DNA of 63,999 nucleotides, counting the filler, from Octopus bimaculoides (lineage: Eukaryota): assembly GCF_001194135.2 (NCBI RefSeq). It is 5 parts of 3 records of this genome, joined end to end, with 100 filler letters (N's around TTAATTAATTAA, not from the genome) between each part and the next. Parts side by side here need not be neighbours in the genome. Positions count along the whole stretch, not along the records: positions 42,151 to 51,824 come from NC_068991.1; 4 more parts are not named here. The stretch is one strand, 5' to 3'. The number at the start of each line of letters is the position of its first letter. Within the stretch, counting starts at the first letter, position 1. This document shows, piece by piece, positions 1 through 63,999 of this stretch. The translations under genes and the position numbers were made by a program. The notes beneath the pieces were generated by a model. The model did no database searches and was not told the origin of the DNA. It was given only the letters and a program-made list of their open reading frames with translations.

Positions 1-24
1 ATATATATATATATATATATATAT

Positions 25-172
25 AGCGGTTCGGCAAAAGAGATCGATAGAATAAGTACTAGGCTTCCAAAGAATAAGTCCTGGGGTCGATTTGCTCGAC
101 TAAAAGGCGGTGCTCCAGCATGGCCGCAGTCAAATGACTGAAACAAGTAAAAGAGTAAAAGAGTAAAAGAGT
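25..172 (+). mobile_element. SINE family B, 3' part with (GTAAAAGA)n tail
   Basis: Near-identical to 51720-51824 (+) and 47868-47993 (-). Confidence 0.85.
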
Positions 173-1790
173 ATATGTATGTATGTATGTATGTCTATTA
201 CATTTGATTATTATGTATGAGCATCAACAGATATCAATGTATTTGTGTATGCATCTGTATATATATACACACATACACAAGCACGCGCGCATATATGTAC
301 ATCAGCCATTGTATGTTTACCTCTTGTTATACATACAAACCTTCCCTTGTCTCACTATCCCTCCCGCTATCTATTACAACTCTACTTAAGCCGTAACCCT
401 CACCTTTCTCTCGCCTTCCAACACTTAATTCTTATTTCTGCAACCGAATATATCTGCTCAAAAAATTTTAATTTCGGAAGTAAACATTACCTTTCTTCAC
501 AAAAGAGTTTATCCACTTGAAAACCCAACTGTCTATATAGAAAAATATAGACTATATATAGAATTCTCCATACATTATTAATATCACTCGTACAAACGAA
601 ATTCAATGCTAGCTCAATTGATTCTTGGTTGCACCCATTCACACGAAACATCTCAAACTGACAGTTCACTCTCTCCAATTTATTCTAAATAATTATTCTT
701 TTTAATCCCCAAAGCAGACACTCACCTCCACATACGGTAATCAGTCTCCCAGTTCACACTCCCATATGTTCAAATTGAAAATTATCATTTAATAAAAGCA
801 TATAAAGATAAAAAAAAATCACTCAATAAATGAAGTACATCATATTTCGAGTCAAATGCAGCCTCCATTGTAAAAAACAAACAAAGAAAAACATAACAAA
901 AAACAAACAAAACACATATAAAAGTCTCACAATCAGAACTTTTGATGAAATTTCTAGTTACTCTGTGAATTTCCAGTAGCTGTAAAACGATCTTTACATA
1001 TTTATCGAGTTCTTATTTTGTTTGAGGTATTCTATCTCTCTCTTACACACGCGCGCGCATATCAGCACGTATATATGTACATAGTCTTGCATATGTTATT
1101 TTGAAAAATAACTGCAAAGTAATCNNNNNNNNNNNNNNNNNNNNNNNNNNNNNNNNNNNNNNNNNNNNNNNNNNNNNNNNNNNNNNNNNNNNNNNNNNNN
1201 NNNNNNNNNNNNNNNNNNNNNNNNNNNNNNNNNNNNNNNNNNNNNNNNNNNNNNNNNNNNNNNNNNNNNNNNNNNNNNNNNNNNNNNNNNNNNNNNNNNN
1301 NNNNNNNNNNNNNNNNNNNNNNNNNNNNNNNNNNNNNNNNNNNNNNNNNNNNNNNNNNNNNNNNNNNNNNNNNNNNNNNNNNNNNNNNNNNNNNNNNNNN
1401 NNNNNNNNNNNNNNNNNNNNNNNNNNNNNNNNNNNNNNNNNNNNNNNNNNNNNNNNNNNNNNNNNNNNNNNNNNNNNNNNNNNNNNNNNNNNNNNNNNNN
1501 NNNNNNNNNNNNNNNNNNNNNNNNNNNNNNNNNNNNNNNNNNNNNNNNNNNNNNNNNNNNNNNNNNNNNNNNNNNNNNNNNNNNNNNNNNNNNNNNNNNN
1601 NNNNNNNNNNNNNNNNNNNNNNNNNNNNNNNNNNNNNNNNNNNNNNNNNNNNNNNNNNNNNNNNNNNNNNNNNNNNNNNNNNNNNNNNNNNNNNNNNNNN
1701 NNNNNNNNNNNNNNNNNNNNNNNNNNNNNNNNNNNNNNNNNNNNNNNNNNNNNNNNNNNNNNNNNNNNNNNNNNNNNNNNNNNNNNNNNN

Positions 1791-1856
<66 letters not shown>

Positions 1857-1924
1857 TATGACAGAGAAAGATTAAGAAAATCTACTTTAGTATCTGATAG
1901 TTTATCGACACCGAAGAGATGAAA

Positions 1925-2035
1925 ATAAAATTGGCCTCAGTGGGATTTGAACTCAGTGTGTAGAGAACGGGAACAAATGTCGCAAGGCGTTCTACCCCAA
2001 CATTCTAACGACAGTCTACCAGTTCACTACCTTGC
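1925..2035 (-). mobile_element. SINE family A, degenerate copy
   Basis: gggatttgaactcag (B-box, reverse strand) and ...tctaacga...ccagttcact resemble the family A head. Confidence 0.6.
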
Positions 2036-2499
2036 ATAGTTTACTGCAGAAGCCTTACCACTTCCATTGGGTAATATTCAAAATGAGTTGTTCGATAAAA
2101 CTGAAATTACAGATATCAAAGCAGACAGCTTGTTTTAAGGCAGCTCTCGCCGGCAACAGTCATTAAAAAATAACTATTATACAATATAGAGACATCGGTG
2201 TTACCTGATATTGTATCATTACCAATATGTTTTGTTACGCAATGCTGGCAACTAGTTATTTGTAAAATGATTGCAGGGATTGGACCAGTTGTTCGAAAAT
2301 CCGGCCTTTTTCACATTGTCAAAACGACTCTGAATATTGCATTAAGTATACTAATGTCTTCGGACTGATCAGCCACTTTCACTATAATACAATAAGTAGT
2401 TTCATTGTTGTTTAGCCCCAGTTCAGCACCAACCAAATAAATTTATAACCAAAGACGACAGTTCCAGCTTTCAGACACAATGAACTTAGGATCGCATTA

Positions 2500-3005
2500 T
2501 CCAGTGTTTCCGTAGGATAAATGATGATGCGTCACTAAAAGTGGCTACCGTAGAGGAGAGCGAAATAGAACAAGTAGAAAACTACATGTATTTAGGATAA
2601 AAAATAGATGTGAAAGAAAAAGACCAAAAGAAAGAAATAAAGGGGAGATTAATGTTAGGCTGGGTTTCTTTCAACAAGCACTGCAGTGTTAAGAAATCAA
2701 ACCGACAAGTTCGCCTTAAAAGAAAAAATTCTAAACTAATGCATAACACCAGCAGTCTTTACAGATTAGAAACGTGGACCCTAACAACAGCGATGGAGAG
2801 AAAACTGGCAGTGTACCAACACGAAATGTGCGATCAATGTTTAGCATAACATTAAAGACAAAAAGACAAACAAACGGGTAAGAAAACGAACGAAAGCAGA
2901 CGATGTTCTTACAAATGTAAAACGGAGAAACTGGATGTGGGTAGGACTCATCAACAAAAGGAGAGACAACCATTGCGAAAAAAATCATCACGGAACAGCG
3001 ATCGA
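2500..3005 (+). mobile_element. RTE-clade LINE, degenerate 3' ORF2 fragment
   Basis: Broken translation IEQVENYMYLG...EIKGRLMLGWVSF...LETWTLTTAMERKLAV...VRKRTKADDVL...KRRNWMWVG is typical of the RTE C-terminus. Confidence 0.75.
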
Positions 3006-4067
3006 TGACGCGCCAAAGAAGCATTATTATTGATTGTTGCGGTTGTTGAAAGTTCTTTCTGCTTTCCATAACAAGCAGATACCTCGTGTAACACTCAATT
3101 CTGTTTTTTTTTAAAATTTCATTCTACGCAATAGCTTTCAAAATAAATAATAGTCTCGAAGAAAACATAATTCTTGAGGAGAAAGAGAGAAAAACTAGAA
3201 AACTTTCTATTAATAAAAATGTTGCATAAAGTAAAGCAATAGCTTATACGTTTTACTCTATATTTAGTTCAGTGTTTTACTATTTTAACTTTAAATGCAG
3301 CAAAGATTTAGTTTTGACTTTTCAAGTTGTTAAATATCAGTAATATTCTCTTGTTCAATTAATCAACTGCAATGTTTTCGGTTGTTGAATTAAAAAAAAA
3401 AAAGAAACGGATTTAAGCCTGGTTAGAAACAAATACCGCACTGCCAGGACTTGATTTAAACAAGCTGGAGCCATGAGCCAGGGATTGGGGAACAACATGT
3501 GAATTATTCAAATGGGGTAGAATAAAAATAAAAGCAGTTGGTGGTAGTGCATACTGTCAGTTGGGTTATAAATCCCCTTTACTGTAACATTGTTGACGTA
3601 CCTGTCGAGCTTTGAATGATTTACAGAGCACCTCTTGTACTCAGCACCAATAGTAAAGCATTAATGGAACTTGAGAACAAGGGTGTTCTATTTTTGGTCG
3701 TCAAAAAGTACAAAGGGCTTCAAAAATGCACACGTAGAAGCGACAAAAATACTGTTGCTTTTTGAAACAACCTACTTTTGTTAAAATAAGATTTTCTGCA
3801 CTTGAGAAATTGAACACAAAGACCAGAAATCAATTGACTCCTGCAACTAGCATCCAAGTTGCTTTGATATCAACAAACCCTGAAGTTTGATGTTATATTA
3901 AAAACGAAACAGCATCATTTTCCTAAAGTCTAAATGACATTCTTCAGCTTTTTTAAGTAATCAATTTTGTTTATGTGCTATTTGTATGTCAGCATCTTTG
4001 ACTTTTTCCTTCGATACTCATGCTTGTGAACTGGAAAATTGATTCATAGTAATCCTTTTTGGCTTGG

Positions 4068-4152
4068 AAATTGATCCATATTAATTTTTGTGAAATAATA
4101 AATTGATCCATATTAATTTTTGGGAAATAATAAATTGATCCATAATAATTCT
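4068..4152. repeat. 32-bp minisatellite, about 2.7 copies (aaattgatccatattaatttttg...)
   Basis: Direct inspection. Confidence 0.85.
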
Positions 4153-4939
4153 TGTCAACTATTTTGTTTTTTCATTAATAATGCTTTTAAATCTAATTAA
4201 AAAATTAAAGAAATAAAATCAGTTGAACTTTGAAAACACATAAGTTACTCTGACATTAAAAACATCCTGATTTTGATGTTATATCAAAAAAATGAAGCAT
4301 CATTATTTTTCTCAAACCTGAAGTCAAAACGTTTTGAATAAAATTCTTTCGTTCTTCAATTATTTTTGTTCTTGTACTATTCATAATGTTACATTTCTTT
4401 ATTTCTTGATAACAATTGGTCCAATTGATATCTTTTTGAATATACAGTTATATGAAACAATTTTATGAGCAATACATATGTTTTTCAATCTTAGATGTCT
4501 GAAGGGTACTTTAATATCGAATGGGTTTTTGGATAATAGCTAAGGAAGATTTTTTTCTCTTGCTTTGAGCTATGGATTTCTGTAGGGACTTTAATTAGCG
4601 ATTGTCTGTAGAGAATGAATGGATTTGTCGCTTGTCACTGGCGATCTAAGTAATAGCAACCGAAAAGTTTCTGAAGCGTATGTCTGAGCAAGGTTTTTCT
4701 GGAAGACTAGTAGTTACACATGCATGCAGGTCTCTTCTCTCTACGCCACTTAGGATATCTAGGAGAAAGGCGAGGACAACATAGTTCGCTACAAGTGTCG
4801 CCGCGGGCGTTGCTGTCATGGTTCGAAGAGTTGACTGGAAGAGATATTGAAAAGCATTCCATTCATCGCTGTAAACAATTCCATCAGTCGTTCGCTCTGG
4901 ATTGGTTTTATTTATTCATTGACTAGGCAAAAATAGAAA

Positions 4940-5275
4940 TTGAATTGGGTAGAACTTGATCTGAGGACGAAGAAAGTCGGAGCAAATACCGTAAAGCAAA
5001 TCTAACTGTCGCTCTGATAACTCTGCTACTTCATCGCATTTAACAATTAGAATGCTACCCAGATATTGGTTTCTGATTTCGGCGTAAGATCAGCAATTTT
5101 AACGGAAAGGGTTCATCGATTTCACTAACACCAGTACTTAACAAGTACTTTATATTATCGACCCCTAGAGGATGAAAGACAAAGTTGACCTCAGTAGGAT
5201 TGGAACTCAGAGCGTAAAGAACTGAAACAAATACCGCAAAGCACTTTTCCGACATCCTAACGATTCTGCCAACTC
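4940..5275 (-). mobile_element. Two degenerate SINE family A copies in tandem
   Basis: gaacttgatctgag / ggaactcagagcg B-box regions; gcaaataccg and ctaacgattctgcc motifs. Confidence 0.7.
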
Positions 5276-7324
5276 ATTCAATGTCTCCAGGATACACAAC
5301 ACATCCTTGTGAGCGGGGCGGAAACGAGTGTAATGTTAATGTTTTAACTTTAAAAATATACCTTTCACTATTAGATTTCAAGTTATTCATCAGTCAAAAA
5401 TTAATACTGGAAAGTCGTTGCCCGTCAGTCATAAAATTATTGAATGTATTTAATTCTTAAGAGAAAAAGTACTTTTGTAAACTTGTAATTGTCTGAGAAT
5501 GAAATGTAATTTTCAAACGTGATTAACTGATAAAAAAATTCATAAAAGATAAGATCTATTTATATCAATTTCTAAAATTATTAATTGGATGTAAAAGTTA
5601 AAAATTTTTTTTTACATAAGAGCAAATATCACATAAATATAATAAATAATACAATCATAGGTAAAACAAAAAAGACTAATGTCGAATCTATGTAAGAAAA
5701 CAAAAAGAAAGGTAATACTTGATATTTTAGCATAATTTTAAAATAACGAAATCCTACAAAACCTGTGTAAATAATGATTTATTTCCAATAATTACGGCTA
5801 ATTTGTTAATTGTTGATAATTAGATTAAGTGAGTTAAGTCATCACTCCAATATATTGTAGTAAAATTATATCCAATAAACGAAAAGGCGAGATTTTGAGA
5901 GGCCCGTTTCAGATTGTGAGACCGTACAGCTTGTTTAGATTCTGCCTAAATCCAGTCCTGCATAGTATATATTCTAATTATAATTCTATTTTGTTTAATC
6001 CTAATTCTGTTAATTTCACTTTCGTTTGAGACGAGTTTGATATCGTTTTTATTGTAAATGCATTGAGCTGAGTTGTTATTTTACCCTGGCTTAGATCTGG
6101 TCGAAGTGATTTATGACCAAAAGTATTTCAACTGTGATCATCTCGTCTTCTTTTTCTTGAACAATGTATCTAGCTACATTATTAATCTTGTGATAAAAAC
6201 TAATGAGCCTATGAAATTATTGTGAACTTAAATGAGACTTATCAAGAGTGCTTATGACTGTTTGTTAACATATATTCGAAAGAAAGAACGAAAGTTCCAG
6301 ATTGATAAAGATAACCAGTATTTTTTTCCTGTGTACTGCACAGGCCACATATTTGGCTGCAGCTGATATAAGCAACTATATCTTTAAACAATTCTGCAGC
6401 TGATGTTACTGTTGGTAGTTTATCAGAAGTAACTCCAGAGCCTTACTGTATTTCGCTTATTGATGTTTCTGAAAGAAGACGTATGATTAAAAAAACTATT
6501 TTTGAATGTTCCTTCTACTATACCAATAAAGCACATTAGGATGGTCCCAAGGTTCGGGTTTGTTGATTTAACACCCACCTTATATATATTGGGCTCTGTA
6601 AAATGTTCTGATGTTCCGGTATGAATAATCGGCCTCAGTGGCTGGAGTAAGTTTATGAGATATAATTTGCTTCATGTGAACAGTGCAGCTAAAATTCATC
6701 TTTGGGTTATGTTTGTTGCACAGTTTCCCATATCTGTAGCTAGTGGGGAAGTGCTTAACTGTTAAACTTAGGGCGGTTTTGTTACTCTACGTAACACTTA
6801 TCGTGTACCGGGGTTGGGGATTTTTCGGTAGAACATGCTGCACCAAAGACTATAATATTTTGATAGCGTTGGTATATGCAATCTTATAGGATTATATATT
6901 CTAGATACCATAGGTTAAAGTTCACCTGAATAGAACTCGGCCTGTGCGGAGATGAAGGTATAATACAGAAATACAAAGCTAAGGAAGGAAATTATCCAAG
7001 TATTCAAATCTTTCAGTATTAAAATCACTATAAAGACAAATTTAATCATAATTTACTGGATGTTGCTCTAGATTTATGCACTATCTCATAGAAACCGTTT
7101 AGAAAGTCAAATGAAATGCTTATATAAAACATAGTTTCATACCACCTAAAAATAGTATTTAAAATCCTAATCAACATAAGGATTTCGAATCTGTCCTTTA
7201 ATAAAAAGATCTTTGATATAGCAATTCTTTACTATAACGATGCCATAAAAGTAAGTAGATTCAAGCACAAAAGACACACACGTAGATACATACACATATT
7301 CACTCACATATATACACACATACA

Positions 7325-7465
7325 CGACGGGCTTATTTCAGTTTCCGTATATCAAATCCATTCACAAGGCTTTGGTTGGATCGGTACTATAGTAGACAAC
7401 AGTTGCTCATGGTGCCTCGCAGTAGGACTGAACCCAGAACCATGTGATTGGGAAGCAAACTTCTC
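7325..7465 (-). mobile_element. SINE family B, 5' part
   Basis: Reverse complement of the 51458 copy head (actgaacccagaaccatgtg; acaaggctttggttgg). Confidence 0.8.
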
Positions 7466-7743
7466 CCTTCATTTTTCCCCTTATATTTTTCTCACTCCAA
7501 TCCAATTCTTATTCTCTCTATCAAATTCCCTCTTTAACGTCTGTCTTCTAGGAAAGTAAATAAGTAAAGAAAAAAAGTGAAACAAAAAACATGGGAAAGA
7601 AAGATAGAAAAGTCGAAGATAATTCAAAAAAGAGAATATAAAGGGAAAAGAGGAAAAACAAAGTAGAAGGCAATGAGCAAATGAAATATAAAAGATTAGA
7701 GAGGGGAAGAGAGAGATAGACATAGATATAAATAGACAGATAT

Positions 7744-7836
<93 letters not shown>

Positions 7837-9109
7837 NNNNNNNNNNNNNNNNNNNNNNNNNNNNNNNNNNNNNNNNNNNNNNNNNNNNNNNNNNNNNNNN
7901 NNNNNNNNNNNNNNNNNNNNNNNNNNNNNNNNNNNNNNNNNNNNNNNNNNNNNNNNNNNNNNNNNNNNNNNNNNNNNNNNNNNNNNNNNNNNNNNNNNNN
8001 NNNNNNNNNNNNNNNNNNNNNNNNNNNNNNNNNNNNNNNNNNNNNNNNNNNNNNNNNNNNNNNNNNNNNNNNNNNNNNNNNNNNNNNNNNNNNNNNNNNN
8101 NNNNNNNNNNNNNNNNNNNNNNNNNNNNNNNNNNNNNNNNNNNNNNNNNNNNNNNNNNNNNNNNNNNNNNNNNNNNNNNNNNNNNNNNNNNNNNNNNNNN
8201 NNNNNNNNNNNNNNNNNNNNNNNNNNNNNNNNNNNNNNNNNNNNNNNNNNNNNNNNNNNNNNNNNNNNNNNNNNNNNNNNNNNNNNNNNNNNNNNNNNNN
8301 NNNNNNNNNNNNNNNNNNNNNNNNNNNNNNNNNNNNNNNNNNNNNNNNNNNNNNNNNNNNNNNNNNNNNNNNNNNNNNNNNNNNNNNNNNNNNNNNNNNN
8401 NNNNNNNNNNNNNNNNNNNNNNNNNNNNNNNNNNNNNNNNNNNNNNNNNNNNNNNNNNNNNNNNNNNNNNNNNNNNNNNNNNNNNNNNNNNNNNNNNNNN
8501 NNNNNNNNNNNNNNNNNNNNNNNNNNNNNNNNNNNNNNNNNNNNNNNNNNNNNNNNNNNNNNNNNNNNNNNNNNNNNNNNNNNNNNNNNNNNNNNNNNNN
8601 NNNNNNNNNNNNAAAAAAAAAAAAAAAAAAAAAAAATCTCACTTCTGATAAAAAATCTCACTTCTGATAAAATCTCTCACCAATGGTACAAATCCATATG
8701 GAATACTTTAAAAAATAAACGTTTCAGACTCAAAATAGACTTTATATATATGCGGCAAAATATCTAAAAATTCTGTACTACAATATTAACGGCAATAATT
8801 CAGGAAACACTCTTACAGTCGCGACACAGAACTCACTGTAGTCTAAATTCTTCCAAAATCAAATGAAAAAGATAGCCTTCAATAATAGACATCTAATCAC
8901 ACATATAAAACATTTTATGTACTGATATCACGAATGACTTTCATATACTAATGTGAAACGACATTCACTAAAAATGCAGGTTTTCAAAATGACAACCATT
9001 TATATAATTAACATATAAATTCGCAAGCGTGGCTGTATGGTCAAGAAGTTCGATTTGATACTATGTGGTTTTAGGTGCAATCCCACTATAGTGAAAACTG
9101 GGCACATAT

Positions 9110-9645
9110 CTTAACTGTATCAAAGGCCTTTGTCAGATCGACAAAAACCTGATATAAATCGAGACCCTGTTCCACACACTTTTCCTGAAGCTGTCTAGCT
9201 GAGATCACATCAGCAGTGCCGCGTCCCACACGAAAACCAGATTGACTTTCCGGAAGAACACAATCTGCAACGTGTTTCAGCAGACGGTCCAGAAGTACCC
9301 TGCATAAAACCTTTCCTACGACAGAAAGCAATGATATTCCCCTGTAGTTACCACAATCATTCCTGTTACCCTTTCCCTTATATAAGACCACCATTACTGT
9401 ATCTCTCCAGTCTTCAGGTACAGATTCACTATCCCATATTCTGCCAAACAAGGAGTGAAGTTGCTGTAGAAGTTTCTCACCACCATGCTGCAACAACTCT
9501 GCATGAATGCCATCCATACCCGGAGACCTCCCATTATTCATCCTTGAGACAGCCACTGCGACTTCTTCCAACATAGGTGGCTCTGCAAGTGCTGCTCTCA
9601 CAGGTAATTCAGGGATGCGATTGAGAACATCCTCACTAACTATAG
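9110..9645 (-). mobile_element. RTE-BovB-like LINE, reverse transcriptase N-terminal fragment
   Basis: ORF 9086..9673: SPGMDGIHAELLQHGG...NYRGISLLSVVGKVLCRVLLDRL...LPESQSGFRVGRGTAD...RQLQEKC...FVDLTKAFDTV. Confidence 0.92.
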
Positions 9646-9719
9646 ANNNNNNNNNNAAGACAAGAAAAAACAAAAGATAACAAGGACAGTTTTAAAGGAA
9701 ATAACATCAATTAGCAACA

Positions 9720-9908
9720 TAAGAATGGAAGAATCTTAAAACAAGCCGGTTGTTTTAAATATTTGGGAAGCATCATTGCATCAGATAGGAAAAACTTCAA
9801 AAGGAATTAAGTCAAAGATGAAATAAGTCAAAGCTGCTTATAGTGAGATCAAACATATATTGTCAAGTAAGCGACCGCCAATAATAGTGAGAAAAAGAGT
9901 CCTAGGGA
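9720..9908 (+). mobile_element. RTE-clade LINE fragment (end of RT)
   Basis: NGRILKQAGCFKYLGSIIASD...KAAYSEIKHILSSK...VRKRVL. Confidence 0.7.
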
Positions 9909-9917
9909 CACTCACAC

Positions 9918-9969
<52 letters not shown>

Positions 9970-10512
9970 NNNNNNNNNNNNNNNNNNNNNNNNNNNNNNN
10001 NNNNNNNNNNNNNNNNNNNNNNNNNNNNNNNNNNNNNNNNNNNNNNNNNNNNNNNNNNNNNNNNNNNNNNNNNNNNNNNNNNNNNNNNNNNNNNNNNNNN
10101 NNNNNNNNNNNNNNNNNNNNNNNNNNNNNNNNNNNNNNNNNNNNNNNNNNNNNNNNNNNNNNNNNNNNNNNNNNNNNNNNNNNNNNNNNNNNNNNNNNNN
10201 NNNNNNNNNNNNNNNNNNNNNNNNNNNNNNNNNNNNNNNNNNNNNNNNNNNNNNNNNNNNNNNNNNNNNNNNNNNNNNNNNNNNNNNNNNNNNNNNNNNN
10301 NNNNNNNNNNNNNNNNNNNNNNNNNNNNNNNNNNNNNNNNNNNNNNNNNNNNNNNNNNNNNNNNNNNNNNNNNNNNNNNNNNNNNNNNNNNNNNNNNNNN
10401 NNNNNNNNNNNNNNNNNNNNNNNNNNNNNNNNNNNNNNNNNNNNNNNNNNNNNNNNNNNNNNNNNNNNNNNNNNNNNNNNNNNNNNNNNNNNNNNNNNNN
10501 NNNNNNNNNNNN

Positions 10513-11180
10513 AGAGGAGGCGAGAGTGGGGGAAGCAAGGGTGGCGGTCTAAACGATGGGGTGGGGGTAGGATGGGATGCATAGGGATTGTGGGGTTGGA
10601 ATGTGTAGGGGTGGGGTAATGAGGGAGGAGGTGACAATGAAGGGAGAGGGTGGAAGGGAGAAGGTGGGTAGGAGTGAAGAGAGGAGGTAGGTGCCAGAGC
10701 AAGAGAGGAGAGGTGGGTGGGAGGAAGTAGGTGTGAGAGGAAGAGAGGAGAGAGGAGGAGGGTTAGATGAAGAGGGTAGGAGAGTTGAGCCCATATGGTG
10801 CAAAGAAGCGAAGAGAGAAAATTAATTCCTGCTCACGGCGAAGATGGGAGTCCGGATAACCCCGGTGCAAGGACAATCCGAACACAGACAGTTGTAAAAA
10901 GTGACCGGTAGAACGGAAATGGTACGAGACCGGGGTGTCGTTGCCGAGTCGGATGTCTCGGAGGTGTTCCGCGAACCGGTCAGCCAAGCGGCGTCTCGTT
11001 TGACCGATGTATAGAGAAGGACAGAGAGAGCAGGTGAAAGAGTCAGTGATATGATAAGGTCGATGATGGGTGCCTGTGAGGAGGGTGGTGTTGGAGAGGT
11101 AAGGGCAAGTATGAAAGCGTGGGCGAGAGCAGGGGAACGAGCCGGGTTGGGAGGTTGGGTTAGGGAAGAAGCTGTGGACC
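10513..11180 (-). mobile_element. Penelope-like element: GIY-YIG endonuclease fragment plus pyrimidine-rich tail
   Basis: ORF 10763..11188: GSFPCSRPRFHTC...FTCSLCPSLYIGQTRRRLADRFAEHLRDIR...PVSYHF...RREQELIF...PYGLN, typical of Neptune-type PLEs. Confidence 0.85.
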
Positions 11181-11184
11181 AAAG

Positions 11185-11500
11185 CCATTATAGTTGTGTG
11201 AGTCTGAACATCAACAAGCTAGTGCCAAAGCTTAGCAATGCTACCGAGATGTGGTTCCTTAGAAGAATATTGAGAGTATCCTATGCAAGTAGAGTGACAA
11301 ATGTCGACTCCTTAGATGAGAAATGACCACCAGACAGCTTCTCAACAACATAAGGAGATAACAGGACCACTTCATAGGAGACAGTACGAGAAGAAAAAAA
11401 CTCTTGAGTGTTCGATGACACTAGAAACTAAAAGGAAGGAGGCAATGAAGACAAAGAAGATGTTCGATGGTGTTATCTTCTGGCTAAGTTGTGAGTGGGA
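11185..11500 (+). mobile_element. RTE-clade LINE 3' end (probably continues 9720-9908)
   Basis: ATEMWFLRRILRVSYASRVTN...RQLLNNIRR..DHFIG motif. Confidence 0.75.
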
Positions 11501-11553
11501 AGGCATGGAAGTCCAAATCGTTGTTGCCTGTTGGCATAACACTCGAAGAGAGG

Positions 11554-11587
<34 letters not shown>

Positions 11588-11689
11588 TAAAGAGAGAGAG
11601 AGATAAAGAGAGATAAAGAGAGAGAGAGAGAGAGAAAACGATTGCTCTCACTTATATCTTGGAAGTTTACACACCACAACTACGACACC

Positions 11690-12560
11690 TTAACACTCTC
11701 ATAAGCACCACCATTGAGGAAAATCTCAGAGCCATCAGTACCTCCTCATTTTCAAATGGTACAGACAGCAAGAAACATTACACAATAAATTTACAACAAA
11801 ATTCCCTTGGAATCCTAAATAAACCACTGATACCTCATCAATCCAATACCACCAACATTTCGTCAGACATAATATTTTTACTTCATACACCAAGCTAACA
11901 TAATCGCATGGCAAACAGTTCCCCAGATTTTCTCGACCCGCTTAACAATTATAAAAGCAGACTCAATGAAGAAAGCAAAATCCCTTTCACTGTCCTGGGA
12001 AAAAAAACACACTAGAATAAGTTATATTGAAAAAAAAAAAAAGAAAACAGAACCAAGATTTTCGGAAGTCAACAATGTCCCAATCATCAACAAAGACATC
12101 GACTGTTATCGCAGCCAAAAGACATATTCCATAAAGCAACATAAAAGATACTATCTGAAATAAACGCCAGAAATAGCAAATCTCTTAAAAACTAGAGACA
12201 ATCTCAATCACAACACATTCATGCTACACATAACCGAAATAAAACACTGCATCAATCAGCTAAAGAAAGAAAAAAATACCATACAAAAAACACCTCCGGG
12301 AAAACTGTTGTATTCGACTTAAATCAGAGTACTAACAATAAAAAAGAACTATAAAAAGTAATAAGCAGCATCAAAATAGACATCAAGGATCACACTACAC
12401 CTCATGTCACAATAACAACATCAAATAATGTATTTACATTGCAGTATCAATCAAATGCCTTTCTTAGATAGTTCTCAGAAGTCAACCATCAAAACCACAC
12501 AAAATTGAAAATACTCAAATTCCACTAAGTCACGATTTTAACCTCCTTTTCCCCGCTAGA
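11690..12560 (+). mobile_element. Degenerate non-LTR retrotransposon (Jockey/I-like) ORF2 linker region
   Basis: Strong A/C strand bias typical of a LINE sense strand with broken ORFs; RT motifs resume at 13360 after the SINE array. Confidence 0.4.
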
Positions 12561-12689
12561 CACTCGAAAAAGAAAGGAGAAAAAAAGATCACTGCACTTA
12601 CTGAAATCTATGGCTATTCGTACAGATATTGTCAAATTTCTAGAATCTAGAAGCTTGGCAAAATAATGGCTTCAAATTTTGGTACAGGA

Positions 12690-13345
12690 CCCTGCAACTT
12701 TTTATGTCGATTATATCGACTCTAGTCATCAACTGTTACTTATTTTATCGACCTTGAAAGGAAAAAGATCAAAGTCGACCTCGGCAGAATTTGAACTGAG
12801 AACGCAAAGCTTGAAGAAATACTGCTAAGAATTTTTTGTCCAGCGTGCTAACGATTCTGGTAGCTCTCTACCTTAAACTGGGTATAATAATCCTTTCTAT
12901 TATAGGCATAAGGCCTGAAATTTGGAGGAGGGGGATAGTCAATTACATTGACCCCCAATACTCAACTGGTACTTAATTTACCGACCCCGAAAGGATGAAA
13001 TGTAAAGTCGACCTCGGCGGAATTTGAACTCAGAACGTAGCGACGGGCGAAATACTTCTAAGCATTTCGTCCAGCGTGCTAACAGTTCTGCCAGCTCACA
13101 ACCTTAAAACTGGGTAAAATAATGGTTTCAAATTCTGGCACAAGGCTAGCAATTTAGTGGGAGGGGTTAAGTTGATTACATCGACCCCAATATTCAACTG
13201 GTATTTATTCTATCGACTCCGAAAGGCTGTTAAAGCAAAGTTGATCTTTGGCGGAATTTGAACTCAAAGCGTAAAGACGGACGAAATGCCGTTAAGCATT
13301 TTGCCTGGCGTACTAATGATTCTGCTAGCTCACCGCCCATAGCTG
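12690..13345 (-). mobile_element. Head-to-tail array of three SINE family A copies
   Basis: Three successive aaagtcgacctcggcggaatttgaactcagaac...ctaacgattctgccagctc units. Confidence 0.88.
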
Positions 13346-13359
13346 GGCAAAATAATAGC

Positions 13360-13560
13360 AACTGTAAAGCTCGACGACACATCTCTCACCTATGCACGTT
13401 CTCAAAAATTTCAGGAAAGCAAATCGTTGATATCATTGATCCATACATTATCGTCTGTAAATCGCAATATCGATTCAGACCACTACACCGAAACACCTCA
13501 CAGTGCACAGACCTAACGCAAAACATATATGCCGGATTTCAACAACATAACACAATCTGT
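13360..13560 (+). mobile_element. Degenerate Jockey/I-like LINE reverse transcriptase start
   Basis: HISHLCTFSKI...IDPYI...SQYRFRPLHRNT...DLTQNIYAGFQQ resembles RPISLLS..SKI..QYGFRP.HST..DLT..I..GFNQ. Confidence 0.55.
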
Positions 13561-14152
13561 TACGGTGCTGTCTGGGACAAGCATGCCCGTCCGTTTAGAG
13601 CTCATTTATTGCACAAACGTTTACTTGGCGACTCTCGTCCCTATTTCTAGAGTACAGGCTCTACCGATTTGTGAGCTTATGATATATAATTTTTCAAAGA
13701 TTTATTTGACGCTGCATCGAAGAGGCCAGGGAACAGAAGAAAGAAGACATGCACTCAACACCAGAGCTGAAGACACCTCCGAAAGGGGGGGACCCGACAC
13801 GTCAAAACGGTAGAGGAATAGGGGCCGAAACCGGACGTGGTTCCTCCTGATGATGTCTTGAGCTAACTGGATCCTATAAAGGAGCTGTTGTGGTAGCAGA
13901 CCACGAAACATGGTTGAACTTCCTCAGAATCATAGATTTGTCTACCAATTAATTATTCTTTTCTTGAACCACTGTTCTTTTGTCAAATGTGTGGGACGTT
14001 CATGCTTTCTTCAATGCCATGGATGATGTGAGTGAAGTAAAAGCGGTTTCAACTGCATGAAGAAACCGGGCCATAGATACGGCTCCCCTTTACGGGGCAC
14101 ACAACAGCAGCAGCAGAAGTAAGCCGTAGTAACATCATCATCAAGAAGAGGG

Positions 14153-14207
<55 letters not shown>

Positions 14208-14906
14208 TGCCACCAAACACCACCACCACTACTTATAGTGGTAGTAGTAGTAGTAGTAGTAGCAGCAGCAAAAATTCACAGCGTCAGAAGACTGAAACAG
14301 TTCAATCAAAAGAAACGCTCGCCTTCCCGTTTCGGAACGATCGATTGGGAGATATTTTCTTTACACTATTGGATGTCTGAGATTATTTTGTAATCGATGA
14401 AAGCAGAATAGAACCCAGAATGAGGGGAAACAACCATCGTTATTTTTGTTACTTGTAGCTGCTTCTCGAGCGATACTGGAATTGATCGTTTGCCTAATTC
14501 CGTCCCATCCCAGTAAATCCGGATGCTGGACGTGCGCACTGAATGGACAGAAGTCATTAATCAGTAAATGAATAGCAACACCGCTGCTTGATTGCTAGCT
14601 TTGGAGTTAATGAACATTGCCTATTCTATTATATATGGAACGTGTTGGGCGTCTCTCTGTATGAGGGCATGGATGTCTACATGCGTTTGTGTGTGTGTCT
14701 GTGTGTGTGCGTGGGGGTGGGGGTGTATGCTTGCTTGAGTGTGTGTGAGTATGCATGTGTGAGTATTTGTGTATGTTCGTGCGCAGGTGGTTGCGCATTT
14801 AAGGATGGGTGATAAATGATTTTGGTTCATGTATGTGTATGTGAGTGGCAACAAAGAGAGAAAGAGAAACAGAGAAAGAGAGAAAGAAAGGAAGAGATAG
14901 AGATAG

Positions 14907-14977
<71 letters not shown>

Positions 14978-15257
14978 TAGTTTCGCGTAACTCGACATAT
15001 GGAAGCGTTTAAACCAAAATATGGAAACATGCTTTGATCATCTCATGGTACCTTATGACACAGTAAATGGTCATGCAATCGTTTTGAAGTAAAAGTATGT
15101 GCTTCCATGTGGTCGCTCGATCTGCTTGAAATAGCAACCATATCTCCTAACAATCGCATCCTCACACTTTAAGAATTGAATTAAGCTTTAGTTTCTGGTA
15201 ATCTGATGATTACAAACTTTATATATCATTTTGTTCTTAATATGAGTCTAACAATCC

Positions 15258-15530
15258 TAAGGCGGTGAGCGGCAGAATCGTTAGCGCGCCGGAAAAAATG
15301 CTTAGCAGTATTTCTTCTGATGAGCTGGCAGAATAGCTAGCGCACCGGGAAAAAATTCTTAGTGGCGTTTCTTCCGACTTTACGTTTTGAGTTCAAATGC
15401 ACCGGAGTTGACTTTACCTTTCATACTTGGAGGGGGGGGGGGATAAAATAAGCACCAGGTGAGCACTGGGGTTGATGTAATCCACTTACCCCATCCCCCG
15501 GAATTGCTGGTATTGTGCAAAAATTTGAAA
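15258..15530 (+). mobile_element. SINE family A with duplicated head
   Basis: taaggcggtgagcggcagaatcgttagcgcgccgg, then a second gagctggcagaatagctagcgc head, B-box gagttcaaatgc and body. Confidence 0.85.
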
Positions 15531-16635
15531 GTAATGTGTCTAACATCCATACATTCCGAAAGTCACAGGTGACTTTTAACTAGGATCGAAACTTGCTCAC
15601 CCGCCATATATAATTGGATAATAAGCTACAAATTTTGGCACACGCCAGTTTTGGGGGAAGGGTAAGTTGATAATAAGAATCATCCATAACATCAAAAGGA
15701 ATTACTACCATGAAGTCCCTCATATTTCAACGTAAGCCACGAGTTTTATTCTTTCATTCTTTCTTTTGCTAATGCCAGTTATTAGATTCTGTTCATGCTG
15801 GGATTTCATGTTCATCTTTATCACATCTCATGTCTTCATTTCTAAGAAGTAATTTTGTATTTCTTCACTCGGATTATTAATTAATTTCTCAGCGTTTATA
15901 AACATCAATAACATTATTTTAATTATATTTCACATTTTTATAGGGTTCTGAAATTAGTTTTAATAAGTGCCATCGTCGCCATCTTCTACGGAAGCTTTAA
16001 TATTTCATTTGAGAAGTGAAACAACGAAAACCGATTAGAGAAAATAAACGAAATGAGTGACCTTATATGGAACTGCATCATAGACTTAGTAAGTTTATAA
16101 AATCAGGAGCCACTTAGTAGTGGTAGAATGTATCATAACAGAACACAACTTTACTATATATCGGCATGAAAGCAGTATTGAAAACTGTGAACGTGCTATT
16201 TTGATCTATGTTACAGATGGGTGAACAGGATTAAGCTATCAGGTAAGTTTAGTTTTTTTAAGTTTAATAGTTTGTCGAAAGGATGCCTTTGAGGAGGAAA
16301 TCAGCTTTCTGAAACAATCCTAGTCATATGCAGAATGCTTGATGTTCTATCATATCAAAAATAGGTTTCGTAGGCCAAGGTTGACCCTGCATATACACCT
16401 GTATATACAGGCTTGGGCAAGATTGCTTAAAACAAACTAGCAGTTGCCCAGATATGTAAGTCTTTCCACCCCACGCATTTGATGTTTATCCAAGAGAAAG
16501 GCCACCGATTTGGACCGATACAACTTGGTACCAACGTTGTCGCAGCTATTTCTGTCAGAATGCAAAGAATGAGAACAGATAACACAAGGTATCTAGTCCA
16601 GCCTTTTAACAGTTCTATTAGTTCATCTCTCACAG

Positions 16636-16691
<56 letters not shown>

Positions 16692-16715
16692 CGTTTTGTG
16701 ACTTCCTGTACCCAT

Positions 16716-16815
16716 NNNNNNNNNNNNNNNNNNNNNNNNNNNNNNNNNNNNNNNNNNNNTTAATTAATTAANNNNNNNNNNNNNNNNNNNNNNNNNNNNN
16801 NNNNNNNNNNNNNNN
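16716..16815. other. Artificial scaffold-join spacer (44 N + TTAATTAATTAA + 44 N)
   Basis: Exactly 100 bp; the palindromic 12-mer has stop codons in all six frames; identical structure at four sites. Confidence 0.95.
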
Positions 16816-16862
16816 CTCCTCCTCCTCCTCCTCCTCCTCCATATTCTCTTCTTTCTCCTCCC

Positions 16863-16897
<35 letters not shown>

Positions 16898-17808
16898 GTC
16901 GTCATCCTCATCATCGTCGTCATCATCATCATCATCATCATCGTCGTCATCATCCTCATCATCGTCGTCATCATCATCGTCATCGTGAGCTGCTGCAGAA
17001 GCAGCAGGAACAGAAGCAGCAGCATCTGCAGTAGCAGAACAACCGTTAAATTTCTCTCATACATCATTGCCATCGTTTGACGTCTTCGTCATCATCATAA
17101 TTATCATCGTCAACATCGTCGTCGTTGTCGTCGTCATCATCAACGTCGTCATCATCATCATCATCATCAGCAGCATCATCATCATCATAACCAGCACCGA
17201 CGTTAGCAGCACCACCAGTACTAGCACCATTATCACCACCACCACCGTCGCCGTCACCAACACACCTCTACCTTCTCCTCCTCCTCCTCCTCCTCTTCTT
17301 CATCATCATCATCAACACCACCACCACCACTTCATCATCATCATCAACACCACCACCACCACTACCGTCGTCATCATCATCAACATCACTGTTGTAACTA
17401 CCATTATAATCACGATTACGAAAGCACGTTTTTACCATCATTGCAGCTTCTTCAACATCATTACTGTTGTTGTTGTTGTTGTTGTTGTTGATATCATCAC
17501 CATCATCATCATCATCATCATCATTATTATTACAGTCATTGCCCACACCTTCACCAACACCACCCTCTCGCTATTATAACTATTACTTCAGCTACAACTG
17601 CTACCGTAATTATTTTCACTACTAACCGTCACCACCTTTACTACCATCGACATTACACATCATAAGTACCACCACCACCAATACCGCCATCATATCAACA
17701 CCACTACCACTACAACCACAACTACCACAACCACCACCACCACCACCACCACCATCACCACTTCCCTCTGCAACAATCATCCAAATTATTCATCATCACC
17801 ATCATTTT

Positions 17809-17863
<55 letters not shown>

Positions 17864-17930
17864 ACGGTATCATATCATCACACCCACACCAAGATTACCT
17901 TCAATAACCATACCAACACCACCTCCACAA

Positions 17931-17961
<31 letters not shown>

Positions 17962-18010
17962 TATTATTATTATTATTATTATTATTATCATTATTATTAG
18001 TATTATTATT
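16816..18010. repeat. Compound trinucleotide microsatellite field (CTC, CAT, CGT, CAG, CAC, TAC, TAT)
   Basis: Direct inspection; accounts for the low-complexity ORFs at 16768-18084. Confidence 0.95.
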
Positions 18011-18057
18011 TCCTTTCTCTTTTCACTAAGTTTCAGTTTTCTTGTATCCGTTTTCAG

Positions 18058-18131
18058 GTTGGCTTGCTGCCGAAAATCCATCACTACGTCTGTGGAGTGA
18101 TTCCTGTAGAGAAATAGGACGGAATTTGCTG
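18058..18131 (+). CDS. Candidate exon of an unidentified spliced gene (74 nt, phase 1/0)
   Basis: Long pyrimidine tract ending ttttcag, CTG|gtaatt donor; the only open frame gives (G)WLAAENPSLRLWSDSCREIGRNLL. Confidence 0.25.
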
Positions 18132-19633
18132 GTAATTTTAGGAAGACCTCACGTTACCTTGGTTACGTCCCAGATATTTGGGCGAGGATTACGTTCTTCC
18201 CAGCAGTTGGCAAAAGATTTGCAGAAACAAATTTCTTGCATCAACCTGTTTTTGATTCTATTTCCTTCTTTCTTCTCCTGTCCCTTCTTCTGTCTTTGTC
18301 TTTTTTCCACACCAAAATACGTCTGGAGTGAAAGACCCAAATTAATTTATATTTAAATTAAATCAAGTGAATTTTAGGTTTTCCTATGTTTTTGTTGCAC
18401 ACATCACATATATCTATTTGCTTTTCATTCTTTTCATTGAAAGAGGATTTGTATCAAGCTATAGCAGACAGCTTCTTTGGTATACTTGTTCATTTCTTTT
18501 AGGGTCTATCCACGCATTTTAAATTTTCTTACTTAATTCTCATCCTGTGCAATTAATATAATTTTTGAAATATAAAATGAATTCTAAATCTTACTTAGCA
18601 GTCATTTTTAAAGCCCTTTCAACCAAATAGTTATCTTTATTCATATACTGTGTGATATTTGTGTTTCAAAGTCTAAATTATGTTCTTCAAAGCTGATAAT
18701 TTCACTGTATATTTCGTATACAGTGTAGCCTCTTTGACTCTCTTAATGGGAGGTCTAATAGTGTATGTGTTTTTCTGGCATTTTTGGACGACACGTTGTG
18801 AAGATTTAAAACCAAAGAAGCTATAGCTTCTGTTATTCAAATAACGACAAAATTATTTTTTTCTTAAAAATATTCTTCAACGGGGACAAAACAGGTGATT
18901 CTATGATGAAAAGAAAGAAGAAAAGAACAACGAAAAGTAAAAAAAGATACTAAAAAAATTAAAACCAGCGTTTTTCTTTTTGGCTTTAGGTAGATTTTTC
19001 TCAGTCAACTCAGAATAATGTTCAACAATTTTGTTCAGGAATTCGATCTCGCATCGATTTATTTTTATATTTTTCTTGGGGCAATTTATATCATGAAGAC
19101 TCAGAGTGATATTAAAGAAATATCTATAAACAATTTTAACCGTTATTTAGAAAGCTTAAAGCTGGTTAAATTAAAGAAATGGCAAACTATTGTCCAAGAA
19201 TCAACGTTTCGTATCTTGTAACCAATAAGATACAATTAGTTCAGTTCTTTTACGATTAAAGAATTGCGACAATGGACTATACAGCCAATGTTCCAAGATT
19301 GGCACAGCACTTTTGTTGTGAGCAGCGAAAGAATGTTCCGATGTTTAGCAATGCTGAGTTCGATTCCCGAACTTTATTATCGAACAACGGTGAACTTAAT
19401 GGGGAGTATCACGTGTAAAGAACTACGCTCCACCAAACTCAATGCCGTCAGCACTCTATATGAAGTGCATATTTTTGAGTGGTGTTCTTACAACTAAAGG
19501 AATTGAATTATTATTTAGTACGTTTCCAAAAAAGCGTTTAACGTTCCTGGGTTGAAATGAAATACTTCAATTGATTGATGCATATATATAGATATATCTA
19601 TATATATACATACCCACATACATATGCATGTGC

Positions 19634-19718
<85 letters not shown>

Positions 19719-20973
19719 CATGTGTATGTATGTATGTATGTAAGAGTGTGTGTGTATGCATGTGTATGTGTGTGCATGTATATGTATGTAACGTGGGAGA
19801 AAAGAAAAATGCCTTGTTATCTATGCATATGCCTACATGTACACGCACAAGCATATGGTACACACACAAAAAACTCCACAATTTTATTGACTATAGTCAT
19901 ACATTCTTCCATTATTAAATTTTGTGATAATTAAATTTTGTGATAATGCAAATTATTCAACTGAAGTAAACAGAACAATTACACATCTACGGTACATGAA
20001 TCGAATAATTTATTATCCACGTGTACGACTGTAAGGCGCCAATACATACATACGTACATATATACATACATACATACATACGTACATACGTACATACATA
20101 CATACATACATACATACACACATACATACATACATACATAAATACATATACACATGCATATTCTTGTATGTAAATAGAAACACGAAAGTAAATATTACAT
20201 CAACTCTATACAGATGTGAAATGGGGAGGGCGACTCCATGCTTTTCCTAAGAGCGTTAATGCGTGGGCTCGTAGGTTGTTACAGTGAATCTGTGATTGAC
20301 ATTATGCTGATATCTCGGATTGCTGGTAGCTTACCCTATAACGACATTAAATGCTCTAATGATTTTTTAAATGGCAGTCACCAGGCTAATCGGTCTCTCC
20401 TGCTATTGAACTTTTTATCATCTTCAATAATTTTCATTTTTTTTATTTACAATAAAGCTTTATATAAAAACTACTACAGCTTTATATTGACTTTATCTTT
20501 ATATGCGAATTATATACAAGAAAATATTTTTGTAGGCATATCGAATATTTTATATGGTGGCATGAATATTCATTCTCTGAATTTAGAAAACTGTTATTTA
20601 CATAAATATCTCATGAAAAGTAGAAGTAATAAGTTTGAAGGATTTTCACTTGAAGCTGAAGAATAAGTAGAAGAGTTTGATTATAGATATCAAAATAAAT
20701 ATTATGATCAAATTCGCTATACATTTTCCTATAACTAAACAGCAGTTACATAAACTATTAACGTTGACTTCATTGGTAACGGTAGGTTTGCAATTATTGC
20801 ATGAATAGGTCAGAACAAAATATGACATTGGGAAACGGTAGGAAATTTATAGAAATGAAGAAAAAAAAATTGACAACCATATCTTTCTTACATTAAGAAA
20901 GAAAATTAGTTTTAACTAACAAACGAACATGCTTGCAGTTCACCACTGCTGTGTCTTATGTCTTGTTCTACAG

Positions 20974-21032
20974 CGTTCACAACACTTGTTAAATACGCAA
21001 GAAAAATGTTCAGATGTTGATCCTCCGAACAG
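20974..21032 (+). CDS. Candidate exon of an unidentified spliced gene (59 nt, phase 0/2)
   Basis: tcttgttctacag acceptor, AG|gtacaa donor; the only open frame gives RSQHLLNTQEKCSDVDPPN; followed by an 85-nt canonical intron. No homology recognised. Confidence 0.3.
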
Positions 21033-21117
21033 GTACAAAGTCTGAAATGGCTCTTGCTACCTTTTGAGCCCATAACACCAGTTAACCGGTGAATGGCTTA
21101 TTTACTCTATACCGTAG

Positions 21118-21175
21118 CACCGGTAGAGTACCAAGTGTATGGCGAAAAAAGGTTCAGGAGATCTGGGCTCAAAGG
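21118..21175 (+). CDS. Candidate exon of an unidentified spliced gene (58 nt, phase 2/0)
   Basis: tactctataccgtag acceptor, AGG|gtaagt consensus donor; TGRVPSVWRKKVQEIWAQR in phase with the previous candidate exon. Confidence 0.3.
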
Positions 21176-22549
21176 GTAAGTAAAAACAGCTAGGATTTCC
21201 ATCTTCAACAACCAGTCTCATTGCTTTTGTTTCCGTGTCTGTGATGACACACAGCTCTGTGATTTATAGGATTTCATAAAGAATTATAAGTCTATGTAGG
21301 TTTCTGCTGACTACATATCATTCTTCGAGATCTCTTCACTCTACACCTGCTATAACGCCCTTAGGAGAACCTATTAAGGTTTCATCTCATTGCGAATGAC
21401 TTGGTCAGCTTTCTTATAAAGTGTAACTCATGAAATATGGTATGAGTCTATAGGAAGATGATTTTTTTTTGCACTATTTTCACTTGTCTCTTCGCCTTGT
21501 CCTTAGAAACCGGGCAGATATTCTTATATATGTTGCGGTTTATGGAAATTAGATCTTTCCACATAACGGCGAGGGGATCCTAAAGACTTCTTTTCAATGC
21601 AATTGAAATCTCCTCACTTCGTTTCTTAAAGGTAGGTCTCTCTTCTTCTCCCCCGTTTCTAGATAATAGCGTCAGGCATAGTAGTAGTTGTTTTTGGCCA
21701 CAAATTCGTGTCACATCATCCACTAGTTGACTCTTAATAAAAAATTCCGTTGTTGCAGCGAAATGAAAGCATAAGAGAAAATCTTGCTGCCGTTGTTGCT
21801 ATTTTGTCCTTTAGAATTTTGACTGCTAGTGTTTGGGTATGTGAGTGAGAGTCATTTGCTAGAAAAATTGGATTTCTTCTTAGTCGTCATGTTTAAAATG
21901 CCTTACGACAAAAAAAAAAAAATACTTGGCAAATTCAAGTCTTTTCTAAACTGGGCAAAATAGCAATAAAAAGCTTACCGCTCTATAAATAAATTTCGGA
22001 CAAAAGCCCCGTTCAACGGAGCAAGCGTGTAATCCAACGATCTTCTTCCTTTTTTTTGTTTTTGTTGTTGAAATCACACGAAGGATAACGAACGCATCTT
22101 TCTGTGGTAAGAAACAACACCAATAATAATATTTGTTTCTAGCATAGGCACAATGCTTTAAATATGGCGGTTGAGGTGGTGATTGTCGGGAAATCGTCAA
22201 AATTAGTTTTATTGACAATTAAAAAGATCTAAACAGCTTATGTAACATTTTTAATTAAACAAGCACNNNNNNNNNNNNNNNNNNNNNNNNNNNNNNNNNN
22301 NNNNNNNNNNNNNNNNNNNNNNNNNNNNNNNNNNNNNNNNNNNNNNNNNNNNNNNNNNNNNNNNNNNNNNNNNNNNNNNNNNNNNNNNNNNNNNNNNNNN
22401 NNNNNNNNTAGCTTGAGAAGGAAAATAAGGTAAAGAAGATCATATAGTTATTATACGAAAGCCATATTTCTAGATTTTAATTCCGATAGAAAAAATATAT
22501 TTCCTAAATCAATCGTCACGTGACGAGTAACATTGTACAAGTAATAATA

Positions 22550-23310
22550 ATAATGGTTTCAAATTTTGCCACAAGGACAGCAATTTTGGGGGATGGGATA
22601 AGTCGATTACATTGACCCAGTGTTTATCTGGTATTTATTTTATCGACCCCGAATTTGAACTCAGAACATAGCGACGGGCGAATTACCGATAATCATTTCG
22701 TCCAACGCGCTAAGGATTCTGCCAGCTCGCCGGCTTAGTAATAATAATCCTTTCTACTATAGGTACAAGGCCTGAAATTTTTGGGGAAGGGGACTAGTCG
22801 TTTACATTGACCCCAATATTCCACTGGTACTTAATTTATCGAGCCCGAAAAGGATGAAAGATAAAGTCGACCTCGGTGGAATTTGAACTCAGAACGAGGA
22901 GTCAGGCGAAATACCTATTTCTTTATTGCCCACAAGGGGATAAACATAGAGGGCACAAACAAGGACAGACGAAGGGATTAAGCCGATTACATCGACCCCA
23001 GTGCGTAACTGGTACTTAATTTATCGACCCCGAAAGGATGAAAGGCAAAGTCGACCTCGGCGGAATATGAACTCAGAACGTAACGGCAGACGAAATACCG
23101 CTAAGCATTTCGCCCGGCGTGCTAACGATTCTGCCAGCTCACCGTCTTACAAGTAATAATAATAATGATGATGTTTTCTGATTGAGATACAAGGCCAGCA
23201 ATTTTGAGAAGAGGGAATCAAACTGTTACATCAATTCTAGTACTTAACGGATACTTTATTTTATCGACAATGGAGGAATGAAATATAAAATCTAGGCGGG
23301 ATGGGAACTT
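22550..23310 (-). mobile_element. Head-to-tail array of four SINE family A copies
   Basis: Repeated gtcgattacat.gacccca...gaatttgaactcagaac...ctgccagctc units separated by (AAT)n; one copy has a different 3' tail (gggcaataaagaaata on -). Confidence 0.9.
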
Positions 23311-24112
23311 AGAACATCCGTGTTTGCATACTGTAATGGACACAACATTTGTGGATGTAATAATGAATGTTTCTTAGGTAACACTGGATTTTAACATAAA
23401 TATTTTATTACGAATTTTATGAATAATAGTTTATCGGAATAACACTATAGGAATAACAATATTATAGTTTATAGGAATAACCCAAGTGTTGTTAACACAG
23501 ATGTCATGACAGAGCGCAATTTTGTAGCTGCATAGGTTCTCATAATTTGTATAACAGTATAGCAGCTTCACTTGTGCATTTACCACATAGAACCTGATAA
23601 ATTGTTCGTAACCTCACGTTTACGTAAGATAAGATAAGTCACAACAACAACAATAGCAATGAGGATGATGACATTGATGATGATGATGATGAGGAGGAGG
23701 AGGAGGAGGAGAAGGAGGAGGAAGATAAATATATAATTAAATAAATAAGCAAACAAATCTGTCACCTTTTTTGTGATTTTTCTCTAAACCAGTTGAAGGT
23801 CAGTTCCCCAGATTTAATGTCAAAGTACTGTCAGAAGTGGACAACATTTTCCTTCTTTTATTTCAGTATTAACTCCCCCCTCTCTCTCTCTTTCTCTCTC
23901 TCACACACACACATACATGCATGCACATGCACGCTTGTGCACACTAAAACACATATACACAAATACACACACACATACACACACATACACGGATAATATA
24001 CACACATGAAGTATAGATTTACAAACGTAGATGGAGAAAGTGATAAACAGAAAGATAGCTACAGACAAATCGAGGGAGAGCGAGGGAAAACGGATAGGGA
24101 AACTGATACAAA

Positions 24113-24147
<35 letters not shown>

Positions 24148-25512
24148 NNNNNNNNNNNNNNNNNNNNNNNNNNNNNNNNNNNNNNNNNNNNNNNNNNNNN
24201 NNNNNNNNNNNNNNNNNNNNNNNNNNNNNNNNNNNNNNNNNNNNNNNNNNNNNNNNNNNNNNNNNNNNNNNNNNNNNNNNNNNNNNNNNNNNNNNNNNNN
24301 NNNNNNNNNNNNNNNNNNNNNNNNNNNNNNNNNNNNNNNNNNNNNNNNNNNNNNNNNNNNNNNNNNNNNNNNNNNNNNNNNNNNNNNNNNNNNNNNNNNN
24401 NNNNNNNNNNNNNNNNNNNNNNNNNNNNNNNNNNNNNNNNNNNNNNNNNNNNNNNNNNNNNNNNNNNNNNNNNNNNNNNNNNNNNNNNNNNNNNNNNNNN
24501 NNNNNNNNNNNNNNNNNNNNNNNNNNNNNNNNNNNNNNNNNNNNNNNNNNNNNNNNNNNNNNNNNNNNNNNNNNNNNNNNNNNNNNNNNNNNNNNNNNNN
24601 NNNNNNNNNNNNNNNNNNNNNNNNNNNNNNNNNNNNNNNNNNNNNNNNNNNNNNNNNNNNNNNNNNNNNNNNNNNNNNNNNNNNNNNNNNNNNNNNNNNN
24701 NNNNNNNNNNNNNNNNNNNNNNNNNNNNNNNNNNNNNNNNNNNNNNNNNNNNNNNNNNNNNNNNNNNNNNNNNNNNNNNNNNCTTTAGCAGTTGAAATAT
24801 GTGACAAACATATTTCAACTAACCTAAATTGTGATATATATTATATATATATATATATGGCAATAAGAAAATGGAGGGGATCAAGAGTTGGTATTCATCA
24901 ACTTTATCCCTTTGTTGATTGGATTCACAACCTCTAGCTCTCTTGGAATTTTATACTGACTTGGTCACCTTGGTCACAGAAGCTATCGACAACTTCTAGT
25001 TTTTCCCCTTGGCATGTGACGGAAGCTGCTTTCTGCACATTTTCAGTCTTTATTGCCCTTGAGTATTTGACACACACAAAAACTATCTTCCCAGTTAGCC
25101 TTCCTTTGATAGTGCTGCACCTCTTATATGTCTATAGCTTACACCGGGTACATCTTACGGAGTTTCTATCTAGGCCTTTTCTACAGATCGAGCAGGGACA
25201 TATATCTGAAAGTATTTGTGATTTGTGTGCCCTCCTACTTATTAAGACTTTGGTTTTCGCTAGATTGACTCTAAGGCCCTTCGATTCTAGACCTTGCTTC
25301 CATATCTGAAACTTCTACTCTAGTTCTGATAGTGACTCAACTATTAGAGCAAGGCCATATATAAATAAATATATATATATATATAGGTTTAGATTTAGAT
25401 TCAAGATTGAATATGGTACTTATGTTTAGGCACCAGAATATCGTATGGTATGGTATTATACAAAAACCATTCCGAAAATATAGGTGATCAAAAAATCAAA
25501 ATAAGCAACACG

Positions 25513-25715
25513 GATTTCAAAGATGATTGCAGTACGCACGTTTCATGCTACTCCATGAAATGTTGCCACAATTATAATATGTCTATTCTACTGTAATTTT
25601 CTGCATTTTCGTGCAGCTGAAGATTGCTCTACATATTGCATTTAATGTAATGCTCGCATTACATTAAATAAATGGAGTAGCATGAAACGTGCGTACTGCA
25701 ATCATCTTTGAAATC
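25513..25715. repeat. Perfect 44-bp inverted repeat (possible MITE or assembly foldback)
   Basis: gatttcaaagatgattgcagtacgcacgtttcatgctactccat (25513-25556) is the exact reverse complement of 25672-25715, which abuts a gap. Confidence 0.85.
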
Positions 25716-26273
25716 NNNNNNNNNNNNNNNNNNNNNNNNNNNNNNNNNNNNNNNNNNNNNNNNNNNNNNNNNNNNNNNNNNNNNNNNNNNNNNNNNNNNN
25801 NNNNNNNNNNNNNNNNNNNNNNNNNNNNNNNNNNNNNNNNNNNNNNNNNNNNNNNNNNNNNNNNNNNNNNNNNNNNNNNNNNNNNNNNNNNNNNNNNNNN
25901 NNNNNNNNNNNNNNNNNNNNNNNNNNNNNNNNNNNNNNNNNNNNNNNNNNNNNNNNNNNNNNNNNNNNNNNNNNNNNNNNNNNNNNNNNNNNNNNNNNNN
26001 NNNNNNNNNNNNNNNNNNNNNNNNNNNNNNNNNNNNNNNNNNNNNNNNNNNNNNNNCACACATACGTATATATGGCAATTATATGTTACGATTCCGTATA
26101 GCTACTGTTTACATCTCACCCAGAGATTTAATAGAGCTTATTTCTCCTTTTTCGAGATCGTTGGAAAAAGCATATAGTATTTTGCGAGTGGAGTGAGTTT
26201 TCATCACTAAGTGGTGATCAACACACGCTGAGGACAGGTAACCACCCAGAAACTCGAGTCCGTGTGTATCACT

Positions 26274-27605
26274 GATGTGGTTTTCCACTCAAATTTTGGT
26301 CTTTTGGGAGCAATGATGGGTTTATGGGTTTTAATTTCCAAATTTATATTAAATCTGGGTTTCTAAGTTAGTTTTGGCTGCAGACATATATTTTAAAGAG
26401 AATTCGGTGTCATACTCTTTTGATGCAATATGTACCAAAGTTGCACCTCTTGTAATACTTTGTAAACTTTCTATATATCATCCATAATCATCTCACGTAA
26501 TGAATTTATCGATACAAATATTATATGTGACATAATTACCGATCGTACGTAGTCAGTATTTGTTTATACTTGTATCATACCGGGCAACTACAAGTTACGT
26601 GTTGGTGACCACTTGTTCACTTACTCATTGTGGTTTAGCTGTATATAAATTATCAGATATTAATCTTAATAACACAACAAATCACAAAGATATGAGTGAT
26701 ATTTACCTTAGTGGACGTGCAATGAGATATCTAGAACAAAATCCCATCGTTGGTGACTCAGCTAGATTCAAAACCGATTGCAAAAATTTTTTAATAGAAT
26801 TATGCTTTCATATAAAAATGCGCTTTCCTCTCGATGAAGCTGGAATGTTTGCCCTCTTAGAAATACTTGATCCAAAAGTAGCACGCGATCTTACTAACTC
26901 TCCTCGGTCGATTATTCCTTTGGCATCAAACTGTCCAGCAATTGCACCAGAAAACGTACTTGATGAACTAGACGATGAGTGGAGATTATTTCAGCAATAT
27001 AAAGATATTCCTGTTTCCTCAAAAAGCATACCTGAATTCTGGTATTCCATACTCAATCTCAAAGACGGGCTTGACCACACTAAATTTGAGAGGCTGTCAC
27101 AATTCATGATTAATTTGACGGTGTTACTTCATTCATCAGCGTGCGTGGAGCGCATATTTTCCCAAGTAAGTTGCACAAAGACAAAGTTCACTAATAGGTT
27201 GAAGGCTGAAACGATCACCGATCGTCTACTCGTTAAAAAAGCAATTACAAGAAAGGGAGCGTCATGCATTTCTTGGGAGGCGAACGCTGAAATTATTAAA
27301 GATGTAGTGGATGGGTGTTGTCATCGTAGATATACGAGTAGATTGAACTTCAAAAAGGAAGAAAATGAGTCTATCACCATAGAAGGAGTGGATGAAGATG
27401 ATGTGGATATGTACGAAATTGACAATTAGCTGCCATGATATAAAGTAAGTATTAAATTGTGTATTCATTTTGTCATATAATATATTTTATCATTAAATTA
27501 CCAATTATAAACCTATTTTCAAACATCTGGGTTTATAAAATAGGATCTGGGTTTTTTTGCAGCAAATAATTTGGGTGTTTTATTATTTGATAAGTGGCAA
27601 TCCTG
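26274..27605 (+). mobile_element. hAT DNA transposon, internally deleted derivative
   Basis: Right end gtggcaatcctg (reverse complement CAGGATTGCCAC); degenerate left end ggttttccact; subterminal atctgggttt repeats; flanks gtatcact / gtatcacg look like an 8-bp TSD with one mismatch. Confidence 0.7.
26560..27429 (+). CDS. hAT transposase C-terminal fragment with dimerisation domain
   Basis: 289-aa ORF (homology from about MSDIYLSG, 26692): LDELDDEWR...PEFWYSI...FERLSQFMINLTVLLHSSACVERIFSQVSCTKTKFTNRLKAET, the hAT-C motif. Confidence 0.85.
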   Translation: MFILVSYRATTSYVLVTTCSLTHCGLAVYKLSDINLNNTTNHKDMSDIYLSGRAMRYLEQNPIVGDSARFKTDCKNFLIELCFHIKMRFPLDEAGMFALLEILDPKVARDLTNSPRSIIPLASNCPAIAPENVLDELDDEWRLFQQYKDIPVSSKSIPEFWYSILNLKDGLDHTKFERLSQFMINLTVLLHSSACVERIFSQVSCTKTKFTNRLKAETITDRLLVKKAITRKGASCISWEANAEIIKDVVDGCCHRRYTSRLNFKKEENESITIEGVDEDDVDMYEIDN

Positions 27606-27689
27606 GTATCACGTAAGGCTAGAGATGAGAGCGGTGACTTCCCCCCGTAAATACTAATCGGACACAGAATGTGTGTCGTTAACCAGCTG

Positions 27690-28411
27690 GAAGAGAGTGG
27701 ACGTGTGCTCTTCTTTGCTGTCACATCTCAGTAATGAACCTTTTTTGGACCGAATAATGACTGGTGACGAGAAATGGGTTCTCTATAAAATGTCAAGCGC
27801 CGAAGACCGTGGGTAGGGAAAGGAGAAACACCGGCACCCCAAGCTAAAGACGGTATTCACCCACGTAAGGTGTTGTTATCTGTTTGGTGGGATATGAAAG
27901 GTTTAGTCCACTTTGAATTTTTAAACTCAAACCAAACGATAACAAAGGAGATCTGCTGGGAACAGCTTGAAGGCTTCAGTCAGCGCTAGAAGAAAAACGA
28001 CCATCTTTAGTTTCAAGACGAAAGGTGTTCTTCCATCAGAATAATACTTGGCCACATATAGCGAGGATGACATTCCAAAGGCTGGAGCAGTTTGAATGGG
28101 AAATGATGCCCCACCCACCATATTCGCCGGACATTGTCCCATCTGGTTATCATTTACTCCGCAGTCTCCAAAATCATTTGGACAGAAAAATATATGAACT
28201 CTGTAGATGAGATCAGAATAGTACTGGAGGAGTATTTTTCGTCATGGAAAAGTGAATTTTAGAAGAGGGTCTACCAGATAGATGCAAGTCTACCAGATAG
28301 ATGGAAGAGCATTGTAGAAAATGAAGCAGAATATATTTTAGCTTAAAAAAGAACTTTGTTTATCTTAATAAAAGTATTAAAAAACCGCATTATTTATGGG
28401 ATGATCTAATA
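27690..28411 (+). mobile_element. Mariner transposon, 5'-truncated pseudogene with right TIR
   Basis: FLDRIMTGDEKWVLY...KVLLSVWWDMKG...FFHQNNTWPHIARMT...PHPPYSPDIVPSGYHLLRSLQN with frameshifts; ends ttatttatgggatgatctaata followed by TA. Confidence 0.92.
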
Positions 28412-28516
28412 TATAAACAAAAAGAAAAAAACAAAAGGAAACAAAACATCAATCATGAAGACTTCATAAAGATCAGTTTATGATAAGCTTTTGATGATGA
28501 TGATGGTGATATAAAC

Positions 28517-28612
<96 letters not shown>

Positions 28613-28844
28613 GACATATAGATTAAGAGTTGAACTGGCTTTGGAAGAGTAGTAGAAAGGTATCGATCCTATTAGACCATCAGATCGAAGCATATTCTAG
28701 TCAATTTGCATCCTCTGTATTGATCAATAATTTCGATAATCCGATCTTATTCCTATTATCTCCATTTTTTGAATACTAAATACCGCTATAATTACATAAG
28801 TGACTTCCCGTTGTTTTTGTATTTCGTGTGCATTACATTCTCAG

Positions 28845-29095
28845 AGTGAAGGTGCGTGGCCTAGTGGTTAGAGTGTTGCATTCATGATCAAAAGCTAATG
28901 TTTCCGACTCCTGTATGTTCTGGAGCAAAACACTTCATTTCACGTTGCTCCACAGTCCACTTAGCTGTAAATGGGTAACCCTGCGACCGACTGGCGTCTT
29001 GTTTAGGGAGACTGTCGTGTTCTATGTCATTTATAAGTCTGTCTGCCTAACCAACGGAGTGGTGTCATTTGATCACTAAACCAACATAAAGAAGC
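28845..29095 (+). mobile_element. tRNA-derived SINE family D, degenerate
   Basis: A-box tggcctagtggttagag; central ccacttagctgtaaatgggtaaccctgcgaccgactggcgtc resembles the conserved central domains of old metazoan SINE superfamilies. Confidence 0.65.
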
Positions 29096-30474
29096 GCATT
29101 GTGACGGTTGTATATAGCAATATCCGATATAGTGACAATGGTACATTCCCCGAGATAATTTTTCATTACCAATGTCATTAAATTCACTTTGTCGCTATAT
29201 TCTTCCATTTTAATCTTACCAAATGAATATAATAGGCTTTGCTAAAGCAATTTAATAACACCAAAACACTTCATTTATAAATCATATTCATTTCAATTGG
29301 CATTTTTTGTCTCTGGTTGAAAGTATTTCAATCAACTGATCTAAATGGTATTATCTCCCTTACGTCTTATTTTGAAATATCAAACCTACAGCGGACGAGT
29401 TAACTTTCATTTCTTAGAACATCTCATTTGATCGAAAATTATCAACTCAGTGTATTATTATTTACGTAAGACTACCGTATCTATACTTACATGCATGCAT
29501 GCATACACACATACATACATACATACATACATACATACATACATACATACATACATGCATACACGTACTTACATATATACATACAAGCATGCATAGGCAT
29601 ACATACAAACACACACACACACGCGCACGCGTACGCTCACACACAAATATATACAACTATACATTTTTATGAAAACACAGCACTATCCAAATGGTTTAAA
29701 TATATACTGATGTTACGCAGACATGCACACACACACACATACACACGCACACACACATATATGCATTTATATATATGTCTATCTATCTATCTATCTATCT
29801 ACATATATATGTATTTATATATATATATTTGCATGTGTATATGTGTGTGTTTGTGTGTGTGTACGTATGTGCGTGTGTTTCTATGTATATATGTATATAT
29901 CTACTTACATGATTACGTATTTGCATATATAAATGTGAAGTGGTTATCTCTCCTTAGAAGCATAGGCCACACAAAGTGAATAACACAGGGAGTTTGTGCT
30001 GTCTAGATATGTTACATTAAAAATAATGTATCAAACAAGATACACACACAAAAATACGCGCACACATACGCATATCATATGTACATACATTAATTTACAT
30101 ATACATAAATACATATATAATTCAATCATATATAGATGTTCATATATGTACTCTTCAGTCATGTCTTAGCACTGACCTTATCGCACGCGCGATTATGATG
30201 CGACGCTGCAGGTACCAATTTATACACACAATGTAGTAATCACTACCGTACCGTTTACGCCCACACAGTTTTATAAAGACTCATATATTTTACGTTTATG
30301 TTCTCTAAATCCCGCCATTTTGATAACAATAACACGCCGTCTATTATTAGAATGTAAGGTGGTCTGCCTGTTCTACGTAGTTATATTACTTTAACCATCG
30401 AATCGAATATTTCAGAGTCATTTAGATATCATACTACTGCTGCTTAATAATCGATTAACGTAGAAACAATTATA

Positions 30475-31005
<531 letters not shown>

Positions 31006-32459
31006 CAGAATCTTCTTTTAGTCCTGTTTCCTTTCTTGCCGAGTGTCTTCCTGATACCTAAGTCAGAGAAACATACTGTATACATTGGTAGGCCATTAAA
31101 ACAGGCACACCAGATTGTGTAGGTTTCTAGTAAAAGGATGCGGTGGTGGAAAGAAAGAAACTTCAGATATATCTTGCCTGAAGAGTTATACACCGACATT
31201 CAAAACCCAGCGTACCAATAGACTGACTCGTCCACGATAAAATATAGTATTAATCCCTATTAATCCCTATTATGGAACTAAGTATGGTGCTGCTATTTTT
31301 TCCGACAGTCAACATTAAACGGCTATGTGTATATGAGTACTTGTATGTATTTATATATGTATGTATATATGTATTTAGCTATCTACTTACGTACGTATGC
31401 ATCTGTCTATAGCTATCTACTTACGTACGTATGCATCTGTCTATATCTATCTAGCTCCCTACCTACCTATCTATCTACCTACTTACCTAAATAAATAAAT
31501 AAACATAGAAAACAAAACAAAACATGACATTGTTAAGATATTTATTTACAAAATATTACGTACGTTTCATAAACATAAATATACATACATATATATATAC
31601 ATATATACATACAAACACACACACATTTATGTATGTATATGTATTTATGTAATTTTGAATCATAGAATCGTGTACACAATGGTGTCTAATGATTTGCCCT
31701 TCACCACAATACTATGCATTAGTTGTTGTATAAAGGACAATTCTGATTTTATTACGAATTCTAAAAAAATCTCACAAAAGAGTGTAAAAATACAAAAAAC
31801 AAAGGAAATAGAAAGTAAGGGACTTCTTTCTTTGAAATATGAAAATTATAGAAATTTATTATTGATTCATTTTCTTCAACCTAAAAGTTGAATACTATAA
31901 ATTTTTTTACTGCCATAGTTTAATATGATTACTGTTGTTGTCATTGTTATTTAACTCCTAATTTTTTTAGAGACAATAGATATATTACTATACCACAACT
32001 AAATTTTATTTTAGGCGTTCATTTAGAAATAGGGAAAAAGACATACGTAACAATATACTTCGAAATAGAGCGTTTTGAATTGAAGAACTACACAAGAATA
32101 GCGAAAAGGACTAAATTTAGACAGGTAGAACATTAACCCCTCCATGAGCCGATGTTTGAAATTATGATATCACGTACAATTTAGGAACTACGGTAGTGTA
32201 GCAAGGGTAGCGCTTTGGAAAATCCACTTTTTATGCGACTTTCAAAGACATATGTTGCTACTCATACCGGGTCTATGTATGTAAATGCATATACATAATA
32301 TAAACACAATCACACATAAACACACGCATACTCATACAAACACATTTATATGCATGCTAGAAAATGAAACATGGAAGATAAAGAAGTGGAATAATTACTA
32401 AGATGAAACAAGCTTGCTAACGAGTTCTCGAATTGAAAAACTGCATTCAACATATATGA

Positions 32460-32546
32460 CTGAGACAATTACTGCCCGGACTTGTATCTGAGAGGGTAAC
32501 TTCCTAGGTGCAATCCCATGGTCAGTCATGACCGAAGGGGGTTTCA
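32460..32546 (-). mobile_element. Short interspersed-repeat fragment (ccccttcggtcatgactgaccatgggattgcacctag)
   Basis: GC-rich motif I recall from octopus RTE-associated repeats; family not verified. Confidence 0.4.
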
Positions 32547-32722
32547 GACTAATAGCAAAAATACAAAATTGGGTATTAGTATTTTTGCTTGCTAATTGAG
32601 GAAGAATTAGGGCCCTTGTGTCTGTCCTATGTTTTGTAGTATTTAATATATCTTTCATTTATGAAATAACTGAACGTATCCCAACTTTTGTTAACACTAA
32701 GTTTGTATATATCTTTTGCGAT

Positions 32723-32761
<39 letters not shown>

Positions 32762-32849
32762 CGTCCTAATTTTCCTTTTCCAGCATCCCTACTTCCTTCC
32801 CCCTCTCATCTTCTCACACTTAATTGTAGACTTCCCCCTTCCTTCCCCT

Positions 32850-32887
<38 letters not shown>

Positions 32888-33755
32888 CTGTACGTCCATT
32901 AACTATTCCCAGTGGCTTTCCGCCGTTGGCGTCATCAAAAATGAGTAATATGAACGCTAAAGGCGCGAAATTGTAAGGACCTTTTGGTCGTTGACTGATG
33001 AGGAATTAGCTATGAATTATCCGTTTGCTGTGTTTCTATGAATTTTTTGAAAGATATATATATACATACATACATTCATACATACATACATACATACATA
33101 CATGCATATACACACACATATAGTTAGTTAGATATATACATACACACACACATATATGAATATAGACAGATATAGATGTATATGAAAATAAATATATGTG
33201 TGTTTGTGTGCTTATGTAAAATGAATATCAATCTGTCAAATGTTATTCATTATTATTAAAAATCCTTTGTATGTGAACCAAACTTCGAGTAAGTATGGAG
33301 GACAATTAGATTCCTACATCCCTGATCTTATGACTTGCATCTTTTAATGCTGTCGATGAAATAAAAAATACACAGTATTGTTTTGCATAAATTTCGACGG
33401 AAAGAGATTTATATTGAAAGAATAAATGCAAATACTAAATAGATATTCGCAGGTAGTCTCTTAAAAGTCAATCGTTGTTGAATATGTCTATTCGTGCAAG
33501 TGTACGCAAGGAAGAGCTGCATATGAATTCACATTCCTTGAAGAGTGACTCTTAAAACTGGTTCCTGAATTTTTATCGTTTGCTAAAGTAGTCATGTGTG
33601 CATTTGTATGAATGTAAAGAAAAACACATTAGGATTAAAATCATTCATGGAAACCGATAGAAAAAGTGTATTTTGTTGTGTTAATGTTTGGTATCTGAAG
33701 AAAGCAAGTAAAGCTATATATATATGCATTTGTTTACTTCATATCTACATACATA

Positions 33756-33825
<70 letters not shown>

Positions 33826-34415
33826 GTATATATATAACAAGTATATTTATATGTAAGTATATATATGTACGTATGTATATGTATCATGTGTGTATATACN
33901 NNNNNNNNNNNNNNNNNNNNNNNNNNNNNNNNNNNNNNNNNNNNNNNNNNNNNNNNNNNNNNNNNNNNNNNNNNNNNNNNNNNNNNNNNNNNNNNNNNNN
34001 NNNNNNNNNNNNNNNNNNNNNNNNNNCCGAAGAGATATCAGACATTTAAGCCTCATGTTTTACTGACAAAGCGTCACTTCTATGTCTTTCTTTAAATCCA
34101 GTGTCTTATCTTCTGCTAATGTCAACAGTAGTTCTCTGCTACGATTGCTATATTTTTCAAACATAAAAAACGGAACTGATAATCTATAAATGGTTAACCT
34201 TAAAAATGCAAACGCACAATCATTATTATTTAAATTAAGGCAAACGCAAAGATCCTATACAACATATGTGAACCACTCTATATACTACTCACTGTACCGT
34301 GGCATTTTTATGTCATTGTACTATGACAATCTTCAGCTTGCTTCATTTATTATACATCTAAAATCTTTTTAAAGACGTTCATCTCATTAGACTCGACAAA
34401 TATTTCGAATATGAA

Positions 34416-35055
34416 TAAGGCGGTGAGCTAGCAGAACCATTAGCACGCCGGGTAAAATGCTCGGCAGCATTTCATTGATCTTTTCATTCCCAGTTCAAAT
34501 TTCGACTTTACCTTTCATCCTTGCTGGGTCGATAAATTAAGTACCAGGGAAACACTGCGGTCGATGTGATCGACTTATCCCCTTCCCTGAAATTGCTCAT
34601 GCCTTGTGCCTTTGGTAAAAAGGATTATAATTATCATTAAGGCGAAAGCGGTGAGCAGGCAGAATCGTTGGCACGCCGGGAAAAATGCTCAGCGGCATTT
34701 CGTCCCTCTACGTTCTGAGTTCAAATTCCGCCGAAGTCGACTTTATTTTTCATTCTTTCGGGGTCGATAAAATAAGTTGAACACTGGGGTTGGGGTAATC
34801 GACTTATCCCCTTCCCTGAAATTGCAGGTCTTGTACCAAAATTTGAAATTATCGTTATTAAGGCGGCGAACAGGCAGAAATGTTAACACACTGGGCAAAA
34901 TGCTCAGTGGCATTTCATCCGTCTTTTCTTTCTGAGTTCACATTCCACCGAGGTCAACTTTGCCTTTCATCTTTCGAGATAAGTCAAATAAATACTAGTT
35001 GAGCACTGGGGCCGATGTAATCGATATACTCCCTCCCTTTGTGCCGAAATTTGAA
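34416..35055 (+). mobile_element. Head-to-tail array of three SINE family A copies
   Basis: Three taaggcg...gcagaa..gtt.gcac.c.ggg.aaatgctc heads at about 34416, 34637 and 34860, each with a B-box and body. Confidence 0.9.
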
Positions 35056-36949
35056 ACCAATATTTCAAATATGAGTAACTTTAAGACTTTACGCCTAATG
35101 ATAGAAATGGCTTTAGGGAACTGGGTATGCCCTAAGGTTGTATTTAGGATTTATGTTCGAAGATCGCAAAGATGGCCATCAGAAATGAGTGAAATGATTT
35201 TTGATGGCATTTTGATCGCTTAGTTTGGCCTTAAATATGCACATTCAGCCATAAGAATTCTGTAATATAAATGTCCATACCAAGCATCTCAAACTAGTCT
35301 ATGATGCTCACATCGTTGTGTGGATCTAATGTTTATAACTTATCTTGTTTTCTATGAAAATCCATGGAAAAGGCTTCCTCACATTTTCTATATGCAATCC
35401 AACGTTCGTGTTCATAGTTTCAAAATCTATAATCATGATTGTCTACATATACCCCTACTCAGTGGTAAGCTGGCAAAATTTTAACAACTGGTTCACTGAG
35501 CTGCTGAGATTTCAACCACTGCTTCTGTGCAAAAAATTCTGAATTTGTCAATGAAATATTTATCCCTTCAGAAGTATGGATATTGGATATTAAGCGTCTC
35601 AAATTACCGAATATTTTCATCATCGAATACGTTTGTAATTTGAATTTTCATCTTATTGAATATATTTACCTCTTTTAAATATATGCTGAAGTATCGATTG
35701 CTTACAACCACCTTCTAGCGGCTAAATGTTTTGAAATTATATTGTAAAATAATCTGTACAAAGAACAAATCGATGGATATTAAAACAAAGTTTCTCTATA
35801 TTACAAAATGAAATAAAGGTTAGATTCTGAATTTTAAGAACAGTAAATCGGTGATATAAATAAGAAGATATTGTTTCAAATGCAAGACAGCTACTATGTT
35901 CCTGTGTCTTTGCACCATATTCACCGAAATTTATTAATGTGAAATACCTCTTCTGTTGTACCATCCATCGAATTTAATATATTATTGGCATAAAATCTAT
36001 AGAGCTTAATATCTTGTGTGTGTGTGTGTGTGTGTGTGTGCGTGCGCGCGCGCNNNNNNNNNNTGTGTGTGTGCGTGCGCGCGCGCGCGCGCGCGTATGT
36101 GTGTGTTTATATGAGAGTAGGGTTTTCAAAATTCCTACAGTAGATCACAATGTACTAGCCAAATGTATGTGCTGATAATATATGTTCATATTTACCGACG
36201 TAAAATATTCAGTAATAATTGTTTCTGGTGCATTGCCAGTAATTTTAGAGAAAGTAGGTTTGTCGATATCACCGACCCCACTACATGACTGGTAATTTAT
36301 TTTACCGACTTCCCAACTGATGAACGGTAATGTCGAATTCGGGGAGATTTGTATCCTGAAAATAAAATAACGGATGAAATAACTCAAAGAATGTTTTCGA
36401 TGCTTTATCAATTCTGACAGCTTGCCCTCCACCAAGTACTCATTTATAATAAAAGTTTTTAAAGAAAGCCCTCGATAATGAGAGTATTTCGTAATTTAAT
36501 ACACTAGTCATTAAAACTGTTGAAATTTTAATTTAGTTCAACTTTAGTAATAATGAATTATTCGGAACCAAATATCAGTACCTCTACTATTCCAATTTAA
36601 TTTTTTAAAAGATTTTAAACATTTTACATAACGTATTATTACTAGATAGAGTAATATAACCCAAACGGTTTCTGTTTCTTGGAAAGAAATACAGATTTGG
36701 AAGGGAAACTAATATCTAAGCAAGTGGGATGGTGTGAGAATAGGAGAAGCCAGGAAGGTGAGGAGATCAGACATTGGACAGAATGAGAGACACGTACCTC
36801 AAATATCTATGCAAATAGAGAGATACAGCTACGATAATAAATTAGTAATGTGGATTTGAACAATACCACAAAGGACCAGATAAACACACAGTCATGATGA
36901 CAAATAAAAGTAATGAAAAATGCATAGAAGCGGACAGGAAGGTTGACAA

Positions 36950-37310
36950 AAACAACACCTAAAATCACAAATATAGATACAATTACAATAACAAATTAAA
37001 ATATCGTGGGTCAGACGTAAAGGTACTGACAATTGGATTGGAAAATAAATGAAAGCAAACAATTACATCCCCACGCATTATGTCAGCTTATGCGAAGACA
37101 ATTTTAAAAGCCGTTATGCAAACAACCAATCTTCTTGATAAAAATAAAGCCACTAAGTTAGCTAGCCATGTATGAGATCTGAAGATCAACTGCACACTAC
37201 ATACAACCAAGTGGAAAGTCGTGGAGAAATTTACGCTAAATATAAATGGATCAAAGAGAAGCAAGTTATGCGTAGCTGCATATTTATACTGTCAAATATA
37301 ATAAAATACC
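36950..37310 (+). mobile_element. Degenerate Penelope-like GIY-YIG endonuclease
   Basis: Broken translation NYI..LCEDNFKSRYAN...KATKLASHV.DLK...KWKVVEK...NGSKRSKLC matches YIG.TE..FK.RY.NH...LS.YIW.LK...W.I...Y....C.LC. Confidence 0.55.
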
Positions 37311-37319
37311 CATGTATTT

Positions 37320-37386
<67 letters not shown>

Positions 37387-37544
37387 CATACATATATATA
37401 TATATATATGTGTGTGTGTGTATGTATATATGTGAGATAATAGTTTCAGTATTAATAAGGAAGTATTAAACTGAAAGTACCATCTCATTACAATGGAGAT
37501 GTTATTGTTTGAATTTTGAGACGTAATACTGAAATAGTGTAAAA

Positions 37545-37741
37545 GATAAGAGATTGCTGCGGGCTCGCATTAGGCAAGAAGTTGAGAATTTCTTTGGCTC
37601 ATGATACTGCATCGACCCCAAATAAGGCATGAGTAAAAGTTTGAATAAAATCGGTTGGGTAGTTCTCGAGTCTTAGTGCTGTACACATACAGACACACAG
37701 ACAGACACATACACATTCTCAGTTTTTATATATATATAGAT
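37545..37741 (+). mobile_element. Non-autonomous Helitron/Helentron-like element (Lep1/DINE-like architecture)
   Basis: aaaatcggttgggtagttctcgag + (ACAG) microsatellite + cattctc..ttttatatatatagat end; homologous to 62030-62229. Confidence 0.5.
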
Positions 37742-39437
37742 ACAGCAGTGAATTCTCTCACTTATAATATCATATACATACACATGAACCAGTAAGCGAG
37801 TCTCTGCTTGATCGTGTAACCACTTAGAAATAGAGGTCAAATTGTTCTAAGTTATACCTTTCCCTCTTTCTAAAGGAAAGAAAGAAAAAAAGTGGGAAAC
37901 GATCGACCAGCCGTTAACATTATCTCCTGACCCTTTAACAGAGTTGACTCTTGTGAAAACATTAAGACCCGATTTCCGGTCAGACGATAACTACTTCCTA
38001 CAAGTACCCGAAAAACTACATAAGGATTGTGTGCGTTGCTCTTCTTCCTCTGACAAAGCCACGTATACATTTCTTTTTTTAAGGTAAAAATAGTATGTTC
38101 ATAGACGAAACACTTTGATCGCAAATATCTGCTTCATCAGGGCTGACCGAAGACAAGGGGTCAAGTGTACAACTACATACATATAAGCATATCTATTTCG
38201 TAACACAATGTTTAAAGAGGCAGTTCAACGCGTTGTTTGCATTAATGTTCGGTTGCTTACTTTTACTGCAAATATAAAACAGAACTCATAATATTGCCCA
38301 ATAATATATTGACAGATATTTATAACAAATATCTTCTAGTAGAAATAAGTAATTAAATTTCACGTATCTACGAATAATAAGATTCAGTTATTCATATGCA
38401 GCTCATGAAATTGCATGACCAGTTATATATTGAGATATACATTGTGGATACTCACATATGAATGAGCAGCATTTCCTTGTATATCTTCACACCAATATGT
38501 CTGCAACGAAAGTAGTTGTTGGTGTTGCAATGTCGAAGGGTCAGTGAAACGTACGATACTTTATAGGCAAAAAGAATGATGCTTAATTTTCAACAGCACA
38601 ATCCATTTTGCTGTAAATAGATACCATAAGAAATTATACTTTATCCACATACTATATAAAGTTATAACATGAAGATAAGCTATAATATACATAAACTTTA
38701 ATTCCATACAATATTGAGTTATAGTTTAACTACATACTATATGAATTTAAACTATATATAGAATAGATCTACATACTATATTTAGATCAACTAACTATAG
38801 AGAAACTACAGTCTCGTACCATCTAGAGTTATAGTTTATCTCCATTTATATACTATATGATAGTTCCTTCTTTGCTTGCAGTGTTCAGTTCAAACATTTG
38901 ATATGAAGAATAAAGTTGATACATCGGCTTATTCTTCACTGGTAGATGATGTGCCTAAACGACCAATAGTGTTACTGAAATTTATTTGTAATATGCGTAT
39001 AACACATTAGCAATATTAATAATATTAATACTATTAATGATATCAATTTGTTATTAGAATTATTATCTCGTCCATAGTCTTGTTCTATGTCACAGGAAAG
39101 ACACTTCAATTTATTTTTAGCATCTTACGGAAATGAATATAGATATCATGAGGCGGACAGTGCAGAATTTTAGTTAACAAAAACACGTATAACTGATGAG
39201 TTTTTCGTTAAATTGAGAGAGANNNNNNNNNNGGTGAGGAAAGAGATAGGTAAATTTTAAAAATGACAATGATAGATGACTGGGTTAATGGAATATAATC
39301 ATATTCGCCGAAGTGTAGGCTTTGAGTAATGTCTCAAGAATAAAGACATCCCCGGCTTTAGTAATGTCTCCGGCTTTGAGAAATGCCTCAAGAATAAAGA
39401 CATTAATTATGGACTACTAGATGTTGTGTGTTATATA

Positions 39438-39667
39438 CAGGGTTGGTCAGAAGTCACCCGACAGTAAATGAAAATTCCATAAATACTATCTATAATTCTG
39501 TATTGACTAGAATGGAAAAATGTATCGCTCAAGGACTTCAGTTTGAACAATTTTCATGATGTTTCATATTTAGATACTTTTATTAAATTCATTCAGTTGT
39601 TACACATAAATAAATCTTAGAATTAAATGGTTTTGATTTACTGTCAGGTGACTTTTGGTCAACCCTG
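39438..39667. mobile_element. Tc1/mariner-type MITE (230 bp)
   Basis: About 32-bp TIRs cagggttggtcagaagtcacccgacagtaaat / atttactgtcaggtgacttttggtcaaccctg, TA on both sides. Confidence 0.88.
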
Positions 39668-39724
39668 TATATAAACTGATAAAATTCACTCTACATCTGA
39701 AAATCATTATTCGCTACTAATTAA

Positions 39725-39775
39725 AAAGCGTTTGTCTACAGAAAGCGTTTGTCTACAGAAAGCGTTTGTCTAAAG
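39725..39775. repeat. 17-bp tandem repeat x3 (aaagcgtttgtctacag)
   Basis: Direct inspection. Confidence 0.9.
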
Positions 39776-39899
39776 AAACTGTACTGAAGGATTTCTTAGA
39801 GACCGGTATAATGGCCGTGGTTGATGTTCCTCTTAAATAAATTGACAGATGCAAGAAACACGAGGACAGAGAGAGAGAGAGAGATAACTCTAGAGAGGT

Positions 39900-40520
39900 G
39901 ACATTCTAGAAGGAAAAATAGTGAGAATAGTGGAGAGTACAGAGCTTGGGCATAAAGTAAGTGAGAAGTGAAACGAAAGAGTCTGGAGTGCCTGTGTAGA
40001 TCTAGTACGAGACCACTGGGGTAGAGTAGAAAAAATAACAGCAAGAAGATGGTGCATCAGAGAGTTAAGGTATTAGAGCTGGTGGAGAGCAACTTCGTGT
40101 CAATTGGTCGGGTAACCTTTCTATCTATGCGGTTTTGAGTGACTGTATGTATAGCAGCAGTACCATTCCAAGTACACTTTTGAGGATTTCATCTGGGATT
40201 TGTTGAGTTTTAGAAACAGTTGGAAGCTGAATTATTTTCTGGTGCTGAAGAAGAAGGCTAGTCTCTATGATGCAATTTCTGTTTTGTTTACGATAAGAAA
40301 TCACCAGGAGAGATTCTTAGTAAAGGTGATGCCTAGCATCAGTTTAGTTAAGTTTTGCTTATGTTTAGTATTTGTAGGAAGATATAAACATTGTTTTCTT
40401 GATATGTGTAGTGATTGTGTATGCTGTTGAAAAAGGAAAGATTGTTATGAGCTCATTGGAGAATGTTTCCGAGGTTTCCCAGTGTTGATAATCCAATTCT
40501 CTAATAGATACAATAGAATA
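39900..40520 (-). mobile_element. Degenerate CR1/L2-group LINE, RT C-terminal region
   Basis: Minus strand LGITFTKNLSW followed by a decayed LLxLYKxQIRPxMEYxSxxW...DRI.RK..R...HRR...LF.YY-like segment. Confidence 0.55.
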
Positions 40521-42050
40521 TGAAGCAGGTACTGTTCCAGGTACAATGCTTATTATAAGTGCCCAGCAAGAAAATTGCTTACGTTATTTATCACTCATAC
40601 ACCACAGAGACATAGAGTCAGAATTAAACGCCAGTGCACATACTCTCAAAGACAAATAGAATTTTTAATGAATATATCACCGGGTCTTTACAATGACACA
40701 GATGTATTTTCTTTCCTGAAAACTTGTCCAATGAGTTCTATTTATTGCTTCTTAAGCAAACTATTGCAAAATGTCAGATATAATAAAGCTTCGAAATTAA
40801 CCATTTTGTTTTTATTATTTAACAACGTAACAGCTCGTAAAAGTAGCAATCTGACATTTTAGATATGTCTCCTCTTTATATTTAACGTGTAACTGTCATT
40901 TTGAAAGTTTATTTGATTGTTTCGGTTATTGTTTATCTCTTTGTTCGGTTAACTTTTAGATAAAAGAATATATTTTTACTAAACTGCATTAAACGGCAAC
41001 TGTATTTGAGCATGCGAGCGCATATTTGTGAATATATTATTTGTGTTTTATGGCGATGATGTTAGAAATAACAGTAGCATACCGAGGTGAGATTATTCTG
41101 AAATGAGAATGAAAAATTATTTGCCAAAATAAAAGGTCAGGCAATATGTTAGATGACTTGTAATTCGGCTGGAAGAATTTTATTATTTTTATTAAAGGAT
41201 TGTTGGTGGTGAATATAATTCTTAGCACATAGGGGATGATTGACTTTGTCAAAGATTATGTTTTTTGATATTTAACAGCATGTGCTTGGTTTCGAGATCG
41301 TTTCAGTGGCGTAGCCCAGGACAAGTATCGTTTGCTATAGTTACTGGTTGAACAATGTCGGAAAGCAGAATTTTGTAGACATTCCAATACATATTTTCTT
41401 TCTGCAGTTATTATCGTTGTTTAGCGTAAGGTCAGCCCTGACGCAGCAAAGGCGTTCAGTTTTCCGTTCAAACCTTGTTTATACAAAAAGCCAAGACATA
41501 TTGACAAGGAGTGATATGTTTGGGTATGATATGAGGGAAATTTCGCTGCTATTTCCATCAGCATGAGTAACCATATAAACACTCTATCATTAACTTGTCT
41601 GTTTTTCGGTTTGAAGAGTTTATCTTGTCCACATTGAGAAAAATCTTGTTCAGCCTCAGCCAAAAACATTTCTCTGTGCCTTCATTGCAGTTTCATTATA
41701 CATTGCAAGATCAGCAAAAGATTAAATGCCAGAATCTAGATGTCTTATCATTTATATACTGACCCGAGCGTGTAGACTAACTGTGCTTTACGAAAAAAGG
41801 TAGATGCTGGTGTATAAAGGTAAGTGGAAATTGGTGTTCCAGACAGCGTGCTTATTATACATGACTAGTCTCAAAGACCTAATTATTTTCTTGAGTTTGA
41901 ATAAACTTGGCTCACTTGTAATCAATCATTAGAGACTAACTTACAGATTTTACGTGTGAAACACGTGAGATGGAGAGATAACCTTACTATACATACACAC
42001 ATACATACATATGCGTGTGTGTTTATATATATATATATATATATATATAT

Positions 42051-42150
42051 NNNNNNNNNNNNNNNNNNNNNNNNNNNNNNNNNNNNNNNNNNNNTTAATT
42101 AATTAANNNNNNNNNNNNNNNNNNNNNNNNNNNNNNNNNNNNNNNNNNNN
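42051..42150. other. Artificial scaffold-join spacer
   Basis: 44 N + TTAATTAATTAA (42095-42106) + 44 N. Confidence 0.95.
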
Positions 42151-43318
42151 TATCACAGAACAAGGGTTTCGCAAGTGGACTGGTAGCAAAAGGATTAAAA
42201 ACGGCATTTTTTAAAAATTTCCTTTTTGTTGGTTGTTTTATCAGGGTAGAAGTGTAAATTCAAATTACTGAACTAAACAGAATTGCAGAATAAATTTACT
42301 TTGCAAAAATTGCAAGGGATAAAAATAAATAAAAAATGGTTGGGAACTCCTGCTCTACAGATTTAGAGAATTATAAAAAAAAAATAATGTTTTGATGTCA
42401 CAGAATGAAGAATTTCAACAGTCAACTCGAAGTTTCACATGGTTCTTAAACTGTACAATAAAAATATGAAACTTTTTCTATTAAAAAAAAAAAAAAAAAT
42501 GTAACATATTGCAATAAACTTATTTATAGCTCTGTTATAATAATAATAATTTTTAAAAATTACAATGAAATAGTACTGGATTTGTCAATTACCATGGCAA
42601 TACTGGGATTCATTTTAACACCAGAAGAAAAATTACAACTTTTTAAGAAAAGTTGGTGATAATCATTAAAAAAAACTGGAATAATATTCAATTATAATTT
42701 TAGGCATTATATGCTCTAATCTAATAATAATTAGGTACTACCACAAGCTTAATTCTATAATCAGGTACCATACACTATAACCTAGAAACTGCTGCTATAA
42801 AATAAAACCAATTTATTGCAAACAGTTCATTCATTTACTTGGTAATGTGTTATGTACCATTTCGTTATTTTATATTTTGATCAACAGGCTTCCAGTTCAA
42901 GTCACTGTCTCATGAGATTTCACTATATAAATTCCAACAAGTTTTACATTCTTATGTAATGGTAGATGTGTAAACCTTGACATAGCAATAAAAACAACAG
43001 TAAGCTATGTTCTGAACAGGGTCAGTAGAGTATAAGAGGCTAAAATTACAATTTAAGAGTAAGATTTATGGAACACTAAACTATCATTTGGATAACATTG
43101 TCTATAAATAGTGATAAATAAATGACAGCAATAGATCATAAAAAAAAAAAAAAAATCAACATGATTCTTAAACTGGGATAGTCAATAACATACTAGCTGA
43201 GGACATTGTGGTAATAAATCTAGCATTTTTATTATTCATGATTAGAAAACAAACAAAAACAAAATTCTTAAAAAAAAATTTTCCTATTGATTGAAAAAAA
43301 AAAAAAAAATGTTCTTAC

Positions 43319-43370
43319 CTCAGTAAACATCACTCCAAACTGACGTTTACATTCCTGATCTCTCAGCACC
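43319..43370 (-). CDS. UBR2: UBR1/2 small internal exon (52 nt, phase 2/0)
   Basis: (G)VLRDQECKRQFGVMFTE vs recalled LLMDLKYKKLFAVRFAK; acceptor tattttctttgaag (AAG), donor gtaag; an in-frame TGA just upstream fixes the 5' boundary. Confidence 0.88.
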
Positions 43371-44168
43371 CTTCAAAGAAAATATACCAAATAACTGTTT
43401 GAGCATTGAACATTCAAGTAGTGGTGATATAAAACACAAAACATCAGTAAATGTACATCATTAACAATATGACACCATGTTCTTAATATTGCAGTCTATC
43501 AACTAATAAAATAGCCACAAAGTTAGTTAAATGATTCATTTATAATGTGATTTGATAGTCAAAAGTTACTGATAACAAGTGTGTATAAACATATATACAC
43601 ACACTGAATTCTAAAATCTGTGCTAAAATTTTAAATGTAAAATATCAGAAAAAATATGAGAATCACTTTGAGACATATACAAATGTGGGTGTTACTTTGG
43701 TATGTGATCTACAAGAGTCAAATTCTACTTTAATATGTGATCTACAAGTTTCATTTATTTATTATGACTTAAATAAAACATTCTTACATTTTTATACATT
43801 TATTTTAAAAAATTAAAATGAAGCAGGTTTGAAACAAGTTTACTAATTTTATGGGTGAATCAAACAAACGGACAAATCAAACAAATGGGCAAATCGAACA
43901 AACATCAGATAGAAAAGTAAAAAGAAGATAATTAAAATTTTTATACATTTATTATTAAAAAGAAATTAGAATGAAGCAAATCTGAAACAAGTTTATTAAT
44001 TTTATCAGTGACTCAAACAAACATCAAGCGTTTTCCTTGTTCTTGCTGAGTATAACTTTTCTCGTAGATCACAATATAAAGTGCAGATCATATACCAAAG
44101 CAGTTTCATGACACGTAGACCACATACCAAAGTAGAACCCATATGTCTGTATGTAAGTATATACCTAC

Positions 44169-44205
44169 CCACTCATCAATAGCTGATGACTTTGTATTCT
44201 GGCAA
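44169..44205 (-). CDS. UBR2: UBR1/2 small internal exon (37 nt, phase 1/2)
   Basis: (I)ARIQSHQLLMS(G) vs recalled UBR2 GARSVYHQLFMSS; strong pyrimidine tract ctttctcttttctag, gtaggt donor; phases fit both neighbouring exons. Confidence 0.9.
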
Positions 44206-44311
44206 CTAGAAAAGAGAAAGAAAATTATTATACATCAATATAACTATTTGGAAGATTCATTCTACATTTACTGTTTCATTGCCTCAATACAAGAAAATAT
44301 GTTTACAATTT

Positions 44312-44352
<41 letters not shown>

Positions 44353-44654
44353 TCTATGCGCTGGTATACAAAGTAAACCTGAAATGGTTTTCCGGTCCTA
44401 TTTTTTTTTTTATTTCATCTATAATTTTACATCTTTAGTTTGCTTCTATATTTGCACAAACTAAGTGGAATGTAAACCTATCTATTATTCAATCTTAGCA
44501 AGGAGTAAAAAAAAAAAAAGGTAAAAGAATTTAAATACAAGTTTTTCTTAAAAATATATCATTTGGGCAGAGAAAATGACACAAAGTGTGGTGAACAAAA
44601 GGACTTAGTTATAGAGTGCCATTAAATGGCAGCAAATATTATGGTAGATCAATA

Positions 44655-44870
44655 AAGCAACGAGCTGGCAGAAACATCAACAAGATGGGTAAAATGTTTA
44701 GTGGCATATCGTCTATCTTGACATTCTGAGTTCAATACTGCAAAAGTCAATTTTACCTTTCGTCCTTCCAAAGTCAACAAAATAAGTACCAGTTGAGTAC
44801 TAGGGTCAATATAATCGACATACACGCACCCCAGAAACTGCTAGCCATGTGCCAAAATTTGAAACCAATA
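44655..44870 (+). mobile_element. SINE family A, old CpG-decayed copy in a UBR intron
   Basis: gagctggcagaaac...ctgagttcaatac...aagtaccagttgag...ccaaaatttgaaacc. Confidence 0.8.
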
Positions 44871-44987
44871 CTATGGTTGATCAATGGACTATTATTTGTG
44901 TTTCCAGTGAAATGGGAGAATAAATAGGAAAAAAATTTTTTATTAAAAGATAACATTACTTTTAACATCATCTTACATACTAGAACA

Positions 44988-45377
44988 GTGGAGGCGCAAT
45001 GGCCCAGTGGTTAGGGCAGCGGACTCGCGGTCATAGGATCGCGGTTTTGATTCCCAGACCGGGCGTTGTGAGTGTTTATTGAACGAAAACACTTAAAGCT
45101 CCACGAGGCTCCGGCAGGGGATGGTGACGAACCCTGCTGCACTCTTCCACCACAACTTTCTCTCACTCTTACTTCCTGTTTCTGTTGTGCCTGTAATTCA
45201 AAGGGTCAGCCTTGTCACACTGTGTCACGCTGAATCTCCCCGAGAACTACGTTAAGGGTACATGTGTCTGTGGAGTGCTCAGCCACTTGCATGTTAATTT
45301 CACGAGCAGGCTGTTCTGTTGATCGGATCAACTGGAACCCTCGACGTTGTAAGCGACAGAGTGCCAACACACAACAC
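44988..45377 (+). mobile_element. Full-length tRNA-derived SINE family C with 13-bp TSD
   Basis: Head ggcgcaatggcccagtggttagggcagcggactc...ttgattccc; TSD acatactagaaca at 44975-44987 and 45378-45390. Confidence 0.92.
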
Positions 45378-45566
45378 ACATACTAGAACATCTATAATAT
45401 AGGTGTATAGTGTGGATTACATATAATGCAAAATATGTGTGTACTGAGCAACCTAATGATCTCAGCTGGAAGCACATTATGATTCCAAGAGGAATAAAAT
45501 TTTAAGAAAAGCTGCAAGGAGGTGTCAACTGTAATAAAGAAAAAGATTACTGATTAATCAACTTAC

Positions 45567-45665
45567 TTTTCCACAGCTTGGTATCAGCCAGAATCAAACG
45601 CTCCATCAGTGAACCACTTTCAGAAGGCTGCATGGCTAACTTACAAAATAAATATCGCAGCCCAT
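45567..45665 (-). CDS. UBR2: UBR1/2 internal exon (99 nt, phase 1/1)
   Basis: (D)GLRYLFCKLAMQPSESGSLMERLILADTKLWK vs recalled UBR2 DGLRRILCQ...SLVDRLMLSDSKLWK; ctgtag acceptor, gtaagt donor. Confidence 0.95.
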
Positions 45666-46129
45666 CTACAGAGAAATAAACAAAAGATAAAAAAATGGTA
45701 CATGACAATAACAATAAAAATTAATTTCTTAAATCAAGAGAGAGACCTTAAGTCTATATTTAAAATTTAAATGTTAAAATTCAAAATAAAGATTCTTTTT
45801 AAATGGACTGGTAGCTTCTGGCACATCGACTACCCTCAATCTTTACTCTTCATTCATTATACCCACCTCCATTCACTCACTGCCCCTCACTCTCCCCATG
45901 CACTCTTGTAACCTCTCTACCCAACCAGACTCACCATTCTTCTGCCCTCACACAACTCATACCTTGAGGATCCATCCTGAAACCTAATCACCCCTATTTT
46001 TATCTCTTTCCAGTTCCATCCCATTTACTCTTATCCTCTCTTCTATAATGTGAGTGCTCAACAGCAAGAAACCTGTTCTGTTATGGCCCCTATTTTCATA
46101 CCTCTTTTCTCTTCTCTCCTACCATAAAG

Positions 46130-46395
46130 CCATTCCCTTTCTATTATAGCTCCACTCAGTCACACAGGATCTCAGTCTTGCAATCTGCAAGGCAACCTCA
46201 CTAGTATTGGTGCTATAAAAAAAAAAGCATCTGGTGCAGTCTGTAAAGTGGCTGGTGTAAGGAAGGGCATCGAGCCACAGAAACCTTGCCAAAACAGACA
46301 ATGAAGCACAATGCAGTCCTCAGATCTGTTGGATCCTGGCAAACAGTTCAACCTATGCTAACATGGAAGCTAGACATAAAAGAAATGATGATAGT
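46130..46395 (+). mobile_element. SINE 3' portion with RTE-type tail (aagggcatc.agcc..agaaac...atgatgat)
   Basis: Characteristic RTE-partner tail motif ending in (GAT)n; CpG-decayed. Confidence 0.6.
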
Positions 46396-46596
46396 GACAG
46401 ATAATAATCTCAACTGTTGCTATGTCTTTTCTTATAACTGACAAAAACCTTGACAAGAAAGTCACAGAACTCAAAAATTATCAAACCCAGACATGATTTA
46501 ACTTCATATTAGTGAAATAATGCTAAATAAATAACAGAAAACATCTACCACATTGACAACAAGAGGATAAATATAACATTGGTGTTTATACCATAC

Positions 46597-46720
46597 CTGA
46601 TTTAGAAATTATATACTGCAACCATTGAATAGCTTTTAGCGCAAACTTCTGATGGGAAACAACAGTTGTATGCATAACCTGAACCTTGAGAGGTTTGGAG
46701 CTTCCTCGTGATGACATTTG
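46597..46720 (-). CDS. UBR2: UBR1/2 internal exon (124 nt, phase 0/1)
   Basis: QMSSRGSSKPLKVQVMHTTVVSHQKFALKAIQWLQYIISKS; the KPLKVQVMH motif is as in UBR2; ttttgtag acceptor, gtatg donor. Confidence 0.95.
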
Positions 46721-46928
46721 CTACAAAAGAAAAGGCCAAAGAAGTCGGTTATTTTAACAAATAATTAAGCTTGTTCTCAATATAAAAAAAAAATTATTTC
46801 TCTATCTTTCGATACATCTCAATGCTTCTGAAACAAACTTTGTTTACTTTCATCGTAAGTTGAATTTAACGTTCGCGTCTTATGAAGCTAAATTTATAAG
46901 TTCTAAAATTGCAGAAGAATTTGTTACT

Positions 46929-47001
46929 GGGCAGTTTAGCTTAATGGTAAAGCACTTGATGCGTAATCACAGGGATGTGAATTCGAGTCTCATGGCTGGC
47001 C
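46929..47001 (+). pseudogene. Decayed tRNA-like sequence (CGT in anticodon loop, Thr-like)
   Basis: D-arm GCTT/AAGC intact, loop TGCGTAA, B-box TTCGAGT; mismatches in anticodon, T and acceptor stems. Confidence 0.55.
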
Positions 47002-47867
47002 GGTAGCGTATTTTTCTGCAATGTATGAATAATTTATCCTGATCACGCTATTTATTAGCATTATCACGCGTTTGAGAATAAAATAAATTTATTTGTGTAT
47101 CTTTCAATACATCGCAACGCTTCTAAAACAAACTTTGTTTACTTTCATCATAATTGTAGTGACGAAAAAATTCCCAAAAATTTGTTGTTGAGCAATTCCT
47201 GGCATACACCGCCAGAGTTTGAAACCTGCCACAGGGAATATAAAGTAAAGTTGGTGATGCCCTTTATTGTACTTGTCTCAGCTTTTGTTTCCTTTCTTTT
47301 AATATTTGGAGTTTACCGGTCTAAAGACTATTTACAGAAGGAACATGGGAGAAGAGGAACTGCTACAGAGTTGTGTGTGTGTGAGAGAGGGAAACAGTGT
47401 CTGATATGCAAAGGTAATACAATGGACCAGTTTGAAAAGTAGCAGAGGCAGTTAACAGGTTTCTGGACAAAGTAACAGGCAGGAAGAATAGGTGGAAGAA
47501 GGCAAAAGGCCATTTTTGTTGGATAAATTAGCTGAAAAGAGTTCAGTGGTTTCAAGGGAAACCAGCTGTGAAATGCCTTTTCCAATGATTTACAGTGAAA
47601 TGTAAAATTGAAGAACACTGCAATACAGGGAGCTGATATAATTAAAATTTGGTTTAGTGAAATAATTCCTTTTGCCTTGGGTACATAACAATTTTATTGA
47701 AGAAATGAAGATACAGTCCATAAAACTGATCCTAGTAACATAATAAAGCTTATGTTAACCTCGGAGAGGTAAAAAACGAAGTAGATAATGCAGACAATCC
47801 CAAACATTTTAAATTCAGAAACAAGAGACATGATATTGAATATTTTAAATCATTTAATTTGGCTCTC

Positions 47868-47993
47868 ACTCTTTACTCTTTTACTCGTTTCAGTCATTTG
47901 ACTGCGGCCATGCTGGAGCACCGCCTTTAGTCGAGCAAATCGACCCCAGGACTTATTCTTTGGAAGCCTAGTACTTATTCTATCGGTCTCTTT
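47868..47993 (-). mobile_element. SINE family B, 3' part (young copy)
   Basis: Reverse complement matches 51725-51824 at about 97 of 100 positions by eye. Confidence 0.9.
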
Positions 47994-48083
47994 ATTTGGC
48001 TCTCTATTTTTTCAACCACCTCCACTGTCCTACTTTATTAAAATAGATTCAATACAATAACTAAAAATAAAATGTATACATAC

Positions 48084-48146
48084 TTCAATATGTTTTCTTG
48101 CTTTATCACAAACGATGAAACCTCCAGTTTTTATACCACTTCTTCC
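48084..48146 (-). CDS. UBR2: UBR1/2 internal exon (63 nt, phase 0/0)
   Basis: GRSGIKTGGFIVCDKARKHIE with tttcag acceptor and gtatgt donor; matches recalled GRRSVRYGDFQYCEQAKSVIV. Confidence 0.9.
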
Positions 48147-49064
48147 CTGAAAGTAGAAATGACAAACAACAAGAGAATAAAACCATTTTTAAAGGCGCAT
48201 TTCAAAGTGGATGATCCAGCTATGAATAAAAGCATGTAATATGTCTGGTTAAAAACCCCTTAAATGGAAAAGAAAGAAAAAACTGAAGACTACCTGTAAG
48301 ATACAAATCTTGCTTCTTCTATACCCATAAAAGGTGTATTTACCAATTATACTAAAATAACCTACAGTACTTCCATCAAATTAAGCGCTTTGATCTGACA
48401 AGCAAGAAAATAGGCCTGAGAAGCTTCGAGAAATATGCAAATAAATCATTTTTTTGATGTGGATACAATCAAAGATAATAGCTTGTAATATATCAAAAGA
48501 ATGATTTAGTTTTGAAGTTTAATATCTCTCAGTTCTTTTGCTCTTCAAAGTCATAAAAAAAAAAACTAAAAGTTAATGAAAATTTATTACTGTTTGGAAA
48601 CAAGACAAATTCCTCATCTGGTGAATATATGTATATAAATAAGAGAATGTGCATTTAACAAAATAGCTTCTATGAGTAAATAAATAATTTACATCATGAA
48701 ACTGCAGCTAAGTTAGAATAAAATGATCTGTTTAAATCTATGCCCTAGATTAAGTGTAGTAGTTCTATACTGCTCAATTGGCTCCACTTTGATTCTTAAT
48801 TCCTGTTTTGATAAAGAAGAACAAGCTTAGTGTTTTATTTAAAAGGACACAATCCTATGCCAACTCATAACTCGTCAAACTTTATTGATACAGTCATTGT
48901 AACTCCTCAGGCCCTCCTTGTAGGATCCACGTGAAACAGCTGGTAGAGGATAAGTATCTACTCGACTGACAGATGTTATGATTAGAAAAGTGTCATGTAG
49001 TTTGATATTAAACACTACACCAAATTCATTCAGAAATATATTACACACAGATTTCTGACATGCA

Positions 49065-49200
49065 CACACAGCTGTTTGGCTGATGTCCACTTTGCAACCA
49101 TGTGGTTTCAGGTTCAATCCCATGGGTCTGCGCCTCAGGCTAGTGTCTTCTACTATCACTTTGAACTGAGCAATGCCTTGTGAGTTTGGTAGACAGAAAC
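49065..49200 (+). mobile_element. SINE family B, degenerate 5' part
   Basis: caaccatgtggtttcaggttcaatccc...gtcttctactat...ccttgtgagtttggtagacagaaac. Confidence 0.7.
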
Positions 49201-49411
49201 AGTATTAAGTCTTCTACAAAAGGGAATGAATGACAAGAAAAATCATCATATCTATGGCAGCCATTTGTGTAAAATCTGAATGTAATAGGCAAAAACCAAA
49301 AATGTATTTGAAATCAGCATTAAAAAAAAAATGGTTCAGAATCACCTGTAAGTGGACAATCATCATTTACTTCATTAAAAAATGCAGGCTTATGTAATTA
49401 AAACAACTTAC

Positions 49412-49489
49412 TTCTCGGTCAACAGTTGTAGAAAAGTCTGCTGCTTGTTTTGCTGAGCAGTCAACTGCTTTTTGAAGTGTATTGATCAC
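49412..49489 (-). CDS. UBR2: UBR1/2 internal exon (78 nt, phase 0/0), N-domain
   Basis: VINTLQKAVDCSAKQAADFSTTVDRE with tgtag acceptor and gtaagt donor; matches recalled UBR2 VIYTLQKAVNCTQKEAIGFATTVDRD. Confidence 0.93.
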
Positions 49490-50267
49490 CTACAGTGGAC
49501 AAGGCAACAAGAGGGAGGACATTAGTAAAACCGTAGACTTTTAGGCCAAAGTTATTAATACAGTTTAATGTTAATCAAAAGATAAATTTGAAGAATTAAT
49601 TACTTTCATAAAAAAAAAACCTAGAAATATTTGAGTTTTGTAATGTTATTAGAACTTTCATTAAGTTATCTGTCAAATACTAGACAGTAGTCAAGTATAT
49701 ATGTTACCCTAACAAGGTCTCTCATGTTAAATCTACCATATGGAAGTGTATACACAAGTATATTTTAATCCTACTATATTCCTTTATTGATCTTTCCATG
49801 AGAGAGCTTATGAGTGTACTGTCGAGACAACCTTGAAGCTCCTCTTTAATTAATCCAGGTTTCAGCTTCTTAGAGAGAACCGCCCTCTGCACATATCCTG
49901 AAGAAGGCCAACCTTGTTGATACTGAAATACTCCATTGCCAGATGTTCTGAAGCTTGTTACAGACACTCTAGTACACTTGTAACACTGTACACTGTAGTG
50001 TTGTAACTATACATACTGTATTATTTTAATATCATATGAGGGCAGCAAATTGGCAGAATTGTTACCATGCCAAAATAAATGCTTAGTGATCTTACGTTTA
50101 AGTTCAAATGCTGCCGAGACTGATGTAATTGGTTTAACCCCTCCCCCACAATGGTTGGTCTTGCAATTTGAAATTAATATCATATGCTCTGGATCTGTAA
50201 TGCATACTGCCGTGGGTGTTAAGATATTAAAGACATAACCAAATTTCCAGTATTTTGAGCTACTTAA

Positions 50268-50486
50268 CCTTTTTGTTACCATATTTCTGTTGAGATGGTC
50301 TGTGTTTCTTTCAATTAATTTTAAATATAAAGAATTTAGTAAAATAACTTAGTTATCATTAAGCTAGTATTAGGAACATCAATTGTGACTAAGGTTTGGT
50401 GGAAGATTTTAATTCAGAACTTTTGAGACCAAGACATTTGTACTACAGAGCCAGAGGTAGTTTCAGTTGGGTTAGTATCAAAAGAG
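50268..50486. mobile_element. piggyBac-type MITE (about 219 bp) with TTAA TSD
   Basis: TTAA|cctttttgttacc ... ggttagtatcaaaagag|TTAA imperfect TIRs. Confidence 0.7.
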
Positions 50487-50582
50487 TTAAAGCATATCAA
50501 TTGTCCCAAATTAATAGCTGTAATTTTCTTCATTAGGATAACTACTCACTTTATCAGTTCATGGGAAAAACTGCACACTTAC

Positions 50583-50777
50583 TTGGTCGAATGTGTGCAA
50601 CTCATCATTAAAGAGAATGGTGACAAATAAATCATCTGGCTCGCCATCAGGTCTGAGATCAAAGGGTAGACTGTCGTAGGTCTCCCAAGTCATCATATCT
50701 ATAGAATACTGTAGCACAGAAATGAAGAGATCGCTGGCACGGGCTATTAGTTCATCAGGAAGAGAAGCAAGCCGATC
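50583..50777 (-). CDS. UBR2: UBR1/UBR2-family N-recognin E3 ubiquitin ligase, internal exon (195 nt, phase 0/0)
   Basis: Manual translation DRLASLPDELIARASDLFISVLQYSIDMMTWETYDSLPFDLRPDGEPDDLFVTILFNDELHTFDQ. Flanked by acceptor ctgttctag and donor gtaagt. LFNDExHTxxQ is the start of the ClpS-like N-domain of UBR1/2. Invertebrates have one UBR1/2 orthologue, so the symbol is approximate. Confidence 0.93.
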
Positions 50778-51457
50778 CTAGAACAGAAGGGAAGTTAAAA
50801 AAATTTTTTAAATTACTTCAATGCTTTCAACAAAGTTACAGCAACAAATACAGCCAAATAGAGAGTATATGTGGTAGCTAAAATCTATCAGAAATAGGAG
50901 GTTGAACAATCAGCTTTAAAAAAGGAAAGACAGAATGGATAATGTACTTCTAGATGTGTTATGACTGAAATTAAGACAAAGGCTGCCAGTTGCAGGCAGT
51001 CCTATGGCTAAACAATGATGATGACAATGTCTCAATTAGACTGCTAATTACACTAATTTATCTAGTATAATACATGCAATGATAAAAGAGGTGAATATGT
51101 AACCTTATAACTCCAGAATCCATTTAATCGTTTGTGAGGCAGGATCAAACTGCTGGACTTGTCTAATCTATGTCAGTGAGGNNNNNNNNNNNNNNNNNNN
51201 NNNNNNNNNNNNNNNNNNNNNNNNNNNNNNNNNNNNNNNNNNNNNNNNNNNNNNNNNNNNNNNNNNNNNNNNNNNNNNNNATAACAATGATGAATAACAT
51301 GTTGTATTTGCAAAATGCAAGTGTGGCTAAGATATTCATCTATGAATCTGAAGACCATAAGTTCAAATCCACTGCAATCCTTTCATTCTGTTTCTACACA
51401 GAATGCCCCCCACCCCAGGTTACTTAACTGTAACAAATAATTTTCTGAAGAAGTTAT

Positions 51458-51824
51458 AGGCGCAGGAGTGGCTGTGTGGTAAGTAGCTTGCTTACCAACC
51501 ACATGGTTCCGGGTTCAGTCCCACTGTTTGGCATCTTGGGCAAGAGTCTTCTACTATAGCCTCGGGCCAACCAAAGCCTTGTGAGTGGATTTGGTAGACG
51601 GAAACTGAAAGAAGCCCGTTGTATATATGTATCTATATGTTTGTGTGTCCGTGTTTGTCCCCCCAGCTTCACTTGATGACTGATGCTGGTGTGTTTAAGT
51701 CCCCCGTAACTTAGTGGCTCAGCAAAAGAGACCGATAGAATGAGTACTAGGCTTACAAAGAATAAGTCCTGGGGTCGATTTGTTCGACTAAAGGCGGTGC
51801 TCCAGCATGGCCGCAGTCAAATGA
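51458..51824 (+). mobile_element. Near full-length tRNA-derived SINE family B
   Basis: A-box tggctgtgtggt, B-box ggttcagtccc, body and 3' part shared with other copies; cut by the spacer. Confidence 0.92.
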
Positions 51825-51924
51825 NNNNNNNNNNNNNNNNNNNNNNNNNNNNNNNNNNNNNNNNNNNNTTAATTAATTAANNNNNNNNNNNNNNNNNNNN
51901 NNNNNNNNNNNNNNNNNNNNNNNN
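51825..51924. other. Artificial scaffold-join spacer
   Basis: 44 N + TTAATTAATTAA (51869-51880) + 44 N. Confidence 0.95.
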
Positions 51925-52028
<104 letters not shown>

Positions 52029-54206
52029 ATTATACGTATATAGATGCTTATGTGTGTGTATTCGCGATGTGACTGGTTTAGAGAAACATCGTCAGGACAC
52101 GTAGAACTCCATAACAAGAAATATGTCGGTCAAAATGTTTCATCCACAACCTTGCGCCCGACAATATATTTTGTTTTGCTATAGGGCCTCGTAAGGAACT
52201 GCAAAAAACGGAGTGGTTCATATAACGAAATATAAAACTAGGAAGGATATATAAATATATTTAAAATGCAGCGTGTGGTGATGTAAGAAGTAGTGGTCTT
52301 ACACCACGTGAATAATGATCGGAATAGGGGAAGCATCATTTATAAAAACTTGCGATGATGGAGCTGGTCATTGAGCATGAGCATGGTCAGTGTCAATGAA
52401 GGAAGTGGGTTATTTGGAATTAGTGGTTAAGTGGGGGGGGGGAGGTAAGGTATAAGTTTCAATGAGGGTGATGGTTGGGGAAGGATATTTTTTTTTTCCG
52501 TGGTAAGTTGCGTTTTTTTTTTTCATATTTAGACATGCTAACCGACTTCTATTAAGAGATTAACTTCACATGTCTCCGTCGCTTTCAACACTAGCTGAAG
52601 AAGCAAGTAGTCGCAGAAACTTCTAAATGGTTCATTTATATATGCATACGCCAAATTCGTTCTCTGCGATCATCTGCTTCGCATAGACGTTGAAATAGCC
52701 CCAGCTAGTCTCTTGTTATAGAGTACACTAAGTGAACAAATGCTTCGATATGTAGATTTAATGCGTGCTTTGTGAAATCTCTATGTGTCTTGTTACCACA
52801 TACTTCACTACTAGCACGTTTTAAGACTTCCAATTTTCTGTTTTTCGGCAAGTCAAGATATTTCCCTTACTTCGGCAAGTCAGGATTTTCATTGTTACAC
52901 GTCCATGTTCAATTCAGTCAATTTGTCACGGAATTATCTGAAGGTTCGATAGTAAACGCACGTTTTTATCATATACACAGCATAATTATTTATTCATTTC
53001 TTTAATTAATTGCACATAAATTTGAAATATAGCTGCGAAGCCCACTCAATAAATAAATGCCTCGATTTTACATATTAAGAAATCAAAAATCGTAATAAAA
53101 CATGGAATCGATTAACGGAAAAGAGCAAAAGAAAAGGATCAGATTTCTAATCAGCCATGGAGATAAGACACCACATAGTTTCGGTGCATTTAAGATTTCG
53201 AGACTTTAAATTTCATAGCACTACTCCTCTGGTTGTGCCAGTGATGTAGGGAATATCACTAAGGTGTTGGACAAATAAAAGCTAAAAATGAAGAAAACTA
53301 TGTGCAAGGGAAGCGGAAAATTACGGAGAGATATAACGAATGCAGTAACAAGACATAAATGAACACATATATATGTATATGTAATATATGTGTGCAAACG
53401 TGTTAGTCTTCTGATGAAGAATGGAAGAAGCATCTCTCATCAAAGTGTAGCGTGAAAGGAAAGAAAGTATTGCAAGAAAGTAGGGCAGAATAGCAAAGCA
53501 TATGACTTCAACGAAATTTTCAATTGCAAAAAGAGTGAGGAATTTGGTATAGGCTCATAATGATGGTGGTATTGGGCAGAGGAATTGTGAGAGAGTGAAC
53601 GAGAGAGTGGGAGGGAGGGAGAGAGGGAGAGAGAGAGGGGGAGAGAGAGAGAGAGAGAGAACAGAGAGAGAAAAACGAGGGAGGAAAAATAGAATGATCA
53701 CAGTGAGAGGGAATATCTTCGATAGAAATATGAGGATCTTGGCTGTTGTCTGCACTACAAATCAAATAATGAAAGATAGAAATGAACATGAGAACGATTA
53801 ATGAAAAACTACTAAGGACGAATGAACAGAGAAATTCTCTCATCGCCCACGGACGCTAGACTCATCATTATTTATGCGCGCTTAAAGTTTACGTNNNNNN
53901 NNNNNNNNNNNNNNNNNNNNNNNNNNNNNNNNNNNNNNNNNNNNNNNNNNNNNNNNNNNNNNNNNNNNNNNNNNNNNNNNNNNNNNNNNNNNNNNNNNNN
54001 NNNNNNNNNNNNNNNNNNNNNNNNNNNNNNNNNNNNNNNNNNNNNNNNNNNNNNNNNNNNNNNNNNNNNNNNNNNNNNNNNNNNNNNNNNNNNNNNNNNN
54101 NNNNNNNNNNNNNNNNNNNNNNNNNNNNNNNNNNNNNNNNNNNNNNNNNNNNNNNNNNNNNNNNNNNNNNNNNNNNNNNNNNNNNNNNNNNNNNNNNNNN
54201 NNNNNN

Positions 54207-54250
<44 letters not shown>

Positions 54251-55365
54251 TATAAATTCCTCTATTTACTTCATATCGAGGTCTCATTCTTTTGTTGTCA
54301 TTATTTATTGTTATTATATATATATGTTTGTATGTATGTATGTATGTATGTATGTATGTATGTATGTATGTGTATGTGTGTTTTTAGATTTTTATATATA
54401 ATGTGATAATGTTTCAACAAGTAGAAAAGCACTCGATCAGCAAAGAGCGTAAAGATAATCTTTAATTAAAAACTACATATCTTGCAATTACAGCCACTCA
54501 GAGTTTTCTTGGTCGAAATAATTTATTCCACTATTTGTTAAGCTGAAAGCAAGACCGTTTGTTAGTTGCCTTTTGAGAAGATCGTTTAAACAAAAGCGGT
54601 TTGTAAAGAAGACGAAAACGAAAACATAATGGGGATAGTCAACGTTTCAATAAATTAATGTCAAGTAGACGTAAACCAGATGTTAATTGTTTACTAAGTG
54701 TCCAGTGGTCTACTTTTAATTTCTGACAAGTTGTATTCTTTGAAATATGGACATAAAGAAAAGATTTCGTTCCTGGAATTCATGCATTTGGTGGAGGTTC
54801 TCAAGTGTTTTAATAGATACAGTTTTTCAAACGAACGCACTAAACATTTTTTAGACCTGTTAACATTGGGTCTGGATTTAGAGAGGATTTTCTATTTGAT
54901 ATCGAAATCGGTCCCTTTGTGTTTAAGTTTGACGATTAAAGCCGAAAGGGCTATTGAAGGTCTCTTATGACAGTACTTAAGATTCAAAACACGGTTGTTA
55001 TATCTAAATTAAAATTTTCCTTCCACGGCAATAGTATAAAATTTGATATTTGTAAGACCATTGCCGTAGTTTGCTGAATCCAGTATTTCATAAACAACGA
55101 AAGGTATATCGCATTCCTATCCTGGAGGACATTTAGATTATCTCTACGTGTGCATCCGGGACAGGCTTGAGTTGTTCGTTGTTTATTAATATATGACTTA
55201 ACATTAGGAGGACAAGAAAAGGTAACTTTTATTGTGTGTCAATTAAAGATTTTATTGTATCTATGAATTCCATAGAAGTGCATATCTACTAAGTTCAAGA
55301 ATCTTCTACCTACCTACCTATCTACCTACCTACCTACCTACCTACCTATCTACCTACCTACCTAC

Positions 55366-55433
<68 letters not shown>

Positions 55434-56423
55434 NNNNNNNNNNNNNNNNNNNNNNNNNNNNNNNNNNNNNNNNNNNNNNNNNNNNNNNNNNNNNNNNNNN
55501 NNNNNNNNNNNNNNNNNNNNNNNNNNNNNNNNNNNNNNNNNNNNNNNNNNNNNNNNNNNNNNNNNNNNNNNNNNNNNNNNNNNNNNNNNNNNNNNNNNNN
55601 NNNNNNNNNNNNNNNNNNNNNNNNNNNNNNNNNNNNNNNNNNNNNNNNNNNNNNNNNNNNNNNNNNNNNNNNNNNNNNNNNNNNNNNNNNNNNNNNNNNN
55701 NNNNNNNNNNNNNNNNNNNNNNNNNNNNNNNNNNNNNNNNNNNNNNNNNNNNNNNNNNNNNNNNNNNNNNNNNNNNNNNNNNNNNNNNNNNNNNNNNNNN
55801 NNNNNNNNNNNNNNNNNNNNNNNNNNNNNNNNNNNNNNNNNNNNNNNNNNNNNNNNNNNNNNNNNNNNNNNNNNNNNNNNNNNNNNNNNNNNNNNNNNNN
55901 NNNNNNNNNNNNNNNNNNNNNNNNNNNNNNNNNNNNNNNNNNNNNNNNNNNNNNNNNNNNNNNNNNNNNNNNNNNNNNNNNNNNNNNNNNNNNNNNNNNN
56001 NNNNNNNNNNNNNNNNNNNNNNNNNNNNNNNNNNNNNNNNNNNNNNNNNNNNNNNNNNNNNNNNNNNNNNNNNNNNNNNNNNNNNNNNNNNNNNNNNNNN
56101 NNNNNNNNNNNNNNNNNNNNNNNNNNNNNNNNNNNNNNNNNNNNNNNNNNNNNNNNNNNNNNNNNNNNNNNNNNNNNNNNNNNNNNNNNNNNNNNNNNNN
56201 NNNNNNNNNNNNNNNNNNNNNNNNNNNNNNNNNNNNNNNNNNNNNNNNNNNNNNNNNNNNNNNNNNNNNNNNNNNNNNNNNNNNNNNNNNNNNNNNNNNN
56301 NNNNNNNNNNNNNNNNNNNNNNNNNNNNNNNNNNNNNNNNNNNNNNNNNNNNNNNNNNNNNNNNNNNNNNNNNNNNNNNNNNNNNNNNNNNNNNNNNNNN
56401 NNNNNNNNNNNNNNNNNNNNNNN

Positions 56424-56458
<35 letters not shown>

Positions 56459-57571
56459 TACTGTTGAATAGAATCGCCATAGTCATACATCTGCGCCAGT
56501 CTCATCATGCGATGCCCACCCTTCATTTTCTCATGTTATGGAGATTTTCAATTTCCGAAATATAAATAATATAAAAATATATAAACTGCTTTTTCTTTCT
56601 ATTTTACTCTTTTTACTCCATTTCGAACTTACATCGTAGTGTCTTCCTAAAACAATTTTGGGTTGTGTGTGAGTTTGTATGTGCATGTGTATATGGATGC
56701 ATGTGTGTGCGTGTCTCGATGGTTGAATGTTTAAACCGATGTCTCGAGTTTCGACGTGTGATATAAAAACCAATTTAACGGATCGACAATTATTGAAGTA
56801 GCATACTGAAACATTTATAGGGTCGATATGCTCCAGTTTAGCCATAGTTGAACAACTGAATACTGTGAGAGACTAAGATACTTGTAAATGTGCAACTTGA
56901 TTCAGTTTTGTGTCTGGATCGTGAATGTGTGTTTGTGTATGTATATATGTGTATAAGTGTGTATGTAAGTAAAATTTGTATCGGTGTGTTAATGTATCTA
57001 TGTACGTGCAGGTTTGTGTATACGTTGGTAGTTTTTAGTTTTTAATATTCAAATTTACAAGGCATTCAAAGATGTTCCCTCAGTGCCATTTAATGGATAA
57101 TTTTAGTTTTTTTTCTCTCAGATAATTCTTGCATGTGATATATATTCCCTCGCATATCGTATGTCGAGCTCTCTTTGTGTTGGTAGTTCATAGGTTCTTC
57201 CCATAATAAAACTGCCTTGATGTGTGTATTTTAAATATTCGTTCCATTACCACAGGATTACTTTAATTGACGTTAGCGATTGGTTGACGGTCTATGTAAT
57301 GCTTGGGAGATTAAAAAGATTTTTTCTAAAGTAGGTAAAATATATGATGAGTGAAAAATAATATTTATGATTTACTAATATTTCTTTTTTTAATTTTGTT
57401 TTTAACAAGTAAATGATACAGAGCAGGACATGTTGCAACCTTATTGAAGATCTTCATTGGAAAGGAAGCATCAAAGAAAATTACAGGGATACATTAACGA
57501 ACTTTTATGCATATATCCAAAAATGTATGTTACTTGGTGGAAAGAGAAATTGTCTTTCAAAGTTAGATTAG

Positions 57572-57692
57572 GACGCATACATAGCTAAGTGGCTACGAAT
57601 TTGCTTTGCAACCACGTACTTTCGGGTTCAGTCTCCCTTGCTTGCGCTTCCATTAGTTGCATCTGATAGACAGAAACTGTAGAAGCTCGTCG
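57572..57692 (+). mobile_element. SINE family B, internally deleted fragment
   Basis: gcaaccacgtactttcgggttcagtc ... gatagacagaaactgtagaagctcgtcg. Confidence 0.6.
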
Positions 57693-57754
57693 TATGTATG
57701 TATGTATGTATGTATGTATGTATGTATGTATGTATGTATGTTTGTATGTATTTT

Positions 57755-58490
57755 CTTGCTCCCTGGATGATGAAATATCTTTCAGGCTGCAGAGAGCAAC
57801 TGATTCCTTTCGGTCTCTTCAGTCTCGTGTCTGGTCCCAGCATGGCATAACAAAGCAAACAAAAATTACTGTATACCGTGCATGTGTACTGACATCGCTC
57901 CTTTACTCATGTGAGACATGTCCCCTTTAGAAAACCTCATGTAAGGGTCCTTGAACGCTTTTATCAGAGATGTCTCAGACACATTCTGAATGTTGGTTGG
58001 ACCTTAAAAACTCCAGATACACAGGTCCTGAGGACAGCTGATATCTTGAGTATTGAGGCGATGGTGCACAAGCACCGGTTACGTTGGACTGGAAACCTTA
58101 TTAGAATGAAGGATAGCAGGATCCCTAAGCAAATGCTATATGGGGAACTTGTGAATGGAAAGAGACCCCGGAAGAAACCATGGTTGCGATTTAAGGACAA
58201 TGCCTGTCATTGCCACAGATGGAGGAAGCAGGTTAAAGAGGGGGGGTCGACAATTTTGAGAGAGCACGTATTCAGCATGAAGAACTTAAGCTTGCTGCTC
58301 GAAACCGCACTGCTGGTGTAGTGAATGAGGTAAGTTTGGTCTGCAATGTTTGCAGTTGTATATGCTTGTCAAGAGCAGGACTCATTAGCCGCCAACGGAG
58401 CCGCCAATGCAAAGTATAAGCTAGTCCTAGACAGCACAATGTTCCTGAAGGTCAGTAATGGTCTTCCTCGGACACGAGTGGACGGCCATC
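57755..58490 (+). mobile_element. RTE-BovB-like LINE, 3' end
   Basis: DEISFRLQRATDSFRSLQSRVW...TKITVYRACVLTSLLYSCET...LERFYQRCLRHIL...RLRWTGNLIRMKDSRIPKQMLYGEL, with few frameshifts; C-terminal Cys-containing segment and CAT-repeat tail. Confidence 0.9.
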
Positions 58491-58629
58491 ATGTATGCAT
58501 GTGTGTATGTATGCATGTATGTATGTATCTTCAGTATTTAATCATTTAAATTCTTTCTCTAAAGAGGGAGCTGGTTTCTAACAAAGATACAAAGCCCTAT
58601 CTTTGTAATCTAGATAACGAAAACAATGT

Positions 58630-58935
58630 CGCATTTTAAACATGAGAAAAATCTTGCATAGTTTTACTGTTCCACTTATAGATTGTATTTGTAATGCGCG
58701 AATCAGTTGGTTGATTTCTTTTTCTGAAAATCCAAGCCGATCCAGATTGACAGTTAAATATGGACTTACAAAACCAAGTGCACCGGTTATTATTGGTATA
58801 AATGTAAATTTGTAATCCGGTTATAGAAGCTGGATGTTTCGAAACAGATTCCATAGTTATCTGATTTCCCTTTGAGTTTCAAAGAGATATTCACGTCAGT
58901 AGGACAGCTGACCTCTATGACTGTACATACACATT
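58630..58935 (-). mobile_element. R4/Dong-like (restriction-like endonuclease) LINE 3' end
   Basis: TVIEVSCPTDVNISLK..KSDNYG then, after a frameshift, DYKFTFIPIITGALGFV...LDRLGF...LIRALQIQSISGTVKLCKIFL. Confidence 0.65.
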
Positions 58936-59129
58936 CCTGTCTGTCTGTCTATCTGTCTGTCTGTCTATCTGTCTGTCTGGGCCTTTGTATATATTATTAA
59001 TGCGGGACGTGTGTGCGCGTCTCTGTGTTTGAAGTTGCCTCCCTATTGCTTAACAACTGGTGCTAGTTTGTTTACATTACCATAACGTAACGGTTCGTGG
59101 AAAAGATCCCCATATATGCTGGCGTGGAT

Positions 59130-59402
59130 TTAAGGCGCAGGTGTGGCTGTGTACTAAGAAGTTTGTTTCCCAGCCACGTTGTTGCGGGTTCAGATCTACT
59201 GCGTGGCACCTTGGGCAACGGCCTTCTACTCTAGTCTCGGGCCGATCAAGGTCTTTCACAGTGAATTTGGTAGACGGTAACAAAAAGAAGCCTGTTGTAT
59301 ATAAGTGTGCACGCACGTGTATCTTTGTATGTGTCTTACTACCGCTTGACAGCCGGTGTTGTGTGTTGACGTCCTCGTAACTTAACGGTTCGGCAAAAGA
59401 AA

Positions 59403-59405
<3 letters not shown>
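59130..59405 (+). mobile_element. SINE family B, diverged copy
   Basis: aggcgcaggtgtggctgtg...gggttcag...ggcaccttgggcaa...cgtaacttaacggttcggcaaaaga. Confidence 0.8.
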
Positions 59406-59450
<45 letters not shown>

Positions 59451-59828
59451 GACACAAGCTCACACACATACTCACATCACACGCACATGCACTCACACAC
59501 ACACGCATGCACGCACGCACACACACACATACATATACATATAACTGTATCGGCAGACCATCGGATGTTGATACACACCGCCAATCTGGGAATCAAAACT
59601 ACGATTTTGAGATTGTAACTGCAGCACCCTAACAATTACTCTATAAAGGGGTTTGAACCCAATGTGTACATACTATCTTTTATAACGTTATCCTCTTCGA
59701 GATCCACCGTTCCAGAAAAAAATATTATTTCATGTTTTCCCGATGTTTATAAATACTTACTACGTCAACAATATACAATTCTTGAATATAAGAATAAAGT
59801 TTCTACAATGGATAGAGAAATTCGAAAG

Positions 59829-59899
59829 AATGCTTTCGTTCAATGGTGGAACGCCAGTCATGTTTGCAGGAGACGTGAGTTCGAGTCTCACGGGCAACC
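59829..59899 (+). pseudogene. Decayed tRNA-like sequence
   Basis: Perfect D-stem GTTC/GAAC and T-arm GTGAG-TTCGAGT-CTCAC; anticodon and acceptor stems mismatched, identity unclear. Confidence 0.55.
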
Positions 59900-60742
59900 T
59901 TCCAATATTGTATCCGAGAGTTTTTTAACCAATTATTAACAGGCTAATACTTATAGCTTTATTTTCTTCGAGGATCAACCATTCCCAAAATAAATTATTT
60001 CATGTTCTCTCGAAGTTTAAAAATTCTTATCAAAAATATATGTATCTATATGTGTGTATGTGTGTGAATGTATGTACGCATATGTGCACGTGGGCGAGTG
60101 TACCATTTAAAACAACACAGTAGTATATTGTGACTGAAAGTGGTAACTTAATATAAAACAGAAGCGTCTTCTTCCGTGTTTCCCATGCAGATATAAGTGA
60201 ATTATATTCAGAATTGTATTGACATATGAACTCGCAGTTTGGATTGCATAATTCTGCAATTCTTAGATCTTCAAATAGTTTATATAACAATATACATCTG
60301 ACAAATCCATTTTCCATTTCTTAAAAAAAAATCTAGATACCCATTGCTGCTCCTGAGAGATTTCAAGATTTTCTTTTCAAATGTATCTATGACAGTAACT
60401 CACACCGAATGCATCCTTCTTTGCAGTATTGTGAAAGTATCAAAGAGAATTGTAGTAAAAAATGACTGCAGTCATTGATTCAATATAGAGACATGTAGTA
60501 AGCATGAGGGTTTGTGACAACAGTAACATGTTGCATTGGTCAGAAAACATTCTACATATACCAATATACAGCATCAGTCATCAAACCGAATCAGCCAGCA
60601 CATAACGCTGGCCAACATGTTTCACCAGCCAACATGCAGCACCTTCCAGCATATAACAACAGGTGACATGCAGTGAAGTCCAAGCCCCATCGTGTAGCCA
60701 CAACCAACGTACAATGCTTGTCAACCAGTCAGCATATAGACT

Positions 60743-60825
60743 CAGTCAACATGTAACACCACTGAACATGTAACACCAGTCAACATGTAACACCAGTTAA
60801 CATGCAACACCTGTCGATATGTAAC
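60743..60825. repeat. 17-bp minisatellite, about 5 copies (cagtcaacatgtaacac)
   Basis: Direct inspection. Confidence 0.9.
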
Positions 60826-61774
60826 TGCTATTTTGCTCCTGAGCAAAAGTTCTATGACTTGTATTGATCTCAAAGAGAAAGCCTGCAATGTGAATGGGGT
60901 GTGAATGCAGCGTAAGGGAAGATTTATGAAGATTTTGAAGTTTAAAATGCAATGAATAACATCGATAATGACAGGAATGGGCATAAATTCCTTATCATAT
61001 GGGAAGTAGATCCTGAAACAGGTATAACAGGTTGTTGTTTTTTTTCATCTAAGAATCCTATAATCTAGGATGGTCACACAAATTCACCTACATTACTGTA
61101 GACATGCATATATACATATACGTACTTAAATATATGCACACATATAGCGACACTCATACAAACAGTAAAGAGATTTTATTATTGAGCAAAGGAGCTTAAT
61201 ACATTAGGGATGGAGCAAAAGAGTAATATAAAGGGATGTAACAACAAACAATGGTGACTTGTGAGGTTGAAATCAAAATTAAAAACATAAATAAGAATAT
61301 AATAAATAAATAGCAATAAAGAACAAAATAAGAACAAGGGTACACAAATTGCGGGTGAGTATCAACCACGTAGGATGACCGCACACTGATTCAGATTACC
61401 CGACACAGTAAAAGTAAATACCTTCTCTCAGTTCTTGCCTCTAAGTAAAGCCGATTTGACCAGATCTATTTCGCAGTCTTCTGCACAAATTTTGTTGGAC
61501 TTCTCTGCGGATATAACTCACGCATCATAAGAGAAGTGTAGTAAATGGCAGAAACATCTGGCCTTGTATGAAGATGTTAAACATTAATGGTATCTAATAC
61601 TGTCCATTACTTTCTTACGGATTGCTATGAGCATCTAATACTGATATCCCGAGTTTCTTGACCGAAACATTAGCTTGTTTCGCCATTTATGTAGCTGTGA
61701 AAAAAGAACAAACAAAAAAACCCAGAAGACAGCTTTAGTAACTGCGTTCGGTGTACTCGATGTTTGAATGAGTA

Positions 61775-61816
<42 letters not shown>

Positions 61817-61916
61817 NNNNNNNNNNNNNNNNNNNNNNNNNNNNNNNNNNNNNNNNNNNNTTAATTAATTAANNNNNNNNNNNNNNNNNNNNNNNNNNNN
61901 NNNNNNNNNNNNNNNN
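61817..61916. other. Artificial scaffold-join spacer
   Basis: 44 N + TTAATTAATTAA (61861-61872) + 44 N. Confidence 0.95.
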
Positions 61917-62029
61917 TGTTATTACAGTATCGAAATGTGATTGTTTCAGTTAGTGGAATAGTTTCATTTTTAAAGTGAAACTATTTGACATGAATGTTTT
62001 TGTTTCACTTTTGACACGTAATACTTAAA

Positions 62030-62229
62030 TAGTGGAGGAGATATTATGTTGCCGTGGGCTCGAACTCTGCAAGAAGTTAAAAAAATTTTTTGACTAAAAC
62101 ACAACTGGAACCCTAAGTAAGGCATGTGTAAAATTTGAATGAAATTGGTTGCGTAGTTCTCGAGTTTTAGGGATACACACACACACACACAGACAGACAG
62201 ACACACATTCTCATTTTTATATATATAGA
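62030..62229 (+). mobile_element. Non-autonomous Helitron/Helentron-like element, second copy
   Basis: gccgtgggctcg...gcaagaagtt...aaggcatg...aaattggttgcgtagttctcgag...(ACAG)n...cattctcatttttatatatatagat. Confidence 0.5.
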
Positions 62230-62734
62230 TGTATGTATGTACACAGACACACACATACACACACATTCATGCACATGTCATATCATCATCATCATCATCT
62301 CCAGCATCATCATCATCATCTTTTAATGTCTGTCTTTCAGTGGAAACCTGTAACCAATTTTGCTATTGATCAGAAAATGCATCATACAGTATAAAAAAAA
62401 ATAGATATAAGAATAACAGGCTGAAGTTGATTTGTTCTTCAATCTCAGCTTAAACCATTCTGTGACATGCATATGTAATTATCTCTGGTGAAGCATTCTA
62501 AGTATTCCTCTGCTTTTTGCTATTTACTGTTATAGTGTTCACTTTTTCAATTCAATAAAAAACATAAGTCATCATATATTTAACTGCAAACTTCTATACA
62601 GAGTTTATGTTTGCATAATGTATTCCATACTCAAATAATCCCTGTCATTTTTGACAGGCTCTAGGCCAGTTATTTATTTTAAGATATTGGTAGCTGTTGA
62701 TATTTTGTAAGTAGTTTCTGGTCAGAATGATAAT

Positions 62735-62952
62735 ACTGGTTTCAAATTTTTGCACAAGGCCAGTAATTTTGGGGCGGGAGTAAGTCGATTACATCAACCC
62801 CAGTGCTCAACTAGTACTTAGCTCATCAACCCCAAATGGATGAAAGGCAAAGTCAACTTCAGTGGCATTTAATCTCAGAATGTCAAGACAGATGAAATAC
62901 TGGTAAGCATTTTGCTTGGTGTACTAACAATTCTGCCAGCTCGGTGCCTTAG
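62735..62952 (-). mobile_element. SINE family A, CpG-decayed copy
   Basis: aagtcgattacatcaaccccagtg...aaagtcaacttcagtggc...ctaacaattctgccagctc. Confidence 0.85.
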
Positions 62953-63677
62953 TCAGAATGATAATACTAACAATATATACATTACTTTTCTCTGCTGTTC
63001 TAGTGTTGTGCATGAGTAGATGTCATATGGTTTGAAAGAACAGTCACATGGGCGGTTAGCTGTATGTTGTTGTTGTACCCCTATTATGCTGTTTCTCATC
63101 CTATAGATTACTTCTAATGCTATAGTCTACTTCTTTTCCTGTAGATGGCTTTTTATGATTACTTCTTGTTGCAGGTAATTAGTAATAATGGTACACCCCT
63201 CCAACGTGATGAGAGTACATAGAGTACGAGGGTACATGTAGACTGTGTTGATAGCTGTGTCTGCACTGACATAGTAATTATACTGTGATACCAAGTGGGC
63301 GTTATAACGATCCAACCTTTTGAGGATAATAACAATGTACGACTGGTGGGGGGGGGGTCATACAGCGCCAGATAGAAACATTTTATCGATGACTTCGGAA
63401 TATAACAATATCTGTCAGAGTAACAACTGTCATATAAAGAGAGATACAACAGTAGCAAAAGACTGCTTTATAACAGTGGCGATGAGGATAAACCTATTCA
63501 CGTGGAGTTAATAGAAACTCAAAGAGGATTTAAACAACTCATGAGAAATTGATAAACTCGACAAGGATTAACCAATTCCCAAAACATCATGTGTTACCTT
63601 TTTAGTTTTAATTAATTTCGGCTTACTGGCATATTTCCATGTTTTCTCATTTATAATAGTCATGTTACTACCTATTA

Positions 63678-63999
63678 CGAACCAGGTGATACACGAAGGA
63701 GTCATACCCAATGACTGGTGTAGCAGCATCATAGTCAACTGCTACAAAGGTAAAGGTGACGCTTTAGATACAAATAATTACAGAGGCATCAAGCTGTTAG
63801 ATCAGGTTATGAAAGTTACAGAGAGGGTCATAGCCCAACTAATTAGGGAGCGAATCAATTTAGATGAGATGCAGTTTGGGTTCGTGCCAGGTAAAAGCAC
63901 TACTGATGCCTTATTTCTAGTGAGACAGTTGCAGGAGAAATACCTAGCTAAGGATAAACCTCTGTACCTGGCTTTCGTTGACATGGAGAAAGCCTTTGA
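63678..63999 (+). mobile_element. RTE-clade LINE RT fragment, open to the window end
   Basis: NQVIHEGVIPNDWCSSIIVNCYKGKGDALDTNNYRGIKLLDQVMKVTERVIAQLIRERINLDEMQFGFVPGKSTTDALFLVRQLQEKYLAKDKPLYLAFVDMEKAF, no stops. Confidence 0.93.

What the first reader, a model, noticed from the sequence alone, without database searches (positions are those of the whole stretch)
47868..51824. Inverted near-identical SINEs bracket a 336-nt, phase-0, stop-free block of UBR exons encoding the ClpS-like N-domain
Seen: family B SINE 3' parts at 47868-47993 (-) and about 51725-51824 (+) are reverse complements at about 97% over 100 nt. The first starts only about 90 nt downstream of the donor at 48084. Between them lie exons of 195+78+63 = 336 nt, all phase 0/0 with no stop. 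Known: reverse-complementary intronic repeats promote back-splicing and ADAR editing; coleoids edit RNA heavily; the UBR1/2 N-domain binds type-2 (bulky hydrophobic) N-degrons. Inference: the pre-mRNA could form a duplex that yields (a) a 336-nt circRNA with an endless 112-codon frame and (b) an in-frame linear isoform lacking the N-domain. A SINE insertion would thus act as a switch on N-degron specificity.
Basis: partly seen in the sequence, partly recalled or inferred. Interest (0 to 1): 0.7.

Follow-up and report, generated by a model that had tools for sequence, protein, structure and literature searches.

The report
Inverted SINE copies flanking UBR exons
Two young copies of a short mobile element sit in opposite orientation in introns on either side of three exons of a UBR1/2-type ubiquitin ligase gene; they could pair in the pre-mRNA, but this arrangement is ordinary in a repeat-rich genome and no function is shown.

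Summary
The sequence observation holds. On the minus strand lie three canonical AG/GT exons of 195, 78 and 63 nt, all phase 0/0 and stop-free, from a UBR1/2-type gene. A 100-nt, 97% inverted repeat flanks them (47894-47993 and 51725-51824). The left copy is a 126-nt 5'-truncated retroposon insertion with a perfect 11-bp target-site duplication, 91 nt past the donor. The right copy is a longer element cut off by the piece's edge. The two arms are predicted to pair (-186 kcal/mol).

Three corrections apply:
- The block holds Pfam ClpS positions 2-65 of 80; the rest of the domain is in the next exon.
- The 3n, phase-0 exon architecture is ancestral. An annelid UBR2 gene has the same 192+78+63 structure, so it has nothing to do with the SINEs.
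- The assembly gap lies in the intron between the acceptor and the right arm. I could not verify that join.

Circular RNA, exon skipping and editing cannot be tested here. If this is an octopus, the published priors are low: tens of thousands of such inverted pairs, only 296 confident circRNAs, and ADAR unwinding of such duplexes. The most likely reading is two neutral intronic insertions forming an ADAR substrate. It is an ordinary case with low interest.

The parts
47857..47867 (.). Target-site duplication, copy 1 (ATTTGGCTCTC)
   Evidence: Exact 11-nt match to 47994-48004, lying directly against the insertion boundaries.
47868..47993 (-). 5'-truncated SINE-type retroposon copy of 126 nt (3' part with a GAGTAAA-like tail). 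It lies in the intron downstream of the 63-nt exon, in sense orientation in the pre-mRNA. Positions 47894-47993 form the downstream duplex arm.
   Evidence: 97% reverse-complement match to 51725-51824. Flanked by the TSD. Starts 91 nt from the donor.
47994..48004 (.). Target-site duplication, copy 2
48084..48146 (-). UBR1/2 exon, 63 nt, phase 0/0 (GRSGIKTGGFIVCDKARKHIE)
   Evidence: Acceptor ag| and donor |gtatgt. tblastn to Lamellibrachia UBR2 residues 226-247. Same 63-nt exon in L001.
49095..49200 (+). Old, diverged fragment related to the 5' half of the right-hand element (72% to 51496-51605). It lies in the intron between the 78-nt and 63-nt exons. It has the same orientation as the right copy, so it is not a pairing partner.
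   Evidence: (D2).
49412..49489 (-). UBR1/2 exon, 78 nt, phase 0/0 (VINTLQKAVDCSAKQAADFSTTVDRE)
   Evidence: Same 78-nt exon in L001.
50583..50777 (-). UBR1/2 exon, 195 nt, phase 0/0 (DRLASLPDEL...LFNDELHTFDQ). It encodes a linker plus the start of the ClpS-like domain.
   Evidence: The orthologous 192-nt exon in L001 has the same boundaries.
51182..51280 (.). Assembly gap (99 N) inside the upstream intron, between the acceptor and the right arm
   Evidence: No UBR-like coding on either side. Continuity not testable.
51458..51824 (+). Longer SINE-type element (at least 367 nt, cut by the piece's edge), antisense in the pre-mRNA. Positions 51725-51824 form the upstream duplex arm. The head carries A-box-like TGGCTGTGTGG (51469) and B-box-like GGTTCAGTCCC (51512).
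   Evidence: Rfam and ARAGORN do not call the head a tRNA.
46597..46720 (-). Next UBR1/2 exon (124 nt, starts in phase 0). It encodes the end of the ClpS-like domain (PLKVQVMH...) and would be the acceptor exon of the proposed skip.

Best explanation
Two independent, recent retroposon (SINE-type) insertions landed in opposite orientation in two different introns of a UBR1/2-type N-recognin gene on the minus strand. Between them lie three old, constitutive-looking phase-0 exons that encode the linker and most of the ClpS-like N-domain.

Shown: the insertions, the TSD of the left copy, the exon structure, the family of the gene, and the predicted pairing of the arms.

Inferred: in the pre-mRNA the arms form a near-perfect dsRNA of about 100-126 bp. 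Its most likely fate is ADAR hyper-editing and unwinding, with normal linear splicing. Back-splicing into a 336-nt circle, or three-exon skipping, would be at most a minor by-product and not a regulatory switch. The locus is one ordinary instance of a very common configuration in a SINE-rich genome.
For: - The repeat and its boundaries are established. The 11-bp TSD proves that the left copy is a separate insertion event.
- The gene is a UBR1/2 type: human UBR2 (9wbv) E=3.7e-56 over residues 178-393, UBR1 E=1.4e-41, and Pfam ClpS at 64 bits.
- The exon lengths and phases are shared with an annelid UBR2 gene, so they predate the insertions.
- Pairing is predicted.
- Priors, if the organism is an octopus:
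  - SINEs make up 11.6% of the O. vulgaris genome (PMC13282606).
  - 0.44% of random 50-bp loci in O. bimaculoides have a partner that is >95% identical and inverted within 2 kb, and such duplexes are hyper-edited and unwound (PMC5625713). With a 2.7-Gb genome (my own figure) this gives roughly 20,000-60,000 pairs, or about one per 50-100 kb gene.
  - Only 296 confident circRNAs and 33 'skip 3 exons' events were found across 18 tissues (PMC9699675).
  - Not all repeats support circularisation, and stronger hairpins can inhibit it (PMC4201285).
Against: - Inverted repeats of only 30-40 nt can suffice for circularisation in human cells (PMC4201285).
- The downstream arm is very close to the donor (91 nt).
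- No competing within-intron partner is visible for either arm in the piece.
- The duplex is very stable, so some back-splicing is mechanistically plausible.
- No RNA data could be examined, so absence of function is a prior, not a result.
- The octopus priors rest on a species attribution that no tool confirmed.
Confidence: 0.7

Rival explanations
1. The duplex does drive detectable back-splicing, and possibly the reciprocal three-exon skip, but only as low-level splicing noise without function.
For: All structural preconditions are met: complementary arms of at least 100 nt in the two flanking introns, canonical splice sites and a short distance to the donor. Short repeats are sufficient in model genes (PMC4201285). 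A paper in the library argues that most mammalian circRNAs are splicing errors (PMC8365531, listed; I did not read it in full).
Against: Octopus circRNAs are few and low, and ADAR antagonises such duplexes (PMC9699675; PMC5625713). The held supplementary files of PMC9699675 contain no mention of UBR1 or UBR2, although they may not include the circRNA list.
Confidence: 0.2
2. One reading: the SINE pair acts as a switch. It would produce a 336-nt circRNA with an endless 112-codon frame and an in-frame linear isoform without the N-domain, changing type-2 N-degron recognition.
For: The frame arithmetic is correct. The circle has no stop in frame 0 and has in-frame ATGs at codons 28 and 29. The skip would be in frame, because the block starts and ends in phase 0 and the next exon starts in phase 0. 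The arms are predicted to pair.
Against: - The phase-0 and 3n property is ancestral and not linked to the SINEs.
- The block lacks the last part of the ClpS-like domain, so neither product equals a clean domain gain or loss.
- There is no sign of regulation, and no evidence of an IRES or translation.
- Priors for circRNA and three-exon skipping are low.
- The insertions are young (3% apart), so any such function would be lineage-specific and unselected so far.
Confidence: 0.04
3. Assembly artefact. The sequence to the right of the gap (51281 onward) is a separate contig that was misplaced or misoriented by scaffolding, or the gap hides the preceding UBR exon. In that case the two copies are not inverted within the introns that flank this block.
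For: A 99-N gap of estimated length lies between the acceptor and the right arm. Both gap edges lie in repeat-like sequence, and young repeats are typical break points for assemblers (my inference).
Against: No UBR-box-like coding is visible in 50778-51181 or 51281-51824, although the expected upstream exon ([9 protein letters not shown].EAWK motif in Lamellibrachia) is highly conserved. Nothing positive points to a misjoin.
Confidence: 0.06

Closest known systems
Inverted-Alu-flanked circRNA loci in mammals (e.g. ZKSCAN1, HIPK3; Liang & Wilusz 2014, PMC4201285)
   Same: SINE copies in opposite orientation sit in the introns on both sides of internal exons with canonical splice sites. Base-pairing would bring the downstream donor and the upstream acceptor together.
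   Different: No back-splice product is shown here. The upstream intron is incomplete and contains an assembly gap. The host, if coleoid, has very high ADAR activity and few circRNAs (PMC9699675). The element is a different, unrelated SINE family, and one copy is only a 126-nt 3' fragment.
Hyper-edited intronic dsRNA formed by neighbouring inverted repeats (Porath et al. 2017, PMC5625713)
   Same: A long, nearly perfect intramolecular duplex made by two young copies of one repeat in one pre-mRNA. This is the substrate class reported as most abundant in octopus.
   Different: The arms are 3.7 kb apart, outside the 2-kb window used in that survey. Editing was not examined here.
Human circ-UBR1 (PMC8809928)
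   Same: A circular RNA reported from a gene of the same family.
   Different: Human cancer-cell work. The paper's text gives no exon composition, and there is no evidence that the same exons or repeat-driven biogenesis are involved.
UBR1/UBR2 N-recognins (PDB 9wbw, 9wbv)
   Same: Collinear match of the seven exons in the piece to UBR2 residues 178-393, including the ClpS-like domain.
   Different: Only part of the gene is in the piece. The UBR box and the rest of the protein were not seen.

Membership tests
UBR1/UBR2-type N-recognin gene | ClpS-like N-domain (Pfam PF02617) | tested here: met
   64.2 bits against a cutoff of 23, E=9.9e-18, residues 47-125 of the spliced peptide.
UBR1/UBR2-type N-recognin gene | Collinear similarity to UBR1/2 beyond the N-domain | tested here: met
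   Human UBR2 residues 178-393 at E=3.7e-56; UBR1 residues 182-392 at E=1.4e-41.
UBR1/UBR2-type N-recognin gene | UBR box zinc finger upstream of the N-domain | not testable with these tools
   The upstream exon lies beyond the piece's edge or in the gap. There is no UBR-box match in 50778-51824.
SINE (LINE-dependent short retroposon) | Insertion flanked by a target-site duplication | tested here: met
   The left copy has an exact 11-bp TSD, ATTTGGCTCTC. The right copy cannot be tested because its 3' end lies off the piece.
SINE (LINE-dependent short retroposon) | Internal pol III promoter or tRNA-derived head | tested here: inconclusive
   An A-box-like motif with 1 mismatch and a B-box-like motif with 2 mismatches lie 43 nt apart, start to start. 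There is no Rfam tRNA hit at E<=10 and no ARAGORN call.
SINE (LINE-dependent short retroposon) | Dispersed multi-copy family | tested here: inconclusive
   There are two young copies and one old fragment in 9.7 kb. Genome-wide copy number could not be measured. The 126-nt left copy could equally be the shared 3' tail of the partner LINE.
Repeat-driven exonic circRNA locus | Reverse-complementary sequences of at least 30-40 nt in both flanking introns | tested here: met
   100 nt at 97%, -186 kcal/mol. This depends on the scaffold join across the gap being correct.
Repeat-driven exonic circRNA locus | Cross-intron pairing not out-competed by within-intron pairs | tested here: inconclusive
   No within-intron partner is visible in the piece, and the MFE fold pairs the arms to each other. 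The upstream intron continues beyond 51824.
Repeat-driven exonic circRNA locus | Observed back-splice junction | not testable with these tools
   No RNA-seq access. The protein and contig collections hold nothing from this organism.
ADAR hyper-editing substrate | Long near-perfect intramolecular dsRNA | tested here: met
   Predicted only: 96-97 bp with 3 mismatches, and 21 and 32 adenosines in the two arms.
ADAR hyper-editing substrate | Clustered A-to-G mismatches in transcripts | not testable with these tools
   No RNA data.

The most novel reading that the evidence does not exclude
The young inverted SINE pair really does drive back-splicing of the three phase-0 exons into a 336-nt circle with an unbroken frame. 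That circle is translated (ATG at codon 28 or 29) into a ClpS-like polypeptide lacking the domain's last strand, or into concatemers of it, while the reciprocal skip makes a UBR ligase blind to type-2 N-degrons. This would be a lineage-specific rewiring of the N-degron pathway created by a retroposon, and it would be tunable by ADAR activity.
Probability: 0.03. Interest if true: 0.55.

Novelty: new member of a known kind. Interest (0 to 1): 0.15.

Why it matters
If the circle or the skip were real and regulated, it would be a clean natural example of a retroposon insertion changing the substrate range of an N-recognin. It would also be a test case for the antagonism between ADAR and circRNA biogenesis in a heavily editing animal.

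As the evidence stands, the locus is mainly useful in two ways. It is a well-delimited candidate: exact junction sequences and an empty-site sequence are given for testing. It is also a caution: the 'cassette-like' exon arithmetic is inherited from the ancestral gene and is not a signature of the insertions.

Tried and rejected
- Independent copies of the locus, to close the gap or find transcripts:
  - Exact-protein look-ups of two window ORFs found nothing.
  - The protein database returned only an annelid and one unnamed Logan hit for the spliced peptide, and nothing for an ORF inside the right-hand element.
  - A metagenome scan for a 26-mer of the element found nothing.
- A tRNA origin for the element head is not supported by Rfam or ARAGORN. 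Only weak, chance-level snoRNA, miRNA and lncRNA hits appear.
- A search of papers for the element's sequence strings gave no hits, so the coleoid attribution stays untested.
- I looked for the preceding UBR exon between 50778 and 51824 with two UBR homologues at E up to 50. Only noise was found.
- I rejected reading the extra long-range helices next to the splice sites in the MFE fold (50779-50804 with 48006-48032) as meaningful. They are extensions that form once the 96-bp helix closes.
Full report
**What is there.** The piece (42151-51824) carries part of a gene on the minus strand. I read seven exons with canonical AG/GT borders:

| Exon (window coordinates) | Length (nt) |
|---|---|
| 50583-50777 | 195 |
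| 49412-49489 | 78 |
| 48084-48146 | 63 |
| 46597-46720 | 124 |
| 45567-45665 | 99 |
| 44169-44205 | 37 |
| 43319-43371 | 53 |

The spliced 217-aa peptide matches human UBR2 residues 178-393 (PDB 9wbv, E=3.7e-56) and UBR1 (9wbw, E=1.4e-41) collinearly. It also matches Pfam ClpS PF02617 at 64 bits. tblastn with an annelid UBR2 fragment (P0001, Lamellibrachia satsuma) finds each of the first six exons. The gene is a UBR1/2-type N-recognin.

**The observation.** The first three exons are 195+78+63 = 336 nt, each phase 0/0, and translate to 112 residues without a stop. Read as a circle, frame 0 stays open across the HIE|DRL junction and has ATG at codons 28 and 29. The other two frames are full of stops.

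The inverted repeat is real: 47894-47993 against 51725-51824, 100 nt, 97%, with three differences. The left copy is a discrete 126-nt insertion (47868-47993) in minus orientation. It corresponds to the last 100 nt visible of the right copy plus 26 nt of a GAGTAAA-like tail. An exact 11-bp target-site duplication, ATTTGGCTCTC, flanks it. It is therefore a 5'-truncated retroposition event of its own, not part of a segmental inversion.

The right copy starts near 51458, with A- and B-box-like motifs, and runs to the piece's edge. It probably continues, so the duplex could reach about 126 bp. The arm lies 91 nt downstream of the donor at 48084. The other arm is nominally 948 nt upstream of the acceptor at 50777, 99 of which are gap N.

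**The gap.** The gap at 51182-51280 lies in the upstream intron, between the acceptor and the right arm. No exon, frame or arm crosses it, so frame continuity is not at issue. What matters is whether the join is right in order, orientation and length, and whether the preceding exon hides in it.

In Lamellibrachia the preceding exon encodes the conserved end of the UBR box ([29 protein letters not shown]...) and ends in phase 0. Nothing like it is visible in 50778-51181 or 51281-51824. I could not obtain any independent copy of the locus. The join therefore remains unverified. I give a misjoin or a hidden exon about 6%.

- The block is not the whole N-domain. Pfam ClpS positions 2-65 of 80 lie in the block. 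Positions 66-79 (…SSKPLKVQVMH…) lie in the next exon, 46597-46720. The first 46 residues of the block are linker. From my own knowledge of ClpS, the block includes the NDE.HT pocket motif but not the last strand.
- The cassette arithmetic is ancestral. The Lamellibrachia gene (L001) has exons of 192, 78 and 63 nt at the same positions and phases, followed by an exon starting in phase 0. The stop-free, 3n, phase-0 property predates the insertions by hundreds of millions of years, so it is not evidence of design around them.

**Would the arms pair?** In the pre-mRNA the upstream arm is antisense and the downstream arm is sense. RNAduplex and cofold give -186.3 kcal/mol, against -22.8 and -26.2 for the arms alone. 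The MFE fold of the 5.3-kb pre-mRNA segment pairs 96 of 100 arm positions with each other. No competing partner for either arm is visible in the piece. The only other related fragment (49095-49200, 72%) covers a different part of the element and has the same orientation as the right copy.

**Is it more than chance?** Against random sequence, yes (E=4e-43). As a configuration, no, provided this is an octopus. No tool confirmed the species.

- SINEs make up 11.6% of the O. vulgaris genome (PMC13282606).
- In O. bimaculoides, 0.44% of random 50-bp loci have a partner that is >95% identical and reverse-oriented within 2 kb. This is the highest value among 19 species (PMC5625713).
- With a genome of about 2.7 Gb (my own figure), this means about 20,000-60,000 such pairs and 220-440 nt of arms per 50-100 kb of gene. 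That is roughly one pair per gene of this size.
- With about 1 kb per exon here (7 exons in 7.5 kb), a pair a few kb apart almost always brackets exons.

**What it most likely does.** The same literature says that such duplexes are extensively hyper-edited and unwound (PMC5625713). Octopus circRNAs are few and low: 296 high-confidence in 18 tissues, 200 of them in a single tissue. The authors link this to ADAR melting intronic dsRNA (PMC9699675). 'Skip 3 exons' events number 33 in their annotation.

Liang and Wilusz show that 30-40 nt repeats can suffice for circularisation. They also show that not all repeats work and that stronger hairpins can inhibit it (PMC4201285).

My best reading (0.7) is two neutral intronic insertions that form an ADAR substrate, with normal linear splicing. 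A low-level, functionless circle or skip is plausible (0.2).

**Age (inference).** The copies differ by 3%. Using the calibration quoted in PMC13282606 (JC 0.065 at about 18 My, 0.09 at about 25 My), and splitting the distance between the two copies, gives a few million years. That is younger than the O. vulgaris / O. bimaculoides split quoted there (13-33 My). Differences between source copies could distort this estimate.

**Comparison with known systems.** The locus looks like an Alu-flanked circRNA locus and like the hyper-edited inverted-repeat substrates described for octopus. It meets the sequence-level criteria of both. The defining RNA-level criteria (back-splice reads, A-to-G clusters) cannot be tested here. 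A human circ-UBR1 is reported (PMC8809928), but the text gives no exon composition.

**Verdict.** This is a new member of a known kind. It is a correct observation and a reasonable but unsupported hypothesis, and it is of low interest unless RNA data show otherwise.

Noticed in passing
L001 19016-19560 (Lamellibrachia satsuma UBR2 locus): The intron after the 78-nt exon holds several tandem pseudo-copies of that exon's 3' end together with its donor (LDFATTVDRE|gtgagc). They lie at about 19125, 19416, 19474 and 19532, forming a small array of decoy exon ends.
   Followed up: no
window 46785-47153: A tRNA-like sequence at 46930-47001 (+) scores 27.2 bits against Rfam tRNA, just under the 29-bit gathering score. 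It sits between two 74-nt direct repeats, 46785-46858 and 47080-47153, that are 88% identical (D3). It may be another SINE head inside a local duplication.
   Followed up: partly
window 44975-45380: A GC-rich element of about 400 nt with a tRNA-like start (GGAGGCGCAATGGCCCAGTGGTTAGGG...) stands out from the AT-rich intron. By eye it is a different SINE family. Rfam does not call it.
   Followed up: partly
window 43673-43746 and 44082-44154: A 75-nt inverted repeat, 75% identical, lies within a single intron between exons 44169-44205 and 43319-43371. Next to it is a direct repeat, 43788-43869 and 43937-44022, at 86%. Within-intron pairs like this favour linear splicing.
   Followed up: no
window 44316-44350: An uninterrupted run of about 35 A lies in an intron. 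It is possibly the tail of an older retroposon.
   Followed up: no
window 47868-47893 (minus-strand sense): The tail of the left element, read in gene sense (GAGTAAAAGAGTAAAGAGTGAGAG), contains several donor-like GTAAA and GTGAG motifs about 200 nt downstream of the real donor. They are potential decoy 5' splice sites. I noted this by eye only.
   Followed up: no
protein and contig collections: Searches returned no close relative of this gene or of the element's ORF. The source organism and its near relatives seem to be absent from the searchable collections.
   Followed up: yes
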